Below are positions 1-64,000 of a stretch of 64,000 bases of DNA, in pieces. Every line of letters starts with the position of its first letter. Within the stretch, counting starts at the first letter, position 1. The translations under genes and the position numbers were made by a program. The notes under the pieces are model-generated. The model saw only the letters and a list, made by a program, of their open reading frames with translations, was not told the origin of the DNA and made no database searches. The stretch is from TPA_inf: Saccharomyces (taxonomy: Eukaryota), in the NCBI GenBank assembly GCA_000146045.2, contig BK006934.2, forward strand, positions 448,001 to 512,000, written 5' to 3'.

Positions 1-334
1 AAGTGATATGATAAAAACTATACGATTTGAAGATCTATGCGTTCACTTCACGTATCCAAGTTTCCCCTCCTAATAATTCACATTAATTTGGCATTCATAT
101 CTAAAGCGTTGCTATTACCCTTCCCCTGGTAGTCGCGGAACAACAAAAAACGCCAAAATAAGTAATGAAAATGTAAACAAAAAGGAACTAAGTTGAAAAG
201 TCATCGAAAGCGATACCACCTGGTTCTTTCTTCATTATAGACTAATTGTTGCGTGCCAAGAAGTTGTTTGTGTATCCATAATATTTATTATCAAACTGAT
301 CTAAGATTGCTTTGTACACATCTTGCGTGAAAAA

Positions 335-2806
335 ATGGAAATCAAAGAGGTAGATGACAGGGCAGAGCTACTGAGATATACCAACAATATTCCGTTACTT
401 GGAAAGCTAGTCAACCATCAACCATTATGGAGTACAAATCCTAAGTTAAAGTCCTTTTCGCTAGAAAAAATATCAGCCCCTGATCAAAGGCGTGTACAAG
501 AGGCATTAGTTGTAAAAGACCTATTAAATGTATTGATTGGACTTGAAGGAACATACATCAGATATTTTAATGATTATGAACCTAGTGACCCAGAGACACC
601 GATAGAATTTAAGATTGCCAAGAAAATGGATCCATCATTCAAAACATTCAGTAGAAGAATTGTTAGGTATGGTAAGCAATACATGATATTAACAAGGGCG
701 TATGAAAAATGGTCTGACACAAGCTTTGGGATGGTTTTGCAAAGATTTGCTTATGAAATCAGAAGATTCTTAGAAGACGTCTACTTAAAAACGTTAGTTG
801 AAAGGCTTGAAAGGGACTTTAACAAAGTGCCAAACTTTTCTATCAGAGAACTAGAACAAATCATTAATGAAACAGAAGTAAACAAACAAATGGAGTTGCT
901 GTACAATATTTATGAAGAAATTTTTAGAGAAATAGAAGAAAGAAGGACGAACCAATCTTCACAAGAAGATTTCAATAATTTTATGGACAGTATGAAGAAT
1001 GAAAGCAGCTTGCACTTACGATTAATGGTAGCATTTGACACAACAGTATATCCGGTACCCAAAGGTGGTGCCATATTGAAAATTTTTCAGCAAAAAATAC
1101 TGGAAAATTTGGGTGATAGGTCAAGCGTAATGTTTTTGAAGAAGCTATTGAATAATATAAGCCAAGACTATTGCACAATGCTGTATGAATGGCTAACACA
1201 GGGTATTTTAAACGACCCTTACCAAGAATTCATGACTTATGATGATTTGGAAGGTAAGACGGATAACATATTTGACACAAGAGACAGAGCGTGGGATACG
1301 CAATACTTCATAAGAAAAGATGTTTTGTTGCGGGATTGTGACTCAGAAGAGGATAAGAATCTACTATTCAAGATGTTAAGGACCGGTATTTTACTCAAAG
1401 TTGTTCGAGCTAGCTTACAAATACCCACCATACCTTCTAATAGCAGTGATATAACCATTCAAGAAATCAATGATTTCGCTGACTTAATGGAGGGTTCTAA
1501 TCTTGAACTTTACGTGGATAAATGTTACAGCAGAGCCAATGAAATATTTTTAAAGCTATTTTTTCAAGGTTACGATTTGATCAATGTATTAAAACATTTG
1601 CAACAAATTTTTCTTGGGTATCAATCTGGTCATAATGTTTTAAAGTTTCTAACAAAAAATATGGGTGAGTTGACCAAACACTACAGGAATGATAATAATG
1701 CAAACTATGACAAGCTGCTACAAAATTTTGAGTTAGAGAGACAATCCGAAAATCCAAACAACCTGATGAGGCAACTCCTGATGATACAGTTCGATACAGA
1801 AACACTTCCACAAGTCTTATCGCACTACCTCCAAATTTATCCAGAAGTACCTGAGAATAACTCAGCAAATGACGACAGCGACCCATTGATGCACGCGAAT
1901 AATTTCAAGAATATGAATGCCATTCTTTTTGATGAATTAAGCAAAGAACGAACGGGAGCCTACCATGGATCCAATCTAGAACTATATACTCCAAAAAGCG
2001 CAATTTATCATTTAAAATTTGACATCAACATACCTTATCCATTGAATATTATTATTAGTAGGACATGCATGATAAAATACCAAATAATCCTGCGCTACCA
2101 ACTAGTTTTACAATACCACTCAAGGCTTTTGGATGAGACTTGGATGGACTTAAACAAAACACCCAGCTGGAAATACAGAGGCTATTCGCACACTGTGAAG
2201 AGGAGGATAGTAAGGGCAACGAGAGTGCTGCATGCTAAGATGAACCACTTCATTAAAACCATCATGGAATATTTCAACCAAAACGTAATTGATAAAGAGG
2301 TATACTCATTAGAAAAGTGCTACAGAAATCCTACTCTTGCCGTTGCCATCCAAAATGAGCTAGAAGGTGGATTAACAAATATAATGACAAATCGTTGCTT
2401 GTCTGACTTGATTCCACTACAGTTACAAATATTTGACATTGTATATAAGTTTTGCAAGTTCATCAAATCTATGAGAGCAAAATTATGTCAACTGGACCCC
2501 GTACTATATGAGAAACACAAAAGCGGGATGATGAAAACACTAAACGAAGGCTATCGTACAAACAATGGCGGTCAGGAAGATGTTGGTTACCAAGAAGATG
2601 CCGCCCTGGAATTAATTCAGAAGCTGATTGAATACATTAGCAACGCGTCCAGCATTTTTCGGAAGTGTCTCATAAACTTTACTCAAGAGTTAAGTACTGA
2701 AAAATTCGACTTTTATGATAGTTCAAGTGTCGACGCTGCGGGTATAGAAAGGGTTCTTTACTCTATAGTACCTCCTCGCTCAGCATCTGCTTCTTCCCAA
2801 AGATGA
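335..2806 (+). CDS. SPC97: Spindle pole body gamma-tubulin small complex component (GCP2 homolog), 823 aa
   Basis: The track ORF 323..2806 begins with TTG. The first ATG at 335 gives MEIKEVDDRAELL... and an 823-aa protein, the length I recall for Spc97. It lies immediately upstream of ENO2, as YHR172W does on chrVIII. Confidence 0.88.
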   Translation: MEIKEVDDRAELLRYTNNIPLLGKLVNHQPLWSTNPKLKSFSLEKISAPDQRRVQEALVVKDLLNVLIGLEGTYIRYFNDYEPSDPETPIEFKIAKKMDPSFKTFSRRIVRYGKQYMILTRAYEKWSDTSFGMVLQRFAYEIRRFLEDVYLKTLVERLERDFNKVPNFSIRELEQIINETEVNKQMELLYNIYEEIFREIEERRTNQSSQEDFNNFMDSMKNESSLHLRLMVAFDTTVYPVPKGGAILKIFQQKILENLGDRSSVMFLKKLLNNISQDYCTMLYEWLTQGILNDPYQEFMTYDDLEGKTDNIFDTRDRAWDTQYFIRKDVLLRDCDSEEDKNLLFKMLRTGILLKVVRASLQIPTIPSNSSDITIQEINDFADLMEGSNLELYVDKCYSRANEIFLKLFFQGYDLINVLKHLQQIFLGYQSGHNVLKFLTKNMGELTKHYRNDNNANYDKLLQNFELERQSENPNNLMRQLLMIQFDTETLPQVLSHYLQIYPEVPENNSANDDSDPLMHANNFKNMNAILFDELSKERTGAYHGSNLELYTPKSAIYHLKFDINIPYPLNIIISRTCMIKYQIILRYQLVLQYHSRLLDETWMDLNKTPSWKYRGYSHTVKRRIVRATRVLHAKMNHFIKTIMEYFNQNVIDKEVYSLEKCYRNPTLAVAIQNELEGGLTNIMTNRCLSDLIPLQLQIFDIVYKFCKFIKSMRAKLCQLDPVLYEKHKSGMMKTLNEGYRTNNGGQEDVGYQEDAALELIQKLIEYISNASSIFRKCLINFTQELSTEKFDFYDSSSVDAAGIERVLYSIVPPRSASASSQR

Positions 2807-3133
2807 ACGCGGCGTTATGTCACTAACGACGTGCACCAACTTGCGGAAAGTGGAATCCCGTTCCAAAACTGGCATCCACTAATTGATACATCTACACACC
2901 GCACGCCTTTTTTCTGAAGCCCACTTTCGTGGACTTTGCCATATGCAAAATTCATGAAGTGTGATACCAAGTCAGCATACACCTCACTAGGGTAGTTTCT
3001 TTGGTTGTATTGATCATTTGGTTCATCGTGGTTCATTAATTTTTTTTCTCCATTGCTTTCTGGCTTTGATCTTACTATCATTTGGATTTTTGTCGAAGGT
3101 TGTAGAATTGTATGTGACAAGTGGCACCAAGCA

Positions 3134-3141
3134 TATATAAA
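3134..3141 (+). promoter_or_regulatory. Candidate TATA element (TATATAAA followed by an A-run) in the ENO2 promoter, about 190 bp upstream of the ATG
   Basis: catatataaaaaaaaaaag is read directly in the sequence. Its function is inferred and was not tested. Confidence 0.3.
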
Positions 3142-3326
3142 AAAAAAAAGCATTATCTTCCTACCAGAGTTGATTGTTAAAAACGTATTTATAGCAAACG
3201 CAATTGTAATTAATTCTTATTTTGTATCTTTTCTTCCCTTGTCTCAATCTTTTATTTTTATTTTATTTTTCTTTTCTTAGTTTCTTTCATAACACCAAGC
3301 AACTAATACTATAACATACAATAATA

Positions 3327-4640
3327 ATGGCTGTCTCTAAAGTTTACGCTAGATCCGTCTACGACTCCCGTGGTAACCCAACCGTCGAAGTCGAATTAAC
3401 CACCGAAAAGGGTGTTTTCAGATCCATTGTTCCATCTGGTGCCTCCACCGGTGTCCACGAAGCTTTGGAAATGAGAGATGAAGACAAATCCAAGTGGATG
3501 GGTAAGGGTGTTATGAACGCTGTCAACAACGTCAACAACGTCATTGCTGCTGCTTTCGTCAAGGCCAACCTAGATGTTAAGGACCAAAAGGCCGTCGATG
3601 ACTTCTTGTTGTCTTTGGATGGTACCGCCAACAAGTCCAAGTTGGGTGCTAACGCTATCTTGGGTGTCTCCATGGCCGCTGCTAGAGCCGCTGCTGCTGA
3701 AAAGAACGTCCCATTGTACCAACATTTGGCTGACTTGTCTAAGTCCAAGACCTCTCCATACGTTTTGCCAGTTCCATTCTTGAACGTTTTGAACGGTGGT
3801 TCCCACGCTGGTGGTGCTTTGGCTTTGCAAGAATTCATGATTGCTCCAACTGGTGCTAAGACCTTCGCTGAAGCCATGAGAATTGGTTCCGAAGTTTACC
3901 ACAACTTGAAGTCTTTGACCAAGAAGAGATACGGTGCTTCTGCCGGTAACGTCGGTGACGAAGGTGGTGTTGCTCCAAACATTCAAACCGCTGAAGAAGC
4001 TTTGGACTTGATTGTTGACGCTATCAAGGCTGCTGGTCACGACGGTAAGGTCAAGATCGGTTTGGACTGTGCTTCCTCTGAATTCTTCAAGGACGGTAAG
4101 TACGACTTGGACTTCAAGAACCCAGAATCTGACAAATCCAAGTGGTTGACTGGTGTCGAATTAGCTGACATGTACCACTCCTTGATGAAGAGATACCCAA
4201 TTGTCTCCATCGAAGATCCATTTGCTGAAGATGACTGGGAAGCTTGGTCTCACTTCTTCAAGACCGCTGGTATCCAAATTGTTGCTGATGACTTGACTGT
4301 CACCAACCCAGCTAGAATTGCTACCGCCATCGAAAAGAAGGCTGCTGACGCTTTGTTGTTGAAGGTTAACCAAATCGGTACCTTGTCTGAATCCATCAAG
4401 GCTGCTCAAGACTCTTTCGCTGCCAACTGGGGTGTTATGGTTTCCCACAGATCTGGTGAAACTGAAGACACTTTCATTGCTGACTTGGTTGTCGGTTTGA
4501 GAACTGGTCAAATCAAGACTGGTGCTCCAGCTAGATCCGAAAGATTGGCTAAGTTGAACCAATTGTTGAGAATCGAAGAAGAATTGGGTGACAAGGCTGT
4601 CTACGCCGGTGAAAACTTCCACCACGGTGACAAGTTGTAA
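3327..4640 (+). CDS. ENO2: Enolase II (2-phosphoglycerate dehydratase), 437 aa
   Basis: The 437-aa translation matches my memory of yeast enolase. The residues [26 protein letters not shown] are the ENO2 isoform rather than ENO1. Extreme glycolytic codon bias produces several long antisense ORFs. Confidence 0.97.
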
Positions 4641-4871
4641 AGTGCTTTTAACTAAGAATTATTAGTCTTTTCTGCTTATTTTTTCATCATAGTTTAGAAC
4701 ACTTTATATTAACGAATAGTTTATGAATCTATTTAGGTTTAAAAATTGATACAGTTTTATAAGTTACTTTTTCAAAGACTCGTGCTGTCTATTGCATAAT
4801 GCACTGGAAGGGGAAAAAAAAGGTGCACACGCGTGGCTTTTTCTTGAATTTGCAGTTTGAAAAATAACTAC

Positions 4872-5441
4872 ATGGATGATAAGAAAACATGGAGTACAGT
4901 CACTTTGAGAACCTTCAATCAGCTGGTAACGTCTTCGTTAATTGGATACTCAAAAAAGATGGATAGCATGAATCACAAGATGGAAGGAAATGCGGGCCAC
5001 GACCACAGTGATATGCATATGGGAGATGGAGATGATACCTGTTCGATGAATATGCTATTTTCGTGGTCATACAAGAATACGTGTGTCGTCTTTGAATGGT
5101 GGCATATCAAGACCCTGCCTGGACTGATTTTAAGTTGTTTAGCAATTTTTGGTCTAGCCTACCTCTATGAGTACTTAAAGTACTGTGTCCATAAGAGACA
5201 ATTATCCCAGAGAGTATTGTTACCAAATAGATCTCTGACCAAGATCAACCAAGCCGACAAAGTGTCCAATAGTATTCTATATGGTTTGCAAGTGGGATTC
5301 TCATTCATGCTCATGCTTGTATTCATGACTTATAATGGTTGGTTAATGTTAGCTGTCGTGTGTGGGGCAATATGGGGTAATTACAGCTGGTGTACTTCGT
5401 ATAGTCCTGAGATAGATGACAGCTCCCTCGCCTGCCATTAA
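4872..5441 (+). CDS. CTR2: Low-affinity vacuolar copper transporter, 189 aa
   Basis: The track ORF 4857..5441 starts at TTG. The ATG at 4872 gives MDDKKTWSTV... and 189 aa with Ctr-family transmembrane and Met motifs. Position after ENO2 matches YHR175W. Confidence 0.85.
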   Translation: MDDKKTWSTVTLRTFNQLVTSSLIGYSKKMDSMNHKMEGNAGHDHSDMHMGDGDDTCSMNMLFSWSYKNTCVVFEWWHIKTLPGLILSCLAIFGLAYLYEYLKYCVHKRQLSQRVLLPNRSLTKINQADKVSNSILYGLQVGFSFMLMLVFMTYNGWLMLAVVCGAIWGNYSWCTSYSPEIDDSSLACH

Positions 5442-6228
5442 GATGGTGACAAATATTACAAATTTGATACTATTTGTATCTATTTTGTTTTTATCCGGGA
5501 TTTTTCGTATTTCTTCCTCATTCATACCCTTCCCTTTATTTGTTCCCACTGAGTATAATGATAAACTACGTTAACATTACATGTATAATATTTAGCACTC
5601 GTACGTTACTAGTCTTTGACACAAGTTTATATATCCCCCCCTTTATGTTATCGTTTATTGGCTACAGCCTCAGTAATCAAAATAGTCCACTATTTCTATA
5701 TCATTAACTTCTGCGTCGCCAAGATGTTAATCATGAAACGATCTAGTTCTTCAACAGTTTGCCAGCGACCATTCGAGCTAATCTTGAACAAAAGTAATAC
5801 TATTTAAGGGTGGGCGCGGGTTGTTATACCGTTTTGAGACGATCTACTATAACGTTATATTTAATTATATAAGTGATGAATTTAATGTCCCGTCCACAAC
5901 ACGAAATCGCACCTCATTTCAACGCGGCAAGTATTAATGTTCTGCTTTATGAAAGATTCCATGAACCCTTTTCTACCTTTTAAATTCCTCTTTTCACTCT
6001 TAATCACATGATATTACCTTTACATAGGAAGCGCCAGACATCTTTTTGCCGAGAAAAGCCATTATGCAAGATAATCCTGTAGCCTCATATCAAGGATAAA
6101 TGCCACTGCAAAAACGCAGTCGTTATTTGGGACTGTATTTAAATGGGCCACTGTTTTTATACAAGTCGAAAATACAATAATACAGAAAATTCAAGCAGGA
6201 AGCGAGAAATAACAAGAAGTAACTAGGC

Positions 6229-7527
6229 ATGACAGTGAATGACAAAAAAAGATTGGCAATCATAGGTGGGGGGCCAGGAGGGTTGGCAGCTGCAAGAGTT
6301 TTCTCGCAAAGTCTTCCAAATTTTGAAATAGAAATATTTGTAAAGGATTACGATATTGGCGGTGTCTGGCATTATCCAGAACAAAAAAGTGATGGGAGGG
6401 TCATGTATGACCATTTGGAAACCAATATATCAAAGAAGTTAATGCAGTTTAGCGGCTTTCCCTTCGAGGAAAACGTCCCTTTATATCCGTCTCGAAGAAA
6501 CATTTGGGAATACTTGAAAGCCTATTACAAAACGTTCATTGCCAACAAAGATGCTATCAGCATCCATTTCAGCACCGAAGTTACCTACTTAAAGAAGAAG
6601 AACTCTCAATGGGAGATAACATCTAAAGACGAACTAAGGACTACTAAATCGGATTTTGACTTCGTTATTGTTGCGTCTGGTCACTACAGTGTCCCTAAAC
6701 TACCAACTAATATCGCAGGTCTCGATCTATGGTTCGACAATAAGGGCGCCTTTCATTCTAAGGATTTCAAAAACTGCGAGTTTGCCCGTGAAAAAGTCGT
6801 TATTGTGGTGGGAAACGGCAGTTCCGGCCAAGATATTGCCAACCAACTAACTACCGTTGCAAAGAAAGTATATAATAGTATAAAAGAGCCTGCGAGCAAT
6901 CAACTGAAGGCCAAGTTAATCGAGACTGTCCAAACAATAGACAGTGCCGATTGGAAAAATCGTTCAGTTACTTTATCTGATGGAAGAGTACTTCAGAATA
7001 TAGACTACATTATTTTCGCCACAGGCTATTATTACAGCTTTCCATTTATAGAGCCCTCCGTTAGACTGGAAGTGCTAGGTGAGGGTGTTACTGGCGACAA
7101 GCACTCGTCTGTCAATCTGCACAATTTGTGGGAGCACATGATCTATGTAAAAGATCCTACGCTGTCCTTTATCTTGACCCCGCAGTTGGTCATCCCGTTC
7201 CCGTTGTCGGAACTACAGGCGGCTATTATGGTCGAAGTATTCTGTAAAAGCTTACCGATAACTACAACTTTCGACTCTAATGCCTGCGGAACGCACAACT
7301 TCCCAAAGGGAAAGGACCTGGAATACTATGCAGAACTACAGGAACTACTGAATAGCATTCCACGTAGGGTCGGTCATTTCGAACCAGTTGTATGGGATGA
7401 TAGACTGATCGATCTAAGAAACAGTAGTTATACAGACAAAGAAGAAAGAAATGTGCTTCTAGCGGAACACGCACAAGCCCTAAAGAAAAAAAAAGCACCA
7501 TACTTCCTTCCGGCGCCACATACTTAA
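6229..7527 (+). CDS. FMO1: Flavin-containing monooxygenase, 432 aa
   Basis: There is an N-terminal FAD-binding GxGxxG motif (IIGGGPGGLAAA) and a second NADPH-binding motif (GNGSSGQD). The 432-aa length and position match YHR176W. Confidence 0.9.
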   Translation: MTVNDKKRLAIIGGGPGGLAAARVFSQSLPNFEIEIFVKDYDIGGVWHYPEQKSDGRVMYDHLETNISKKLMQFSGFPFEENVPLYPSRRNIWEYLKAYYKTFIANKDAISIHFSTEVTYLKKKNSQWEITSKDELRTTKSDFDFVIVASGHYSVPKLPTNIAGLDLWFDNKGAFHSKDFKNCEFAREKVVIVVGNGSSGQDIANQLTTVAKKVYNSIKEPASNQLKAKLIETVQTIDSADWKNRSVTLSDGRVLQNIDYIIFATGYYYSFPFIEPSVRLEVLGEGVTGDKHSSVNLHNLWEHMIYVKDPTLSFILTPQLVIPFPLSELQAAIMVEVFCKSLPITTTFDSNACGTHNFPKGKDLEYYAELQELLNSIPRRVGHFEPVVWDDRLIDLRNSSYTDKEERNVLLAEHAQALKKKKAPYFLPAPHT

Positions 7528-8590
7528 CGTAAAAAGGAATGTACTTGTATAGAAAAAACACATATTGTGCCGCTTAATATTTCGTTTCCCTCATGTATAT
7601 ACCTTATCGCTGTTAAAATAAGAAATCTTCACTTCTGCTATCTTTTTTTTTCAAACATTGATTAATAATCCGGCCGTCCGCAGATTGCTTACGCAGAATA
7701 TACCGTACCGCCACCGTAAAATTAACGAATACTTAAATTTCCGCCTCTTCCGTTTCGGCAATAGCGAACCTTAATGTAAGTTTTTAAAAGGCAGCGCCAA
7801 AAATTGCTCTGAAAGGCCTGCAGTGCTTCGCGGCTACGCAGTTCCCATGTAAAAAAAAAAGAAAACTTTCTTTTTGAATCTGGAAAATCCGCACAGGCGC
7901 GCCAGCATAAACCTCAGTATCCTGCAAAGGCCATCCTTTTAAAGATCTTAACAACGTATGAATCTGAGGCAGAGAGAAATTAAGCGATAAACGTTCCTTT
8001 TAGACTTTCACTTTCTTGGCCGTCATTTAAAAAAAAATTATCTAATAATCTCTAATTTTAAGTTGAAATCACGCTAACATATGACTATGACTATTAACCT
8101 TTTTATGTGGAAAAAAAAGGAAGAATATGTTGTAAACGTATTTTAGCCTTGTTCCCGGAACTTTAATCACTCTGGCAACTTTTTAAGTAGTCTGTCTTTT
8201 TCTCGGTCGTATATTCCTCAAAATTCAAGAGGAAAGAGGAAGTGAAGAAGAAAGCCTAGAAAAAAAAAATAGGCATTAACACAAAAACGCACCTAAGGGA
8301 CTGAGGAAAATCAAAAAAATGATAATTGCAGTTAGTAAATCTTCATAATCGACGCCCACTTATTCTTTCTTTATAGTACCGGGTAGGCGGGTAATTCATA
8401 CGTAGCTGCTGCGGGAGAACTACTATGTATCATTCCCTGTTTATTTGTATGAATTATTATTTAATACGTACATTCTTGTAAGCCCTTCTTCAACAAAACA
8501 AACAAATAAAGCGAGAAAAAAGGGAACCACGAATTAAGATAATTAATCAAACAATAGATAGGAAAAGGAGATCGACGAGTAAGCGTAAGA

Positions 8591-9952
8591 ATGATGGATA
8601 TCAGCCCTACCTGTTATGGGTACATCGACGACGAGCAAGATCTAGCCCTTGTTTTCCAGGGCGTATTCAATGGAAATTTGAGATGCATCGAACGGAGGCC
8701 ATATGATGCAGAAAAGGTTGAATTAGTCAACCCCGGAAACATTTTTGTTTTCAACGAAGAGAAATCCGGCATCAAAAGATGGACAGATGGTTTTTCTTGG
8801 TCTCCTTCAAGAATTTCAGGCAAATTTCTCGTATATAGAGAGTATAATAGGCTGGGTTCCACGCACGATCTACCGCTGCATAATGTACCTGAGTATAATA
8901 TCTTCGAGAGGGCTCATAGGAAGTATTTTTATACTGGACTACTGAAAAAAACATTTTCTCTAAAATTCAATATGGATCCCACCGACAGCACTAAGCTGGA
9001 AACATTTCATCTTATTGCGTACTATACGGAAAAGGATATTCATCAAGGAAGTTTGAGGAGACCTTCAGAAAATCCTTTCTTCCATAAATTTCGACCTTCA
9101 CAGAAACTATTAGATGCTTTACAAAAAGTTGCTGTAGGAAATGGCAGATCTAACCCGTCTAAAAATAATGAGAGAGGCAGAACCAAAGCTCATAATTATA
9201 AAACGCGCAGGTCTTTATCATCTTCTCCGAGCTATTGTGATCTCTTGAGCAATTATAACAACCATCCTGGAAATATTCCAGTTAGGACCGCAGTTCAGTT
9301 ACCTTTAACCACCTTCAATAACGCTCCTCGAGAAATGCACCAACAGCAGCACCGACAACAGCAACAATATCTCTTACCCATAGATGAACAGAATAAATTA
9401 CCTCTCCCGTATATGCAGCACCAGCCACAACCAATTGGTGTTTACAATCCTAACTATCAGCCTGGATTGAGACGTACGGTCTCACAACCTATGATTTTCT
9501 GCAATACATACAATACTCTCCCGCAACAACCTACTGCAGCACCTTATGAACGGCGTGGCGTGTCGCCTTCAGTGATATACTCCTCCAATACATTGAGCCC
9601 AATACCATACCAAAATATCGATCCATACTCTTCGAGGTCGGGTCCTGAATGCAATCACTCTAAGGCGCCTATCGCCCCAACAATGATGCCCCCAGTACAC
9701 CATATACTTGTGCATGATTACCGACAACCAAAACCAGTCACAGATTCTATTAATCCTCCAAATGTAAACATAACCACCTCCACAACCAACAAGAACCTAG
9801 ATGGCATTTATATTTTGCCAGCTCCTCGTATGAATCCCCCGGCTCAAACACAATACCAAATGATTCATGCGCCAGACAGCATGCAACATCCACCAACATT
9901 TAGTAAAAACAACACATCAAGCAATCCTAAATCCCACCAATACTCAAAGTAG
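8591..9952 (+). CDS. YHR177W: WOPR (Gti1/Pac2)-family putative transcription regulator, 453 aa, paralog of MIT1
   Basis: The N-terminal 90 aa carry the conserved WOPR box (GYIDDEQDLALVFQG...IKRWTDGFSWSPSRISGKFLVYRE). The C-terminal half is Q/P/N-rich low complexity. Confidence 0.85.
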   Translation: MMDISPTCYGYIDDEQDLALVFQGVFNGNLRCIERRPYDAEKVELVNPGNIFVFNEEKSGIKRWTDGFSWSPSRISGKFLVYREYNRLGSTHDLPLHNVPEYNIFERAHRKYFYTGLLKKTFSLKFNMDPTDSTKLETFHLIAYYTEKDIHQGSLRRPSENPFFHKFRPSQKLLDALQKVAVGNGRSNPSKNNERGRTKAHNYKTRRSLSSSPSYCDLLSNYNNHPGNIPVRTAVQLPLTTFNNAPREMHQQQHRQQQQYLLPIDEQNKLPLPYMQHQPQPIGVYNPNYQPGLRRTVSQPMIFCNTYNTLPQQPTAAPYERRGVSPSVIYSSNTLSPIPYQNIDPYSSRSGPECNHSKAPIAPTMMPPVHHILVHDYRQPKPVTDSINPPNVNITTSTTNKNLDGIYILPAPRMNPPAQTQYQMIHAPDSMQHPPTFSKNNTSSNPKSHQYSK

Positions 9953-11298
9953 AAGATCAGCATCCTTTCAATTGCTGAAAGGTTCACCTAAAGTACCGCT
10001 CATATTCCAAAAGGATTCTTCACTACATAGAAAGGGCAGCCAATTGTGTGTTTTTCAGAAAGGGTTTTAAAAAAACAGGAGGGTGCTTGTTCTTGTTGTT
10101 CCCTACCATCGATGGATTTCGAAAAACTATTTATAGGACCATCTGATTTTCACCTCCATCATTGTATCATATACTAACAAGCATATCCAAATTTGTAATT
10201 CTATCATGAAATTTCCAGAGAAAGAAACGCAAGGGAACTGAGAAATCAAACCTAAAAACGGTTCTTGGCATTGTTATGAAAAATGAATAAACCAGGGGGG
10301 CAAAACAATCGAGAACCCCAATCAAAACCATGTGAGATACCCACTTCGAAAGTTACTGATATTATAACTCTTGTGTCCTCTCTTCTAATACCTTACTTTC
10401 ACCTTTCTCACGTAGTTAAAGTTGCAACAACACATTTTGTCCTCATCCAATTTCTTCTATAGAATATCCGTTTGCCTCCAGGAGTGAAGAAATGATAGCA
10501 GTAACACTGTGAAAGCGAGACTAAGAGAAACGACTTAAAGCTCGAAGACTTCTTGAGGATACGTTTATGTTTCTGTGGCTTCTTCTTCGCGGCGCGGTTC
10601 TCGCGTATAGGAATGTTCTAAGACAAGAAGGCATGAAGTTATGTTAACAGATTCTATATCTACTCGCTACGCATATATAAACGGATTCATCATTGAAACA
10701 ATGGTACTTGTGGTAATGTGTACGACGATTTCAACCCGAATAAAAGCAAAAGTGCAAAAAAAAAACAAGAAGCGCTTAGCACTGTTGAATCATTTAGAAC
10801 ACTACTAATGCTGGTAATACACTCAAGAATGAAGAGTGGCTTACTCCATTGTTGATGCAAAAGTTGTAAATTTCACGAATTATTTAATGCGTTCCTTGCA
10901 ACCTTCTATTTTGATGAACATCAGGAATTGAAACAAAAAAAAGGCTTCAATCTCAACGGAAAACGGGAAGAAAACTACACTCGATTATACTATATATGCC
11001 AAGAAGATTCTCCGACAGATTGTCTACTTAATTTCACATAATATATCTTGTTTTACTAGCTTATTATATAGCGTCGCATTTAATTCATGGCGCCATCACC
11101 CGCAGGGAATATAACGACAAGGCCGATACCACGGGAAAAATAGGGCGAGCGGAAATACTAAAAGAAAAATAAGCTTCCGAAATAAAACACCGACAATGAA
11201 GTTCTTGGCAAGGTTCGGTTATTTCCTCTACGTAACAAGAGGTATAATATCCGAGCGTACAGGGCTAAAAAATTAATACAAAGGTGTAAAAGAAGGAC

Positions 11299-13530
11299 AT
11301 GGATGGTCCCAATTTTGCACATCAAGGCGGGAGATCACAACGTACTACTGAATTGTATTCGTGCGCACGATGCAGAAAATTAAAGAAGAAGTGTGGTAAA
11401 CAAATACCGACATGTGCAAACTGCGATAAAAATGGGGCACACTGTTCATATCCAGGTAGAGCCCCAAGACGTACCAAGAAGGAGTTAGCGGATGCTATGC
11501 TACGAGGGGAATATGTTCCAGTGAAAAGGAACAAGAAGGTAGGAAAAAGCCCATTGAGCACTAAGAGCATGCCAAACTCTTCTAGTCCGCTATCCGCAAA
11601 TGGCGCTATAACTCCCGGGTTTTCGCCTTACGAAAACGATGATGCACATAAGATGAAACAGCTAAAACCGTCAGATCCAATAAATCTTGTCATGGGGGCA
11701 AGTCCAAATTCTAGCGAAGGTGTCTCATCGCTAATTTCGGTGCTAACATCGCTGAATGATAATTCTAATCCTTCTTCGCACTTATCCTCTAATGAAAATT
11801 CCATGATTCCTTCCCGATCATTGCCAGCTTCCGTGCAGCAAAGTTCGACAACTTCATCATTCGGAGGATATAACACGCCTTCACCACTAATTAGCAGTCA
11901 TGTGCCTGCGAACGCCCAAGCCGTACCGCTACAAAACAACAATCGCAATACTAGCAACGGGGATAACGGCAGTAATGTTAACCACGATAATAACAATGGC
12001 AGTACCAACACACCGCAATTGAGTCTTACCCCATATGCAAACAATTCAGCCCCCAATGGGAAATTCGATTCTGTGCCGGTTGATGCATCCTCGATCGAAT
12101 TTGAAACTATGTCCTGTTGCTTTAAAGGTGGTAGAACAACATCGTGGGTCAGAGAGGATGGCTCGTTCAAGTCAATTGATAGATCCTTACTGGACAGGTT
12201 CATTGCCGCATACTTCAAACACAATCACCGTCTATTTCCCATGATTGATAAAATAGCATTCCTAAATGACGCCGCGACAATTACTGATTTCGAAAGGTTA
12301 TATGACAACAAAAACTACCCTGACAGCTTTGTTTTCAAAGTATACATGATCATGGCTATTGGTTGTACAACTTTACAGCGTGCTGGTATGGTTTCTCAGG
12401 ACGAAGAGTGTCTGAGTGAACATTTGGCTTTTTTGGCCATGAAAAAATTTCGTAGTGTTATAATTTTACAAGATATCGAAACTGTACGATGCCTATTGTT
12501 GTTGGGTATTTATTCGTTTTTTGAGCCAAAGGGCTCCTCGTCATGGACAATTAGTGGTATCATCATGCGATTGACCATAGGATTAGGTTTAAATAGAGAG
12601 TTAACTGCCAAAAAACTCAAGAGCATGTCTGCTTTAGAAGCAGAGGCAAGATATAGAGTGTTTTGGAGTGCTTACTGCTTTGAAAGGCTAGTATGCACCT
12701 CGTTGGGCCGTATATCCGGGATCGACGACGAAGACATCACTGTGCCACTACCGAGGGCGTTGTATGTGGATGAAAGAGACGATTTAGAGATGACCAAGTT
12801 GATGATATCATTAAGGAAAATGGGCGGTCGCATTTATAAACAAGTCCACTCTGTAAGTGCAGGGCGACAAAAGTTAACCATCGAACAAAAGCAGGAAATC
12901 ATAAGTGGATTACGCAAGGAGCTAGACGAAATTTATTCTCGAGAATCAGAAAGAAGGAAACTGAAAAAATCTCAAATGGATCAGGTGGAGAGGGAGAACA
13001 ATTCTACTACAAATGTAATATCCTTCCATAGTTCTGAGATTTGGCTAGCAATGAGATACTCCCAGTTGCAAATCTTACTATACAGACCATCTGCATTGAT
13101 GCCAAAACCGCCCATTGACTCACTATCCACTCTAGGAGAGTTTTGCTTGCAAGCCTGGAAACATACTTATACACTGTACAAGAAGCGGTTATTACCCTTG
13201 AACTGGATAACCCTTTTCAGAACATTAACCATTTGTAACACTATCTTATACTGTCTTTGCCAGTGGAGCATCGACCTCATTGAAAGTAAAATCGAAATTC
13301 AACAGTGTGTGGAAATACTAAGACATTTCGGTGAAAGATGGATTTTTGCTATGAGATGCGCGGATGTTTTCCAAAACATTAGCAACACAATTCTCGATAT
13401 TAGTTTAAGCCATGGTAAAGTTCCTAATATGGACCAATTAACAAGAGAGTTATTTGGCGCCAGCGATTCATATCAAGACATATTAGACGAAAACAATGTT
13501 GACGTCTCTTGGGTTGATAAACTTGTATGA
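11299..13530 (+). CDS. STB5: Zn(II)2Cys6 zinc-cluster transcription factor, 743 aa (regulator of oxidative stress, the pentose phosphate pathway and multidrug resistance)
   Basis: The N-terminal CARCRKLKKKCGKQIPTCANCDKNGAHCSY is a Zn2Cys6 cluster. A fungal transcription-factor middle homology region follows. The 743-aa length and position match YHR178W. Confidence 0.9.
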   Translation: MDGPNFAHQGGRSQRTTELYSCARCRKLKKKCGKQIPTCANCDKNGAHCSYPGRAPRRTKKELADAMLRGEYVPVKRNKKVGKSPLSTKSMPNSSSPLSANGAITPGFSPYENDDAHKMKQLKPSDPINLVMGASPNSSEGVSSLISVLTSLNDNSNPSSHLSSNENSMIPSRSLPASVQQSSTTSSFGGYNTPSPLISSHVPANAQAVPLQNNNRNTSNGDNGSNVNHDNNNGSTNTPQLSLTPYANNSAPNGKFDSVPVDASSIEFETMSCCFKGGRTTSWVREDGSFKSIDRSLLDRFIAAYFKHNHRLFPMIDKIAFLNDAATITDFERLYDNKNYPDSFVFKVYMIMAIGCTTLQRAGMVSQDEECLSEHLAFLAMKKFRSVIILQDIETVRCLLLLGIYSFFEPKGSSSWTISGIIMRLTIGLGLNRELTAKKLKSMSALEAEARYRVFWSAYCFERLVCTSLGRISGIDDEDITVPLPRALYVDERDDLEMTKLMISLRKMGGRIYKQVHSVSAGRQKLTIEQKQEIISGLRKELDEIYSRESERRKLKKSQMDQVERENNSTTNVISFHSSEIWLAMRYSQLQILLYRPSALMPKPPIDSLSTLGEFCLQAWKHTYTLYKKRLLPLNWITLFRTLTICNTILYCLCQWSIDLIESKIEIQQCVEILRHFGERWIFAMRCADVFQNISNTILDISLSHGKVPNMDQLTRELFGASDSYQDILDENNVDVSWVDKLV

Positions 13531-14006
13531 CATATGTTCACCGAGTTTTGTCATGTCGTCATACTATACGGCAGCGGCTTGTTGCTGCCGTTTAATGAAA
13601 CAGTTTTTTTCACGACAAGATTCTTCTATTGATTATTCACATATGTATTTTAATGAAAAATGAGTACTTTATAACACAACCCTAATGACAAATGAAAAAG
13701 TTGATTGCCATGAACTCTTAAAGCGATTTATGAGAACAATTAATTGATTATATATATATATCTTTGCAATTATGTCGTTTGTTGCAAGATGCTTCTGAAA
13801 GTAAGTAACTCTATAAGATAGATAATGCTACAAGACGCCAAACGCAAGTGAGTAAGAAATAAGAGCTGGCAGGTCTTCGCCGGAACACTATCATCAAAAT
13901 CACTACAATTTAGCGGCTTAGCACAATACGCGTTTTCAACTTCCTACGCTAGCGATGACAAAATGTCTCCAAGAGGCGGAACTTGCGACGGATGCATGGA
14001 AATATC

Positions 14007-14014
14007 TTACGTAA
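14007..14014. promoter_or_regulatory. Palindromic TTACGTAA (Yap/bZIP-type response element) in the OYE2 promoter, about 490 bp upstream of the ATG
   Basis: The motif is read directly in the sequence. A Yap1 (AP-1) assignment rests on established knowledge that Yap factors bind TTAC/GTAA half-sites, and on inference that OYE2 is an oxidative-stress target. Confidence 0.35.
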
Positions 14015-14040
14015 TGAACTTCCGTAATGAACTTCCGTAA
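14011..14040. repeat. Tandem direct repeat of a 13-bp unit (GTAATGAACTTCC), about 2.3 copies, overlapping the TTACGTAA site
   Basis: gtaatgaacttcc gtaatgaacttcc gtaa is read directly in the sequence. Confidence 0.7.
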
Positions 14041-14378
14041 TTCAAGATCTCTTAGCATCTCTTGTTCAATCTTCAGACTCTACTAAGTGTTCTTACCAAC
14101 CATTGGATGCTCATTACAAATGAATGAATATATTGCACGGAACGGAAGCGGCATGCTTTTTCCGTCTCGTGTGCTTAGTAAAGCAAAACGGAGTAGAATC
14201 GGTAAGAACTTCCTTTTTGGGTTGGAAAATCATTGCCATTGTTTGGACACCTTTCTTTTTCCGTATTGTTCGAGCACCGCGTTTCTTTTTGGGTACTTGA
14301 TGAGGTAGCAGATTCCTGGAACGTGCTTTCTCTCGAGGTAACCTGCCTTGTTCCTCCTGGTGACTTTCTAAAATATAA

Positions 14379-15704
<1,326 letters not shown>

Positions 15705-15914
15705 TAGTGTTAACCGTACTTTGTAGCACCATTTCTTTTTCTTCTAATTTATATAATTAATGAATATATATATTTGGGATAAATAGCCTTTAATGAAATA
15801 TTAACAGAACTTTTTTGCTTGGGCAGCAACAGATTTATATCTTTGTGGAAAGGAGTAAACTGGGCTTTCACTTTAGATCATTATTCACATAAACTTCTTT
15901 TAGAATATGTTTGA

Positions 15915-16152
15915 ATGTAAATCCACAAAATGGAATCGGTCATTCTACATCATGAATATTAATTTACCTTCTTTCCTTTTATATGCTGTCATTCATCATC
16001 CTATTACATTATCAATCGTTGCATTTCAGCTTCCATTAATTTCGACGACTGTGTCCCAATCCTATGTCATCTTCTTACACCGCGTGTAATAATATAGTAG
16101 TAACATGACTACTAGTCACTATATGGTAGTTTATTTTTATCACAACAGATTG
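15915..16152 (+). mobile_element. Partial (5'-truncated) sigma-like LTR fragment, about 240 bp, in + orientation and ending in ...CACAACA
   Basis: It is near-identical (about 85-90% by eye) to the 3' part of the sigma element at 18571..18975 on the opposite strand. The matching blocks are cctattacattatcaatc...ttcagc, gtcccaatcctatgtcatcttcttacaccgc and tgtaataatata. Confidence 0.6.
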
Positions 16153-17177
16153 AAGTGTGCAGAGTTTATATCCCTGCGTTTTATATTGATTAGTAGCATA
16201 ATGTAGGAAGTTGATATGAATCTGAGAGTGTGACCATATGGTGGTAGAAATGAGTTTAGGTACAATATTAAATGCGATGTCAAAATTCCAAAGTATACGC
16301 TCGCACCCACGCCCACTTTCTTCCAATATACTACGATATAAATTTATGTTACTATATGTGCGACAGTTTCTACTGCAGACGTGGATTGAGAACACGTAAA
16401 GTTTGTGCTGGGTAGAAATTGAAAGGATATCCCCTTAACGGCTGTGCTACCGTTTATGTTCGTCCTTATCCTCTCCTGTTAAACTGTTATAAAAATCGTT
16501 ACATATCTTGCATTCTGTGACCAAGTATTTGTTGGCCTTAGATTTATATTAGGGCCATTGCAATTAAACTGGCTTCAGTTCTCAATGAACGAAGGATTTT
16601 TGGCACGCTAAAACTGGTGTGAAGGTATTGCACATTCAAATAGGCTCTTTTATTGATTTGTCTTGAAAGCTTTTGGAATAAGATCTAGAATAAGGACTAC
16701 CCGAAAAAGAACAGGATACCCAGTAAAAACGCTATTGGGTACCTAGAGAAGCTGGTTTGTCACTGTCCACACAAAATGCCCTAATAACATTCTGAAAGGT
16801 TCTGACCGTACATCTTCGCCTGCGGTTGCATTGAGGTCGCCTCGGTCATAAAGTGAATATGCGACCCGATGGTTGCTCAAATGTTAAATGCAGGTAAAAA
16901 ATAAGACCCCAGGAATTAAATAGTAAGATTTAATATATATATATATAACGGGCACAATTCGTTCATCAAACATGCAGCGGAGTTTCAAATTTGCTATAAT
17001 ATAGAACATGTTTAATTCAACCAATCGAAACGTACAGGCGCACACTATATTCAAGCAGTAAAACTACTATCTGAACATTGAGGTCGAATATATATATTAT
17101 AGGCATAAAATCTCCTACCAAACTTGCATCAAACCTCTAAAATTACTATTATATATTCAACTTATTTAACGTGCCCA

Positions 17178-17669
17178 ATGGAAATGCACTGGATAACCCT
17201 CGTTGCATTTATTGCTACATTCTTCAACCTAGCTGCTACCTCGATCAACAATAGTTCCCTCCCTGATGTTGATCTTACTAATCCTTTGAGATTCTTCACT
17301 AACATTCCAGCAGGACTTAATTTTAATGAAGTCATTTTTCTCGAAAGAAACGGATTCTATCTTGGTGGAATAGACTCTCCCTCAATCTACCACTTAATAA
17401 ATGGTACAGCTGTGTATTTTGGGGATGTCAGAGATAATATCATGCCGGGTACAGTTGGCACTACTAGGAATGTTACAGATGTCGACTATGGCTCCTTACT
17501 GACAGAGTATGGTTATGAAGCTAATACAGATTATGTCTCGCGTTGGATCGCCACTCATGTAGTAATCTCTCCATTGAATGCTACAGAGTTTTTCCAAACA
17601 CCCGTGCCAGTACCAGTGCCAGTGCCGATAACAATACTGCACCAACAGGTGAACTCAAAACTACATTAG
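17178..17669 (+). CDS. YHR180W: Hypothetical/dubious ORF, 163 aa, no recognisable domain, ending in a VPVPVPVP repeat
   Basis: The track ORF 17124..17669 starts at TTG. The first ATG at 17178 gives 163 aa, consistent with the annotated dubious ORF YHR180W. It is flanked by LTR fragments and lacks strong codon bias. Confidence 0.35.
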   Translation: MEMHWITLVAFIATFFNLAATSINNSSLPDVDLTNPLRFFTNIPAGLNFNEVIFLERNGFYLGGIDSPSIYHLINGTAVYFGDVRDNIMPGTVGTTRNVTDVDYGSLLTEYGYEANTDYVSRWIATHVVISPLNATEFFQTPVPVPVPVPITILHQQVNSKLH

Positions 17670-17799
17670 TCAGGACCCGTTCAGCCCGTTAATCGTGGGA
17701 ATCTCTGTACTGAGGGTCAACTAGTGTATGCGACTGTGATTCAGATAATACCTTAAGCGTCGAAACCTCATACCCCCTCATCTGGCTCGGGAGCCAGTA

Positions 17800-17802
<3 letters not shown>

Positions 17803-17838
<36 letters not shown>
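17803..17838. repeat. (TA)18 dinucleotide microsatellite
   Basis: tatatatatatatatatatatatatatatatatatata is read directly in the sequence. Confidence 0.95.
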
Positions 17839-17841
<3 letters not shown>

Positions 17842-18570
17842 TCCTAAAATACTCTCACACAGAAGCACAATAATGAGTGACGCAAATGCAATTTATGACT
17901 AATTCATCACCAAAGAGAAATATGCAGCGTTAACTCTCAATCTAAGAATATGTAACAGATTTTAATCTCACGAACTAGCGACTTTAATTGTTGTACCTTA
18001 TTCCTTAGTAACGTTAGTAGTGTCTAATATTTTACTAGACGGTGCCACGATTTCAGAGATGTTAGATCAAAATTCCTTTCTTAAGAACAAGGATATGGCA
18101 AAGTATGGTAAACAAGACGTACAAGAGTGTTAAAGATAATGCATAGAACACGCTCAGTGTAAGCAAGATTAGTACAACTGCTGATCTGGAGCCAAGACAA
18201 CAAATATCACATCCCGTTTGTCATGTTAAAGATAGCTTATCATAAGTTAGCTGAGACACTCAACCTCATATAAAACAAAAACTGATTATTTTGGTGAAAT
18301 AATGAATCTTAAAGCTTGATAGTATTTGTATTGAATTACTACTCACAAACTATTTAAAACATCAAGCCAAATATATGCGGAGCACAGAGAAATATTTGTG
18401 AATTATATCTTTTGTTGGAAAGACAAGCAACTATCCTAGCGACATTAGGATTGCCAAGACATCCGGTTTTATTCAGACCCTTACATCAGCAGCAGCACGT
18501 TCCATCTTTTCAAACTTCCTGCCAAACATTTATGAAGACATGAAACTCTAAAATGTCATCTATTTATAGT

Positions 18571-18975
18571 AGTCATATTACTATTATATTATTACATGCG
18601 GTGTAAGAAGATGACATAGGATTGGGACACAGTCATCGAACTTAATGGACGCTGAAGTGCAAGGATTGATAATGTAATGGGATAATGAAACATATAAAAC
18701 GGAATGAGGAATAATCCTAATATTATCATGTAGAAATATCGATTCCATTTTGAGGATTCCTATATCCTCTAGGAGAACTTCTAGCATATTCTATATACCT
18801 AATATTATTGTCTTTGTGAACAATGGATTCCCACAAATTATCTCAAAATTCACAAATATCTCATTCTCGCATTCCAACAGTTATGTTACTCATTCTATTC
18901 GTTTGTTATGTGTGTTTTATGAACGTTTGGGATGACGTATTGTCATACTGACGTATCTTATTTTGAGATACAACA
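18571..18975 (-). mobile_element. Ty3 sigma solo LTR on the minus strand. Its 5' end (TGTTGTATCTCAAAAT...) lies 14 bp upstream of the tRNA-Thr gene.
   Basis: The reverse complement of 18945..18975 reads tgttgtatctcaaaataagatacgtcagtatgacaatacgtcatcc, the canonical sigma terminus. A tRNA-proximal position at roughly -16 bp is the hallmark of Ty3 integration. The distal boundary is uncertain, because similarity to the second copy ends near 18571 and no terminal CAACA is seen. Confidence 0.8.
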
Positions 18976-18989
18976 TAGTTGTATTTTTA

Positions 18990-19061
18990 GCCTCCTTAGC
19001 TTAGTGGTAGAGCGTTGCACTTGTAATGCAAAGGTCGCTAGTTCAATTCTGGCAGGTGGCA
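18990..19061 (+). tRNA. tT(UGU)H: tRNA-Thr, anticodon UGU, intronless, 72 nt, CCA not encoded
   Basis: The cloverleaf folds as GCCTCCT / TA / GCTT-AGTGGTA-GAGC / TTGCA-CTTGTAA-TGCAA / AGGTC / GCTAG-TTCAATT-CTGGC / AGGTGGC-A. A box TAGCTTAGTGG and B box GTTCAATTC are present. One T-T mismatch occurs in the acceptor stem as I folded it. Confidence 0.88.
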
Positions 19062-19075
19062 TTATACCGGTATTA

Positions 19076-19083
19076 TTTTTTTT
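19076..19083 (+). terminator. Pol III terminator T-run (T8) 14 nt downstream of tRNA-Thr
   Basis: tattattttttttccc is read directly in the sequence. Confidence 0.6.
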
Positions 19084-19227
19084 CCCTTTGTTCTTATTTC
19101 TCTATCATTTATAACTTTATGATTTTTTAAAGGTTGAATGGTCAATGTGAAAATTAAAACTAAAAACATATAGTTGACAAGTGAGAAAAAGAGCAAAAGG
19201 GAGAAAAGAAATTGTTAGAATAAAACC

Positions 19228-19914
19228 ATGCTGTTAGAATTGATTTCTTATGCAGGAACCGTTTCAGGGTTTCTTTTTTTAACACTTTCAATTGCATCGG
19301 GTTTATACTACATTAGTGAACTTGTTGAAGAACACACAGAACCCACAAGACGGTTTCTCACAAGGGCTATTTATGGTATAATATTAATATTAATTCTGCT
19401 ACTGTTACTAGACGGTTTCCCGTTCAAACTTACACTTTTTTCCATTGCATGTTACATAGTATATTACCAAAACTTAAAAAGTTTCCCATTTATTTCGTTA
19501 ACCAGCCCAACTTTCCTATTAAGCTGCGTATGTGTGGTCTTGAATCACTACTTCTGGTTCAAATATTTTAATGATACGGAAGTTCCCCCACAGTTCAAAT
19601 TTGATCCAAATTATATACCACGCAGACGTGCTAGTTTCGCTGAAGTAGCCTCATTTTTTGGTATATGCGTTTGGTTCATACCATTTGCCTTATTTGTTTC
19701 TCTGTCAGCTGGTGATTATGTGCTACCAACGACTAGTGAGCAACATATGGCTAAGAAAAATGATGACATCACAACGAACAACCAGCCAAAATTTCGTAAA
19801 AGGGCTGTTGGGTTAGCTCGTGTAGTCATCAACTCGGTAAGGAAGTACATCTACTCTCTAGCCCGTGTATTCGGTTATGAGATAGAACCTGACTTTGATA
19901 GATTGGCTGTTTAG
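19228..19914 (+). CDS. SVP26: Integral membrane protein of the early Golgi/COPII vesicles (TEX261 family cargo adaptor), 228 aa
   Basis: It is a 228-aa multi-pass membrane protein. The sequence and position match YHR181W. Confidence 0.88.
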   Translation: MLLELISYAGTVSGFLFLTLSIASGLYYISELVEEHTEPTRRFLTRAIYGIILILILLLLLDGFPFKLTLFSIACYIVYYQNLKSFPFISLTSPTFLLSCVCVVLNHYFWFKYFNDTEVPPQFKFDPNYIPRRRASFAEVASFFGICVWFIPFALFVSLSAGDYVLPTTSEQHMAKKNDDITTNNQPKFRKRAVGLARVVINSVRKYIYSLARVFGYEIEPDFDRLAV

Positions 19915-20218
19915 GATTGCCTTTTTTTTTAACATGTAGTTAGTTTTTCTTTATTTGAATATTCTAAATAAGAAATATGTGTAATGCTCTGCCAACTATT
20001 TTGCACAGGAAAGAAAAATCACCAATACAATACTACTATATTTTACCCAAGTTAATACGGGAAAGTATATTTTCTTTTCCATATTTTTCTTTTTTATTGA
20101 CGTTTGCATTTTTTAGAGCAACTAGTAAACAAAAAACCAGTCAGGCCCAGTAGATTAAGTATTGTCATTACATAGACAAAGGCAAGAGAAAGAGAGCATT
20201 TTCTTTCGGTCTCTAGTT

Positions 20219-22576
20219 ATGTCTGTTAAAGAGCATAACGAAGAAGATATTATTGGTGATGAATTACAGAATTCGAGGCAACTCTCCATTGATTGCGACT
20301 CAGTTAAAATTTCACTAAGGAACACATATTGGACCAAAGACTATACAACAGGTATCAAATTATTCATAAAACATATGAAGAGAGAAAATGATTTGCTGAT
20401 TAAAGACATCAAATTTTACAATGATTTTGTCAACAAATTTTGGAAACCAACATTGAACAATTTACAAAAAATGGAAGCAACCAATTCAATGAATAGCAGG
20501 CTGCTGGAAGTGATGAGCAAACAGTTTAATATAATATCAACAGAGCAAGTTGAAAGAGATTGTAAAATTCCATTGCAAGAACTAAGAGATCTTAATGAGA
20601 GCTTCCTTCGTGAGGCAGAAAACGATTTGTCATCTCGTTATTCAGCTTACATTAAGGATTTAGTCGCAGCTAAAGAGGCACTAATTGGATGTGAGAAAAG
20701 AGTTCAGTCTATATATAAATTGAAAAAAGCCAATACGCCAGTGGAAAATTCTTCCTCTGTTTTTGATAATGGAAAGGATAGTGCACCGTTAACCAGGTTG
20801 AACTTCGTATGCGAGTTTCCTTACACTTTAGACGAGAGGTTAAAATTTGAGGATTGCGACCAATTTATGTCATTTTTGCAAACCTTGAAGGGAAAAGTCA
20901 TCCTGGAGAAAAGTGTCTTTTCCGTTCCAGGATTGTCAAATCAAAGTTTCCAAGGCAGGTCATTGATCAAAGAATTGAAAAAACTTGAACCCAGACTAAA
21001 CCTGTCCTTATTTAATATCGATAGGATAGGTAACGAATTCATCCAACTGGGTATAATACAAGAATATTCCCTGAGTTTTTACTCTAGCAAAGTTTCTCAG
21101 TTTGACCAGGAAAAATACTATTACTGGAACAGTGAAGTCCTTGCTACGCAAGAGAGTAATGGTAATGCTGGAAACAGAAAAAAAAAATCGTATGGTGAGT
21201 TAACACACTCCGACAATGAACACGAAGAAAAGTCCAACGTTTCATCTATCAAAACATCTATATCCGATTGGATCCGCAAAGTTAGTCAACATGATAATGA
21301 TGATTGCGATGCAGCGGGAAGTACAGATATGAATAAAAATGAGTGGAAGAGTTTAAAACAGCAACTTGAATCATCACAAGATATTTTTTTCTCCAAGTGT
21401 TGCCAGTTGGAATATTCTAAAGTGCAGTTGGAAAAAACCATTTATGATTATTGTAAAAATTACTCTAAAATGGAGGACGGAATCAAACGAGCTCTAGAAT
21501 CATCAAACATGATGTTTCAACAAAAATGTGAAAAATTTACTGACTCACCTGTGTGTTCTCTACAAGAAGCACAACTGCCACAGGAAACTGCCAATGCGGA
21601 TGTAAGAGGGTTTTTCCTCAGGGATAATGGCATACCCTTTCGCAGGTGGAATATCCTAGAAGCGAGTGATCCAGTCGACGCTTGCAAAGAAATCTCCATA
21701 AAAAGCGAAAAGTTTTTCTGTGGTAGTGAAATAAATAATGAACTGGCTGCTCTTGATACGTTAGGGGCAATAAAGATTATACTGCGGCAGATTGAAAAGG
21801 AACCAAATGCTAATAAAGTCATACAAAGTTGGCACAGGGATATTGATTTTGTAAGGGTTTCTAATTTGAAAAGAGACTTATTGGGGGAATTCAAAGGATC
21901 GAAAACTACCGAAAATACAAACTCTATAATCACTGCTCATTTTTTTGAAAACTCGCACAGCTATGTCACTAATGATCTCGTCGGACTGATAAAATTATGG
22001 CTGTTAGAGCTACCCGACAGCCTAATACCTTCAAACCACTACGATGACTTAATTAAGGCCGAAAAATCGCTAACATCCCTATGTGAACAGTTTCCGACGA
22101 GCTCCTTAAGGTTTCTACAAGAACTAGCAAACCATTTTCAATTGATCAATAGCAAATACTCACTTCCGCCGCAAACAATACAAGATTTGTTTAGAGACAA
22201 CAGTGACATAGACATACCATTGGCCCATCACTTCGTAAGAAGAACAGGCTTACAGAACCCTATCGACATCAAAATCTTGTCACCAACATTATCTACATTT
22301 TTCATCAACGAAAGAACTGTAGAAACTTTGCAAACGTTGATCGCAAACAGGATCACGACGGCAACTACTGCGACACTCACTGAACCGCCGACGATAATTA
22401 TAAAGGATACAACGGCACCTATACACTCTACCCCTAAGCCACCGCCAAACGACAAGGATGGCCATTTCATACCTCGGCCATTCAAGACTAGTTCTACTCC
22501 GACAACCCCAGAGAGACCTAAACGTAAGAGTGGTTTATTCCTTCCCATCAACGTCAACGATGTCCCTTCTACATAA
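20219..22576 (+). CDS. YHR182W: RhoGAP-domain protein with an N-terminal F-BAR-like region, 785 aa
   Basis: The track ORF 20162..22576 starts at TTG. The ATG at 20219 (MSVKEHNEED...) gives 785 aa. The RhoGAP region lies around ...LIKLWLLELPDSLIP.... The C-terminus is S/T/P-rich. Confidence 0.8.
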   Translation: MSVKEHNEEDIIGDELQNSRQLSIDCDSVKISLRNTYWTKDYTTGIKLFIKHMKRENDLLIKDIKFYNDFVNKFWKPTLNNLQKMEATNSMNSRLLEVMSKQFNIISTEQVERDCKIPLQELRDLNESFLREAENDLSSRYSAYIKDLVAAKEALIGCEKRVQSIYKLKKANTPVENSSSVFDNGKDSAPLTRLNFVCEFPYTLDERLKFEDCDQFMSFLQTLKGKVILEKSVFSVPGLSNQSFQGRSLIKELKKLEPRLNLSLFNIDRIGNEFIQLGIIQEYSLSFYSSKVSQFDQEKYYYWNSEVLATQESNGNAGNRKKKSYGELTHSDNEHEEKSNVSSIKTSISDWIRKVSQHDNDDCDAAGSTDMNKNEWKSLKQQLESSQDIFFSKCCQLEYSKVQLEKTIYDYCKNYSKMEDGIKRALESSNMMFQQKCEKFTDSPVCSLQEAQLPQETANADVRGFFLRDNGIPFRRWNILEASDPVDACKEISIKSEKFFCGSEINNELAALDTLGAIKIILRQIEKEPNANKVIQSWHRDIDFVRVSNLKRDLLGEFKGSKTTENTNSIITAHFFENSHSYVTNDLVGLIKLWLLELPDSLIPSNHYDDLIKAEKSLTSLCEQFPTSSLRFLQELANHFQLINSKYSLPPQTIQDLFRDNSDIDIPLAHHFVRRTGLQNPIDIKILSPTLSTFFINERTVETLQTLIANRITTATTATLTEPPTIIIKDTTAPIHSTPKPPPNDKDGHFIPRPFKTSSTPTTPERPKRKSGLFLPINVNDVPST

Positions 22577-22676
22577 CTCCATGCATGCTACATAGTAACT
22601 ACGTAAATCACCTGCTACCTCTCTGTTCTTTCGTCCCGCCTCGAGGTTGTGCTGCTTTTGTACCTATTGTGGCTGT

Positions 22677-22705
22677 CGGTGTTACATTACGGTGCCTCGG
22701 TGTTA
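22677..22705 (+). promoter_or_regulatory. Two direct copies of CGGTGTTA (22677..22684 and 22698..22705), fitting the Stb5 consensus CGGNSNTA, inside a GC-rich island in the GND1 promoter
   Basis: The motifs are read directly in the sequence. The Stb5 assignment comes from my memory of the published consensus and of GND1 as a pentose-phosphate-pathway target of Stb5. Confidence 0.4.
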
Positions 22706-22959
22706 CGCGGTGCTTCGTCCTGGTGGTCCACGCGGCCTTGCGCTTTGGCCTTGGTGGGCTTCGAGGCTGTATTATATAAATGGGCCTGATGTTCGTTAAA
22801 AGCTGCAGTATTGTTCCTGAGCTTGTTTCTTTTTCAAAGGTTTCCTTTTTTCTTAGTGGGGTCCTTTCTTACATAATAAAGTAAATAGCCTGATACATAT
22901 AAACCTGTATTGTTGCCATTACAGAAAAAAGCCACTTTCTATACAAAAACTACAATAAA

Positions 22960-24429
22960 ATGTCTGCTGATTTCGGTTTGATTGGTTTGGCCGTCATGGG
23001 TCAAAATTTGATCTTGAACGCTGCTGACCACGGTTTCACTGTTTGTGCTTACAACAGAACTCAATCCAAGGTCGACCATTTCTTGGCCAATGAAGCTAAG
23101 GGCAAATCTATCATCGGTGCTACTTCCATTGAAGATTTCATCTCCAAATTGAAGAGACCTAGAAAGGTCATGCTTTTGGTTAAAGCTGGTGCTCCAGTTG
23201 ACGCTTTGATCAACCAAATCGTCCCACTTTTGGAAAAGGGTGATATTATCATCGATGGTGGTAACTCTCACTTCCCAGATTCTAATAGACGTTACGAAGA
23301 ATTGAAGAAGAAGGGTATTCTTTTCGTTGGTTCTGGTGTCTCCGGTGGTGAGGAAGGTGCCCGTTACGGTCCATCTTTGATGCCAGGTGGTTCTGAAGAA
23401 GCTTGGCCACATATTAAGAACATCTTCCAATCCATCTCTGCTAAATCCGACGGTGAACCATGTTGCGAATGGGTTGGCCCAGCCGGTGCTGGTCACTACG
23501 TCAAGATGGTTCACAACGGTATTGAATACGGTGATATGCAATTGATTTGTGAAGCTTATGACATCATGAAGAGATTGGGTGGGTTTACCGATAAGGAAAT
23601 CAGTGACGTTTTTGCCAAATGGAACAATGGTGTCTTGGATTCCTTCTTGGTCGAAATTACCAGAGATATTTTGAAATTCGACGACGTCGACGGTAAGCCA
23701 TTAGTTGAAAAAATCATGGATACTGCTGGTCAAAAGGGTACTGGTAAGTGGACTGCCATCAACGCCTTGGATTTGGGTATGCCAGTTACTTTGATTGGTG
23801 AAGCTGTCTTTGCCCGTTGTCTATCTGCTTTGAAGAACGAGAGAATTAGAGCCTCCAAGGTCTTACCAGGCCCAGAAGTTCCAAAAGACGCCGTCAAGGA
23901 CAGAGAACAATTTGTCGATGATTTGGAACAAGCTTTGTATGCTTCCAAGATTATTTCTTACGCTCAAGGTTTCATGTTGATCCGTGAAGCTGCTGCTACT
24001 TATGGCTGGAAACTAAACAACCCTGCCATCGCTTTGATGTGGAGAGGTGGTTGTATCATTAGATCTGTTTTCTTGGGTCAAATCACAAAGGCCTACAGAG
24101 AAGAACCAGATTTGGAAAACTTGTTGTTCAACAAGTTCTTCGCTGATGCCGTCACCAAGGCTCAATCTGGTTGGAGAAAGTCAATTGCGTTGGCTACCAC
24201 CTACGGTATCCCAACACCAGCCTTTTCCACCGCTTTGTCTTTCTACGATGGGTACAGATCTGAAAGATTGCCAGCCAACTTACTACAAGCTCAACGTGAC
24301 TACTTTGGTGCTCACACTTTCAGAGTGTTGCCAGAATGTGCTTCTGACAACTTGCCAGTAGACAAGGATATCCATATCAACTGGACTGGCCACGGTGGTA
24401 ATGTTTCTTCCTCTACATACCAAGCTTAA
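22960..24429 (+). CDS. GND1: 6-phosphogluconate dehydrogenase (decarboxylating), major isoform, 489 aa
   Basis: The 489-aa translation has the GLAVMGQNL Rossmann N-terminus and the 6PGD signature. Strong codon bias is present. The position matches YHR183W. Confidence 0.97.
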
Positions 24430-24743
24430 AGGAAATCTCCAACCTGGACATAAACCAAAAAAATTTAATGAAATAGATTAGTTATAGTAAAAGTAATCAT
24501 AATAATAAATAGATAAATAAATCCAAATGCAATTATAAATAGTATATGAAGTTATGTGTTTTCTAAAATATTAAAGGTTTATAAACGGGGTCCCGAAACT
24601 ATCTCCATTTCTTTTTTTTTTTTTACGTAAGGAAAGGCAAACAGGCGACACAAAATCATGAAGTCAGAAAATAAAATAAAAGTGAAAAATTTCACAATAG
24701 TGCCTATTATCATGATAGAAGTAGAGTAGAAAAGCTAGCAACA

Positions 24744-26459
24744 ATGAGAAGCTCTGGCACATATGAGAATGATCCTTCTGGGGAAATAACCTCAACTTCC
24801 CCAAAGCAGTCGAAGCAGAAAAAGCCTACCAAATTTAGGGAAAGAATGCGCAGGTGGTTACAAAATGGGAAAAATAACAACCACCAAGGAGAGGAGGATG
24901 TTCCTGAAATATTTAACAAGAATTTTTATCCGCAAACAGGCATGACAGCTTTCAACAATAATGATAATGGTGAGGTTCAGGATGTTACAAACAATTTTTT
25001 TTTGCCCAGTGAAGATGAATCTGGTCCAGTTCAAAGTAGTGTTAAAACTTTTTTAACTGGTAACAATGATGAAGATTCTAACTTCCAACAAAACCAGAAT
25101 CCTAAACAAAAGTCCGAACTTCCAAAGTCACCTTACCGGCAAAAACCTACGCAAGAAATAGCATTATTGAAAGATCTTTTCGTTACCAACAAATATGACG
25201 ATCCCTATTTGAATTCTTCCACAAGGTTTGGTAACATAACTTCAACTTTTCCCAGTAGTTTGTCATTGAGGACTGTCACCTTACAAACAATAAAAAAAAG
25301 AATTGACTGTATTTCTGCAAAAAAAAAAGAAGTGTGGAAGACAGAGGAAAAATTTCTAAAAGATATCTTAATGTGGTTACAGAGTTCAAATTTTGAAGAC
25401 CCTGATACAATATCATTAATACATGAAATTGAAAAAATATTTGAAGAGGATATCCATTTTGAACAAAACGTGTCGGATTGCTTAAAAGAAATCTCAAATA
25501 ATTTCGAATATATCTGCATGCGAGAAACCCAATTGATAAACGAAGGAAACATACTAAAAAATGACTTAAAAAAGTACGCAAAAGCAAGGGAACATAAAGG
25601 CGAAAAGCATGAAGATACTGAAGTCTTGAGGGAAAAAGTAATATCATCACAAAAATCGTTTGATGTTACAAAGAGGCACTATAAGCATGCAATTTCAATA
25701 ACGACAAGACAGCTATTTATGAATTTGGCGTTTGAGTACTACGAAAATTGTTCAGATATGAAGGATATTTCGAGAAAATACCTACAAGAATCTTTGTCCA
25801 CTTTACAAACTATCGACACATTGAGTTTTTCGGAAGAATTAGAAAAAATTAGAAAGAGAAGATTTGATAAGTTTTGGGCAAAAACTAATCCTGATCCAAC
25901 AAACAATATTCAAAAGTTTGTTAATATGAGAACAGGAGTAGCAGGTTTTAATGATTCCTTAATGAATCACTTGTACGGGAAACTAAGTTTCGGGGTAGCG
26001 CCAGTTGAAGAAGAATTACAAAACTCACAGCCGGAGCACACTGATGTGCCTGAAAATGTTTGGAATGAGGTTCTCTCTGATTATAATTCAATGGATGGTA
26101 ATCCAATTACTTCAAATAAATTCCTTTCTGCGAAAGAACTTGAGCCCGATCAATTAGTTGAACTTCTCGCTCAGGAAAAAGAAGAGAAAGAGGCAAAAAA
26201 TATCAGCTCTTCAACTGCAGAAGTTCCATCGATATCGCAACCTGAAATAAAGAAGGAGAATCTCGAATCAAATGATTCCTTGATTTTAAGAAGCACGAAA
26301 AGAAATGTAAATGTCAATGCCGCTAGTTTGAGGAATCTTTCCATTAAAAAAACTCAAGTCAAACCGGAGTCTGCAAGTGAAGAAAGCAAAGTTCTTGCTG
26401 CAGCTTTAAATGATGCAAAACAAAACTTGGATGAAAACGTCTGGAGAACTCCTATCTAA
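24744..26459 (+). CDS. SSP1: Sporulation-specific protein required for prospore membrane formation, 571 aa
   Basis: The 571-aa length, position and sequence are consistent with YHR184W. No enzymatic domains are present. Confidence 0.8.
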   Translation: MRSSGTYENDPSGEITSTSPKQSKQKKPTKFRERMRRWLQNGKNNNHQGEEDVPEIFNKNFYPQTGMTAFNNNDNGEVQDVTNNFFLPSEDESGPVQSSVKTFLTGNNDEDSNFQQNQNPKQKSELPKSPYRQKPTQEIALLKDLFVTNKYDDPYLNSSTRFGNITSTFPSSLSLRTVTLQTIKKRIDCISAKKKEVWKTEEKFLKDILMWLQSSNFEDPDTISLIHEIEKIFEEDIHFEQNVSDCLKEISNNFEYICMRETQLINEGNILKNDLKKYAKAREHKGEKHEDTEVLREKVISSQKSFDVTKRHYKHAISITTRQLFMNLAFEYYENCSDMKDISRKYLQESLSTLQTIDTLSFSEELEKIRKRRFDKFWAKTNPDPTNNIQKFVNMRTGVAGFNDSLMNHLYGKLSFGVAPVEEELQNSQPEHTDVPENVWNEVLSDYNSMDGNPITSNKFLSAKELEPDQLVELLAQEKEEKEAKNISSSTAEVPSISQPEIKKENLESNDSLILRSTKRNVNVNAASLRNLSIKKTQVKPESASEESKVLAAALNDAKQNLDENVWRTPI

Positions 26460-26626
26460 AAAACAAACGAATATAGTTTGAACACTCATTCCATGTTCTA
26501 TGCTTATTGTTGTACATTTATTATTTATATATTCTTAAATATATTTCGAGAGATCTATACATAAACATCAATTTATTATAATTCTACACAAAATTACATT
26601 TAAATATTAATGGCTTTCTTCAAAAT

Positions 26627-27340
26627 TCAAAAATCTTTTTGAGAAAATTCATACTCCTTCAGATATTGGTTTCTTATCAACGCTTCAATTTTTTTCTCTT
26701 GAATATATATAATATCAGTATCGGTTAAAGCTTTAGAATAATCCGTCTCCATACATGATGTTTTCTCGAATGTAAATTCTGTCTCTTCCCAATCCAACAT
26801 ATATTCATAATCAAAGCAGTTTGTAAATAAATAACCGTCGAACCCCACAAAAATTGGTAATCTTTCAAGCCAGCTTTCAACTTTTTCGGAACAAGGCATG
26901 TTTTGTGTTGTCCGTGGACTGAAATATGTCGGAATTTCAAATCCATTATTCGAATTATGTAAAACACTCCAGTTACTAAACTTGACATCTTGGCAATTAA
27001 CTTTTTCAATGTGATTTAAATAGGATAAATAAGGGTTTGGTAATGGTAGCGTACCGTGGGGATACAAATTTGGCAAACAATTGATTGAAGAAAGCTGTGG
27101 TGACATACTGTCAGTAACTCTTATTGGTTTTTCGTATGCAGGCCACTGTTCGTGTTGTCGTCTTCTTAACGCTGGATTGAACTCAGGAAATGTTGTATTC
27201 TGTATCTTCCCGCAATCTGGTGGTATCTTATTAATTATCTCAGCAATCGGAGAGCTTCGAAAGTTGTTCATTTTATTTAGCTTCGATGTTTTAGTCTCCT
27301 TCAGTTCCGGTGCGGAAAGCTGTGTGTAACCTTGATTCAT
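26627..27340 (-). CDS. PFS1: Sporulation protein needed for prospore formation (alias ADY1), 237 aa
   Basis: A 237-aa minus-strand ORF, convergent with SSP1. The position matches YHR185C. Confidence 0.78.
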   Translation of the reverse strand: MNQGYTQLSAPELKETKTSKLNKMNNFRSSPIAEIINKIPPDCGKIQNTTFPEFNPALRRRQHEQWPAYEKPIRVTDSMSPQLSSINCLPNLYPHGTLPLPNPYLSYLNHIEKVNCQDVKFSNWSVLHNSNNGFEIPTYFSPRTTQNMPCSEKVESWLERLPIFVGFDGYLFTNCFDYEYMLDWEETEFTFEKTSCMETDYSKALTDTDIIYIQEKKIEALIRNQYLKEYEFSQKDF

Positions 27341-27686
27341 TTCGATAAAATTTGCGTTTTTATAAAATTCCCAAAAATACTGACTATGGTAGAAAAGATT
27401 TCAACGAGGAAGGTGGTAAAGATCAATGAAGTATCTTCAATCATTATGTAGGTTATAAGTAAATGTTTTTGTTTTCAATTATGTTCCATAGTTTGTGGTA
27501 GTTTTTCTTTGAAAACGACTGTGTCGGCCAGAATTGCTGTCGCATCACCAAAAAAAAAAAAAAATGATACAAAGACTGGGGATGAATGTTACGTAAACAG
27601 GAAAAAAAATATGTCGAAGGAGAGAGAAAAAATATTTAACAAAGTGCATGCCTCTAAACGTCGTAATTGGTCTGGCTATGACAAAC

Positions 27687-27693
27687 AAAAAAA
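27687..27693 (-). terminator. Pol III terminator T7 run downstream of tRNA-Val
   Basis: The forward-strand aaaaaaa at 27687..27693 is TTTTTTT on the tRNA strand, 13 nt after the tRNA 3' end. Confidence 0.5.
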
Positions 27694-27705
27694 TCGATGT
27701 TAAAA

Positions 27706-27778
27706 TGTTCCAACCGAGGATCGAACTCGGGACCTTTGCCGTGTGAAGGCAACGTGATAGCCGCTACACTATTGGAAC
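27706..27778 (-). tRNA. tV(CAC)H: tRNA-Val, anticodon CAC, intronless, 73 nt
   Basis: The reverse complement reads GTTCCAATAGTGTAGCGGCTATCACGTTGCCTTCACACGGCAAAGGTCCCGAGTTCGATCCTCGGTTGGAACA. The acceptor stem is perfect 7 bp, the anticodon loop is TTCACAC, and the B box GGTTCGATCC is present. Confidence 0.9.
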
Positions 27779-27998
27779 AGACTTTTAATATTCTGAACTT
27801 TCTGCTTTACTAAACATCGTATTATTATACGAACATGAAACAATAATTAACAACAAATTCCAGAACTTGCGACCAGCTGTTAAATTCACAATCAGACCAA
27901 TTTTTTACTCGACTTTTATTATATAATAGATTATATATATATATATATATATATCTCTTTTGCAGCTAAATGAAAGAAAAAAAAAGAAATGGCACATA

Positions 27999-30900
27999 TC
28001 AAAAATAATCAATTCTCTCGTCTTCACACTTGTAGATATTTACAATAGAATCGTGAGAATTGGTGGCCGCAATCATCATTCTATGAGGATGGAAAGCCAT
28101 CGAAGATAAAAATGCATCAGAAGTGGAAGAGTAGGACAGTGACTTTGGGATTCCCGTAGCGGCTAATGTACTTGTTACGCCATTATTATGTGAGTTTTTA
28201 AAAGAATTCAAAAGATCTCCAGATGTCGTCCATATCTTTATTTGTTTAGTCCCTGTCGCAATTATCGGAGCATGCTCATGAACCTGCATGCACGTCATTG
28301 TCGTTGGTTTTTGTTGCGAACCGTACTGAGAAGTTACGTTTTGATCAACAAACGATTCTACCGGATCTTCGGACCTTATATCCCATAACTCTACAACACC
28401 ATTGGTAGCTCCACTGACCAATTCTCTGTAACCACCTCTTTGTAAATGAACATTGTTAATCCAAACTCCCTGCTTATCATTTCCAGCTCTCCAGCGACGT
28501 ATCATGGAATCTCTTGGATCGAGACGGCGATCATATACTCTCAGGGAGCCATCTGCAAACCCTGCTACGAAGATATTACCTGCTAGCTGATCAGCCGTCA
28601 AGGATGTAATTAAAGATGATGTTTTTGCAGGAATGTCCACTTCAACCGTTTCTGTATGCGCATCCCAGACACGGATAACCTTAACATCACCAGTTGTTAA
28701 CAATGATCCTCTTATTTGTAACCATTCGGTTAGTAAACCTGTGGATCTAGGTGTCAATAACATATCGGTCAAGCCTCTCCAGGCGGATACAATTTTAAAG
28801 GTGTCGACATCTTGGTAGTCTCTGTATATTTTGATAACACCGTCTGAAGAACCTGTCAATAAAAGGGCGGAGTCATCCTCGTTAATGAGTTTCAGGTCAG
28901 TAACTTTTGTGCCAAAAGGAGTACCATTGGAGAATTTGGACAAAGTCTTTCCTTTCTCCCAATCAAAAACTGTAATGGTACTTCTATCATCTGCAGTAAT
29001 CAGCTGATCTTCAAACTGGGCAAACTTCATCAGTTTTGGTTGACTTTTGTTATTTAAACTAATCAATTTTTTGGACCAATTCCCATAAATCGATAATTTT
29101 TTCTCCCCCTGTGTTTCCTGGATAATAGTTTCATTTCTGTTACGTCTCCACAATCTAGCATTATACTCAACACTGCCAGGTTCATCCGCCTCTTGCTTTT
29201 TCATTTGTGGTTCTTGAAAATATTCACGTGAATAGTCTAAAAAGGAACTATTTAATGGCAATTGTAAGGGTTCTGTATGCTTCCGGAATCTTGGAGTCTC
29301 AGCTGTAGGATAAATATTATTATTGCCATTCAATAAATATAAGCCCGAGGGACCCTTTTTTGAGGTATGCGATTTCATCGAAGTATTTGATGATTGAGTA
29401 TCAGAGTCACTATTGGATTCGCTAAAACCAAGACTCTGGAAAAGTTTAGCTAAAGATGTCCGCATTGGATGAGATATCTTTGGGTCATGCTGTTGTTGCT
29501 CTTTTTTGAATGCATTATTATCTACCCTCTCATTTGGTGAGAATGATCGTAATGAACTTTTTACAAATTGAACCTGCGAAGAATTAAATCCAAATTTACC
29601 AGTTTGGTGAGCTTTCGAGCTTCTTTTCAACAAAAATTTTTCCATAACTGCAAATGGTCCACCAAGTTCCTTATGGGCGCTTAATTCAAGCAAAATATAA
29701 TCTATAACCTGCTTGGATAATTCCTTGTTCTCTAAAAAGGGATCTTCGGCTAGAATCAAGAGAGATTTCCAAACAGTGTAGAAAATGGAACCCTGACTAA
29801 CTGAATACTTATCGGAAGTGTTTCGAGTATTGATATCACTTTTCTCTAAAAGTTTTATTTCTTCCAACAAATCATTGAATACAACTACAATAAAAAAGTT
29901 AGAGTAACGACTCACAATATGCGAAAAATATACGACTAGTTCCTTACGGACTAATGATGAACCATCATTGATTAAAGGTAAGATTGAGATCAAGTTGCCA
30001 ATTTCCTGTCTTTTTAACTTCCTCAAATCAATAACTTCTAGTTGATTTTGCATAACTTGACAATGACGAATCTGCTTTTCAATTTTCATCTGCTGCTGCT
30101 CAAGATGCTGCTGCTGTTGCTGGGACTGTTGTTGTTGTAGATGGGATTGATTTTGGAGATGCTGTAATTGCGAATGTAATTGCTGATACTGTTCTTCAAA
30201 TTCTTGTTGCAATCTCAAAATTACCTCTGCATCTTGAAATCCAGATATGAAATGCTTCAATGCAAATATAGAAGCTGTTCTAACTTCAGGTACAGGGTCC
30301 TTCAAAGATTTTAGTAATATTTCAACAGCACCAGTATTCATACATACAAACCTGTTTAAGGGGTTATCAGCAAACAATAAACCTAATAAAATAACACACC
30401 ACTGTCTTAGTAGGGGTATCTCAGAATTATCAATATAAAAGCACAACTTGTTGACCAGTTCCAAACTAAAACAATTTTTTTGCCCCAGAGGAAAGTTTCG
30501 AACGAATGATGCCAAAACAAAGACAGCCATAGCTTTTTGTTCATCGGTGGTATCATTAGAATGATAAAATGGAAGATTATTGTGGCCCAAGTTGGATGTT
30601 CTATTTCCTTGCTGGCGTTCATAATATCTTGAAGATGGACCATTTATATTCTGCGATGCAGTCATTGTCAACGGGTTCCCACTATTTATCATGGCTGAGC
30701 CATTTGTAGCTGACATGCCATTAACACCCCAATCAGGTACTAACACTGTAACAAAATACATATAACCCTTTTCTTTGATTAATTCACTTTGCGTGTTTTT
30801 GTAATCTATTGACATGATACGGGCCCAAATAAAAACTAGGATGGGCTTCAACTCAGGTGCTGGACTTTGTAGCAGCTTCAAAACGTAGGGGAAGATACCT

Positions 30901-32672
30901 ATTGAAAGTGACAGGTAGACAGCCCACGGGCCTAAATCTAAAAATCTGGATAAAAGTACCAACGCACGTATACGATGCACTTGCGAAAGAAGAACCTGTA
31001 AAACGATAGGAAGCTGCTCAGGCGGGTGTCTGACATTTGAAGCATATTTCAACCACAATTCAAAAGCAGTCAAATTTTGTTCAAAAAATCCTGTAAATTG
31101 TTGTTGTTGTTGTTGCTGCTGCTGTAATTGTTGCTGTGAGCTTTGCAAAGATATAGATTTTCTTGATTGGAGAGCAGGGTTATTTACTAGAGACATTGTA
31201 CTTAAATTGGCCACTGCAAATCTCGATTGTGTTTGAATACTTCCGGCTTTCGTATCTTGGGCATTCGACTTAGAGCTGCCACCATTCTGTAAGGTTTCTT
31301 GTTGTTGTAGAATCATCTGACTCTCTAAGGCAGTAGCGGGAGGAGCATTTTTCAGATCAATGACTATTTTAGTCAGTACTTCATCCATGGCTAAATCCCA
31401 AGATTTCCACATTGGATGTGTGGTTATACTATCTGGTAATTCTGGATCAGATACAGGATGGCAATTGTACCACGGCATTATTCTTTTGGCTAGAAGAAAA
31501 TTTCTGAAAAGCGCAGCAATCATTAAATCATGTCTGAATAATTTTTTGAAAAGTGGTCGGGGGAGGGATGTCCATGCAATTGTGTCCGTTATAGCTGTAA
31601 AAATCCAATTTAGTTCTCCCAACGGCGTTCTCCTATCCGACAACATTCCAGGGATATTGACGTTGGGTATTTTGGACTTGAACGAGTTCTTACTATCACC
31701 AAACGGTTGATTTGAAGTACTATTTTCGAAGAAAATTTTATATTTAGAATCTTTTAAGGGTGACTGCATGAGAAAGATACGGATGCTAATCTCTATTGGA
31801 CAGGTCAAACAACAACTAAACAAATCTGCGGGTAGTTCCGGACTCATAAGTAAAAGTTCATCGGAAGTGCAAGAGGCTAATTGGAAACAATCTTGATAAG
31901 CTGAAGTTGGTGATGGCGCGGCAACATCATGATTTCCCTCTTCATCATCTTTAATCCTCTTTTGCACAAACTTCTGAAAGTTGATTAATATATTTTCAGC
32001 ACTGTTGCAATCATAGACAAATATACATGGCGCACCTAACCAAGTTTGCAGGTCATACAAAGATACCGGAATATATTGTGTATAACCTCTGTTGAAAACC
32101 CAAATTTCACCTGATTTTGTAGGCTTAGGCACACCATGTCCGTTGTAGTGGAAAAGTATCCTATCTTCCTTAGAAGTTCTTCTTAGCGAGTTGCAAAACC
32201 GTTTGACATCCTCTACACAAGGATCCAAGCTTTGTTTATAGCGTGTTCTCAAAGACAGAGTTTCGTACTGTGCTTGTAAGTTTTTACCAATTTGTTCTAT
32301 TGCTTTCTTCGAGTCCTGGAAATTCAATGGGTCTACCCATGCTTCAACTCTGGCACAGGGATGTGTCTTCATAACATCAGGGGGATCGACACCTAAATTC
32401 AAGCATAATAAAAGGGCCGCACTTACTGTCTTCTGTCGATCTTTCATAATCTTCCAATCGGTAATCGGCTGGTAATAACGATTTACATCTCGTTGTTTAT
32501 CCTCTTCAGGAATCGGATTTCCATTAGTTTTGTGTCGTTTATCATCAAAGTAGAATATGAAATCATTCGCGAGTGATTGTAAAAGTTGGTCACTTTGGTA
32601 TTGCTCTTCAAACCCATGTCTCATCACCGTATTGAGTGGCTTTAATGGCTGAGGTCCATAAATCTCCGGCAT
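27999..32672 (-). CDS. KOG1: TORC1 subunit, Raptor homolog (RNC domain, HEAT repeats, C-terminal WD40), 1557 aa
   Basis: The track ORF extends to 32702. The ATG at 32672 gives MPEIYGPQPLKP... and 1557 aa. Caspase-like raptor N-terminal region, internal polyQ tracts and C-terminal WD40 repeats are visible. Confidence 0.9.
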   Translation of the reverse strand: MPEIYGPQPLKPLNTVMRHGFEEQYQSDQLLQSLANDFIFYFDDKRHKTNGNPIPEEDKQRDVNRYYQPITDWKIMKDRQKTVSAALLLCLNLGVDPPDVMKTHPCARVEAWVDPLNFQDSKKAIEQIGKNLQAQYETLSLRTRYKQSLDPCVEDVKRFCNSLRRTSKEDRILFHYNGHGVPKPTKSGEIWVFNRGYTQYIPVSLYDLQTWLGAPCIFVYDCNSAENILINFQKFVQKRIKDDEEGNHDVAAPSPTSAYQDCFQLASCTSDELLLMSPELPADLFSCCLTCPIEISIRIFLMQSPLKDSKYKIFFENSTSNQPFGDSKNSFKSKIPNVNIPGMLSDRRTPLGELNWIFTAITDTIAWTSLPRPLFKKLFRHDLMIAALFRNFLLAKRIMPWYNCHPVSDPELPDSITTHPMWKSWDLAMDEVLTKIVIDLKNAPPATALESQMILQQQETLQNGGSSKSNAQDTKAGSIQTQSRFAVANLSTMSLVNNPALQSRKSISLQSSQQQLQQQQQQQQQFTGFFEQNLTAFELWLKYASNVRHPPEQLPIVLQVLLSQVHRIRALVLLSRFLDLGPWAVYLSLSIGIFPYVLKLLQSPAPELKPILVFIWARIMSIDYKNTQSELIKEKGYMYFVTVLVPDWGVNGMSATNGSAMINSGNPLTMTASQNINGPSSRYYERQQGNRTSNLGHNNLPFYHSNDTTDEQKAMAVFVLASFVRNFPLGQKNCFSLELVNKLCFYIDNSEIPLLRQWCVILLGLLFADNPLNRFVCMNTGAVEILLKSLKDPVPEVRTASIFALKHFISGFQDAEVILRLQQEFEEQYQQLHSQLQHLQNQSHLQQQQSQQQQQHLEQQQMKIEKQIRHCQVMQNQLEVIDLRKLKRQEIGNLISILPLINDGSSLVRKELVVYFSHIVSRYSNFFIVVVFNDLLEEIKLLEKSDINTRNTSDKYSVSQGSIFYTVWKSLLILAEDPFLENKELSKQVIDYILLELSAHKELGGPFAVMEKFLLKRSSKAHQTGKFGFNSSQVQFVKSSLRSFSPNERVDNNAFKKEQQQHDPKISHPMRTSLAKLFQSLGFSESNSDSDTQSSNTSMKSHTSKKGPSGLYLLNGNNNIYPTAETPRFRKHTEPLQLPLNSSFLDYSREYFQEPQMKKQEADEPGSVEYNARLWRRNRNETIIQETQGEKKLSIYGNWSKKLISLNNKSQPKLMKFAQFEDQLITADDRSTITVFDWEKGKTLSKFSNGTPFGTKVTDLKLINEDDSALLLTGSSDGVIKIYRDYQDVDTFKIVSAWRGLTDMLLTPRSTGLLTEWLQIRGSLLTTGDVKVIRVWDAHTETVEVDIPAKTSSLITSLTADQLAGNIFVAGFADGSLRVYDRRLDPRDSMIRRWRAGNDKQGVWINNVHLQRGGYRELVSGATNGVVELWDIRSEDPVESFVDQNVTSQYGSQQKPTTMTCMQVHEHAPIIATGTKQIKIWTTSGDLLNSFKNSHNNGVTSTLAATGIPKSLSYSSTSDAFLSSMAFHPHRMMIAATNSHDSIVNIYKCEDERIDYF

Positions 32673-32989
32673 TATGTATCTTTTACCCTTCTCTGCATGC
32701 AATAGGATTCGCTAAATGTAATCAAAGGAATCTACAAACCAAATGCATTCGAAAATAACTTTACAAGTTTTAAAATCCTCTATATACTTATGTAAAGTAC
32801 TACCTATTGATGATTTATTAAAGTATTTTTGATACTATTAATGCTGCCTTGATTATCATCTCATAGTGCGGGTCACCTTGAAAAATCCAAATATAAGAAG
32901 CGATGCCATTATAACCTCTGGAGAATGATAACTTAAGAGCTTTTTAATAGCTCCAACCCAAGCTATTGCTACAGGTAGAACAAGATATA

Positions 32990-33919
32990 ATGGCCAGTTC
33001 GTCACATAACCCTGTCATTCTTTTGAAAAGAATCTTATCGCTCACAGAAAGCTCCCCTTTCATTTTGTGCTTAGATTCTATTGCCCAGACCTCATACAAG
33101 CTCATCCAAGAATTCGTCCACCAGAGCAAGAGTAAAGGAAATGAGTATCCAATTGTGTACATTTCGTTCGAAACAGTGAATAAACCATCGTACTGTACTC
33201 AATTTATTGACGCTACGCAGATGGATTTTGTACATTTAGTGAAACAAATTATATCATATCTACCGGCTGCTACTGCCACACAGGCAAAAAAGCACATGGT
33301 CATTATCGATTCATTGAACTATATTTCTACAGAATACATAACAAGGTTTTTGTCTGAGATCGCCTCTCCTCACTGCACGATGGTTGCGACTTATCATAAA
33401 GACATCAAAGATGAGAACCGTACGGTAATACCTGATTGGAATAACAATTATCCTGATAAGTTGACTTTACTGCAGTTTATGGCCACTACAATAGTAGATA
33501 TTGATGTGGTATTAACAGGCACTCTCGATACTGAGGAGGTGAGTGAATTGTTAAACGAATTTAGAATTCCTCGCGGGTTAAATAACGATATATTTCAATT
33601 ACGACTTGTTAATAAAAGAAAGTCCGGCAGGTCATTGGAATACGACTTCATAGTAAATTCAAACACCCACGAATATGAATTATTATCAACCACTAAGCAA
33701 GAAGAGGAGAGCAGTAGTAACGGACTGGAGACACCCGAAATGTTGCAAGGATTAACAACATTCAACCTAGGAACATCCAACAAACAGAAGCTGGCCAAAG
33801 ATCAAGTCGCATTGCCTTTTCTGGAGGCACAAAGCTTTGGACAAGGGGGTGCTATTGTTTATGAGTACGAAAAGGATGACGATTATGATGAAGAGGATCC
33901 ATATGAGGATCCCTTTTAA
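32990..33919 (+). CDS. IKI1: Elongator complex subunit (alias ELP5), 309 aa
   Basis: The track ORF 32966..33919 is trimmed to the ATG at 32990 (MASSSHNPVILLKR...), giving 309 aa. The position matches YHR187W. Confidence 0.85.
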   Translation: MASSSHNPVILLKRILSLTESSPFILCLDSIAQTSYKLIQEFVHQSKSKGNEYPIVYISFETVNKPSYCTQFIDATQMDFVHLVKQIISYLPAATATQAKKHMVIIDSLNYISTEYITRFLSEIASPHCTMVATYHKDIKDENRTVIPDWNNNYPDKLTLLQFMATTIVDIDVVLTGTLDTEEVSELLNEFRIPRGLNNDIFQLRLVNKRKSGRSLEYDFIVNSNTHEYELLSTTKQEEESSSNGLETPEMLQGLTTFNLGTSNKQKLAKDQVALPFLEAQSFGQGGAIVYEYEKDDDYDEEDPYEDPF

Positions 33920-34004
33920 AAAGTAGAAACTGATGGTAAATAGTGAGTGCTTCCAGATTATGTAAACTACGTATACTTCATACACATATCTAGATGCTAG
34001 ATTG

Positions 34005-35837
34005 TTAGTCTGTTTTAGTCTTTTTTTTCCCTAGGAACTTTTCCTTTAGCTTTAGCAATTTGTATTTTAAGCCAGATTGCAACGTAATCTTATCGGCCTC
34101 TTCGACGGTGACCATTCTCTTCACCATCAAATTGTATAGCATACCGAATATGAGTCCCATGATTGTAGATGTTAGAATGATGACGTTATACGGCATACTA
34201 AAATCCGGTGTAGACAGGGATAACAATAGGGTAGAGGTTCTCATTTCATAAAGAGACGATGAGGACTCCAAAGATAGCACGGTGATTACAGCTGCATCGA
34301 TTTCAAAACCATGGTTTGCATCTGGTGGATACTCGGCAAATTGCAGAAGAGCTTTATCGAATTGATAAGTCATTACAATGTCCGTATTAGCTGGAATTAA
34401 CATCGTGAACTCCAAGTGGCCAGGTCTTTTTCTATCGGCCGCTTGTAAATAGTATTTATCTAAGATGATATCGTTTTCTTGCAATTGCGGAGAGGTAGTA
34501 GAAGTAATTTGAAGAGAGGATAGGTAAACTCTCATGAACCATGGCAATGATTCGAAATAAATCAACTTCACAGGGGTATCATTGTCGTTATGGAAAACAA
34601 TACGCATTCCACCACGATCTTGTCCATTACCAGTCAGAGATCTGCTTACGTGAATTGGGACAGGAACTATGGGAGTAACTTTAGTAGTGTCCGTCGATTC
34701 TAAAATAAAGTCGTAGCCCGAACCACCCTCATTTTGATCGTTTGATAAGTCAAAGCAATTATCATGTGTGCTGAAAATAGTATCGTCAACTGACAAAAAC
34801 GCAGTCCAGGTAGAACGGTCAACTTCTGCACAAATTCTTGTGGGCCTATTAGCAAACAGGTTGCCATTGTTTATTGGTCTGGCAAACAGCTGAGACAGCT
34901 TGAAGTGAGTCTGCGAAGGTTCCGGTAGAGGGAAGCATTGGTAAGAATCAAAGGGTTTATCCGTGTCACAACGCAATGTGTTCCCATCCAAAGGTTTGGG
35001 GATAGGTCTCTCACCTCTTGCCAAGGCGGAGGGAACGTGTGTTACCATTTCTATGCGTGCGTCCATCTCGTAGTGACAAAGAGCATCTTCATCTTCAGAA
35101 CAAATAGTGGCAATATCCAAGGAAATACTATTCCATAGAGAGTCGAACAATTTATGACCATCCAAGAGAGATGTCAAACCGGATTTGCCCCTAGTAGGCA
35201 ATAGTTTTATGAACGGCGTCAAGTTCTCGGTACAGATGGGTTCATTGGGCAACGATGCTCGCATCAGGTACAGTTTCTCGGTGCTATTGAAAAGAGGAGC
35301 TCCTATATCAGAAGCATATGACCGCCGGGGAAAGGTCGTCCTTGACTCGTCGATAAAATTTAAAGAAGAACAAAACAATCCGCTCAATGAATTGGACAGT
35401 TTTTTCCAATTATGGAACGCCTGTTCCTGATCCATGGCCTGCACTTGCGACCACAATTCCACACCTGAGGCACCTGCCTCTTTTCCAGCATGTGGCAACT
35501 GTCCCCACGACAGGGCATCCCAGAATCCTCTGGTAAATCTTAAATGAAACTGACGCGTGGCAGTAGATTCCAACAATGGTGGGATGGCCCGTGGGAAAGT
35601 CGTGTAGTGCTCATACGCATCATATGACATGGATGATACGGCCGGGTCAAACGGTTCCGATTGCAGTTGGAATGCAAATGAGAGTAGCAGATCATTGTTG
35701 GGCAGCGGCTTCAACACCAGTGCTTCGTCGTACGGATACCATAAACTGTCATTTATACCAATCTGCGACACCGTGTCTTCTGCGAACACACCCAGTAGTA
35801 GAGTGCCCAGCATGAAATAGGCCAGTGTGAGGATCAT
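34005..35837 (-). CDS. GPI16: GPI transamidase complex subunit (PIG-T homolog), 610 aa, with N-terminal signal peptide and C-terminal TM
   Basis: A 610-aa ORF with an N-terminal hydrophobic signal and a C-terminal TM followed by a KKxx-like tail. The position matches YHR188C. Confidence 0.88.
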   Translation of the reverse strand: MILTLAYFMLGTLLLGVFAEDTVSQIGINDSLWYPYDEALVLKPLPNNDLLLSFAFQLQSEPFDPAVSSMSYDAYEHYTTFPRAIPPLLESTATRQFHLRFTRGFWDALSWGQLPHAGKEAGASGVELWSQVQAMDQEQAFHNWKKLSNSLSGLFCSSLNFIDESRTTFPRRSYASDIGAPLFNSTEKLYLMRASLPNEPICTENLTPFIKLLPTRGKSGLTSLLDGHKLFDSLWNSISLDIATICSEDEDALCHYEMDARIEMVTHVPSALARGERPIPKPLDGNTLRCDTDKPFDSYQCFPLPEPSQTHFKLSQLFARPINNGNLFANRPTRICAEVDRSTWTAFLSVDDTIFSTHDNCFDLSNDQNEGGSGYDFILESTDTTKVTPIVPVPIHVSRSLTGNGQDRGGMRIVFHNDNDTPVKLIYFESLPWFMRVYLSSLQITSTTSPQLQENDIILDKYYLQAADRKRPGHLEFTMLIPANTDIVMTYQFDKALLQFAEYPPDANHGFEIDAAVITVLSLESSSSLYEMRTSTLLLSLSTPDFSMPYNVIILTSTIMGLIFGMLYNLMVKRMVTVEEADKITLQSGLKYKLLKLKEKFLGKKKTKTD

Positions 35838-36027
35838 CGTCGTCTTGCCTATGCTTTGTTTGCTTTGAACACTTGTTTCCGCTCTCCTTTTACTTATTGG
35901 CTACTAAAACTACGTGTAAAAGATCGCCCAGCGCAAAAAGGTCCGGCGGTTTCAAATAATCTCGAACTATTCCTATAATATGCAAAATAGTAGGTAGGAA
36001 CAAGTCGACTCTAGGCAGATAAGGAAG

Positions 36028-36600
36028 ATGTCCGGTAAATGGAGACTAGTGCTGACCGGGATAGGCAATCCAGAGCCTCAGTACGCTGGTACCCGTCACA
36101 ATGTAGGGCTATATATGCTGGAGCTGCTACGAAAGCGGCTTGGTCTGCAGGGGAGAACTTATTCCCCTGTGCCTAATACGGGCGGCAAAGTGCATTATAT
36201 AGAAGACGAACATTGTACGATACTAAGATCGGATGGCCAGTACATGAATCTAAGTGGAGAACAGGTGTGCAAGGTCTGGGCCCGGTACGCCAAGTACCAA
36301 GCCCGACACGTAGTTATTCATGACGAGTTAAGTGTGGCGTGTGGAAAAGTGCAGCTCAGAGCCCCCAGCACCAGTATTAGAGGTCATAATGGGCTGCGAA
36401 GCCTGCTAAAATGCAGTGGAGGCCGTGTACCCTTTGCCAAATTGGCTATTGGAATCGGCAGAGAACCTGGGTCCCGTTCTAGAGACCCTGCGAGCGTGTC
36501 CCGGTGGGTTCTGGGAGCTCTAACTCCGCAGGAACTACAAACCTTGCTTACACAGAGTGAACCTGCTGCCTGGCGTGCTCTGACTCAGTACATTTCATAG
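36028..36600 (+). CDS. PTH1: Mitochondrial peptidyl-tRNA hydrolase (bacterial Pth type), 190 aa
   Basis: The 190-aa protein starts MSGKWRLVLTGIGNPEPQYAGTRHNVG, the Pth family signature. It is transcribed divergently from GPI16 across a 190-bp gap. Confidence 0.85.
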   Translation: MSGKWRLVLTGIGNPEPQYAGTRHNVGLYMLELLRKRLGLQGRTYSPVPNTGGKVHYIEDEHCTILRSDGQYMNLSGEQVCKVWARYAKYQARHVVIHDELSVACGKVQLRAPSTSIRGHNGLRSLLKCSGGRVPFAKLAIGIGREPGSRSRDPASVSRWVLGALTPQELQTLLTQSEPAAWRALTQYIS

Positions 36601-36844
36601 CCCATCTTCAACAACAATACCGACTTACCATCCTATTTGCTTTGCCCTTTTTCTTTTCCACTGCACTTTGCATCGGAAGGCGTTATCGGTTTTGGGTTTA
36701 GTGCCTAAACGAGCAGCGAGAACACGACCACGGGCTATATAAATGGAAAGTTAGGACAGGGGCAAAGAATAAGAGCACAGAAGAAGAGAAAAGACGAAGA
36801 GCAGAAGCGGAAAACGTATACACGTCACATATCACACACACACA

Positions 36845-38179
36845 ATGGGAAAGCTATTACAATTGGCATTGCATCCGGTCGAGATGAAGGCAGCTTTGAA
36901 GCTGAAGTTTTGCAGAACACCGCTATTCTCCATCTATGATCAGTCCACGTCTCCATATCTCTTGCACTGTTTCGAACTGTTGAACTTGACCTCCAGATCG
37001 TTTGCTGCTGTGATCAGAGAGCTGCATCCAGAATTGAGAAACTGTGTTACTCTCTTTTATTTGATTTTAAGGGCTTTGGATACCATCGAAGACGATATGT
37101 CCATCGAACACGATTTGAAAATTGACTTGTTGCGTCACTTCCACGAGAAATTGTTGTTAACTAAATGGAGTTTCGACGGAAATGCCCCCGATGTGAAGGA
37201 CAGAGCCGTTTTGACAGATTTCGAATCGATTCTTATTGAATTCCACAAATTGAAACCAGAATATCAAGAAGTCATCAAGGAGATCACCGAGAAAATGGGT
37301 AATGGTATGGCCGACTACATCTTAGATGAAAATTACAACTTGAATGGGTTGCAAACCGTCCACGACTACGACGTGTACTGTCACTACGTAGCTGGTTTGG
37401 TCGGTGATGGTTTGACCCGTTTGATTGTCATTGCCAAGTTTGCCAACGAATCTTTGTATTCTAATGAGCAATTGTATGAAAGCATGGGTCTTTTCCTACA
37501 AAAAACCAACATCATCAGAGATTACAATGAAGATTTGGTCGATGGTAGATCCTTCTGGCCCAAGGAAATCTGGTCACAATACGCTCCTCAGTTGAAGGAC
37601 TTCATGAAACCTGAAAACGAACAACTGGGGTTGGACTGTATAAACCACCTCGTCTTAAACGCATTGAGTCATGTTATCGATGTGTTGACTTATTTGGCCG
37701 GTATCCACGAGCAATCCACTTTCCAATTTTGTGCCATTCCCCAAGTTATGGCCATTGCAACCTTGGCTTTGGTATTCAACAACCGTGAAGTGCTACATGG
37801 CAATGTAAAGATTCGTAAGGGTACTACCTGCTATTTAATTTTGAAATCAAGGACTTTGCGTGGCTGTGTCGAGATTTTTGACTATTACTTACGTGATATC
37901 AAATCTAAATTGGCTGTGCAAGATCCAAATTTCTTAAAATTGAACATTCAAATCTCCAAGATCGAACAGTTTATGGAAGAAATGTACCAGGATAAATTAC
38001 CTCCTAACGTGAAGCCAAATGAAACTCCAATTTTCTTGAAAGTTAAAGAAAGATCCAGATACGATGATGAATTGGTTCCAACCCAACAAGAAGAAGAGTA
38101 CAAGTTCAATATGGTTTTATCTATCATCTTGTCCGTTCTTCTTGGGTTTTATTATATATACACTTTACACAGAGCGTGA
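36845..38179 (+). CDS. ERG9: Squalene synthase (farnesyl-diphosphate farnesyltransferase), 444 aa
   Basis: The 444-aa protein has Asp-rich motifs ([24 protein letters not shown]) and a C-terminal TM anchor. The position matches YHR190W. Confidence 0.95.
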
Positions 38180-38229
38180 AGTCTGCGCCAAATAACATAA
38201 ACAAACAACTCCGAACAATAACTAAGTAC

Positions 38230-38631
38230 TTACATAATAGGTAGAGGCCTATCCTTAAAGATAACCTTATATTTCATTACATCAACTAATTCGACCTTAT
38301 TATCTTTCGAATTGAAATGCATTATACCCATCGGTACGTCTAGCTTTGTCACCTTCCCCAGTAAACGCTGTTTCTTGCCGACAAACAATGTGGCCCTCTC
38401 TCCGTCAATCTGTAACGACCCAAATCGTATTAAAGTTTCGCCGTCCTGTTCACTGAACCTTCCCTCATTTGGAGAATCTCTCCTCGCCAGCGACGCAAAG
38501 TCCTTAGGCAACTCTAGTTCACCTTGAATCTCCAGCATCATCATCCCAAGCGGTGTTATCACCGTGGTCTGCTTTTCTCTTGACTGTGTCAACTTCTGCC
38601 ATTGACTAGCATCTATATCTACACTAGGCAT
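38230..38631 (-). CDS. CTF8: Subunit of the Ctf18 RFC-like complex (sister chromatid cohesion), 133 aa
   Basis: The track ORF (171 aa) is trimmed to the ATG giving MPSVDIDASQWQKL... and 133 aa. The position matches YHR191C. Confidence 0.78.
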   Translation of the reverse strand: MPSVDIDASQWQKLTQSREKQTTVITPLGMMMLEIQGELELPKDFASLARRDSPNEGRFSEQDGETLIRFGSLQIDGERATLFVGKKQRLLGKVTKLDVPMGIMHFNSKDNKVELVDVMKYKVIFKDRPLPIM

Positions 38632-38825
38632 TCTTTTCAGCTGTTTATTGGGCTGAATGATAGTGATAATTCTTTTTTCTATCACTCCTTTGGCTATATT
38701 AGTGGTTAGCTTACTAAAAAAGATTAAAGGAAAAATGAAATTCAAGATGCTAACGTTGACATGTATATTTTAAGAAAACAAAAATCATACAAAGAGGAGA
38801 TCGGATATAAAAGAATAACATAAAT

Positions 38826-39662
38826 ATGTTTAGTGCATTAGGTAAATGGGTCCGAGGCTCTCGCAATGATAAGGACTTTGTGACGAAGTATACCGCAGAT
38901 TTATCACAAATAACTTCACAGATCCATCAATTAGATGTCGCGTTAAAGAAAAGCCAATCCATCTTGAGTCAATGGCAATCAAATCTGACCTTTTATGGTA
39001 TTGCGTTAACGGTATTGGCCCTGAGCTACACATATTGGGAGTACCATGGTTATCGACCATACCTTGTGGTGACTGCGCTACTATGCATAGGCTCGCTAAT
39101 CTTGTTCAAATGGGCATTAACCAAACTCTATGCATTTTATAACAACAATAGGTTACGCAAGTTGGCAAAACTCCGTGCAATTCATCAAAAGAAACTGGAA
39201 AAGTTAAAGGAAGAGACCCACTATAATGCTACAAGCTCAATCATCCAACGGTTTTCTTCCGGTGAAGATCAAAACGACGATGCCATGGTACTTCTAGATG
39301 ATGAATTAAATGCTAAATACCAAGAATTAAACAATCTAAAGACAGAGCTAGAAAAATTTAAGAAGGAAAGCCATGTAAAGGGCCTAAAGAAGGAAGACAG
39401 CGATGCATGGTTCGACAAAATCATCAGCGTACTGGCAGGCGGTAATGAATTGGACTCAACAAGTTCGCTCTCTCCCTTCAAAAAAATCATATGTCCACAG
39501 TGTCATTGGAAATCCAATTGCTACAGATTGGCCAGTAAGCCAATCATCTTTATCTGTCCTCACTGTAACCACAAAATAGACGAAGTAAAGGAAAGAGAAG
39601 ACGCCATTGAAGCAAAACAACCGGCACAGCCTTCGCAGTCGGAGAAGGAAAAAACAAAATGA
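38826..39662 (+). CDS. LNP1: Lunapark-family ER three-way-junction protein with a C-terminal zinc finger, 278 aa
   Basis: Two N-terminal TM segments, a coiled coil, and a CPQC...CPHC zinc finger. The position matches YHR192W. Confidence 0.85.
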   Translation: MFSALGKWVRGSRNDKDFVTKYTADLSQITSQIHQLDVALKKSQSILSQWQSNLTFYGIALTVLALSYTYWEYHGYRPYLVVTALLCIGSLILFKWALTKLYAFYNNNRLRKLAKLRAIHQKKLEKLKEETHYNATSSIIQRFSSGEDQNDDAMVLLDDELNAKYQELNNLKTELEKFKKESHVKGLKKEDSDAWFDKIISVLAGGNELDSTSSLSPFKKIICPQCHWKSNCYRLASKPIIFICPHCNHKIDEVKEREDAIEAKQPAQPSQSEKEKTK

Positions 39663-39711
39663 TTTTGCGTTAGAATAACTACGTACCCCTATATAATATA
39701 TTTTTATATCA

Positions 39712-40236
39712 TTATTTAGACAAGGACATGATAGCGTTGACTAAGTCACCATTGTGAGCTTTCAGGGCTTTGATGGCTTGGTTTTTGGAAACGTTAGTTT
39801 GTTGAACGACTAACTCGATATCATCCTTATTCAAGTCACCGGCATCAACTTCACCTTCTTCGTCATCTTCTTCTGCTGCGGCGTTGACACTGCCTTCTGC
39901 GGCGGCTTGCATGTCAGCTTGGATGTCTTCTGGGGACTTGGTAGCGACGTCTTCGTTAGATGGCATAATACCGCTAGCTTGAGCTTGTTGTTGAGCAGCG
40001 GCTAGCTTTTGGGTAAAGTTGTCAACCTTAGCTTCACCGAAGACAACGTAGTTACCACCGGCAGATCTGAAGACTTCTGGCTTTTCAATAGCATAGATTT
40101 GGTTGTCCTTCTTCCTGAAAGTGACTCTGATGATACCTGGGATTTGCTTCAAACCCAATTTGCCAATCAATTCTCTGGCTTTCTTTTCGTTCTTGTTTAA
40201 GACGGTAACGTTGGCGTTTTCTGGGATAGCAGACAT
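39712..40236 (-). CDS. EGD2: Nascent polypeptide-associated complex alpha subunit with a C-terminal UBA domain, 174 aa
   Basis: The track ORF starts at TTG 40242. The ATG at 40236 gives MSAIPENANVTVLNK... and 174 aa with a NAC domain and UBA tail. Strong codon bias is present. Confidence 0.9.
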   Translation of the reverse strand: MSAIPENANVTVLNKNEKKARELIGKLGLKQIPGIIRVTFRKKDNQIYAIEKPEVFRSAGGNYVVFGEAKVDNFTQKLAAAQQQAQASGIMPSNEDVATKSPEDIQADMQAAAEGSVNAAAEEDDEEGEVDAGDLNKDDIELVVQQTNVSKNQAIKALKAHNGDLVNAIMSLSK

Positions 40237-40656
40237 TATCAATTGAGTATGTGGGTGTGTGGTTGCTTGTAAGGGTTGCTCCCAGAAGGAGACTTTACCT
40301 TAGTTCTTGTTTAAAATAATCCTTTTCATTCAACTTTTTGTCATTTTTTTCTTCGGCGATGAAAAATTTTCAAAAAAAAAAACAGACCTAACAAAAGGGC
40401 AAAAGACCTATTATACTATATGACCGAAAAAACTTACGCCCTATTAAATAAAGAAGAAACCTAAAGAAGATAAACTAAAAACCCTTCTAATATTAGGTCA
40501 CAATAATTGAAATTTCACTGCAACTTTCCCTTTTTATCTTAAAGGATATCCACTTGACTATCCTCAGTAAGAGTTGATCGGAAATGTGTCATGACTACGC
40601 ATTATCACGTAGGCATATATATGTAAATTCGGACGGGAAAGCTGGCAGTCTACTAT

Positions 40657-42396
40657 ATGTCCCTTTTTACCAGGCCTTTTCTAAGGAGCCCCCGGCAGTT
40701 TTCTGTAGCAAGGTATGTGTATTGGGCTAGAAGCCCTGCCCTTCGAAGTAACTTGAGAATACCGTCAATAGCAGCGGCATCGCTAAGAGCATATTCTAAT
40801 GAGTCTAAAACTGGAAGGGATGCTCCTCCCGACAAAAAATCAAAAAAGCTATCAAACCTGAAATACATTACTGAAAGGGATTCCCTGCTGGTGCAGACCA
40901 ACAATATTTTTACTAAGCTCAAAATAAACATACGATGGTTCTTGAAAAAGTCCACCCGGCCGTTCAATTCAGACGATATAAGTGCGTTCATCTCATGGAT
41001 CCTCGTGAGCAACATTTTCATATTCATCTTCTGGACAACCACCTTTGTATCTTTGATCCTTTACTTAATCAATACCGTGTTTGCACAAGAATACCTCGCA
41101 AGCAAGATTGGTAAATTTATTACTAAGAATGAGTCGTTGTCAATCGTTTTCGAGAGTGCCATTGTACCAGACTGGTCGTCTGGGAAAATCAGCTTTCAAA
41201 AAGTCTTCGTCTCCAGGAGACCAAAGGTCTCGCGCGGCTTTACCAAGGGTTCACAGCAGGATGCCCTGCAAAGGGCGAAGTTGGCCCTTAGTGAGAGAAT
41301 ATTGGTTAACCAACAGGACTTTGATAATGGCAATTATACACAGTTTGATCTGACCATTGACCAAGTCGACATATCGTTGAATTTCAGAAAGTGGATAAAT
41401 GGGAAGGGTATCCTAGACGAAGTGACCATAAATGGGCTTAGAGGAGTCATAGACAGAACACACGTGGTGTGGAAAAAGGACGACGATCCTAAGAACTATC
41501 TGAACGTCTACCAGCCGGGCGACTTTGAAATATCAAAATTCACCATGAACGATGTCCTTTGTACACTGTACCAGCCAAATGGGTTCAGGCCATTCCAGGT
41601 GAGTATATTTAATTGCGATCTACCGCAATTGAGAAAACATTGGTTGTTCTACGATATCTTGAATGCGAACAATATCAATGGGACCTACGACAATTCAATG
41701 TTCACTATCCACAAGAAGTTCAGAACCGATGATCAGCATCAGGACCCCACGCTGCTATGGAAGCAAATGACAAGGTTTAGGGTAGACAATCTCGACATCG
41801 ATCACCTGAACGCCGGTATCGAAGGACCCTTTGGATGGATCAACGAAGGTCGCGTGAACATGATTGGCGACGTTCTTTTACCAGATGACGATGCCGCGTC
41901 TGACTCGCTGCAACTGACAGAAATCCTCACAGAGATCGGTGACCGCTTAATCAAAAAAGCGAAAAGGTACACTTCATCCCTTCCTCTGGTTGGGCCAGGA
42001 TTCTCCCCGGCCGTTGATGAAATTGACCCGAACGACTACTTTATTATGGACTTTTCTTTAAGACTATACAATGTCAAAGCCGAAGTCCCTCTGTTCACTT
42101 CTGGCTTAACGTATATCAATAGTGCATTGATAAGGCCTATTGTCGGGTACATCAATTCTCACAGGACATACATCCCAATCAAATGCCGCATTGTAAAGAA
42201 AAAGTCTGATTTTGAGGGCTCCTGGACCATATATGATTCATACCTTATGCGGGATCTAAGTGCGGAAGCGTACGATGCCTTCGCCGACTACGTCGCTGAC
42301 GATGAAAAGAGGACATTACGCTTGAGAAGGGTGGGCTTTTGGTCACTGCAACTTATACTCCAGGTGATTTTGATGAGTCTCGGTGCTATCGCGTGA
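40657..42396 (+). CDS. MDM31: Mitochondrial inner-membrane protein required for mtDNA and mitochondrial morphology, 579 aa
   Basis: A 579-aa protein with an N-terminal presequence-like region (MSLFTRPFLRSPRQF...). The position matches YHR194W. Confidence 0.85.
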   Translation: MSLFTRPFLRSPRQFSVARYVYWARSPALRSNLRIPSIAAASLRAYSNESKTGRDAPPDKKSKKLSNLKYITERDSLLVQTNNIFTKLKINIRWFLKKSTRPFNSDDISAFISWILVSNIFIFIFWTTTFVSLILYLINTVFAQEYLASKIGKFITKNESLSIVFESAIVPDWSSGKISFQKVFVSRRPKVSRGFTKGSQQDALQRAKLALSERILVNQQDFDNGNYTQFDLTIDQVDISLNFRKWINGKGILDEVTINGLRGVIDRTHVVWKKDDDPKNYLNVYQPGDFEISKFTMNDVLCTLYQPNGFRPFQVSIFNCDLPQLRKHWLFYDILNANNINGTYDNSMFTIHKKFRTDDQHQDPTLLWKQMTRFRVDNLDIDHLNAGIEGPFGWINEGRVNMIGDVLLPDDDAASDSLQLTEILTEIGDRLIKKAKRYTSSLPLVGPGFSPAVDEIDPNDYFIMDFSLRLYNVKAEVPLFTSGLTYINSALIRPIVGYINSHRTYIPIKCRIVKKKSDFEGSWTIYDSYLMRDLSAEAYDAFADYVADDEKRTLRLRRVGFWSLQLILQVILMSLGAIA

Positions 42397-42746
42397 GGAA
42401 TACCTACTCCTGTCACTTTCTGTACATATGCATTTACATAGCATCGTTCTTTCTATCAGTTTATCTAATTTGTGACGCATCTTTCTTCTTTCTACACTGC
42501 GGAAAATCCTATTTGAAAAAAAATAGACGAAAAATATCAGGACCCACCCCCTTATGAAGGAGAGAAGGGGAAGAGGAGCTGCAAAACAAAAAGGTGAGGC
42601 TTCTTCTGTCCAGATTTTTGTGAGTGAGAGAGTGTGTGGGAAGAGAAGGAATTAAACCAAACAAAAATTGGAACCAACAACTGTTGCGTTTGCGTGTGTG
42701 CATAATATCAAAAAAGCTACAAATATAATTGTAAAATATAATAAGC

Positions 42747-43712
42747 ATGACTCGTCCCCCATTGGTTCGTGGAATCTTTTCGTTAGGTCTTTCTGTAGCC
42801 GTTTTGAAAGGTGTTGAAAAAACAGTTCGTAAGCATTTGGAAAGACAGGGATGGATAGAGCCCCAGAAAGTGGACTATGAGTTAATTTTCACTATAGATA
42901 GGTTGAAAAACTTGGTAGATAATAAGCGTGAGGCTTTAACTGCGGAACAACCCGACGCTGGTGAACTGAGCTGGCGTAAAGTATTTAATTTCATTTCCAG
43001 ACAATCCAGCGAATTGGACACACGAATATACGTTCTTATACTACTCCTATCCTTTCTACTACCTATCGCGTGGACTGTACTGGACGGTGATCGCGAGACC
43101 ACGCTAGAAGATAAGGATAACGATTGTAATGTAGATCTTATTGAAAACGAAAGGAGGCTGAAGCATTACAACGATGGTGAAAGAGCAGTATTGCAATTTG
43201 GTAAAAATAGATCCGAACCTATTATATTAAGCTATAAGGACATGAACGTTTTGGAAGGGGAACATGAGTTTACCTCCAAAGAGGAACACAGTAACAGCCA
43301 TTTGACAAGCAAGAGCGAAAATGCACTAAACCAAGTAGGGAGTGAAGATTTGTTAGGTTGTCACCTGGAAAAGCAATTGGAAGAAGACAAAAATGAACCG
43401 AATGGAGAAGCAGACGGTGAGGATGATAATAACCGGGAAAAGGATTGCAGCTCCAGTTCAGAAGTTGAGTCGCAGAGTAAATGCCGAAAGGAAAGTACTG
43501 CAGAGCCTGACTCTCTCTCACGGGATACCAGAACAACCTCTTCCCTTAAATCAAGTACATCATTCCCCATATCATTCAAGGGCTCGATAGACCTTAAGTC
43601 GTTAAACCAGCCTTCATCATTGTTGCATATACAAGTATCTCCCACAAAATCTAGTAATCTAGATGCACAAGTGAACACTGAACAAGCATACTCTCAACCA
43701 TTTAGATACTAA
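42747..43712 (+). CDS. NVJ1: Nucleus-vacuole junction protein (Vac8-binding), 321 aa
   Basis: A 321-aa protein with an N-terminal membrane anchor. The position matches YHR195W. Confidence 0.85.
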   Translation: MTRPPLVRGIFSLGLSVAVLKGVEKTVRKHLERQGWIEPQKVDYELIFTIDRLKNLVDNKREALTAEQPDAGELSWRKVFNFISRQSSELDTRIYVLILLLSFLLPIAWTVLDGDRETTLEDKDNDCNVDLIENERRLKHYNDGERAVLQFGKNRSEPIILSYKDMNVLEGEHEFTSKEEHSNSHLTSKSENALNQVGSEDLLGCHLEKQLEEDKNEPNGEADGEDDNNREKDCSSSSEVESQSKCRKESTAEPDSLSRDTRTTSSLKSSTSFPISFKGSIDLKSLNQPSSLLHIQVSPTKSSNLDAQVNTEQAYSQPFRY

Positions 43713-43930
43713 TGTACTATATTTCCGTCATCTCGGTTATCATCGTCACTTACAACGAGGTGCGAAAATTTTTTTCTTCTAAAGGTGAGAAGAAAACATG
43801 AAAAATTTTGAAAAATTTAACGATGAGATGGAGTTTTCAAGTAACTTTATGTAGTTGAAATACATATTAGTACTCCGTTGCAATATATAACGCCGGGCAT
43901 TCTCCACGTATATACATACCGTAGTGCACA

Positions 43931-45658
43931 ATGGGCTCCTCTTTGGATTTGGTGGCGAGCTTCTCGCATGATTCCACTCGTTTTGCATTCCAAGCAAGCG
44001 TCGCACAAAAGAACAATGTGGATATTTATCCATTAAATGAAACTAAGGATTATGTGGTCAATAGTTCATTAGTGAGTCATATTGACTATGAGACAAACGA
44101 TATGAAGGTTTCAGATGTAATCTTCTTTGGGTGGTGTAGTGATTTGATAGATACGCAGTCATCCAATATCAAAAGAAAATTAGATGAAGATGAAGGAACT
44201 GGTGAATCAAGTGAGCAAAGATGTGAAAACTTTTTCGTTAACGGATTTCCTGACGGAAGAATTGTTGTTTACTCTTCTAATGGTAAGGATATAGTTAATA
44301 TCATCAAGAATAAAAAAGAGATTTTGGGAGCAGACACAGACGAGTCTGATATATGGATTTTGGATAGTGATAAAGTCGTTAAGAAATTACAGTATAACAA
44401 TTCGAAACCTCTAAAGACTTTTACGCTAGTTGATGGTAAAGATGACGAAATAGTTCATTTCCAAATTTTGCACCAAAATGGCACTTTATTGGTATGCATT
44501 ATTACTAAACAGATGGTTTATATTGTTGATCCATCAAAGAGAAGACCCTCTACTAAGTATAGTTTTGAAATATCAGACGCTGTAGCATGTGAATTTTCTT
44601 CAGACGGTAAGTATCTGTTAATTGCCAACAACGAAGAATTAATAGCTTACGACTTGAAGGAAGATTCAAAGCTGATCCAATCATGGCCTGTCCAAGTGAA
44701 GACATTGAAAACTTTAGATGATTTGATAATGGCTTTGACTACTGATGGTAAAATTAATAATTATAAGATTGGCGAAGCCGACAAAGTTTGTTCTATAGTT
44801 GTAAATGAAGATTTGGAAATTATAGATTTCACGCCAATAAACAGCAAGCAACAGGTTCTAATTTCATGGCTAAATGTCAATGAACCCAACTTTGAATCTA
44901 TTTCTTTAAAAGAAATTGAAACTCAGGGGTATATTACAATAAACAAAAATGAAAAAAATAATGCTGATGAAGCGGACCAAAAGAAATTAGAAGAGAAAGA
45001 AGAAGAAGCTCAGCCTGAAGTTCAACATGAGAAGAAGGAGACTGAAACTAAGATAAACAAGAAAGTTAGTAAATCAGATCAAGTTGAAATTGCTAATATT
45101 CTCTCATCGCATTTAGAAGCTAATTCAACAGAAATATTGGATGATCTGATGTCTGGAAGTTGGACAGAACCAGAGATTAAAAAATTCATCTTAACCAAGA
45201 TCAATACAGTAGATCATCTAAGTAAGATATTTTTGACTATATCAAAGTCAATAACACAAAATCCATGGAATGAAGAAAATTTACTTCCGTTGTGGCTTAA
45301 GTGGTTGCTGACTTTGAAAAGTGGGGAGTTAAATTCTATAAAGGATAAACATACAAAGAAAAATTGCAAGCATTTAAAATCTGCATTAAGATCTTCAGAG
45401 GAGATCTTGCCTGTTCTACTCGGTATACAAGGTAGATTAGAAATGTTGAGGAGGCAAGCAAAATTGAGAGAGGATCTTGCACAACTATCTATGCAAGAGG
45501 GTGAAGATGATGAAATAGAAGTTATAGAGCATTCAAATGTAATTAGTAATCCTTTGCAGGATCAAGCATCGCCTGTTGAAAAGCTTGAACCAGATTCAAT
45601 TGTTTATGCAAATGGAGAAAGTGACGAATTTGTCGACGCATCGGAATACAAAGATTGA
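43931..45658 (+). CDS. UTP9: SSU processome/t-UTP subcomplex component, 575 aa
   Basis: A 575-aa protein with WD-like repeats in the N-terminal half and a K/E-rich coiled-coil C-terminus. The position matches YHR196W. Confidence 0.82.
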   Translation: MGSSLDLVASFSHDSTRFAFQASVAQKNNVDIYPLNETKDYVVNSSLVSHIDYETNDMKVSDVIFFGWCSDLIDTQSSNIKRKLDEDEGTGESSEQRCENFFVNGFPDGRIVVYSSNGKDIVNIIKNKKEILGADTDESDIWILDSDKVVKKLQYNNSKPLKTFTLVDGKDDEIVHFQILHQNGTLLVCIITKQMVYIVDPSKRRPSTKYSFEISDAVACEFSSDGKYLLIANNEELIAYDLKEDSKLIQSWPVQVKTLKTLDDLIMALTTDGKINNYKIGEADKVCSIVVNEDLEIIDFTPINSKQQVLISWLNVNEPNFESISLKEIETQGYITINKNEKNNADEADQKKLEEKEEEAQPEVQHEKKETETKINKKVSKSDQVEIANILSSHLEANSTEILDDLMSGSWTEPEIKKFILTKINTVDHLSKIFLTISKSITQNPWNEENLLPLWLKWLLTLKSGELNSIKDKHTKKNCKHLKSALRSSEEILPVLLGIQGRLEMLRRQAKLREDLAQLSMQEGEDDEIEVIEHSNVISNPLQDQASPVEKLEPDSIVYANGESDEFVDASEYKD

Positions 45659-45895
45659 TCAAGCATTTTAAATATATTTAAGTATATACAAAGAAAAGTT
45701 TCACATGAGAAGCACTGATTGATGCAGCTATTAATTTTCAAAAGATTACGTTGTCTTCATCATTTGAGACGGGTCATCGCAAGAAAATTTTTCAATATTA
45801 AACTATAATAAAATGTAGTAAAAAATAGATGCAATACTACTATTCAATTTTTGTGGTTTTCCAGTTATCAAACTAAGTATAGACAAAATTTGAGC

Positions 45896-48187
45896 ATGTC
45901 AGAGGAATTTATCGCAGTTTCTACTTTGGCTAGAAACCTGGAAATTGCCAAGGGTAATGAGTTTCATACCATTTTGGCGACTTTAAGATCACCAGTTTAT
46001 ATCAATGAACAGCTGCTAAAATCCGAATTGAGCTTCCTTGTTACAAAAATCCTAAAACTTATCAGATCAGGCAATGACTTTGATCTTTGGAAAGGATGTC
46101 ACACCTCTGTTGTGACTTGCGCCTATAATCCACTGGTCTTATCGACTCATGGAGGTCAATTGCTTGCTGCCATTTATTCCAGATTGGAACAGAAGACGGG
46201 TTTCTATTCTTCGGTTATTTCTTCATCACATGGAAAGCAGCTATTCAATACCCTTATTTCTTCTGTAGCGATTATCATTGATTTAATGAAGAATAAACCT
46301 ACGTTATCGAGAGAAGCACTGGTTCCCAAATTAAAGGCTATCATTCCAACGTTAATTACATTGTCTCAATACGAGCCCGAACTTGTTCTACCAGTACTAC
46401 AGAGGATATTGAAGAGAAACACTACAACATTTAAGCCATTTACCAACAAATTCCGCACTGTGTTAATCAATTTAATCATATCAGACTATGCTTCTTTAGG
46501 CACTAAGACGCAGAGGCTTGTTTGCGAAAACTTTGCTTATTTGCATTTGCTGAAAATTCAGGTTAGTGATACTAGCGATGACGAAACTCAAGCACATCAC
46601 AAAATATATGCTGATTCTAATTGGAGAACAGGATTAATGTCCATCTTATCACAATTCAAGCCCATAATTCAATTATGTGGAGAAATCTTGGATTTTGAAC
46701 AAGATAATGAGCTGTATAAACTAATTAAAAGTTTACCGGTTATCGATGAATCCAATAACAAAGAAGAATTTTTACCCTCATTGAAATTAGACTTCAACGC
46801 ACCTTTAACTTTATGGGAAATTCCACAACGTTTGTCCTTATTGGCTGACATGCTTGTTGCTTTCATCTCTTTACCAACTCCCTTTCCCATTCGAGTTCCG
46901 CTGGGTGGTATTAATTCCCTTTGTGAAGTTTTGTTGGGAGTTAGTAACAAATATTTACCGTTAAAAAAAGAATTGCGTCATGATAATGAACTAAATGGGG
47001 TCATCAATACCATCTTACCTCAAATACAATTTCAAGGCATTAGGTTATGGGAAATTATGGTTTCAAAATATGGCAAATGCGGTTTATCATTTTTCGAAGG
47101 AATCCTTTCTTCCATTGAACTTTTCATTCCATTAAAAAAGAAAAGTAACAATGAAATTGATTTTAATGTTGTTGGGTCTTTAAAATTTGAGTTTGCTACT
47201 GTTTTCAGATTGGTAAATATGATTTTGTCTCATTTAGGCCACCAACTGAACATAATCAGCGTCATATCCCAATTAATCGAAGTGGCGTTGTTCTTATCTC
47301 ATGATAAAACATTGATTGATTCTTTATTCAAAAATCGTAAAAGCATCATGAAACAACAGACTAAAACAAAACAATCAAAGAGGAGTAAAAGTGCCGAAGG
47401 TGCATTTTCTGATATTTATACGCACCCAGAGCTATTTGTGTGTAAAAATTCCATGAATTGGTTCAATGAAATCAATGATTTTTTTATTACTGCACTAAAT
47501 AATTGGATTTTGCCTTCAACTCCACATATTCAAATTTTGAAATATAGTATCACGCAATCTTTAAGATTAAAGGAAAGATTTGGTTATATTCCAGAAAGCT
47601 TTGTTAATCTCCTGCGTTGCGAGGTTCTTCACCCAGGTAGTGAACGTGTTTCAATTTTACCGATTGCAATATCACTATTAAAGAATATCAATGATGATAT
47701 GTTTGAATTACTGTGTCATCCAAAAGTGCCAGTCGGTATGGTGTACCAGTTGCACAAACCTTTGGACTTAGGCGAAGACGGGGAAGTAAGGGATGATATC
47801 AACAAGAAGGAGGTTGAAACGAACGAATCATCCTCAAACGCCAATACTGGCCTGGAGACTTTAAAAGCGTTAGAAAATTTGGAAAATGTTACAATCCCTG
47901 AACCCAAACACGAAGTCCCAAAGGTCGTCGATGATACTGCCATATTCAAGAAAAGGTCAGTAGAAGAAGTCATTGAAAGAGAGTCTACATCTTCACATAA
48001 GAAAGTGAAATTCGTTGAAGAAACAACCGTGGATAATGGCGAAGAATTGATTGTAAAAAAAGCTGTAAGCCAAACTAAGGAAGAAGAGAAGCCAATGGAG
48101 GACAGTGAAGATGAAGAACAGGAGGAGTTTGAAATTCCCGCTATCGAATTAAGTGATGACGAAGAGGAGGAGGAAGAAGAAGAATAA
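45896..48187 (+). CDS. RIX1: Rix1-Ipi1-Ipi3 complex subunit (pre-60S and pre-rRNA processing), 763 aa with an acidic C-terminal tail
   Basis: The track ORF 45851..48187 is trimmed to the ATG at 45896 (MSEEFIAVSTLARN...), giving 763 aa. The C-terminus is ...SDDEEEEEEEE. Confidence 0.85.
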   Translation: MSEEFIAVSTLARNLEIAKGNEFHTILATLRSPVYINEQLLKSELSFLVTKILKLIRSGNDFDLWKGCHTSVVTCAYNPLVLSTHGGQLLAAIYSRLEQKTGFYSSVISSSHGKQLFNTLISSVAIIIDLMKNKPTLSREALVPKLKAIIPTLITLSQYEPELVLPVLQRILKRNTTTFKPFTNKFRTVLINLIISDYASLGTKTQRLVCENFAYLHLLKIQVSDTSDDETQAHHKIYADSNWRTGLMSILSQFKPIIQLCGEILDFEQDNELYKLIKSLPVIDESNNKEEFLPSLKLDFNAPLTLWEIPQRLSLLADMLVAFISLPTPFPIRVPLGGINSLCEVLLGVSNKYLPLKKELRHDNELNGVINTILPQIQFQGIRLWEIMVSKYGKCGLSFFEGILSSIELFIPLKKKSNNEIDFNVVGSLKFEFATVFRLVNMILSHLGHQLNIISVISQLIEVALFLSHDKTLIDSLFKNRKSIMKQQTKTKQSKRSKSAEGAFSDIYTHPELFVCKNSMNWFNEINDFFITALNNWILPSTPHIQILKYSITQSLRLKERFGYIPESFVNLLRCEVLHPGSERVSILPIAISLLKNINDDMFELLCHPKVPVGMVYQLHKPLDLGEDGEVRDDINKKEVETNESSSNANTGLETLKALENLENVTIPEPKHEVPKVVDDTAIFKKRSVEEVIERESTSSHKKVKFVEETTVDNGEELIVKKAVSQTKEEEKPMEDSEDEEQEEFEIPAIELSDDEEEEEEEE

Positions 48188-48314
48188 TAATATCAACCAG
48201 ATTTTGTTTGGTTATATTTCGACTAGAATATATGTATGCATATGCTAAAATTGTACATAGGCATTTACGAATGAAAATAGTGTAGAGGTATGAACAAGAC
48301 TAAATTCTAAAAGT

Positions 48315-49280
48315 TTAGAGGAGTGTGATCAATTTGTCGATAGCTGTTTTTTTGGCTTGTGGAGAAGGAGATTTTTCGCCACATAAATATTGGCTAAATA
48401 AGAATTTTCCGACGAGTTGATTATTAACTACTCCCATGACCTCAAATTCGTTGTTTTTACTGTCATGATATGAAAATTGTAAAGCGCCGTTGGCTAATAA
48501 TTCGATGATCAAATCGTCATTTTTCCTGACGGATCCCTTACGTGAAAAGGCATCATTTAACTCACTTAGGCCCTTCGCCAGTGTGTCTTTATTATTGGCC
48601 ACATCGGGATGTTTAGAAATAGTTTTGACCAGGCCCTCCTTAAGATGCTTAAAATCTGTATTCCTTACGGGAGTTATCTTGGCTAGCATTCTCATTCCAG
48701 AATCCAGTAAGTCATCAATCATCATAACGGATTTTGAGTCATCACGTTTCAATAATCTAGCTAGATTCTCCTTAGGAGTCTTAGAATCATCCACATCAAG
48801 GAAATATTTATGTAAATAAGTTTCATTTAGAGTGTCTGAAACAAGGTTTTCGTCATTTTCAGCTAGATAAAGACCCAAGGCATAGACCTTGAACCTCAAA
48901 AACGTGACGTGCCTTTGACCATATCCCAGTAATTTAAAAGTTGTAGAGACAGGGAAATTTAAAGCAGTAATCGTTAGTGGGAAATCTGATACGCTAGAGT
49001 CTACCTGTATCGATTCAGTATGAGAAGGAAAAGCATCAGTTTTATCGTCATTTTGTACCGGACGATCACGGTAGTATAACGAAGTAGCGAGCAATGTTGA
49101 CGCCGCAAACCAGGGCCAATAGTGGAACGTCGAATTAGAACGCCCAGGGTATTTAGTGGCTCGTATACTAGTAAAATTTCTTTTGAAACATTGCCAATGG
49201 TTGGTTGATGGAGATTTCTGACATTTAGCTAGTGTTCGCTGGAGTGATTTTAGCATATTGGCGCACCTTCCTCTGTCCAT
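48315..49280 (-). CDS. AIM18: Mitochondrial chalcone-isomerase-like (heme-binding) protein, 321 aa
   Basis: A 321-aa protein with a mitochondrial presequence-like N-terminus. It is a clear paralog of the next gene. The position matches YHR198C. Confidence 0.8.
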   Translation of the reverse strand: MDRGRCANMLKSLQRTLAKCQKSPSTNHWQCFKRNFTSIRATKYPGRSNSTFHYWPWFAASTLLATSLYYRDRPVQNDDKTDAFPSHTESIQVDSSVSDFPLTITALNFPVSTTFKLLGYGQRHVTFLRFKVYALGLYLAENDENLVSDTLNETYLHKYFLDVDDSKTPKENLARLLKRDDSKSVMMIDDLLDSGMRMLAKITPVRNTDFKHLKEGLVKTISKHPDVANNKDTLAKGLSELNDAFSRKGSVRKNDDLIIELLANGALQFSYHDSKNNEFEVMGVVNNQLVGKFLFSQYLCGEKSPSPQAKKTAIDKLITLL

Positions 49281-49489
49281 GAAGGGATTCTATCGCGGTT
49301 GTAACGCCGTAAGAGTTTTGAATTGATTTTTTCTTGTCAAAACCGAATAGCATTGTAAACATTTTGAGGGGTCCCTCCTAGAAAAATTGAGTCGAAAGGA
49401 AACTCAAAAAAACATCATTAGAGTATATGTGCAGCTTTTGGAACAGCGTATGTATTATGTAATTGTATGTAGAAGTCGGCGAAAGTGTC

Positions 49490-50422
49490 CTAAGATAGAG
49501 AGACGAGTGCATCGATTACTTCCTTCCTAGCCTCCGGAGAAGGAGGATCCACAGCAGCTAGGTAGTGGGCAAATAAGAGCTTTCCAATAAGGGGTTCCTT
49601 CACTGTGCCCAATATCACAAATTCATCCTTCTTTCTTGCGTAGTAAGACAAATTCATAGAGCAGTCCTTATTCAGCTCAATGAAAAAATCATCATCTCGA
49701 GCCACAAGTCCTTTTACGCTCCTGAAACAGTCATGCAATTCTTGGAATCCAGCTTCCAGCCGGTCTTTGTCTTGAGACTGAGAATCTGGGTTCTTTAGGA
49801 CGCTCTTTTTGGTGCCGTCCATCAATAACTTGAAGGAACCTGCTTTTATCGGAGTATTCTTGGACATTAGTCTGATTCCGCTGTCTAAGAGGTTATTAAT
49901 CAGGATAGGGGCCTTAGCAGGATCGTTCAAAGCCGCACGCAAATTATCCTGATGTGAGTTTTCCGGTGATGGGGGTGCCGCAGTGTCGATGAACGCCTGA
50001 GACAGGAACTTTGAGTCCAGTACTTCAGAGACCAGATGTTTGTCTTCAGCGGCCACATATATGCCCAGACCATATGCTTTGAAAGTGATCGATGAGACAC
50101 AACGTACACCCTTACCAATCAGCTCATATTGCGTGGAGAAGGGCCACTGTGGGGGGCCCATCTTCTTAGGGAACGCAGAGATGGATGCGTCCACTGCAAC
50201 GCTGGTGGCATCCGCCTTTTTGATCTGGGAATCGTCATACCATTTCTTCGCGAATATGGATGCCAGTGCTAACCCTGTTAACACAGGCACTACTTTGCTG
50301 CCCTTCTTGTTCACACGAGCATTGCCCGCTGTAGTAGAGTAGTGAGAATACCATTGTGGGGCCCTCCTCATACCTACCTCTAGGCAATTTGTTTTCACCA
50401 AAACTTTACTGATTAAACGCAT
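49490..50422 (-). CDS. AIM46: Mitochondrial chalcone-isomerase-like protein, tandem paralog of AIM18, 310 aa
   Basis: The 310-aa protein aligns with AIM18 along its length (for example PSPEARKEVIDALVSLS versus PSPQAKKTAIDKLITLL). The position matches YHR199C. Confidence 0.8.
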   Translation of the reverse strand: MRLISKVLVKTNCLEVGMRRAPQWYSHYSTTAGNARVNKKGSKVVPVLTGLALASIFAKKWYDDSQIKKADATSVAVDASISAFPKKMGPPQWPFSTQYELIGKGVRCVSSITFKAYGLGIYVAAEDKHLVSEVLDSKFLSQAFIDTAAPPSPENSHQDNLRAALNDPAKAPILINNLLDSGIRLMSKNTPIKAGSFKLLMDGTKKSVLKNPDSQSQDKDRLEAGFQELHDCFRSVKGLVARDDDFFIELNKDCSMNLSYYARKKDEFVILGTVKEPLIGKLLFAHYLAAVDPPSPEARKEVIDALVSLS

Positions 50423-50570
50423 GTTTCCATATACCTGGCCTTCTGCTAAGTAGACATGTATTCAACAAGGGGATGTAACCACACGCTGCTTTAATACCAA
50501 CAAATCGGCCGCTGATTAGTAATAGGTGCATCATTGCGAATACCGAGAAAGGGTCCATTATACGAACTAA

Positions 50571-50859
50571 TCATTCTATACGGCGTCCTTCCTGTTCAAG
50601 CACCTCTCTGATTAGTTCCTTTGATTGAGGCGCTGATGTTGCATCAGGCTGCTGGAGCAGATTTAGTTTCTTTAACGTCTCCTCTTTAATATTTTCGATC
50701 AGTTTTTCTGTTGTTTCCACTGAGGTTGTGTTAGTAATTAGTGCGGGTGAAGGTTGGGGGTAGAGTGTTGCGGTGAGGTGACATACGTTCCAGCTGCATT
50801 CGATGTAGTATTGCGCTGCGCAACTTCTGCCGTTCTTCGGGAGTGAGAGCCGGTATCAT
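50571..50859 (-). CDS. NBL1: Borealin-like chromosomal passenger complex subunit, 73 aa. It is spliced: exon 1 is 50787..50859 and exon 2 is 50571..50719.
   Basis: I reconstructed it by hand. ATG lies at 50859 and exon 1 encodes MIPALTPEERQKLRSAILHRMQLE. The 5' splice site GTATGT is at 50786 and the branch point TACTAAC at 50730..50736. The 3' splice site CAG lies at 50720..50722 (AG at 50720..50721). Exon 2 encodes (L)ETTEKLIENIKEE...EQEGRRIE and stops at 50571. Confidence 0.8.
50720..50786 (-). other. NBL1 intron, 67 nt: GTATGT ... TACTAAC, then 11 nt to the AG
   Basis: Canonical yeast splice signals are read directly. The junction splits a CTG Leu codon (phase 1). Confidence 0.75.
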
Positions 50860-51078
50860 CGTAACCGAGTGCGGCAGCTGCCCTTTTGCTGATGTTGTTG
50901 CCACTTCTTGTTTACAATTGTATTCTCTTGAAGTTATATGGCATTATAGCTGCCGGGTTATTTCCGCCAGGCGGGTTTTCGCCACCGGAATTTACAACTA
51001 AATACACACTTATATCAGACTTTTAAAGCGTAAAGAAAGAAGGGAAAAGTCAATAAATAACTCAGCAGTAACCGCACA

Positions 51079-51885
51079 ATGGTATTGGAAGCTACAGTGT
51101 TAGTGATTGATAATTCAGAGTACTCTCGCAATGGCGACTTTCCTAGGACAAGGTTTGAAGCCCAGATCGACTCGGTAGAGTTCATATTTCAAGCCAAGAG
51201 AAACAGCAATCCTGAGAATACAGTGGGTCTTATCTCTGGTGCTGGCGCCAACCCCAGGGTGTTATCTACGTTTACCGCCGAGTTTGGGAAGATTCTTGCT
51301 GGACTACACGACACGCAGATCGAGGGTAAGCTGCATATGGCCACTGCGTTGCAGATCGCTCAGCTGACTTTGAAGCATCGCCAGAATAAGGTCCAACATC
51401 AAAGGATTGTGGCATTTGTGTGTAGCCCAATAAGTGATTCTCGAGACGAATTGATCAGATTGGCAAAAACACTGAAAAAGAATAATGTTGCCGTGGACAT
51501 CATCAATTTTGGAGAGATTGAACAGAACACGGAGCTTTTGGATGAGTTCATAGCTGCAGTGAACAACCCTCAAGAAGAAACTAGTCATTTGCTTACTGTG
51601 ACGCCTGGCCCCAGACTGCTGTACGAGAACATCGCATCTTCACCCATAATTCTCGAAGAAGGATCCTCCGGTATGGGCGCCTTTGGTGGGTCTGGCGGTG
51701 ATTCCGATGCCAATGGCACATTTATGGACTTCGGGGTAGACCCATCAATGGACCCAGAACTGGCAATGGCCTTGCGTCTGTCTATGGAAGAAGAGCAGCA
51801 AAGACAGGAAAGGTTAAGACAGCAGCAACAACAACAAGATCAGCCTGAGCAGTCTGAACAGCCTGAACAACACCAAGACAAATAG
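51079..51885 (+). CDS. RPN10: 26S proteasome regulatory subunit and ubiquitin receptor (vWA domain plus UIM), 268 aa, with a Q-rich C-terminal tail
   Basis: The 268-aa protein starts MVLEATVLVIDNSEYSRNGD (vWA). The UIM is ...DPELAMALRLSMEEE.... The position matches YHR200W. Confidence 0.9.
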   Translation: MVLEATVLVIDNSEYSRNGDFPRTRFEAQIDSVEFIFQAKRNSNPENTVGLISGAGANPRVLSTFTAEFGKILAGLHDTQIEGKLHMATALQIAQLTLKHRQNKVQHQRIVAFVCSPISDSRDELIRLAKTLKKNNVAVDIINFGEIEQNTELLDEFIAAVNNPQEETSHLLTVTPGPRLLYENIASSPIILEEGSSGMGAFGGSGGDSDANGTFMDFGVDPSMDPELAMALRLSMEEEQQRQERLRQQQQQQDQPEQSEQPEQHQDK

Positions 51886-51949
51886 TAGTGTACAAAAATA
51901 TCTATATGGGTCATATATAAACCAAATAAAGCATATATAACATCTCCCT

Positions 51950-53176
<1,227 letters not shown>

Positions 53177-54387
53177 TTATTTGTTTCAAGTGGCTTTAGT
53201 TAATTATGTACACTTCGTTTCTTTTTTCTACTCTTAAAAGTGAAAAAAATGAAAAATCAGCGGCATGTATAGCATACAGATAATAGGAAAAAGGTTGTGA
53301 GTTATTCTTCGAGACTATTTCGACTCGTATTCTAAATTAGAATTCAAGTAGGTGGATAATGTGACAAAATGAATGAAGGTTAGAGCTTTACACAGAGTAT
53401 TATCCTCGGCGTTTTCTATCAAAGCTTCTGGTTATTCCATACTTTTTTCAAGGACAGCAGAAACATATGCCATTTTACACCTCCTGGGAAAATAATTTGT
53501 AATTTTCTAGTGACTCAATGCTTGTTGAAAGTGATCTTGTATAATGAGTGTACACATGAGATGTGCAAATTTCTTCATTACTTAGCGAGAAGTGTACACT
53601 CTTGAATATAATAACACTAACAGTGGAATCATCGGTAATAATAATACTATTGATCGTAGTGAAAGCAAAACACGACTGTACTTGAGTTATAAATTTTGTT
53701 GCTGTAGAAATTTCAGTGATCATTCATTAGCAACTTATTAAGATGACGATTATATTTTACGGTTCTTTTCACAAACCATTATACTTGCTAAAGGTTGTAA
53801 AAGTCATACACTTTTTAACATCAAGATTTCAGTACAACAATTTCTTACATGTAAAATCGTTTGCAAATTAAGTTCGCCAAATTGTATCTTAATTAAAATC
53901 TATGTGTTCAGAAGTTGAATATTGGTAAAAAGAAACAAAATGTATAAACGAACGAAAAAGGAAGTGATCAAAATAGAGTAAGGAACCAAGGCATTAGGTT
54001 CACCCGAACGTTATCATATATACGCTCATATTATTCCAAGAAAGACACATTTGTCTAGATAGGTTTCGGTAAAGGCGTCCGTAGTTAGAGAGTAGATGGC
54101 ACTAACTTGAAAGCAGGAAAACAAACAATTGTGTTCCAGAGCAAACTCGAACTTTCTATCTGAACCATTGCATGACGTAAAATTATTATTACAACCATAA
54201 TGAAACATTTCTACAGTATATCTTTAATATTATTTTTTACTTTAGTGTCCTTATCGATCAGTCGCTCTTTCGCCAACTAGCCGCCAATTGCAAAAGCCGA
54301 TAAGCTTATTTCCCCTCAAGCCGTCAACAAGAACTACAGCAATAACAAAGAGAGTGAATGCAATAAAGGTGTGCGCAACAGTGTAAA

Positions 54388-56196
54388 ATGATACTAAAGC
54401 TTGTACACTGTTTAGTTGCTCTTACAGGATTAATCTTTGCAAAGCCGTATCAACAACAACAGGCAGTTTTAGCGCCGTCGCAGGATGTACCATTAAGAGA
54501 TATCCATATAGGGGATATAAATTTTATCCATACAACCGATACTCATGGCTGGTTGGGGTCCCATCTATCACAAAACGACTATGATGCTGACTGGGGAGAT
54601 TTCGTTGCATTTGTAGATATACTTAGAGAAAAAATTTTACGACAGTCCAGAGACGTAATAGTCATCGACACTGGCGACAAACGAGACGGTAATGGTTTGA
54701 GTGATGCTACTTGGCCCCCCGGCCTACGAAGCTCGGAGATATTCAACATGATGGATTACGATCTTTTAACGTTAGGTAATCATGAGCTATATACAGCTGA
54801 AAGTGCCATACTAGAGTATAGAGGAACTTCTCAGTCCTCAAAATTCAAAGACAAATATGTTTGCAGCAACGTAGAATTTATTGAAGATGACGGAACAAGG
54901 GTTCCTTTCGGGAATAAATACATTACATTCGAGACTCCCATAATGAAACAAAGAGTCCTGGCATTATCATTTTTGTTTAGTTTTCAAAGAGCAAATAACA
55001 GAGCCATCGTAACACCACCATTGGAAGAAATAACTCAAAAAAGCTGGTTCCAAAATATGGTTGAGACAAACAGAGAGGAGGAAATCGACCTAATTATTGT
55101 CTTTGGTCATTTGCCTGCCACTGACCCTACAGAGCGTGAAATGCACAAAATTCATGCTCTAATAAGGAAATACTACCCAAATACTGTTATACAATATTTT
55201 GGAGGGCACACTCATATCAGGGATTTTGTACAGCTGGACTCAAAATCTACTTGTTTACAAAGTGGTAGATTTGCGGAAACTGTGGGATTCTTGTCAATTA
55301 ATATGACTGACCCTGTGGACGCCGAAAGTCCTATTTTCTCAAGAAGGTATATTGACTTTAACAAGGAAGCTTTCAAATACCATTTGAGCAAACTAGGGCA
55401 TGACTCGAATGTTCCAGTCTCAACGAAAAAGGGTAAAACTATTTCTCGTTTGGTGAATGATCTGCGCCATGAACTAAATTTGAACGAGAAACTGGGGTAC
55501 ATTCCTCAAACTTACTACGTTTCAACAAGGCCATTAAACTCCGAAGAGAATCTTTATCATTTGATCACGCATAAGATTTTACCCAATTTAATTCCTCCCA
55601 AAAACTATGAACCTTCGATGAGTCGTTTCATTTTGATTAACACTGGCTCTGTCAGGTACGATCTTTACAAAGGCCCATTTACAAAGGATACTGAGTATAT
55701 AGTGATGCCATTCAATAATGATTGGCGCTTCATCACAGTTCCATTGGTCGTTGCCTCCAGGGTGGAAACCTATTTGAACAAGGGCCCTGTCATTGCCTCA
55801 TTAGGAATACCATCATCGTCTCATCACAAACAGCATTTTGGCGGTTTTCAGAAGTGTCCCTTCATCAATAATCCAAATTTAAGCGAAGGCTACACCACAG
55901 AAGACGATTTCGGGTGTCATGGTGATGACACACCTCACAATTCACAAAGAGAATACGATATCCCCAATGTAGTGCAATGTAAAGAGGTGAAGAAAGTGCA
56001 AGAAGAGGAAGCTGATCCGTCGAAGATGGTTCATGTTATCTTCTATTCCTTTATGGAACTCGATATATTAAACGCCGTAAATTCTATCATAAATGATTTA
56101 GGATTACGTATGGAGAACTTGACCACCAATGACTGCTCCCATTATGGTGGTGATTCAACCAAAAAGTTATTACGGGATTACTTTTCTCAATTTTAG
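54388..56196 (+). CDS. YHR202W: Putative secreted/vacuolar metallophosphoesterase (5'-nucleotidase-like), 602 aa
   Basis: An N-terminal signal peptide and calcineurin-like phosphoesterase motifs (IHTTDTHGW, DTGDKRDGNG, GNHE). The position matches YHR202W. Confidence 0.8.
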   Translation: MILKLVHCLVALTGLIFAKPYQQQQAVLAPSQDVPLRDIHIGDINFIHTTDTHGWLGSHLSQNDYDADWGDFVAFVDILREKILRQSRDVIVIDTGDKRDGNGLSDATWPPGLRSSEIFNMMDYDLLTLGNHELYTAESAILEYRGTSQSSKFKDKYVCSNVEFIEDDGTRVPFGNKYITFETPIMKQRVLALSFLFSFQRANNRAIVTPPLEEITQKSWFQNMVETNREEEIDLIIVFGHLPATDPTEREMHKIHALIRKYYPNTVIQYFGGHTHIRDFVQLDSKSTCLQSGRFAETVGFLSINMTDPVDAESPIFSRRYIDFNKEAFKYHLSKLGHDSNVPVSTKKGKTISRLVNDLRHELNLNEKLGYIPQTYYVSTRPLNSEENLYHLITHKILPNLIPPKNYEPSMSRFILINTGSVRYDLYKGPFTKDTEYIVMPFNNDWRFITVPLVVASRVETYLNKGPVIASLGIPSSSHHKQHFGGFQKCPFINNPNLSEGYTTEDDFGCHGDDTPHNSQREYDIPNVVQCKEVKKVQEEEADPSKMVHVIFYSFMELDILNAVNSIINDLGLRMENLTTNDCSHYGGDSTKKLLRDYFSQF

Positions 56197-56475
56197 AGTA
56201 TTCTGCCATTTTTTTTATTTATTTATGCACATCGTTTAAAAAAGTTCATTTGCAGCGGAAATTGCACCTTTGCTCTCTCGTCCCTGTCTCTAATGAGGCA
56301 CACTGGTTACACATTTCATGAAAAAAAAAGAAAAATTGTATGTATAATGCTTGTCACTTTTTTTATAATTGATATATGTATATGTATATGTATACATACA
56401 TATATATAGTTGATTTAGAATTTATTTATATTAAACAAAAGACGAAGAGAGGGCAGATAACAATATTTAAAATGT

Positions 56476-57530
56476 TTACAAACCTTGTTGAGCTCTTCTT
56501 CTGTCACGTTCTTCAGCAATAGACAACTTGATACCCTTACCCTTTGGCAAAGAAATGTAAGGCTTACCTTGTTCACCAATGACGAAGACATTGTTCAATC
56601 TAGTGACGAAAGTGTTGTCCAAGGAGTCCTTGATGTGAACCAAATCGAAACCACCATCGTGTCTTTCCTTGTGAACGATAGTACCGATACGACCCAAGTT
56701 ACGACCACCAGTAACGTAAACCAACTTACCGGCATCGAACTTGATGAAATCAGTAATCTTACCAGAGGCCAAATCAATCTTAACAGTGTCATTGACCTTG
56801 ATGTTTGGGTCTGGGTATCTGATAGTTCTACCATCGTGGGTAACAACGTATGGAACACCCTTCTTACCTAATTGGACCTTCTTGACCTTACCCAATTTGT
56901 AAGAGGCTTCTTCATCGGTGATACGGTGGACAGCGAATCTACCCTTGACATCGTAGACCAATCTGAAGTTTTCATTGGTGGCATCTAGAGTGATGACGTC
57001 CATGAAACCAGCTGGGTAGGTGGTGTCAGTTCTAACCTTACCGTCAACTTTGACGTGACGTTGCATCAAGATAGCCTTGACTTCACGGCCGTTCAAAGCA
57101 TACTTTAATCTGTTTCTTAGAAAGACAATCAATGGCAAGGATTCACGCAATTTGTGTGGACCAGCAGATGGTCTTGGGGCGTAACAACCGGACAACTTGT
57201 CCAATAACCAATGGTGTGGAGCTGCTAATCTCTTTAGATGCTTCTTTCTATATGAAAAATCGTATTAACATTATTAAACGTACTCTTGTTAGTAAAAATA
57301 TCCCGCAATGCTTATCTGTTACTTAACAAGGATAAAGTTTCTCATCAGAATTCTATCTTCCAGATAGATAAACACAACTCTTATATTCTTTCTTTAGTCC
57401 GCATCGTCACTTTGGTGCAAATCACTTGTACCAATCATGAGAGGGTACCCATCTTCAAAGAAAACTATTATCTTGTTTTGCCAACTCTTCATTTTTTTAG
57501 GTGGAAATCAACATACGGTCCTCTAGCCAT
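56476..57530 (-). CDS. RPS4B: Ribosomal protein S4 (eS4), 261 aa. It is spliced: exon 1 is 57517..57530 and exon 2 is 56476..57247.
   Basis: The 14-nt exon 1 is ATGGCTAGAGGACC, followed by GTATGT. Exon 2 resumes at 57247 as A AAG AAG CAT..., reconstituting [27 protein letters not shown].... The total is 786 nt, or 261 aa. Position after YHR202W identifies the B copy. Confidence 0.93.
57248..57516 (-). other. RPS4B intron, 269 nt: 5' splice site GTATGT at 57511..57516, branch point TACTAAC at 57288..57294, 3' splice site TAG at 57248..57250
   Basis: Splice signals are read directly. The spurious track ORF 57286..57543 lies inside this intron. Confidence 0.9.
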
Positions 57531-57997
57531 CTTTCCTCAATAGTGGTGTATCTATTGTTATACTTAGTCGACGTTATATGAAAAAGAAACTATTCTAAAT
57601 CTTACAATATCACTACTATTAACTCTACCGATAATAAAACAAAGCGACTTGAAGCAGCTCCAAATCCTAGAGAAGGAAGATACGATGCCATTGCGCTAAC
57701 GAAACCACATGGATCCTCCACACAACCACTTAGTTTGGCAAATCCCAAGACCAAGAGGAACTTTCCTCACCATTCGGGGCAGGTGACGAAGCAAGAGCGA
57801 AGCTGGATTCTACGCTGGATTAGTGAAGCGCCAGCGAGGAATGCTAGAAAGACCAGCCCAGGAACAATAGAAAATTACGCGGTAGGATAATCTCCTTGAC
57901 GGAAAAACGCTGTGTGACACTGACTAGCCTGAAAAAATAGAAAAAAAGGAGATGCGCCCTGCAAAAAGCGCAATAACGCGCACACAAAATGTCTGGG

Positions 57998-58013
57998 TGA
58001 AATGTATGGATGC
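57998..58013 (-). promoter_or_regulatory. Rap1-like site (minus strand gcATCCATACATTtca, one mismatch to ACACCCATACATTT) about 470 bp upstream of the RPS4B ATG
   Basis: Read directly with one mismatch. Ribosomal-protein promoters typically carry Rap1 sites. This is inference only. Confidence 0.3.
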
Positions 58014-58318
58014 ATAATTGTCTCGAAAATAATTGTTTAAAGAGAATAACCATAAAACAGGCTGAAAAGCAAGCACTGCTCAATGTTAGTTTCACTGGCG
58101 ACTCTATCTCACCATGGTTACACTATTAGTACATTTGGTATAGACTGATAGGTTTCCGTTGTGCTTTAACGACGGGTAACGATTTATTTCTGGCGTGTTT
58201 CAGCGACTATTAATAATAAGCAATAAAGAAGGACGCGTTTTTGAATATGTATTAATGGGTCAAGAGTAACCATGATAATTTCATATTTCCATGGATTGGT
58301 TACATTCAGGGAAATAGA

Positions 58319-60709
58319 ATGGTTTGCTGCTTATGGGTGCTTCTAGCATTGTTGCTTCATCTCGATCATGTAGCATGCGAAGACGATGCGTACTCATTCA
58401 CTTCTAAAGAACTTAAGGCTTACAAGCAGGAAGTGAAGGAGCTGTTTTATTTCGGCTTCGACAATTATTTAGAGCATGGGTATCCATATGATGAGGTAAA
58501 ACCCATTTCATGCGTTCCTAAGAAGAGAAACTTTGAAGATCCTACTGATCAAGGCACCAACGATATATTGGGCAATTTTACAATCACTTTAATAGATTCT
58601 TTAACCACTATTGCTATACTGGAAGACCGGCCGCAGTTTTTGAAAGCTGTTCGACTTGTTGAAAGGACATTTCCTGATGGCAATTTCGATATTGATTCCA
58701 CAATACAAGTTTTTGAAATTACTATACGTGTTATCGGATCACTACTATCATCACATCTTTATGCTACGGATCCCACAAAGGCAGTGTATTTAGGGGACGA
58801 TTATGATGGCTCACTGTTACGTCTCGCCCAGAATATGGCAGATAGGCTCTTACCTGCATATTTAACGTCTACCGGATTACCTATGCCACGGAGAAACATC
58901 AAACGAAAATGGGATGTCTCTGAATTTCCAGAATTTTTGGAGACAGAGAATAATGTGGCCGCTATGGCGTCTCCCATGTTCGAATTCACTATTTTATCTT
59001 ACTTGACAGGCGATCCCAAGTATGAGAAAGTTACCAGATACGCATTTGATAAAACATGGTCTCTTAGAACTGGTTTGGATTTGCTACCCATGTCCTTTCA
59101 CCCCGAAAAACTAACACCATATACGCCCATGACTGGAATCGGCGCCTCCATCGACTCCCTTTTCGAATACGCTTTGAAAGGTGCTATTTTATTTGATGAT
59201 TCAGAATTAATGGAAGTTTGGAACGTAGCATACGAGGCATTAAAGACTAACTGTAAAAACGATTGGTTTTTTGCTAATGTAATGGCTGACACAGGGCATT
59301 TGTTTGTTCCCTGGATTGATTCTTTGAGTGCTTTTTTCTCCGGTTTACAGGTGCTTGCTGGTGATTTGGATGATGCCATAGCGAACCATTTAATGTTTTT
59401 AAAAATGTGGAACACCTTTGGCGGTATTCCTGAAAGGTGGAACTTTAGTCCTCCGGAGTTTCCCCCACTATCTCCATTAGAGCGATCGGGAGCTGTTGCT
59501 TTGGATAATATCCTCCCCTTAGAATGGTACCCATTAAGACCGGAATTTTTTGAGTCAACCTATTTCTTATATAGAGCTACAAAAGACCCGTTTTACTTAA
59601 ATATTGGGGTACATCTGCTAAAAGACCTCAAGCAACGATTTAAGTCTAACTGCGGATTTGCAGGTTTCCAAAATGTAATCACGGGCGAACTGCAAGATAG
59701 AATGGAAACATTTGTGTTGAGTGAAACTTTGAAATACCTGTATTTATTATTTGATGAAGAGAACGAATTACATAACAGCGCTAGTGACGTAATTTTCAGT
59801 ACAGAAGCCCATCCAATGTGGTTGCCCCAAGAAGTGAGGTCCAACTATAAACGTAACGCTAAATTTAACAACTCTGTCTACTCGTCGCACTTGGAAATTT
59901 GCCAGAAAAAGGACAGGGAACAAGCTGGAGAGAACACATTGAGCCAAAGAATTGTGGGGTTCGCCAAATCGATCTTTCATAAAGGTCCACCAGACGAAGA
60001 GGCTACTGATCCAATTATAGACTATACCATTGATACTGAACTTCCCGGTACATGCTCTATAAAGCCTCATCATGTAATTGGTGACGAATTTTGGTATTCT
60101 CCAATGTTGAGCAATTTTGACAGATTATTCGAGATTGACTCCCGGTTCGCTGCCACGCTAATTAAACCTTCACACATGCATAACTATAATGCAATTGAAC
60201 TAGAACCTGGATTTTATAACAGGTGGTCCAATCCGCAATTTAGCACGTGCCTGATCCCACCCACCACCGAAATTTTCGAACTACTATTCGACCTTCCTGG
60301 ATATCATCAGTTGAATCCATTAATGTTAGAAAACAAAACTATTACATTTGAAACCTTTGGAGGTAGGTCAAGGTTGAAGATCGAAAAATTGCAAATCTAC
60401 CAAATTGATTACTATGGAGACTTAATCACTGCATCGACATTCCAAGACGTCTCCCGCAAGGATATTTTCTCGAATGCATGCGATGCAGTGGCAAGCTTGT
60501 ATTCTCCCACTTATCTTTACAGAGTAGTAGCCATCAACGGACGCATATTGCCTCGCCATGGAAGTGTACAAATCAAGAAACATAGTCCTGTGCTCACTTC
60601 CAATGGCACAAGAGAGGAAGACGAATTCAAAATGGATGGCATCGGGATTAATGACCATTCCCAACTCATGTTAGAATGCACGCCCATCATCAACTTATTT
60701 ATTGTATGA
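58319..60709 (+). CDS. MNL1: ER alpha-1,2-mannosidase-like protein (GH47; ERAD lectin/mannosidase, alias HTM1), 796 aa
   Basis: The 796-aa protein has a signal peptide and GH47 family motifs. The position matches YHR204W. Confidence 0.88.
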   Translation: MVCCLWVLLALLLHLDHVACEDDAYSFTSKELKAYKQEVKELFYFGFDNYLEHGYPYDEVKPISCVPKKRNFEDPTDQGTNDILGNFTITLIDSLTTIAILEDRPQFLKAVRLVERTFPDGNFDIDSTIQVFEITIRVIGSLLSSHLYATDPTKAVYLGDDYDGSLLRLAQNMADRLLPAYLTSTGLPMPRRNIKRKWDVSEFPEFLETENNVAAMASPMFEFTILSYLTGDPKYEKVTRYAFDKTWSLRTGLDLLPMSFHPEKLTPYTPMTGIGASIDSLFEYALKGAILFDDSELMEVWNVAYEALKTNCKNDWFFANVMADTGHLFVPWIDSLSAFFSGLQVLAGDLDDAIANHLMFLKMWNTFGGIPERWNFSPPEFPPLSPLERSGAVALDNILPLEWYPLRPEFFESTYFLYRATKDPFYLNIGVHLLKDLKQRFKSNCGFAGFQNVITGELQDRMETFVLSETLKYLYLLFDEENELHNSASDVIFSTEAHPMWLPQEVRSNYKRNAKFNNSVYSSHLEICQKKDREQAGENTLSQRIVGFAKSIFHKGPPDEEATDPIIDYTIDTELPGTCSIKPHHVIGDEFWYSPMLSNFDRLFEIDSRFAATLIKPSHMHNYNAIELEPGFYNRWSNPQFSTCLIPPTTEIFELLFDLPGYHQLNPLMLENKTITFETFGGRSRLKIEKLQIYQIDYYGDLITASTFQDVSRKDIFSNACDAVASLYSPTYLYRVVAINGRILPRHGSVQIKKHSPVLTSNGTREEDEFKMDGIGINDHSQLMLECTPIINLFIV

Positions 60710-60800
60710 AATCACTCTTTTAGATAGACCTCTACAGCTTTTACATAATGGCACCAGTAATAAATGATGAACGATTTCGTTACCCTCGGTAAAACCGGCC

Positions 60801-60828
60801 AAAAAAAAAAAAAAAAAAAAAAAAAAAT
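60801..60828. repeat. Perfect poly(dA:dT) tract A28, 92 bp downstream of the MNL1 stop, in the SCH9 upstream region
   Basis: 28 consecutive A are read directly in the sequence. Confidence 0.95.
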
Positions 60829-61362
60829 GTTCTCAAAGTGTAAACTTAATCAAAAGCTTATTTGTTTGTTATCTGTTTCTCATCGGTTTCGTTTGTTGCT
60901 TAAAGGGTGGATCGGTCATTTACGATAACGGTTCTTTCTGCATATTCCGATCCTTAAAGGCTTACTTATTCACATTACGGGTCCAATATAACATAGATTG
61001 TTGTGCTCAGCTCATCCATTTCGCTGGTCGCTTATATTCTCTTTTTTGTTTTATTCTTTTCTTTCCTTCAAGGTTCTTTGCAACAGCACTGAAAATAGTT
61101 ACAAACAACTTTGCGCCAGTTCCCGCCTGCTTATTCTTTTTCCAGCTCTCTTCTACTTTATATACCCTTTTCGTGGTCCTTTTTCCTAATTTGCCCCTCT
61201 TCGCTTTTTATCGAAAATTTTACCCACTCTCACATAATCACCTAAGGGCATCTATTTAATAAGGTACAGTCAAAAATTTACTCTTTTGGCAACTGTTTAT
61301 AAGAAGAATAAGTCTGAGAATTATACTCGTATAAGCAAGAAATAAAGATACGAATATACAAT

Positions 61363-63837
61363 ATGATGAATTTTTTTACATCAAAATCGTCGAATCAGGA
61401 TACTGGATTTAGCTCTCAACACCAACATCCAAATGGACAGAACAATGGAAACAATAATAGCAGCACCGCTGGCAACGACAACGGATACCCATGTAAACTG
61501 GTGTCCAGTGGGCCCTGCGCTTCATCAAATAATGGTGCCCTTTTTACGAATTTTACTTTACAAACTGCAACGCCGACCACCGCTATTAGTCAGGACTTAT
61601 ATGCAATGGGCACAACAGGAATAACATCAGAAAATGCCCTTTTTCAAATGAAGTCAATGAATAATGGAATATCATCAGTTAATAATAACAACAGCAACAC
61701 CCCTACGATTATTACCACGTCACAGGAAGAAACTAATGCTGGAAATGTACATGGCGATACCGGTGGCAATTCTTTGCAAAATTCTGAAGATGACAACTTT
61801 TCTTCCAGTTCTACCACCAAATGCTTACTCTCTTCCACTTCTTCGCTATCAATAAATCAACGAGAAGCAGCAGCAGCTGCTTATGGTCCAGATACCGATA
61901 TTCCTAGGGGTAAACTAGAAGTTACAATAATAGAAGCACGTGACCTAGTCACTAGATCAAAGGATTCACAGCCTTATGTTGTTTGTACTTTTGAGAGTTC
62001 AGAGTTCATTTCTAATGGTCCTGAGTCACTAGGCGCCATTAATAATAACAACAATAACAACAACAATAATCAGCATAATCAAAACCAGCATATTAACAAC
62101 AACAACGAAAATACCAACCCTGACGCTGCTAGCCAGCATCATAATAATAACAGTGGTTGGAACGGTTCTCAGTTACCATCGATAAAAGAGCACTTGAAGA
62201 AAAAACCCCTTTATACACACAGATCATCTTCCCAATTAGATCAGCTAAACTCTTGCTCTTCAGTAACCGATCCGAGCAAACGTTCTTCTAATTCTTCGTC
62301 GGGTTCTTCAAATGGTCCAAAGAATGATAGTTCACATCCAATATGGCATCACAAGACAACGTTTGATGTTTTGGGATCTCACTCGGAATTAGATATTTCT
62401 GTTTATGATGCTGCCCACGACCATATGTTCTTAGGCCAAGTTAGACTGTATCCAATGATTCATAATTTAGCACATGCTTCCCAACACCAATGGCACAGTT
62501 TGAAACCTCGCGTTATTGATGAAGTTGTGTCCGGTGATATTTTAATCAAATGGACTTACAAACAGACAAAGAAAAGACATTATGGCCCACAAGATTTTGA
62601 AGTTCTTCGATTATTGGGTAAGGGTACTTTTGGCCAAGTCTACCAAGTTAAGAAGAAAGACACTCAAAGAATTTATGCAATGAAAGTTCTCTCCAAGAAA
62701 GTTATTGTCAAGAAAAATGAGATCGCCCACACAATTGGCGAAAGAAATATCCTAGTCACGACAGCGTCCAAATCGTCCCCATTCATTGTCGGATTGAAGT
62801 TTTCCTTTCAAACACCAACAGATCTGTATTTGGTCACTGATTATATGAGTGGTGGAGAATTATTCTGGCATTTACAAAAGGAGGGCCGTTTTTCGGAAGA
62901 CAGAGCGAAATTCTATATCGCTGAGTTAGTCCTAGCGTTAGAACATTTACACGATAACGATATCGTTTACAGGGACCTAAAGCCTGAAAACATTCTACTC
63001 GATGCCAACGGTAACATCGCTCTTTGCGATTTTGGTCTTTCTAAAGCTGACTTGAAGGATAGAACAAACACATTTTGCGGCACCACGGAATACCTGGCAC
63101 CAGAATTGTTACTGGACGAAACCGGCTACACCAAAATGGTCGATTTCTGGTCTCTAGGTGTTTTGATATTTGAAATGTGTTGTGGTTGGTCCCCTTTCTT
63201 TGCGGAAAATAATCAAAAAATGTACCAAAAAATTGCCTTTGGTAAAGTCAAATTCCCCAGAGACGTACTGTCACAAGAGGGGAGGTCTTTTGTAAAGGGT
63301 TTACTAAACAGAAACCCCAAACATAGACTCGGTGCCATTGATGATGGAAGAGAACTACGAGCTCATCCATTTTTCGCAGATATCGACTGGGAGGCCTTGA
63401 AGCAGAAAAAAATTCCACCACCTTTCAAACCTCACCTAGTCTCGGAGACGGATACCTCGAATTTTGACCCAGAGTTCACAACAGCTTCAACTTCATACAT
63501 GAACAAGCACCAGCCGATGATGACTGCTACCCCGCTATCTCCAGCCATGCAAGCAAAGTTTGCTGGTTTCACCTTTGTTGATGAGTCCGCCATCGATGAA
63601 CACGTTAATAACAACAGAAAATTCCTACAAAACTCGTACTTTATGGAACCTGGTTCCTTTATCCCGGGAAATCCAAACTTACCTCCAGACGAAGATGTCA
63701 TCGATGATGACGGGGACGAGGACATCAATGATGGATTCAACCAAGAGAAAAATATGAACAACAGCCATTCGCAGATGGACTTCGACGGCGACCAACACAT
63801 GGATGACGAATTTGTCAGTGGAAGATTCGAAATATGA
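61363..63837 (+). CDS. SCH9: AGC-family Ser/Thr protein kinase, TORC1 effector (S6K/Akt analog), 824 aa, with an N-terminal C2 domain and an Asn-rich tract
   Basis: The kinase core is GKGTFGQVYQV...HRDLKPENILLD...DFGLS, followed by an AGC C-terminal extension FAGFTFVDES. The 824-aa length and position match YHR205W. Confidence 0.95.
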   Translation: MMNFFTSKSSNQDTGFSSQHQHPNGQNNGNNNSSTAGNDNGYPCKLVSSGPCASSNNGALFTNFTLQTATPTTAISQDLYAMGTTGITSENALFQMKSMNNGISSVNNNNSNTPTIITTSQEETNAGNVHGDTGGNSLQNSEDDNFSSSSTTKCLLSSTSSLSINQREAAAAAYGPDTDIPRGKLEVTIIEARDLVTRSKDSQPYVVCTFESSEFISNGPESLGAINNNNNNNNNNQHNQNQHINNNNENTNPDAASQHHNNNSGWNGSQLPSIKEHLKKKPLYTHRSSSQLDQLNSCSSVTDPSKRSSNSSSGSSNGPKNDSSHPIWHHKTTFDVLGSHSELDISVYDAAHDHMFLGQVRLYPMIHNLAHASQHQWHSLKPRVIDEVVSGDILIKWTYKQTKKRHYGPQDFEVLRLLGKGTFGQVYQVKKKDTQRIYAMKVLSKKVIVKKNEIAHTIGERNILVTTASKSSPFIVGLKFSFQTPTDLYLVTDYMSGGELFWHLQKEGRFSEDRAKFYIAELVLALEHLHDNDIVYRDLKPENILLDANGNIALCDFGLSKADLKDRTNTFCGTTEYLAPELLLDETGYTKMVDFWSLGVLIFEMCCGWSPFFAENNQKMYQKIAFGKVKFPRDVLSQEGRSFVKGLLNRNPKHRLGAIDDGRELRAHPFFADIDWEALKQKKIPPPFKPHLVSETDTSNFDPEFTTASTSYMNKHQPMMTATPLSPAMQAKFAGFTFVDESAIDEHVNNNRKFLQNSYFMEPGSFIPGNPNLPPDEDVIDDDGDEDINDGFNQEKNMNNSHSQMDFDGDQHMDDEFVSGRFEI

Positions 63838-64000
63838 TTTCTCAATCGCTCCTCTTGCCCTTCCTCTTCTTTTCCTTTTCTTTTTATTTTTTTCTAATTT
63901 TTCTATCTTTTATTTCTACTTCTATTATTAATTTGTATCTTCTAATCGTTTTTCCCACTTTATCGAAACATTTCTTCTATTTATATATGTAAAGTATGTA

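What the first reader, a model, noticed from the sequence alone, without database searches (positions are those of the whole stretch)
15915..19083. Ty3 sigma LTR 14 bp upstream of tRNA-Thr(UGU), plus an inverted 5'-truncated sigma-like fragment 2.4 kb away, bracketing the dubious ORF YHR180W
The reverse complement of 18945..18975 is the canonical sigma terminus TGTTGTATCTCAAAAT.... It ends 14 bp from the first nucleotide of the tRNA-Thr gene. That is the position-specific integration signature of Ty3, which Pol III factors TFIIIB and TFIIIC target to about -16 of tRNA genes. A second copy at 15915..16152 is in the opposite orientation and retains only about 240 bp of the tRNA-distal (3') part of the LTR; the roughly 165 bp including the TGTTG terminus is absent. 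It does retain a terminal ...CACAACA that the tRNA-proximal copy has lost. The 2.4 kb between the two, including YHR180W and about 1 kb of unassigned sequence at 16153..17120, therefore looks like a fossil insertion hotspot built up over several events. The two fragments are too divergent to be the LTRs of a single element. The other tRNA in the window, tV(CAC) at 27706..27778, has no LTR nearby.
Basis: partly seen in the sequence, partly recalled or inferred. Interest (0 to 1): 0.5.

Follow-up and report, generated by a model that had tools for sequence, protein, structure and literature searches.

The report
Known Ty LTR relics upstream of tRNA-Thr

Summary
The window is S. cerevisiae chrVIII 448001-512000. 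The family assignment is mostly wrong. Sigma (Ty3 LTR) similarity covers only 18881/18903-18975, which is sigma nt 1 to about 75-105. The segment 18533-18863 is a near full-length Ty1-type delta on the + strand. The segment 15920-16147 is the 5' 233 nt of another delta on the - strand. So the inverted repeat is delta against delta, not sigma. A fourth relic at 18423-18474 (+) is the 3' part of a Ty3p-type LTR. These four elements match the published annotation base for base: YHRCdelta12, an unnamed Ty3p fragment, YHRWdelta13 and YHRCsigma3 (Carr et al. 2012). The hotspot idea holds. Other strains carry a full-length Ty2 with a GTTAC target duplication, an extra solo delta, or a Ty4 tau fragment at the same spot. 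S. mikatae has independent LTRs at the orthologous tRNA. The 2.27 kb around YHR180W shows no Ty similarity. Verdict: ordinary, already known, low interest.

The parts
15920..16147 (-). YHRCdelta12: solo Ty1/Ty2-type delta LTR, 5' 233 nt only. The TGTTG terminus reads as CAACA at 16143-16147. The 3' ~105 nt is deleted in this haplotype.
   Evidence: nhmmer with a delta profile gave 16148-15920, profile positions 3-230, E 2e-46. blastn gave Ty1-LTR nt 1-233 at 75.6% (E 3e-37) and Ty2-LTR nt 1-229 at 76.7% (E 1e-41). Published as chrVIII 463920-464147(-), YHRCdelta12. It is full length in strain GCA_000978135.2.
16148..18417 (.). 2.27 kb of non-repetitive sequence containing the dubious ORF YHR180W (17178-17669, +). 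It is not recognisably Ty-derived.
   Evidence: No hit to 44 tRNA-proximal yeast loci. No hit to the six Ty LTR references. No tblastn hit to Ty2 or Ty3 proteins. No Pfam family for YHR180W. Absent from the orthologous spacer in S. mikatae, S. kudriavzevii and S. arboricola.
18423..18474 (+). 3'-terminal fragment of a Ty3p-type (sigma-like) LTR, probably extending to about 18492. It has no SGD name.
   Evidence: blastn gave Ty3p-LTR nt 296-348 at 83% (E 6e-9) and Ty3-LTR nt 292-323 at 87.5%. Local alignment score was 59, against a maximum of 35 in 200 shuffles. Published as chrVIII 466423-466474(+), TY3_1p.
18533..18863 (+). YHRWdelta13: near full-length solo Ty1-type delta LTR. The 5' TGTTG has mutated to TGAAG, the 3' end is ...TCTCA, and a relic of the gag ATG sits at 18823.
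   Evidence: nhmmer delta profile gave 18540-18864, E 1.2e-82. blastn gave Ty1-LTR nt 34-338 at 84.6%, E 5e-92. The 5' end aligns to other deltas that start TGTTGAAATGAAACTC. Published as 466556-466863(+), YHRWdelta13.
18864..18880 (.). 17 unassigned nt (TTCTCGCATTCCAACAG) between delta13 and sigma3.
   Evidence: No reference covers these bases. Strain GCA_000978135.2 has 85 bp of Ty4 tau in place of the first 12 of these 17 nt (18864-18875).
18881..18975 (-). YHRCsigma3: 5' fragment of a Ty3 sigma LTR (about nt 1-105, with an internal deletion). Its TGTTGTATCTC terminus faces the tRNA.
   Evidence: nhmmer sigma profile gave 18975-18898, E 5e-18. blastn gave Ty3-LTR nt 1-75 at 89.3%, E 1e-22. 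It is 93% identical to 44 sigma copies from yeast-containing metagenome assemblies. Published as 466881-466975(-), YHRCsigma3.
18976..18989 (.). 14-nt spacer between the sigma terminus and the tRNA 5' end.
   Evidence: Read directly from the sequence. It is 15 nt in some strains. The range among 16 other sigma-tRNA pairs is 13-17 nt.
18990..19061 (+). tRNA-Thr(UGU) gene, the Pol III target that attracts the insertions.
   Evidence: ARAGORN. Rfam RF00005 at 68.7 bits.

Best explanation
The interval is the upstream landing zone of the tRNA-Thr(UGU) gene tT(UGU)H on S. cerevisiae chromosome VIII. It holds four dead solo-LTR relics from at least four separate retrotransposon insertions.

Reading outward from the tRNA, they are:
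- a 95-bp 5' fragment of a Ty3 sigma (YHRCsigma3), 14 bp from the tRNA;
- a nearly complete Ty1-type delta (YHRWdelta13);
- an approximately 52-70-bp 3' fragment of a Ty3p-type LTR;
- after 2.27 kb of non-Ty sequence, the 5' 233 nt of another Ty1/Ty2-type delta in the opposite orientation (YHRCdelta12).

Mechanism, from established knowledge summarised in PMC5911963:
- Ty3 integrase is tethered by TFIIIB and inserts 1-4 bp from the Pol III start site. This puts the LTR end about 15 bp from the mature tRNA 5' end.
- Ty1 and Ty2 integrase is tethered by Pol III subunits and inserts within about 1 kb upstream.
- LTR-LTR recombination then leaves solo LTRs.
- Later insertions and deletions truncate older relics and push them outward.

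Shown here: the family of each piece, the spacing, the nesting, and ongoing insertion at this site in other strains. Inferred: the order of events and the tethering mechanism at this particular locus.
For: - **Reference LTRs obtained independently.** 44 sigma copies from yeast-containing metagenome assemblies gave a 341-bp consensus. Sigma is tied to Ty3 by contig L024, where a polypurine tract plus TGTTGTATC follows an ORF hitting the Ty3 peptidase PF12384 (E 4e-113), RVT_1 and rve. Delta is tied to Ty1/Ty2 by a full-length element in L047, with TYA PF01021 (E 6e-205) and integrase preceding RVT_2.
- **Profile searches of the whole 64 kb.** The delta profile hits only 18540-18864(+) at E 1e-82 and 16148-15920(-) at E 2e-46. 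The sigma profile hits only 18975-18898(-) at E 5e-18.
- **The published six-family LTR library** (Ty1-5 plus Ty3p) gives the same partition, adds the Ty3p fragment, and gives no Ty4 or Ty5 hit.
- **The published annotation matches base for base** at an offset of 448000: YHRCdelta12, a TY3_1p fragment, YHRWdelta13 and YHRCsigma3, all listed as solo, inactive and fixed.
- **Spacing.** 16 independent sigma-tRNA pairs are 13-17 bp apart, in both orientations.
- **The site is still in use.** One strain has a full-length Ty2 with TSD GTTAC at 18886-18890. Another has an extra solo delta at the same site. A third has a Ty4 tau fragment, 98.8% identical to the Ty4 reference, between delta13 and sigma3.
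- **S. mikatae** has an intact orthologous tRNA with independent nested Ty1/2-type LTRs and no sigma.
- **Identity to the family reference falls with distance from the tRNA:** 89%, 85%, 83%, 76%.
Against: - No 5-bp target-site duplication is detectable around delta12 or delta13.
- Sigma3 is truncated, so its duplication cannot be tested. The independence of the events therefore rests on family, orientation and divergence.
- Delta12 now lies 2.8-3.1 kb from the tRNA, outside the usual ~1-kb Ty1 window. This requires that the 2.27-kb block arrived later, which is not shown.
- 17 nt (18864-18880) and 40 nt (18493-18532) remain unassigned.
- Identity to a single reference is only a rough proxy for age.
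Confidence: 0.95

Rival explanations
1. 18571-18975 is one Ty3 sigma LTR, and 15915-16152 is an inverted, 5'-truncated second sigma.
For: The sigma terminus at 18960-18975 is real. The two regions do share an inverted repeat.
Against: - The shared repeat (18567-18758) does not overlap the sigma-like part (18881-18975).
- The sigma profile and the Ty3 LTR reference give no hit to 15915-16152 or 18571-18880, whereas delta references hit both at E 1e-37 to 1e-92.
- 405 bp exceeds the 340-341-bp sigma length.
- The published annotation calls both pieces Ty1 LTRs.
Confidence: 0.01
2. Delta12 and delta13 are not independent insertions. They are two copies from one event, either an inverted duplication or one old Ty1 whose LTRs were rearranged by inversion, with the 2.27 kb between them being what is left of the interior or a captured segment.
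For: They are 84% identical over 218 columns, and 92% over 123 nt. That is closer than delta12 is to the Ty1/Ty2 references at 76%. The 2.27 kb between them is lineage-specific.
Against: - tblastn with Ty2 and Ty3 proteins finds nothing in the interval.
- At 16% LTR divergence, a coding relic should still be visible.
- Other unrelated genomic deltas are equally close to delta13, at 80-85%, so the similarity reflects a shared subfamily.
- In strain GCA_000978135.2, delta12 is a complete LTR abutting a separate sigma fragment.
Confidence: 0.05
3. The whole 2.4 kb between the deltas, including YHR180W, is itself a stack of Ty fossils too decayed to recognise.
For: The block is absent from S. mikatae, S. 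kudriavzevii and S. arboricola. It sits between LTR relics. A 72%-identical YHR180W homologue on unidentified contigs also lies near delta and tau relics.
Against: - No LTR, Ty-protein or Pfam similarity was found at any threshold tried.
- RepeatMasker with Ty internal sequences also found nothing there.
- A neighbouring relic as old as delta12 (76% identical to its reference) is still easily detected.
Confidence: 0.08

Closest known systems
SGD / Carr, Bensasson & Bergman 2012 features YHRCsigma3, YHRWdelta13, YHRCdelta12 and the unnamed TY3_1p fragment chrVIII_s233+
   Same: Identical coordinates at an offset of 448000, and identical strands and families. These are the same objects.
   Different: Nothing substantive. 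My alignment extends delta13 about 23 bp further 5' (18533 against 18556), and the Ty3p fragment probably extends to about 18492.
Typical solo sigma elements upstream of tRNA genes (Ty3 position-specific integration)
   Same: TGTTGTATCTC terminus. 14 bp from the mature tRNA 5' end, within the 13-17 bp range of 16 other pairs, with either orientation seen.
   Different: Only about 95 of 340 bp remain. The rest was lost at a junction with later insertions.
Nested Ty1/Ty2/Ty4 LTR clusters upstream of other tRNA genes
   Same: Mixed families, both orientations, truncations at junctions, and strain polymorphism with full-length elements.
   Different: One delta lies about 3 kb from the tRNA, separated from it by 2.27 kb of non-Ty sequence.
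YHR180W-A 'de novo gene' formed from the Ty3 LTR plus tRNA-Thr (PMC6069113)
   Same: ORF 18932-19114 spans the sigma3 terminus and the tRNA.
   Different: That paper concerns the ORF, not the LTR anatomy.

Membership tests
Ty3 sigma LTR | Sequence similarity to the sigma consensus, including the TGTTGTATCTCAAAAT 5' terminus | tested here: met
   Met for 18881/18903-18975 only: 89-93% identity, E 1e-22 and 5e-18.
Ty3 sigma LTR | The same similarity for 18571-18880 and for 15915-16152, as the finding claimed | tested here: not met
   No sigma hit at E<=1 or E<=0.01. Both regions hit delta instead.
Ty3 sigma LTR | Complete ~340-bp LTR with TG...CA ends | tested here: not met
   Only nt 1 to about 105 are present.
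Ty3 sigma LTR | LTR end about 15 bp upstream of the mature 5' end of a Pol III gene | tested here: met
   14 bp here. 16 independent pairs give 13-17 bp.
Ty3 sigma LTR | 5-bp target-site duplication | tested here: inconclusive
   The inner end of the LTR is missing, so only one flank (TAGTT) exists.
Ty3 sigma LTR | The repeat family is the LTR of a gypsy-type element | tested here: met
   In L024, an ORF with Ty3 peptidase PF12384, RVT_1, RNase H and rve is followed by a polypurine tract and TGTTGTATC.
Ty1/Ty2 delta LTR | Sequence similarity to Ty1/Ty2 LTR references | tested here: met
   18533-18863: 84.6% to the Ty1 LTR, E 5e-92. 15920-16147: 76-77% to Ty1/Ty2, E 1e-37 to 1e-41. Profile E values are 1e-82 and 2e-46.
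Ty1/Ty2 delta LTR | The repeat family is the LTR of a copia-type element with TYA gag | tested here: met
   The L047/L057 full-length element has TYA PF01021 and integrase preceding RVT_2, and is flanked by 332-bp LTRs. Delta13 keeps the gag ATG relic at 18823.
Ty1/Ty2 delta LTR | TG...CA termini | tested here: inconclusive
   Delta12 has the 5' TGTTG but lacks the 3' end. Delta13 has the 3' TCTCA but its 5' end is mutated to TGAAG.
Ty1/Ty2 delta LTR | 5-bp target-site duplication | tested here: not met
   Delta13 flanks are ATTTA and TTCTC. The full-length delta12 in L055 has AAATA and GACGG. This is expected for old or recombined solo LTRs. The young Ty2 in L057 does have GTTAC on both sides.
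Ty1/Ty2 delta LTR | Within about 1 kb upstream of a Pol III gene | tested here: inconclusive
   Delta13 lies 127-457 bp upstream, so it meets the criterion. Delta12 lies 2.8-3.1 kb upstream, so it does not at present.
Ty3p LTR | Similarity to the S. paradoxus Ty3p LTR that is stronger than to Ty3 | tested here: met
   Ty3p nt 296-348 at 83% (E 6e-9), against Ty3 nt 292-323 at E 1e-4. Score 59 against a shuffle maximum of 35.
Ty4 tau / Ty5 omega LTR | Similarity to the tau or omega reference | tested here: not met
   No hit anywhere in the window at E<=0.01. Tau is present only in strain GCA_000978135.2.

The most novel reading that the evidence does not exclude
The 2.27-kb block at 16148-18417, which carries YHR180W, is a lineage-specific acquisition. 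It landed inside an older LTR cluster and pushed delta12 (and, in one strain, a further sigma fragment) about 2.3 kb away from the tRNA. That would make it a case of non-Ty DNA captured at a tRNA-upstream insertion hotspot. It has a diverged relative on unidentified Saccharomyces-like contigs that is also next to LTR relics.
Probability: 0.25. Interest if true: 0.35.

Novelty: already known. Interest (0 to 1): 0.08.

Why it matters
It matters little beyond bookkeeping. These solo LTRs have been annotated since the yeast genome surveys, and their targeting mechanisms are textbook. The useful outcomes are two. First, a corrected anatomy: delta, not sigma, for about 560 of the roughly 650 bp that were called sigma. 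Second, a caution that a short terminal motif should not be extended to a whole repeat without a family comparison. The strain and species comparisons illustrate that this tRNA remains a live insertion target.

Tried and rejected
- A scan of viral contigs for the sigma terminus found nothing.
- tblastn with a Ty1 Gag sequence recalled from memory against the metagenome loci found nothing, because those assemblies break at Ty1. The delta reference came instead from a strain carrying a full-length Ty2 at this locus and from the published library.
- I considered that the + strand sigma-like piece at 18444-18483 and the - strand sigma3 were two halves of one sigma split by an inversion between the inverted deltas. 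I rejected this because the geometry does not restore contiguity, and the piece matches Ty3p better than Ty3.
- I considered that CATTCCAACA at 18870-18879 is a remnant of a - strand delta 5' end. This is weak, because most strains read CATTCCAATA and no matching remainder lies left of delta13.
- I looked for Ty protein relics in 15705-18990 and found none.
- No S. paradoxus locus was obtained. Neither the SVP26 cluster listing (15 of 37 members shown) nor the SSP1 search and cluster listing (15 of 111 members shown) returned a sequence named S. paradoxus; the SVP26 cluster groups the Saccharomyces orthologues at 90% identity.
Full report
**Observation.** The window carries tRNA-Thr(UGU) at 18990-19061 on the + strand (ARAGORN; Rfam tRNA 68.7 bits). 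The reverse complement of 18960-18975 is exactly TGTTGTATCTCAAAAT, the only such site in 64 kb. Fourteen nucleotides separate it from the tRNA. The repeat finder shows inverted arms at 15992-16114 / 18567-18689 (123 nt, 92%) and 15920-15953 / 18725-18758. However, the arm shared with the left copy ends at 18758, more than 100 bp short of the sigma-like terminus.

**Reference sequences obtained independently.**
- A scan of metagenome contigs for the sigma terminus returned 44 loci from yeast-containing assemblies. 23 complete copies gave a 341-bp consensus.
- In contig L024 the repeat follows a polypurine tract at the end of a 1296-aa ORF. That ORF matches the Ty3 peptidase (PF12384, E 4e-113), RVT_1, RNase H and integrase. 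The repeat is therefore the Ty3 LTR.
- Looking up the neighbouring SVP26 protein in public assemblies gave the same locus in ten S. cerevisiae strains.
- One of those strains (GCA_947370495.1) carries a full-length element here, with TYA capsid (PF01021, E 6e-205) and integrase upstream of RVT_2. It is flanked by 332-bp LTRs, which makes it a Ty1/Ty2-type element and its LTR a bona fide delta.
- I then took the published six-family LTR library (Ty1-5 plus Ty3p) from File S1 of Carr, Bensasson & Bergman 2012 (PMC3511429).

**Classification.**
- BLAST of 15500-19300 against the 44 loci shows two separate repeat families. All sigma copies match only 18903-18975, at 90-93%. A different ~300-bp family matches 18540-18865 and 15920-16148.
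- Profile searches of the whole window agree. The delta profile hits 18540-18864(+) at E 1.2e-82 and 16148-15920(-) at E 2e-46. The sigma profile hits only 18975-18898(-) at E 5e-18. Nothing else is found.
- The published library gives the following:

| Window coordinates | Best reference match | Identity | E-value |
|---|---|---|---|
| 16147-15920 (-) | Ty1-LTR nt 1-233 / Ty2-LTR nt 1-229 | 76-77% | 3e-37 / 1e-41 |
| 18423-18474 (+) | Ty3p-LTR nt 296-348 | 83% | 6e-9 |
| 18567-18863 (+) | Ty1-LTR nt 34-338 | 84.6% | 5e-92 |
| 18975-18903 (-) | Ty3-LTR nt 1-75 | 89% | 1e-22 |

- There is no Ty4 or Ty5 hit, and nothing near tRNA-Val(CAC).
- The Ty3p match scores 59, against a maximum of 35 in 200 shuffles.
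- Delta13's 5' end aligns to other deltas that begin TGTTGAAATGAAACTC. This places its start at 18533 with a mutated TGAAG terminus.

**It is already annotated.** Files S2 and S3 of Carr et al. list four elements, all solo, inactive and fixed in 20-24 strains:
- chrVIII 463920-464147(-), YHRCdelta12 (Ty1)
- chrVIII 466423-466474(+), TY3_1p, no SGD name
- chrVIII 466556-466863(+), YHRWdelta13 (Ty1)
- chrVIII 466881-466975(-), YHRCsigma3 (Ty3)

With an offset of 448000 these are my coordinates. The window is therefore chrVIII 448001-512000 of an S288C-type genome, and one strain assembly is 100% identical over 6 kb. PMC6069113 already describes the ORF YHR180W-A (18932-19114) as built from the Ty3 LTR and tRNA-Thr.

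**Position specificity.** In the metagenome loci, 16 non-redundant sigma-tRNA pairs have 13-17 bp between the LTR end and the mature tRNA 5' end, with a mode of 15. Nine have the 5' end proximal and seven the 3' end. The 14 bp here is typical, and some strains have 15. The review PMC5911963 gives the accepted mechanisms: Ty3 integrates 1-4 bp from the Pol III start site through TFIIIB, while Ty1, Ty2 and Ty4 integrate within about 1 kb upstream through Pol III subunits.

**The hotspot is real and still active.**
- The full-length Ty2 in GCA_947370495.1 sits at window 18886-18890 with a perfect 5-bp duplication, GTTAC, about 100 bp upstream of the tRNA. Delta13 is retained.
- GCA_029990125.1 has an additional solo delta at the same GTTAC site.
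- GCA_000978135.2 has 85 bp of Ty4 tau (nt 287-371, 98.8% identical to the reference) between delta13 and sigma3. The 3' end of its delta13 is more canonical, which I infer reflects LTR-LTR recombination with a later Ty1 inserted into the tau.
- The same strain has an OYE2-SVP26 spacer 4.8 kb longer. It also has a complete delta12 abutting a further sigma internal fragment, and a diverged duplicate of 15919-17601.
- Part of its extra sequence matches S. mikatae. The S288C-type haplotype therefore carries a ~354-bp deletion that truncated delta12.

**Other species.**
- S. mikatae has the intact orthologous tRNA-Thr(UGU) (Rfam 68.7 bits). It has independent nested Ty1/2-type LTRs 180-750 bp upstream, no sigma, and a 1242-bp spacer.
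- S. kudriavzevii and S. arboricola have spacers of 740 and 645 bp. They have only a degenerate tRNA remnant, with no ARAGORN or Rfam hit, and essentially no LTR.
- Only window segments up to about 15899 and from 18984 onward align across species.

**The 2.27-kb block (16148-18417, including YHR180W).** It has no LTR, Ty-protein or Pfam similarity, and it is missing from those three species. YHR180W has homologues only in S. cerevisiae, plus a 72%-identical ORF on short unidentified contigs. Those contigs also carry delta and tau relics but no tRNA. The origin of the block is unresolved, and I found no evidence that it is made of insertions.

**Verdict.** This is an ordinary, previously annotated tRNA-upstream LTR cluster. 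The sigma call is correct only for the last ~95 bp. The inverted repeat is delta12 against delta13, which are 84% identical. Identity to the family reference declines with distance from the tRNA (89, 85, 83 and 76%). That is consistent with newer insertions pushing older ones outward, but it is only suggestive.

Noticed in passing
L047 / L057 3697-9656 (strain GCA_947370495.1), corresponding to window 18886-18890: Full-length Ty2 (LTRs 98.8% identical to the Ty2 reference) inserted about 100 bp upstream of tT(UGU), with a perfect 5-bp target duplication GTTAC. The insertion lies at the inner edge of sigma3.
   Followed up: yes
L051 5371-5690 / L061 (strain GCA_029990125.1), same GTTAC site: Extra solo delta. 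Its right junction carries AATTCCAACA, the reverse complement of that delta's own first 10 nt, in place of the expected GTTACTCATT. This odd junction is unexplained.
   Followed up: partly
L045 5564-5648 / L055 1930-9648 (strain GCA_000978135.2): Ty4 tau fragment (nt 287-371, 98.8%) between delta13 and sigma3. The spacer is 4.8 kb longer, with a complete delta12, an extra sigma internal fragment (Ty3 nt 136-228), another old delta, and an 84-91% diverged duplicate of window 15919-17601. This may be an old or introgressed haplotype.
   Followed up: partly
L065 7770-7846 (S. arboricola); L066 about 7749-7830 (S. kudriavzevii): The orthologous tRNA-Thr(UGU) is degenerate in both species, with no ARAGORN or Rfam hit. 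Their OYE2-SVP26 spacers are short (645-740 bp) and free of LTRs. S. mikatae keeps the tRNA and has its own LTR cluster.
   Followed up: partly
window 16148-18417: 2.27 kb including YHR180W is lineage-specific and not Ty-like. A 72%-identical ORF (P0160) lies on unidentified contigs L069-L072 next to delta and tau relics.
   Followed up: partly
window 18864-18880 and 18493-18532: Two short stretches (17 nt and 40 nt) between recognised LTR pieces match no reference.
   Followed up: partly
window 18932-19114 (+): 60-aa ORF spanning the sigma3 terminus and the whole tRNA gene. This is YHR180W-A, described in PMC6069113 as a de novo ORF.
   Followed up: no
window 17796-17853 and 16924-16948: (TA)n microsatellites inside the 2.27-kb block.
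   Followed up: no
L007 about 1873-1980, L014 / L027: Other sigma copies in the metagenome loci are also cut at about nt 68-70 by delta insertions, so nested delta-in-sigma junctions recur.
   Followed up: no

Follow-up and report, generated by a model that had tools for sequence, protein, structure and literature searches.

Which bases in front of GND1, the gene for one of the two steps at which the oxidative pentose-phosphate pathway yields NADPH, carry the information for switching it on? We examined this question in a stretch of Saccharomyces cerevisiae DNA 64,000 nucleotides long, referred to below as the window, in which the 383-bp spacer between YHR182W and GND1 (22577..22959; both flanking genes on the + strand) contains a GC-rich, repeat-bearing island. 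The reading that we favor, at a probability of roughly 0.85, is that positions 22674-22723 constitute the upstream activating element of GND1, in which same-strand CGG half-sites recognized by Stb5 drive a TATA box 75 bp downstream. The features on which this reading is built are collected in Table 1.

Protein comparison bore out the identities that an earlier sequence-only reading had given to GND1 and to STB5, which lies in the same window. Gene order around STB5 and GND1 was the same throughout the Saccharomyces loci compared, and the closeness of the two genes is probably incidental. On the minus strand at 11185-11193, 107-115 bp ahead of the STB5 start codon, we observed TCGGTGTTT, one base off the 10-mer repeated at GND1, which could be a hint of autoregulation. 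Among the proteins in the Stb5 90%-identity cluster, one from S. pastorianus (P0140) is named 'Rac GTPase-activating protein BCR/ABR' and looks mislabelled in its source record. As for RNA genes, a tRNA-Thr (18990-19061) was the sole tRNA in the window reported by both ARAGORN and Rfam; ARAGORN also called a tRNA-Val(CAC) on the minus strand at 27705-27779, which was absent from the whole-window Rfam scan at the gathering threshold.

Table 1. Features of the GND1 upstream region and of related genes, in window coordinates
Feature	Position	Strand	Evidence
Core conserved block, four same-strand CGG half-sites	22674..22723	+	45/50 columns invariant in six species
Stb5-type site 1, TCGGTGTTAC	22676..22685 (octamer 22677-22684)	+	fits CGGwstTAta and CGGkGwTA; invariant in six species
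Non-consensus half-site CGGTGCCT	22690..22697	+	fits minimal CGGNS alone; invariant in six species, part of 26-bp run
Stb5-type site 2, TCGGTGTTAC	22697..22706 (octamer 22698-22705)	+	invariant in six species
Non-consensus half-site CGGTGCTT	22708..22715	+	fits minimal CGGNS alone; invariant in six species
TATA box TATATAAA	22773..22780	+	fits TATAWAWR; 187 bp upstream of GND1 ATG; invariant in six species
GC-rich, A-poor island, upstream part of GND1 promoter	22630..22770	.	59.6% GC vs intergenic mean of 36%
XhoI-type palindrome GCCTCGAGGTTGT, upstream copy, Xbp1-like CTCGAG core	22638..22650	.	direct repeat with 22758-70; core 22641-46
Downstream copy GCTTCGAGGCTGT, abutting the TATA box	22758..22770	.	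CCTCGAGG in the other five species; TCGAGG invariant
YHR182W, RhoGAP-like, upstream neighbor of GND1	20219..22576	+	stop codon 100 bp before site 1
GND1, 6-phosphogluconate dehydrogenase, regulated gene	22960..24429	+	100% identity to protein named Gnd1p; 6PGD and NAD_binding_2 domains
STB5, Zn2Cys6 factor, proposed trans-acting regulator	11299..13530	+	identical to Stb5p of S288C; Zn_clus and Fungal_trans domains

A GC-rich island with paired Stb5-type sites

The striking GC-richness claimed for 22600-22770 was confirmed: this stretch is 56.7% GC against 36.0 +/- 5.6% in 171-bp intergenic windows, the highest value among 27 intergenic segments and within the top 0.05% among all windows. The string quoted from it in the sequence-only reading begins gccgcctcgagg; the actual sequence is cccgcctcgagg. 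The island also contains little A on the + strand (9 in 141 nt), and in six Saccharomyces species its length stays within 136-138 bp and its GC content within 54-62%, with indels flanking it on both sides of the alignment. Separately, ACGTAAATCACCTG (22601-22614), located 25-38 bp past the YHR182W stop codon, is mostly invariant in the six species and gives only near-matches to bZIP or forkhead cores.

A repeat finder returned the 10-mer TCGGTGTTAC in two direct copies 21 bp apart from start to start, each containing the octamer CGGTGTTA, in agreement with the direct octamer pair originally noted on the + strand. It also returned a second repeat (D6), CGGTGCCTCG / CGGTGCTTCG, at 22690 and 22708, the latter spanning 22708-17. 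In total, four CGGTG half-sites fall inside 40 bp, all on the same strand, with neighboring half-sites 8-13 bp apart from start to start and the CGG triplets separated by N10, N5 and N7. Site 1 lies 283 bp and site 2 262 bp ahead of the GND1 start codon; both precede the TATA box, by 96 and 75 bp respectively.

We compared the octamer with the published Stb5 motifs, namely CGGwstTAta (the Harbison 2004 / MacIsaac 2006 benchmark, tabulated in PMC2174516), CGGkGwTA (obtained by the regression method fREDUCE, PMC2174516) and the minimal form CGGNS given by two papers. It matches all three, so the proposed fit to an Stb5 consensus stands. In the 64-kb window the exact octamer was observed four times vs 1.13 expected; the two occurrences outside the GND1 promoter, at 28835 (minus strand) and 38551 (+ strand), are inside long ORFs. 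The GND1 pair constituted the only intergenic matches to CGGWSTTA and CGGKGWTA in the window, in a scan of the ~16.7 kb not occupied by ORFs of 100 codons or more. At 38551-38564, CGGTGTTATCACCG consists of two overlapping inverted Stb5-type octamers and is probably coincidental, because it is inside a 171-aa minus-strand ORF (38230..38745). Since ~1.5% of local shuffles produced a direct repeat of a perfect 10-mer at a distance of up to 30 bp, the repeat alone is only mildly unusual and not decisive; the case for the GND1 sites is carried by their identity with a known motif and by conservation.

The TATATAAA box downstream of the island was found where the sequence-only reading had placed it. 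Together with its flank, TTATATAAATGGG (22772-84), it forms the second-longest invariant run of the spacer, and its distance from site 2 is 73-75 bp in all six Saccharomyces species. The stretch from the TATA box to the GND1 ATG also contains the short conserved blocks TTCTTTTTC (22827-22835), TAGCCTGA (22886-22893) and GTATTGTTGCCAT (22907-22919), which probably belong to the start-site region or 5' UTR of GND1.

Conservation across Saccharomyces

We aligned the spacer with five orthologous spacers from S. arboricola, S. eubayanus, S. uvarum and two further Saccharomyces assemblies, making six species with S. cerevisiae. Orthologs were found by searching with YHR182W, which diverges fast enough for telling species apart. 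Conservation of the octamers in other Saccharomyces had been set beforehand as a test of the Stb5 assignment, and both octamers were invariant in the six species at the identical 21-bp spacing.

Conservation extends over the whole block, the best 50-column window of the spacer alignment. Outside it, 153/365 columns of the spacer are invariant, and for four-fold degenerate positions within the final 300 codons of YHR182W, our neutral yardstick in the same six species, the count is seven of 52 (13%). The longest invariant run of the spacer is the 26-bp CGGTGCCTCGGTGTTACGCGGTGCTT (22690-22715); no invariant run longer than 19 was obtained in 20000 column permutations. The consensus sites, the non-consensus CGGTGCYT half-sites and GTCCTGG were equally conserved. 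These comparisons show strong purifying selection on all of 22674-22723 across the genus. In two of the Saccharomyces assemblies (L007, positions 551-2912, and L008), the YHR182W ortholog is split into overlapping ORFs of 494 and 304 aa, reflecting either a frameshift or an assembly error.

The motif upstream of GND1 homologs in more distant yeasts

We then scanned the upstream regions of Gnd1 homologs from more distant yeasts for the octamer and for the degenerate form CGGTGYYW. Upstream of GND1 in Nakaseomyces bracarensis, the exact octamer occurs three times and CGGTGYYW seven times on the same strand within 170 bp, the latter vs 0.53 expected for the locus. This array is ~1.05-1.2 kb upstream of GND1, with no intervening ORF of note. 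It lies just past the ERV26 ortholog (array at L011, 294-470) and comprises ~ten same-strand CGG half-sites, seven of which fit CGGTGYYW; the long spacer itself contains many poly-T and GT tracts. YHR182W is absent from this locus and the array is still found upstream of GND1, therefore the element travels with GND1.

One exact octamer was also found upstream of GND-family genes in Naumovozyma dairenensis and one in Kazachstania africana, bringing the post-WGD lineages outside Saccharomyces with an exact octamer to three (~0.03 expected in each). In the pre-WGD Kluyveromyces lactis and Lachancea thermotolerans, the region upstream of the GND gene showed no motif, not even CGGNNNTA. The presence of octamers in Nakaseomyces, Naumovozyma and Kazachstania but not in K. 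lactis or L. thermotolerans indicates that motif and GND1 have long been associated in the post-duplication clade. The two-plus-two layout in its strict form is, among the loci compared, a Saccharomyces feature. S. cerevisiae GND2, also a reported Stb5 target, has only a degenerate CGGGGTTA upstream.

Stb5 as the proposed activator acting through the block

The present analysis established the sites, how they fit the published motif, where they stand with respect to TATA box and ATG, and the selection on the block; Stb5 occupancy of the GND1 promoter and the dependence of GND1 on STB5 have been reported in the literature. According to papers that cite the original work (PMC6755256, PMC8151747, PMC5686817), Stb5 binding at GND1 was detected by ChIP-chip (Larochelle 2006) and ChIP-exo (Ouyang 2018), and deletion of STB5 lowered GND1 expression (Ouyang 2018). 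Reviews and later studies citing the same two papers list ZWF1, SOL3, GND1, GND2, RKI1, TAL1 and TKL1 as genes activated by Stb5, and secondary sources describe increased Stb5 binding at many pentose-phosphate target promoters upon diamide treatment. The activation of GND1 by Stb5 assumed in the sequence-only reading is thus backed, as far as these secondary sources relate it, by gene-level binding and by stb5-dependent expression. Upon STB5 overexpression, GND1 was upregulated under glucose limitation (LFC 1.64) and unchanged in batch glucose (PMC6755256). Literature searches for the octamer gave nothing but unrelated primer matches, and those for 'GND1 promoter' matched only an engineering paper.

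We propose that Stb5 would be recruited by the pair of consensus TCGGTGTTAC sites 21 bp from each other, with a weaker CGGTGCYT site 10-13 bp after each, and that these particular sites would be the bases contacted by the protein. Spaced by 21 bp, or two helical turns, the strong sites would lie on one face of the helix, and the weak CGGTGCYT sites may add occupancy. Stb5 on the block would then promote transcription from the TATA box that follows after 75 bp, contributing to basal GND1 expression and to induction when NADPH demand rises, as in oxidative or diamide stress. Because the spacing of half-sites varies both here and in Nakaseomyces, we infer recognition of half-sites rather than of a rigid dimer site.

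A stricter version of this model would treat the block as a composite of fixed geometry, with four same-strand half-sites in the order strong-weak-strong-weak over 50 bp, requiring higher-order Stb5 assembly or a partner. Across the genus, the 50-bp block with its four half-sites contains no indel, and CGGTGYYW covers 4/4 of the GND1 half-sites as well as seven of the ~ten in the Nakaseomyces array. If this version held, CGGTGYYW would be a better descriptor of functional Stb5 arrays than the published motif. We regard it as a tentative extension, with the odds somewhat against it.

Alternative explanations for the conserved block

The Stb5 match could be partly coincidental, the block being bound mainly by a different factor (zinc-cluster or other) or by Stb5 only in a hetero-complex. 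Conservation reaches well past the two octamers, into CGGTGCCT, CGCGGTGCTT and GTCCTGG, and another factor may share the block, because the published motif of 8-10 bp leaves the conservation of CGGTGCYT and GTCCTGG unexplained. Stb5 is described in the literature as heterodimerizing with Pdr1, and GND1 is listed there as a Yap1-regulated gene and as a ChIP-exo target of Fkh1/Fkh2. Against these candidates, the block contains no PDRE (TCCGCGGA). By-eye inspection of the block found no canonical Yap1 or forkhead core, the consensus sequences of these factors being TTACTAA and GTAAACA. Hap1 sites (CGGN6CGG) need direct CGG repeats exactly 6 bp apart, and those of Gsm1, Mal63 and Znf1 have N9 spacing; a dimer site of the Hap1, Gsm1 or Mal63 type was ruled out by the spacings of the CGG triplets, none of which is N6 or N9. 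Stb5 occupancy of the short 383-bp GND1 promoter, by contrast, has been published, and we consider it improbable that a different factor or an obligate hetero-complex is the main reader.

The block could also be part of the YHR182W 3' end, as a 3'-UTR or termination element, rather than of the GND1 promoter. It begins just 100 bp past the YHR182W stop codon, and sequences of the TATATA type can act as polyadenylation efficiency elements in yeast. We judge this very unlikely, because the same-strand CGGTGYYW array persists upstream of GND1 in N. bracarensis, where YHR182W is missing, and because only the distance to the TATA box is fixed (73-75 bp), the distance to the YHR182W stop varying by ~30 bp through indels. 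A YHR182W 3'-end element is further disfavored by the lack of an RNA structure signal.

That the island encodes a protein or a structured non-coding RNA is hardly credible: an ATG-to-stop ORF of 64 aa does span it (22585..22779), as the sequence-only reading had pointed out, and in the orthologous spacer of L002 a gene caller predicted a gene of 118 aa on the minus strand, but the ORFs over the block differ in frame (three frames), start and length among the six species, which marks the 64-aa ORF as spurious, as had been supposed, and conservation is uniform over all three would-be codon positions. We accordingly rejected a small protein on the differing frames, and a structured RNA on the fold z-score of the island (-0.88 vs shuffles), the absence of compensatory changes (0/35 predicted pairs) and the absence of an Rfam match at the island.

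Significance

Activation of GND1 through the Stb5-type half-sites restates regulation that is already known at the gene level, and it is not a discovery, because GND1 is a published Stb5 target; the accepted picture of direct GND1 activation by Stb5 is left unchanged. Mildly new are two hypotheses, the invariant architecture of four half-sites and the generalization of the motif to CGGTGYYW. STB5 and GND1 are frequent metabolic engineering targets, and a 50-bp Stb5-response module with a strict architecture would offer a precise target for promoter engineering and site-directed tests.

Comparison with known systems

The island is bracketed by a pair of largely conserved CCTCGAGG palindromes, 120 bp from each other, that resemble sites of the repressor Xbp1, given as CTCGAG/A (PMC3814307, citing Mai and Breeden 1997). 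An Xbp1 site should have this core no more than 800 bp from the ATG, in a gene that xbp1 mutants derepress; at GND1, the upstream core (22641-46) is there. The upstream CCTCGAGG is kept in five of the six species, being lost in L007, and the downstream copy in S. cerevisiae reads TTCGAG, without the CTCGAG core. Neither GND1 nor YHR183W was found in the supplementary tables of Xbp1-repressed genes in PMC3814307. Given the degenerate downstream copy, the loss in L007 and this negative result, a role for Xbp1 is unsupported.

The asymmetric direct repeats of the Hap1 type (CGGnnnTAnCGGnnnTA) share with GND1 the direct CGG triplets, the 3' TA extension and a Zn2Cys6 reader. Hap1 requires N6, whereas the GND1 triplets are separated by N7, N5 or N10.

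The overall layout is that of yeast promoters that have a TATA box and, ~50-150 bp upstream of it, a UAS: in GND1, the block (22674-22723) is followed after 50-75 bp by TATATAAA, and 187 bp further by the ATG, with the spacings of UAS, TATA box and ATG all kept. GND1 differs from this class solely in that its UAS is GC-rich, not AT-rich.

A further comparison is with the Stb5 sites of the pentose-phosphate/NADPH regulon (Larochelle 2006). The GND1 octamer is an exact match, located in the promoter of a gene reported to be bound and activated by Stb5, and it is conserved in relatives, as entries of conserved-site maps should be. The GND1 promoter differs in carrying two direct consensus sites spaced by exactly 21 bp that alternate with a pair of invariant CGGTGCYT half-sites, and its 50-bp block is frozen as a whole, beyond what the published single half-site Stb5 motif predicts.
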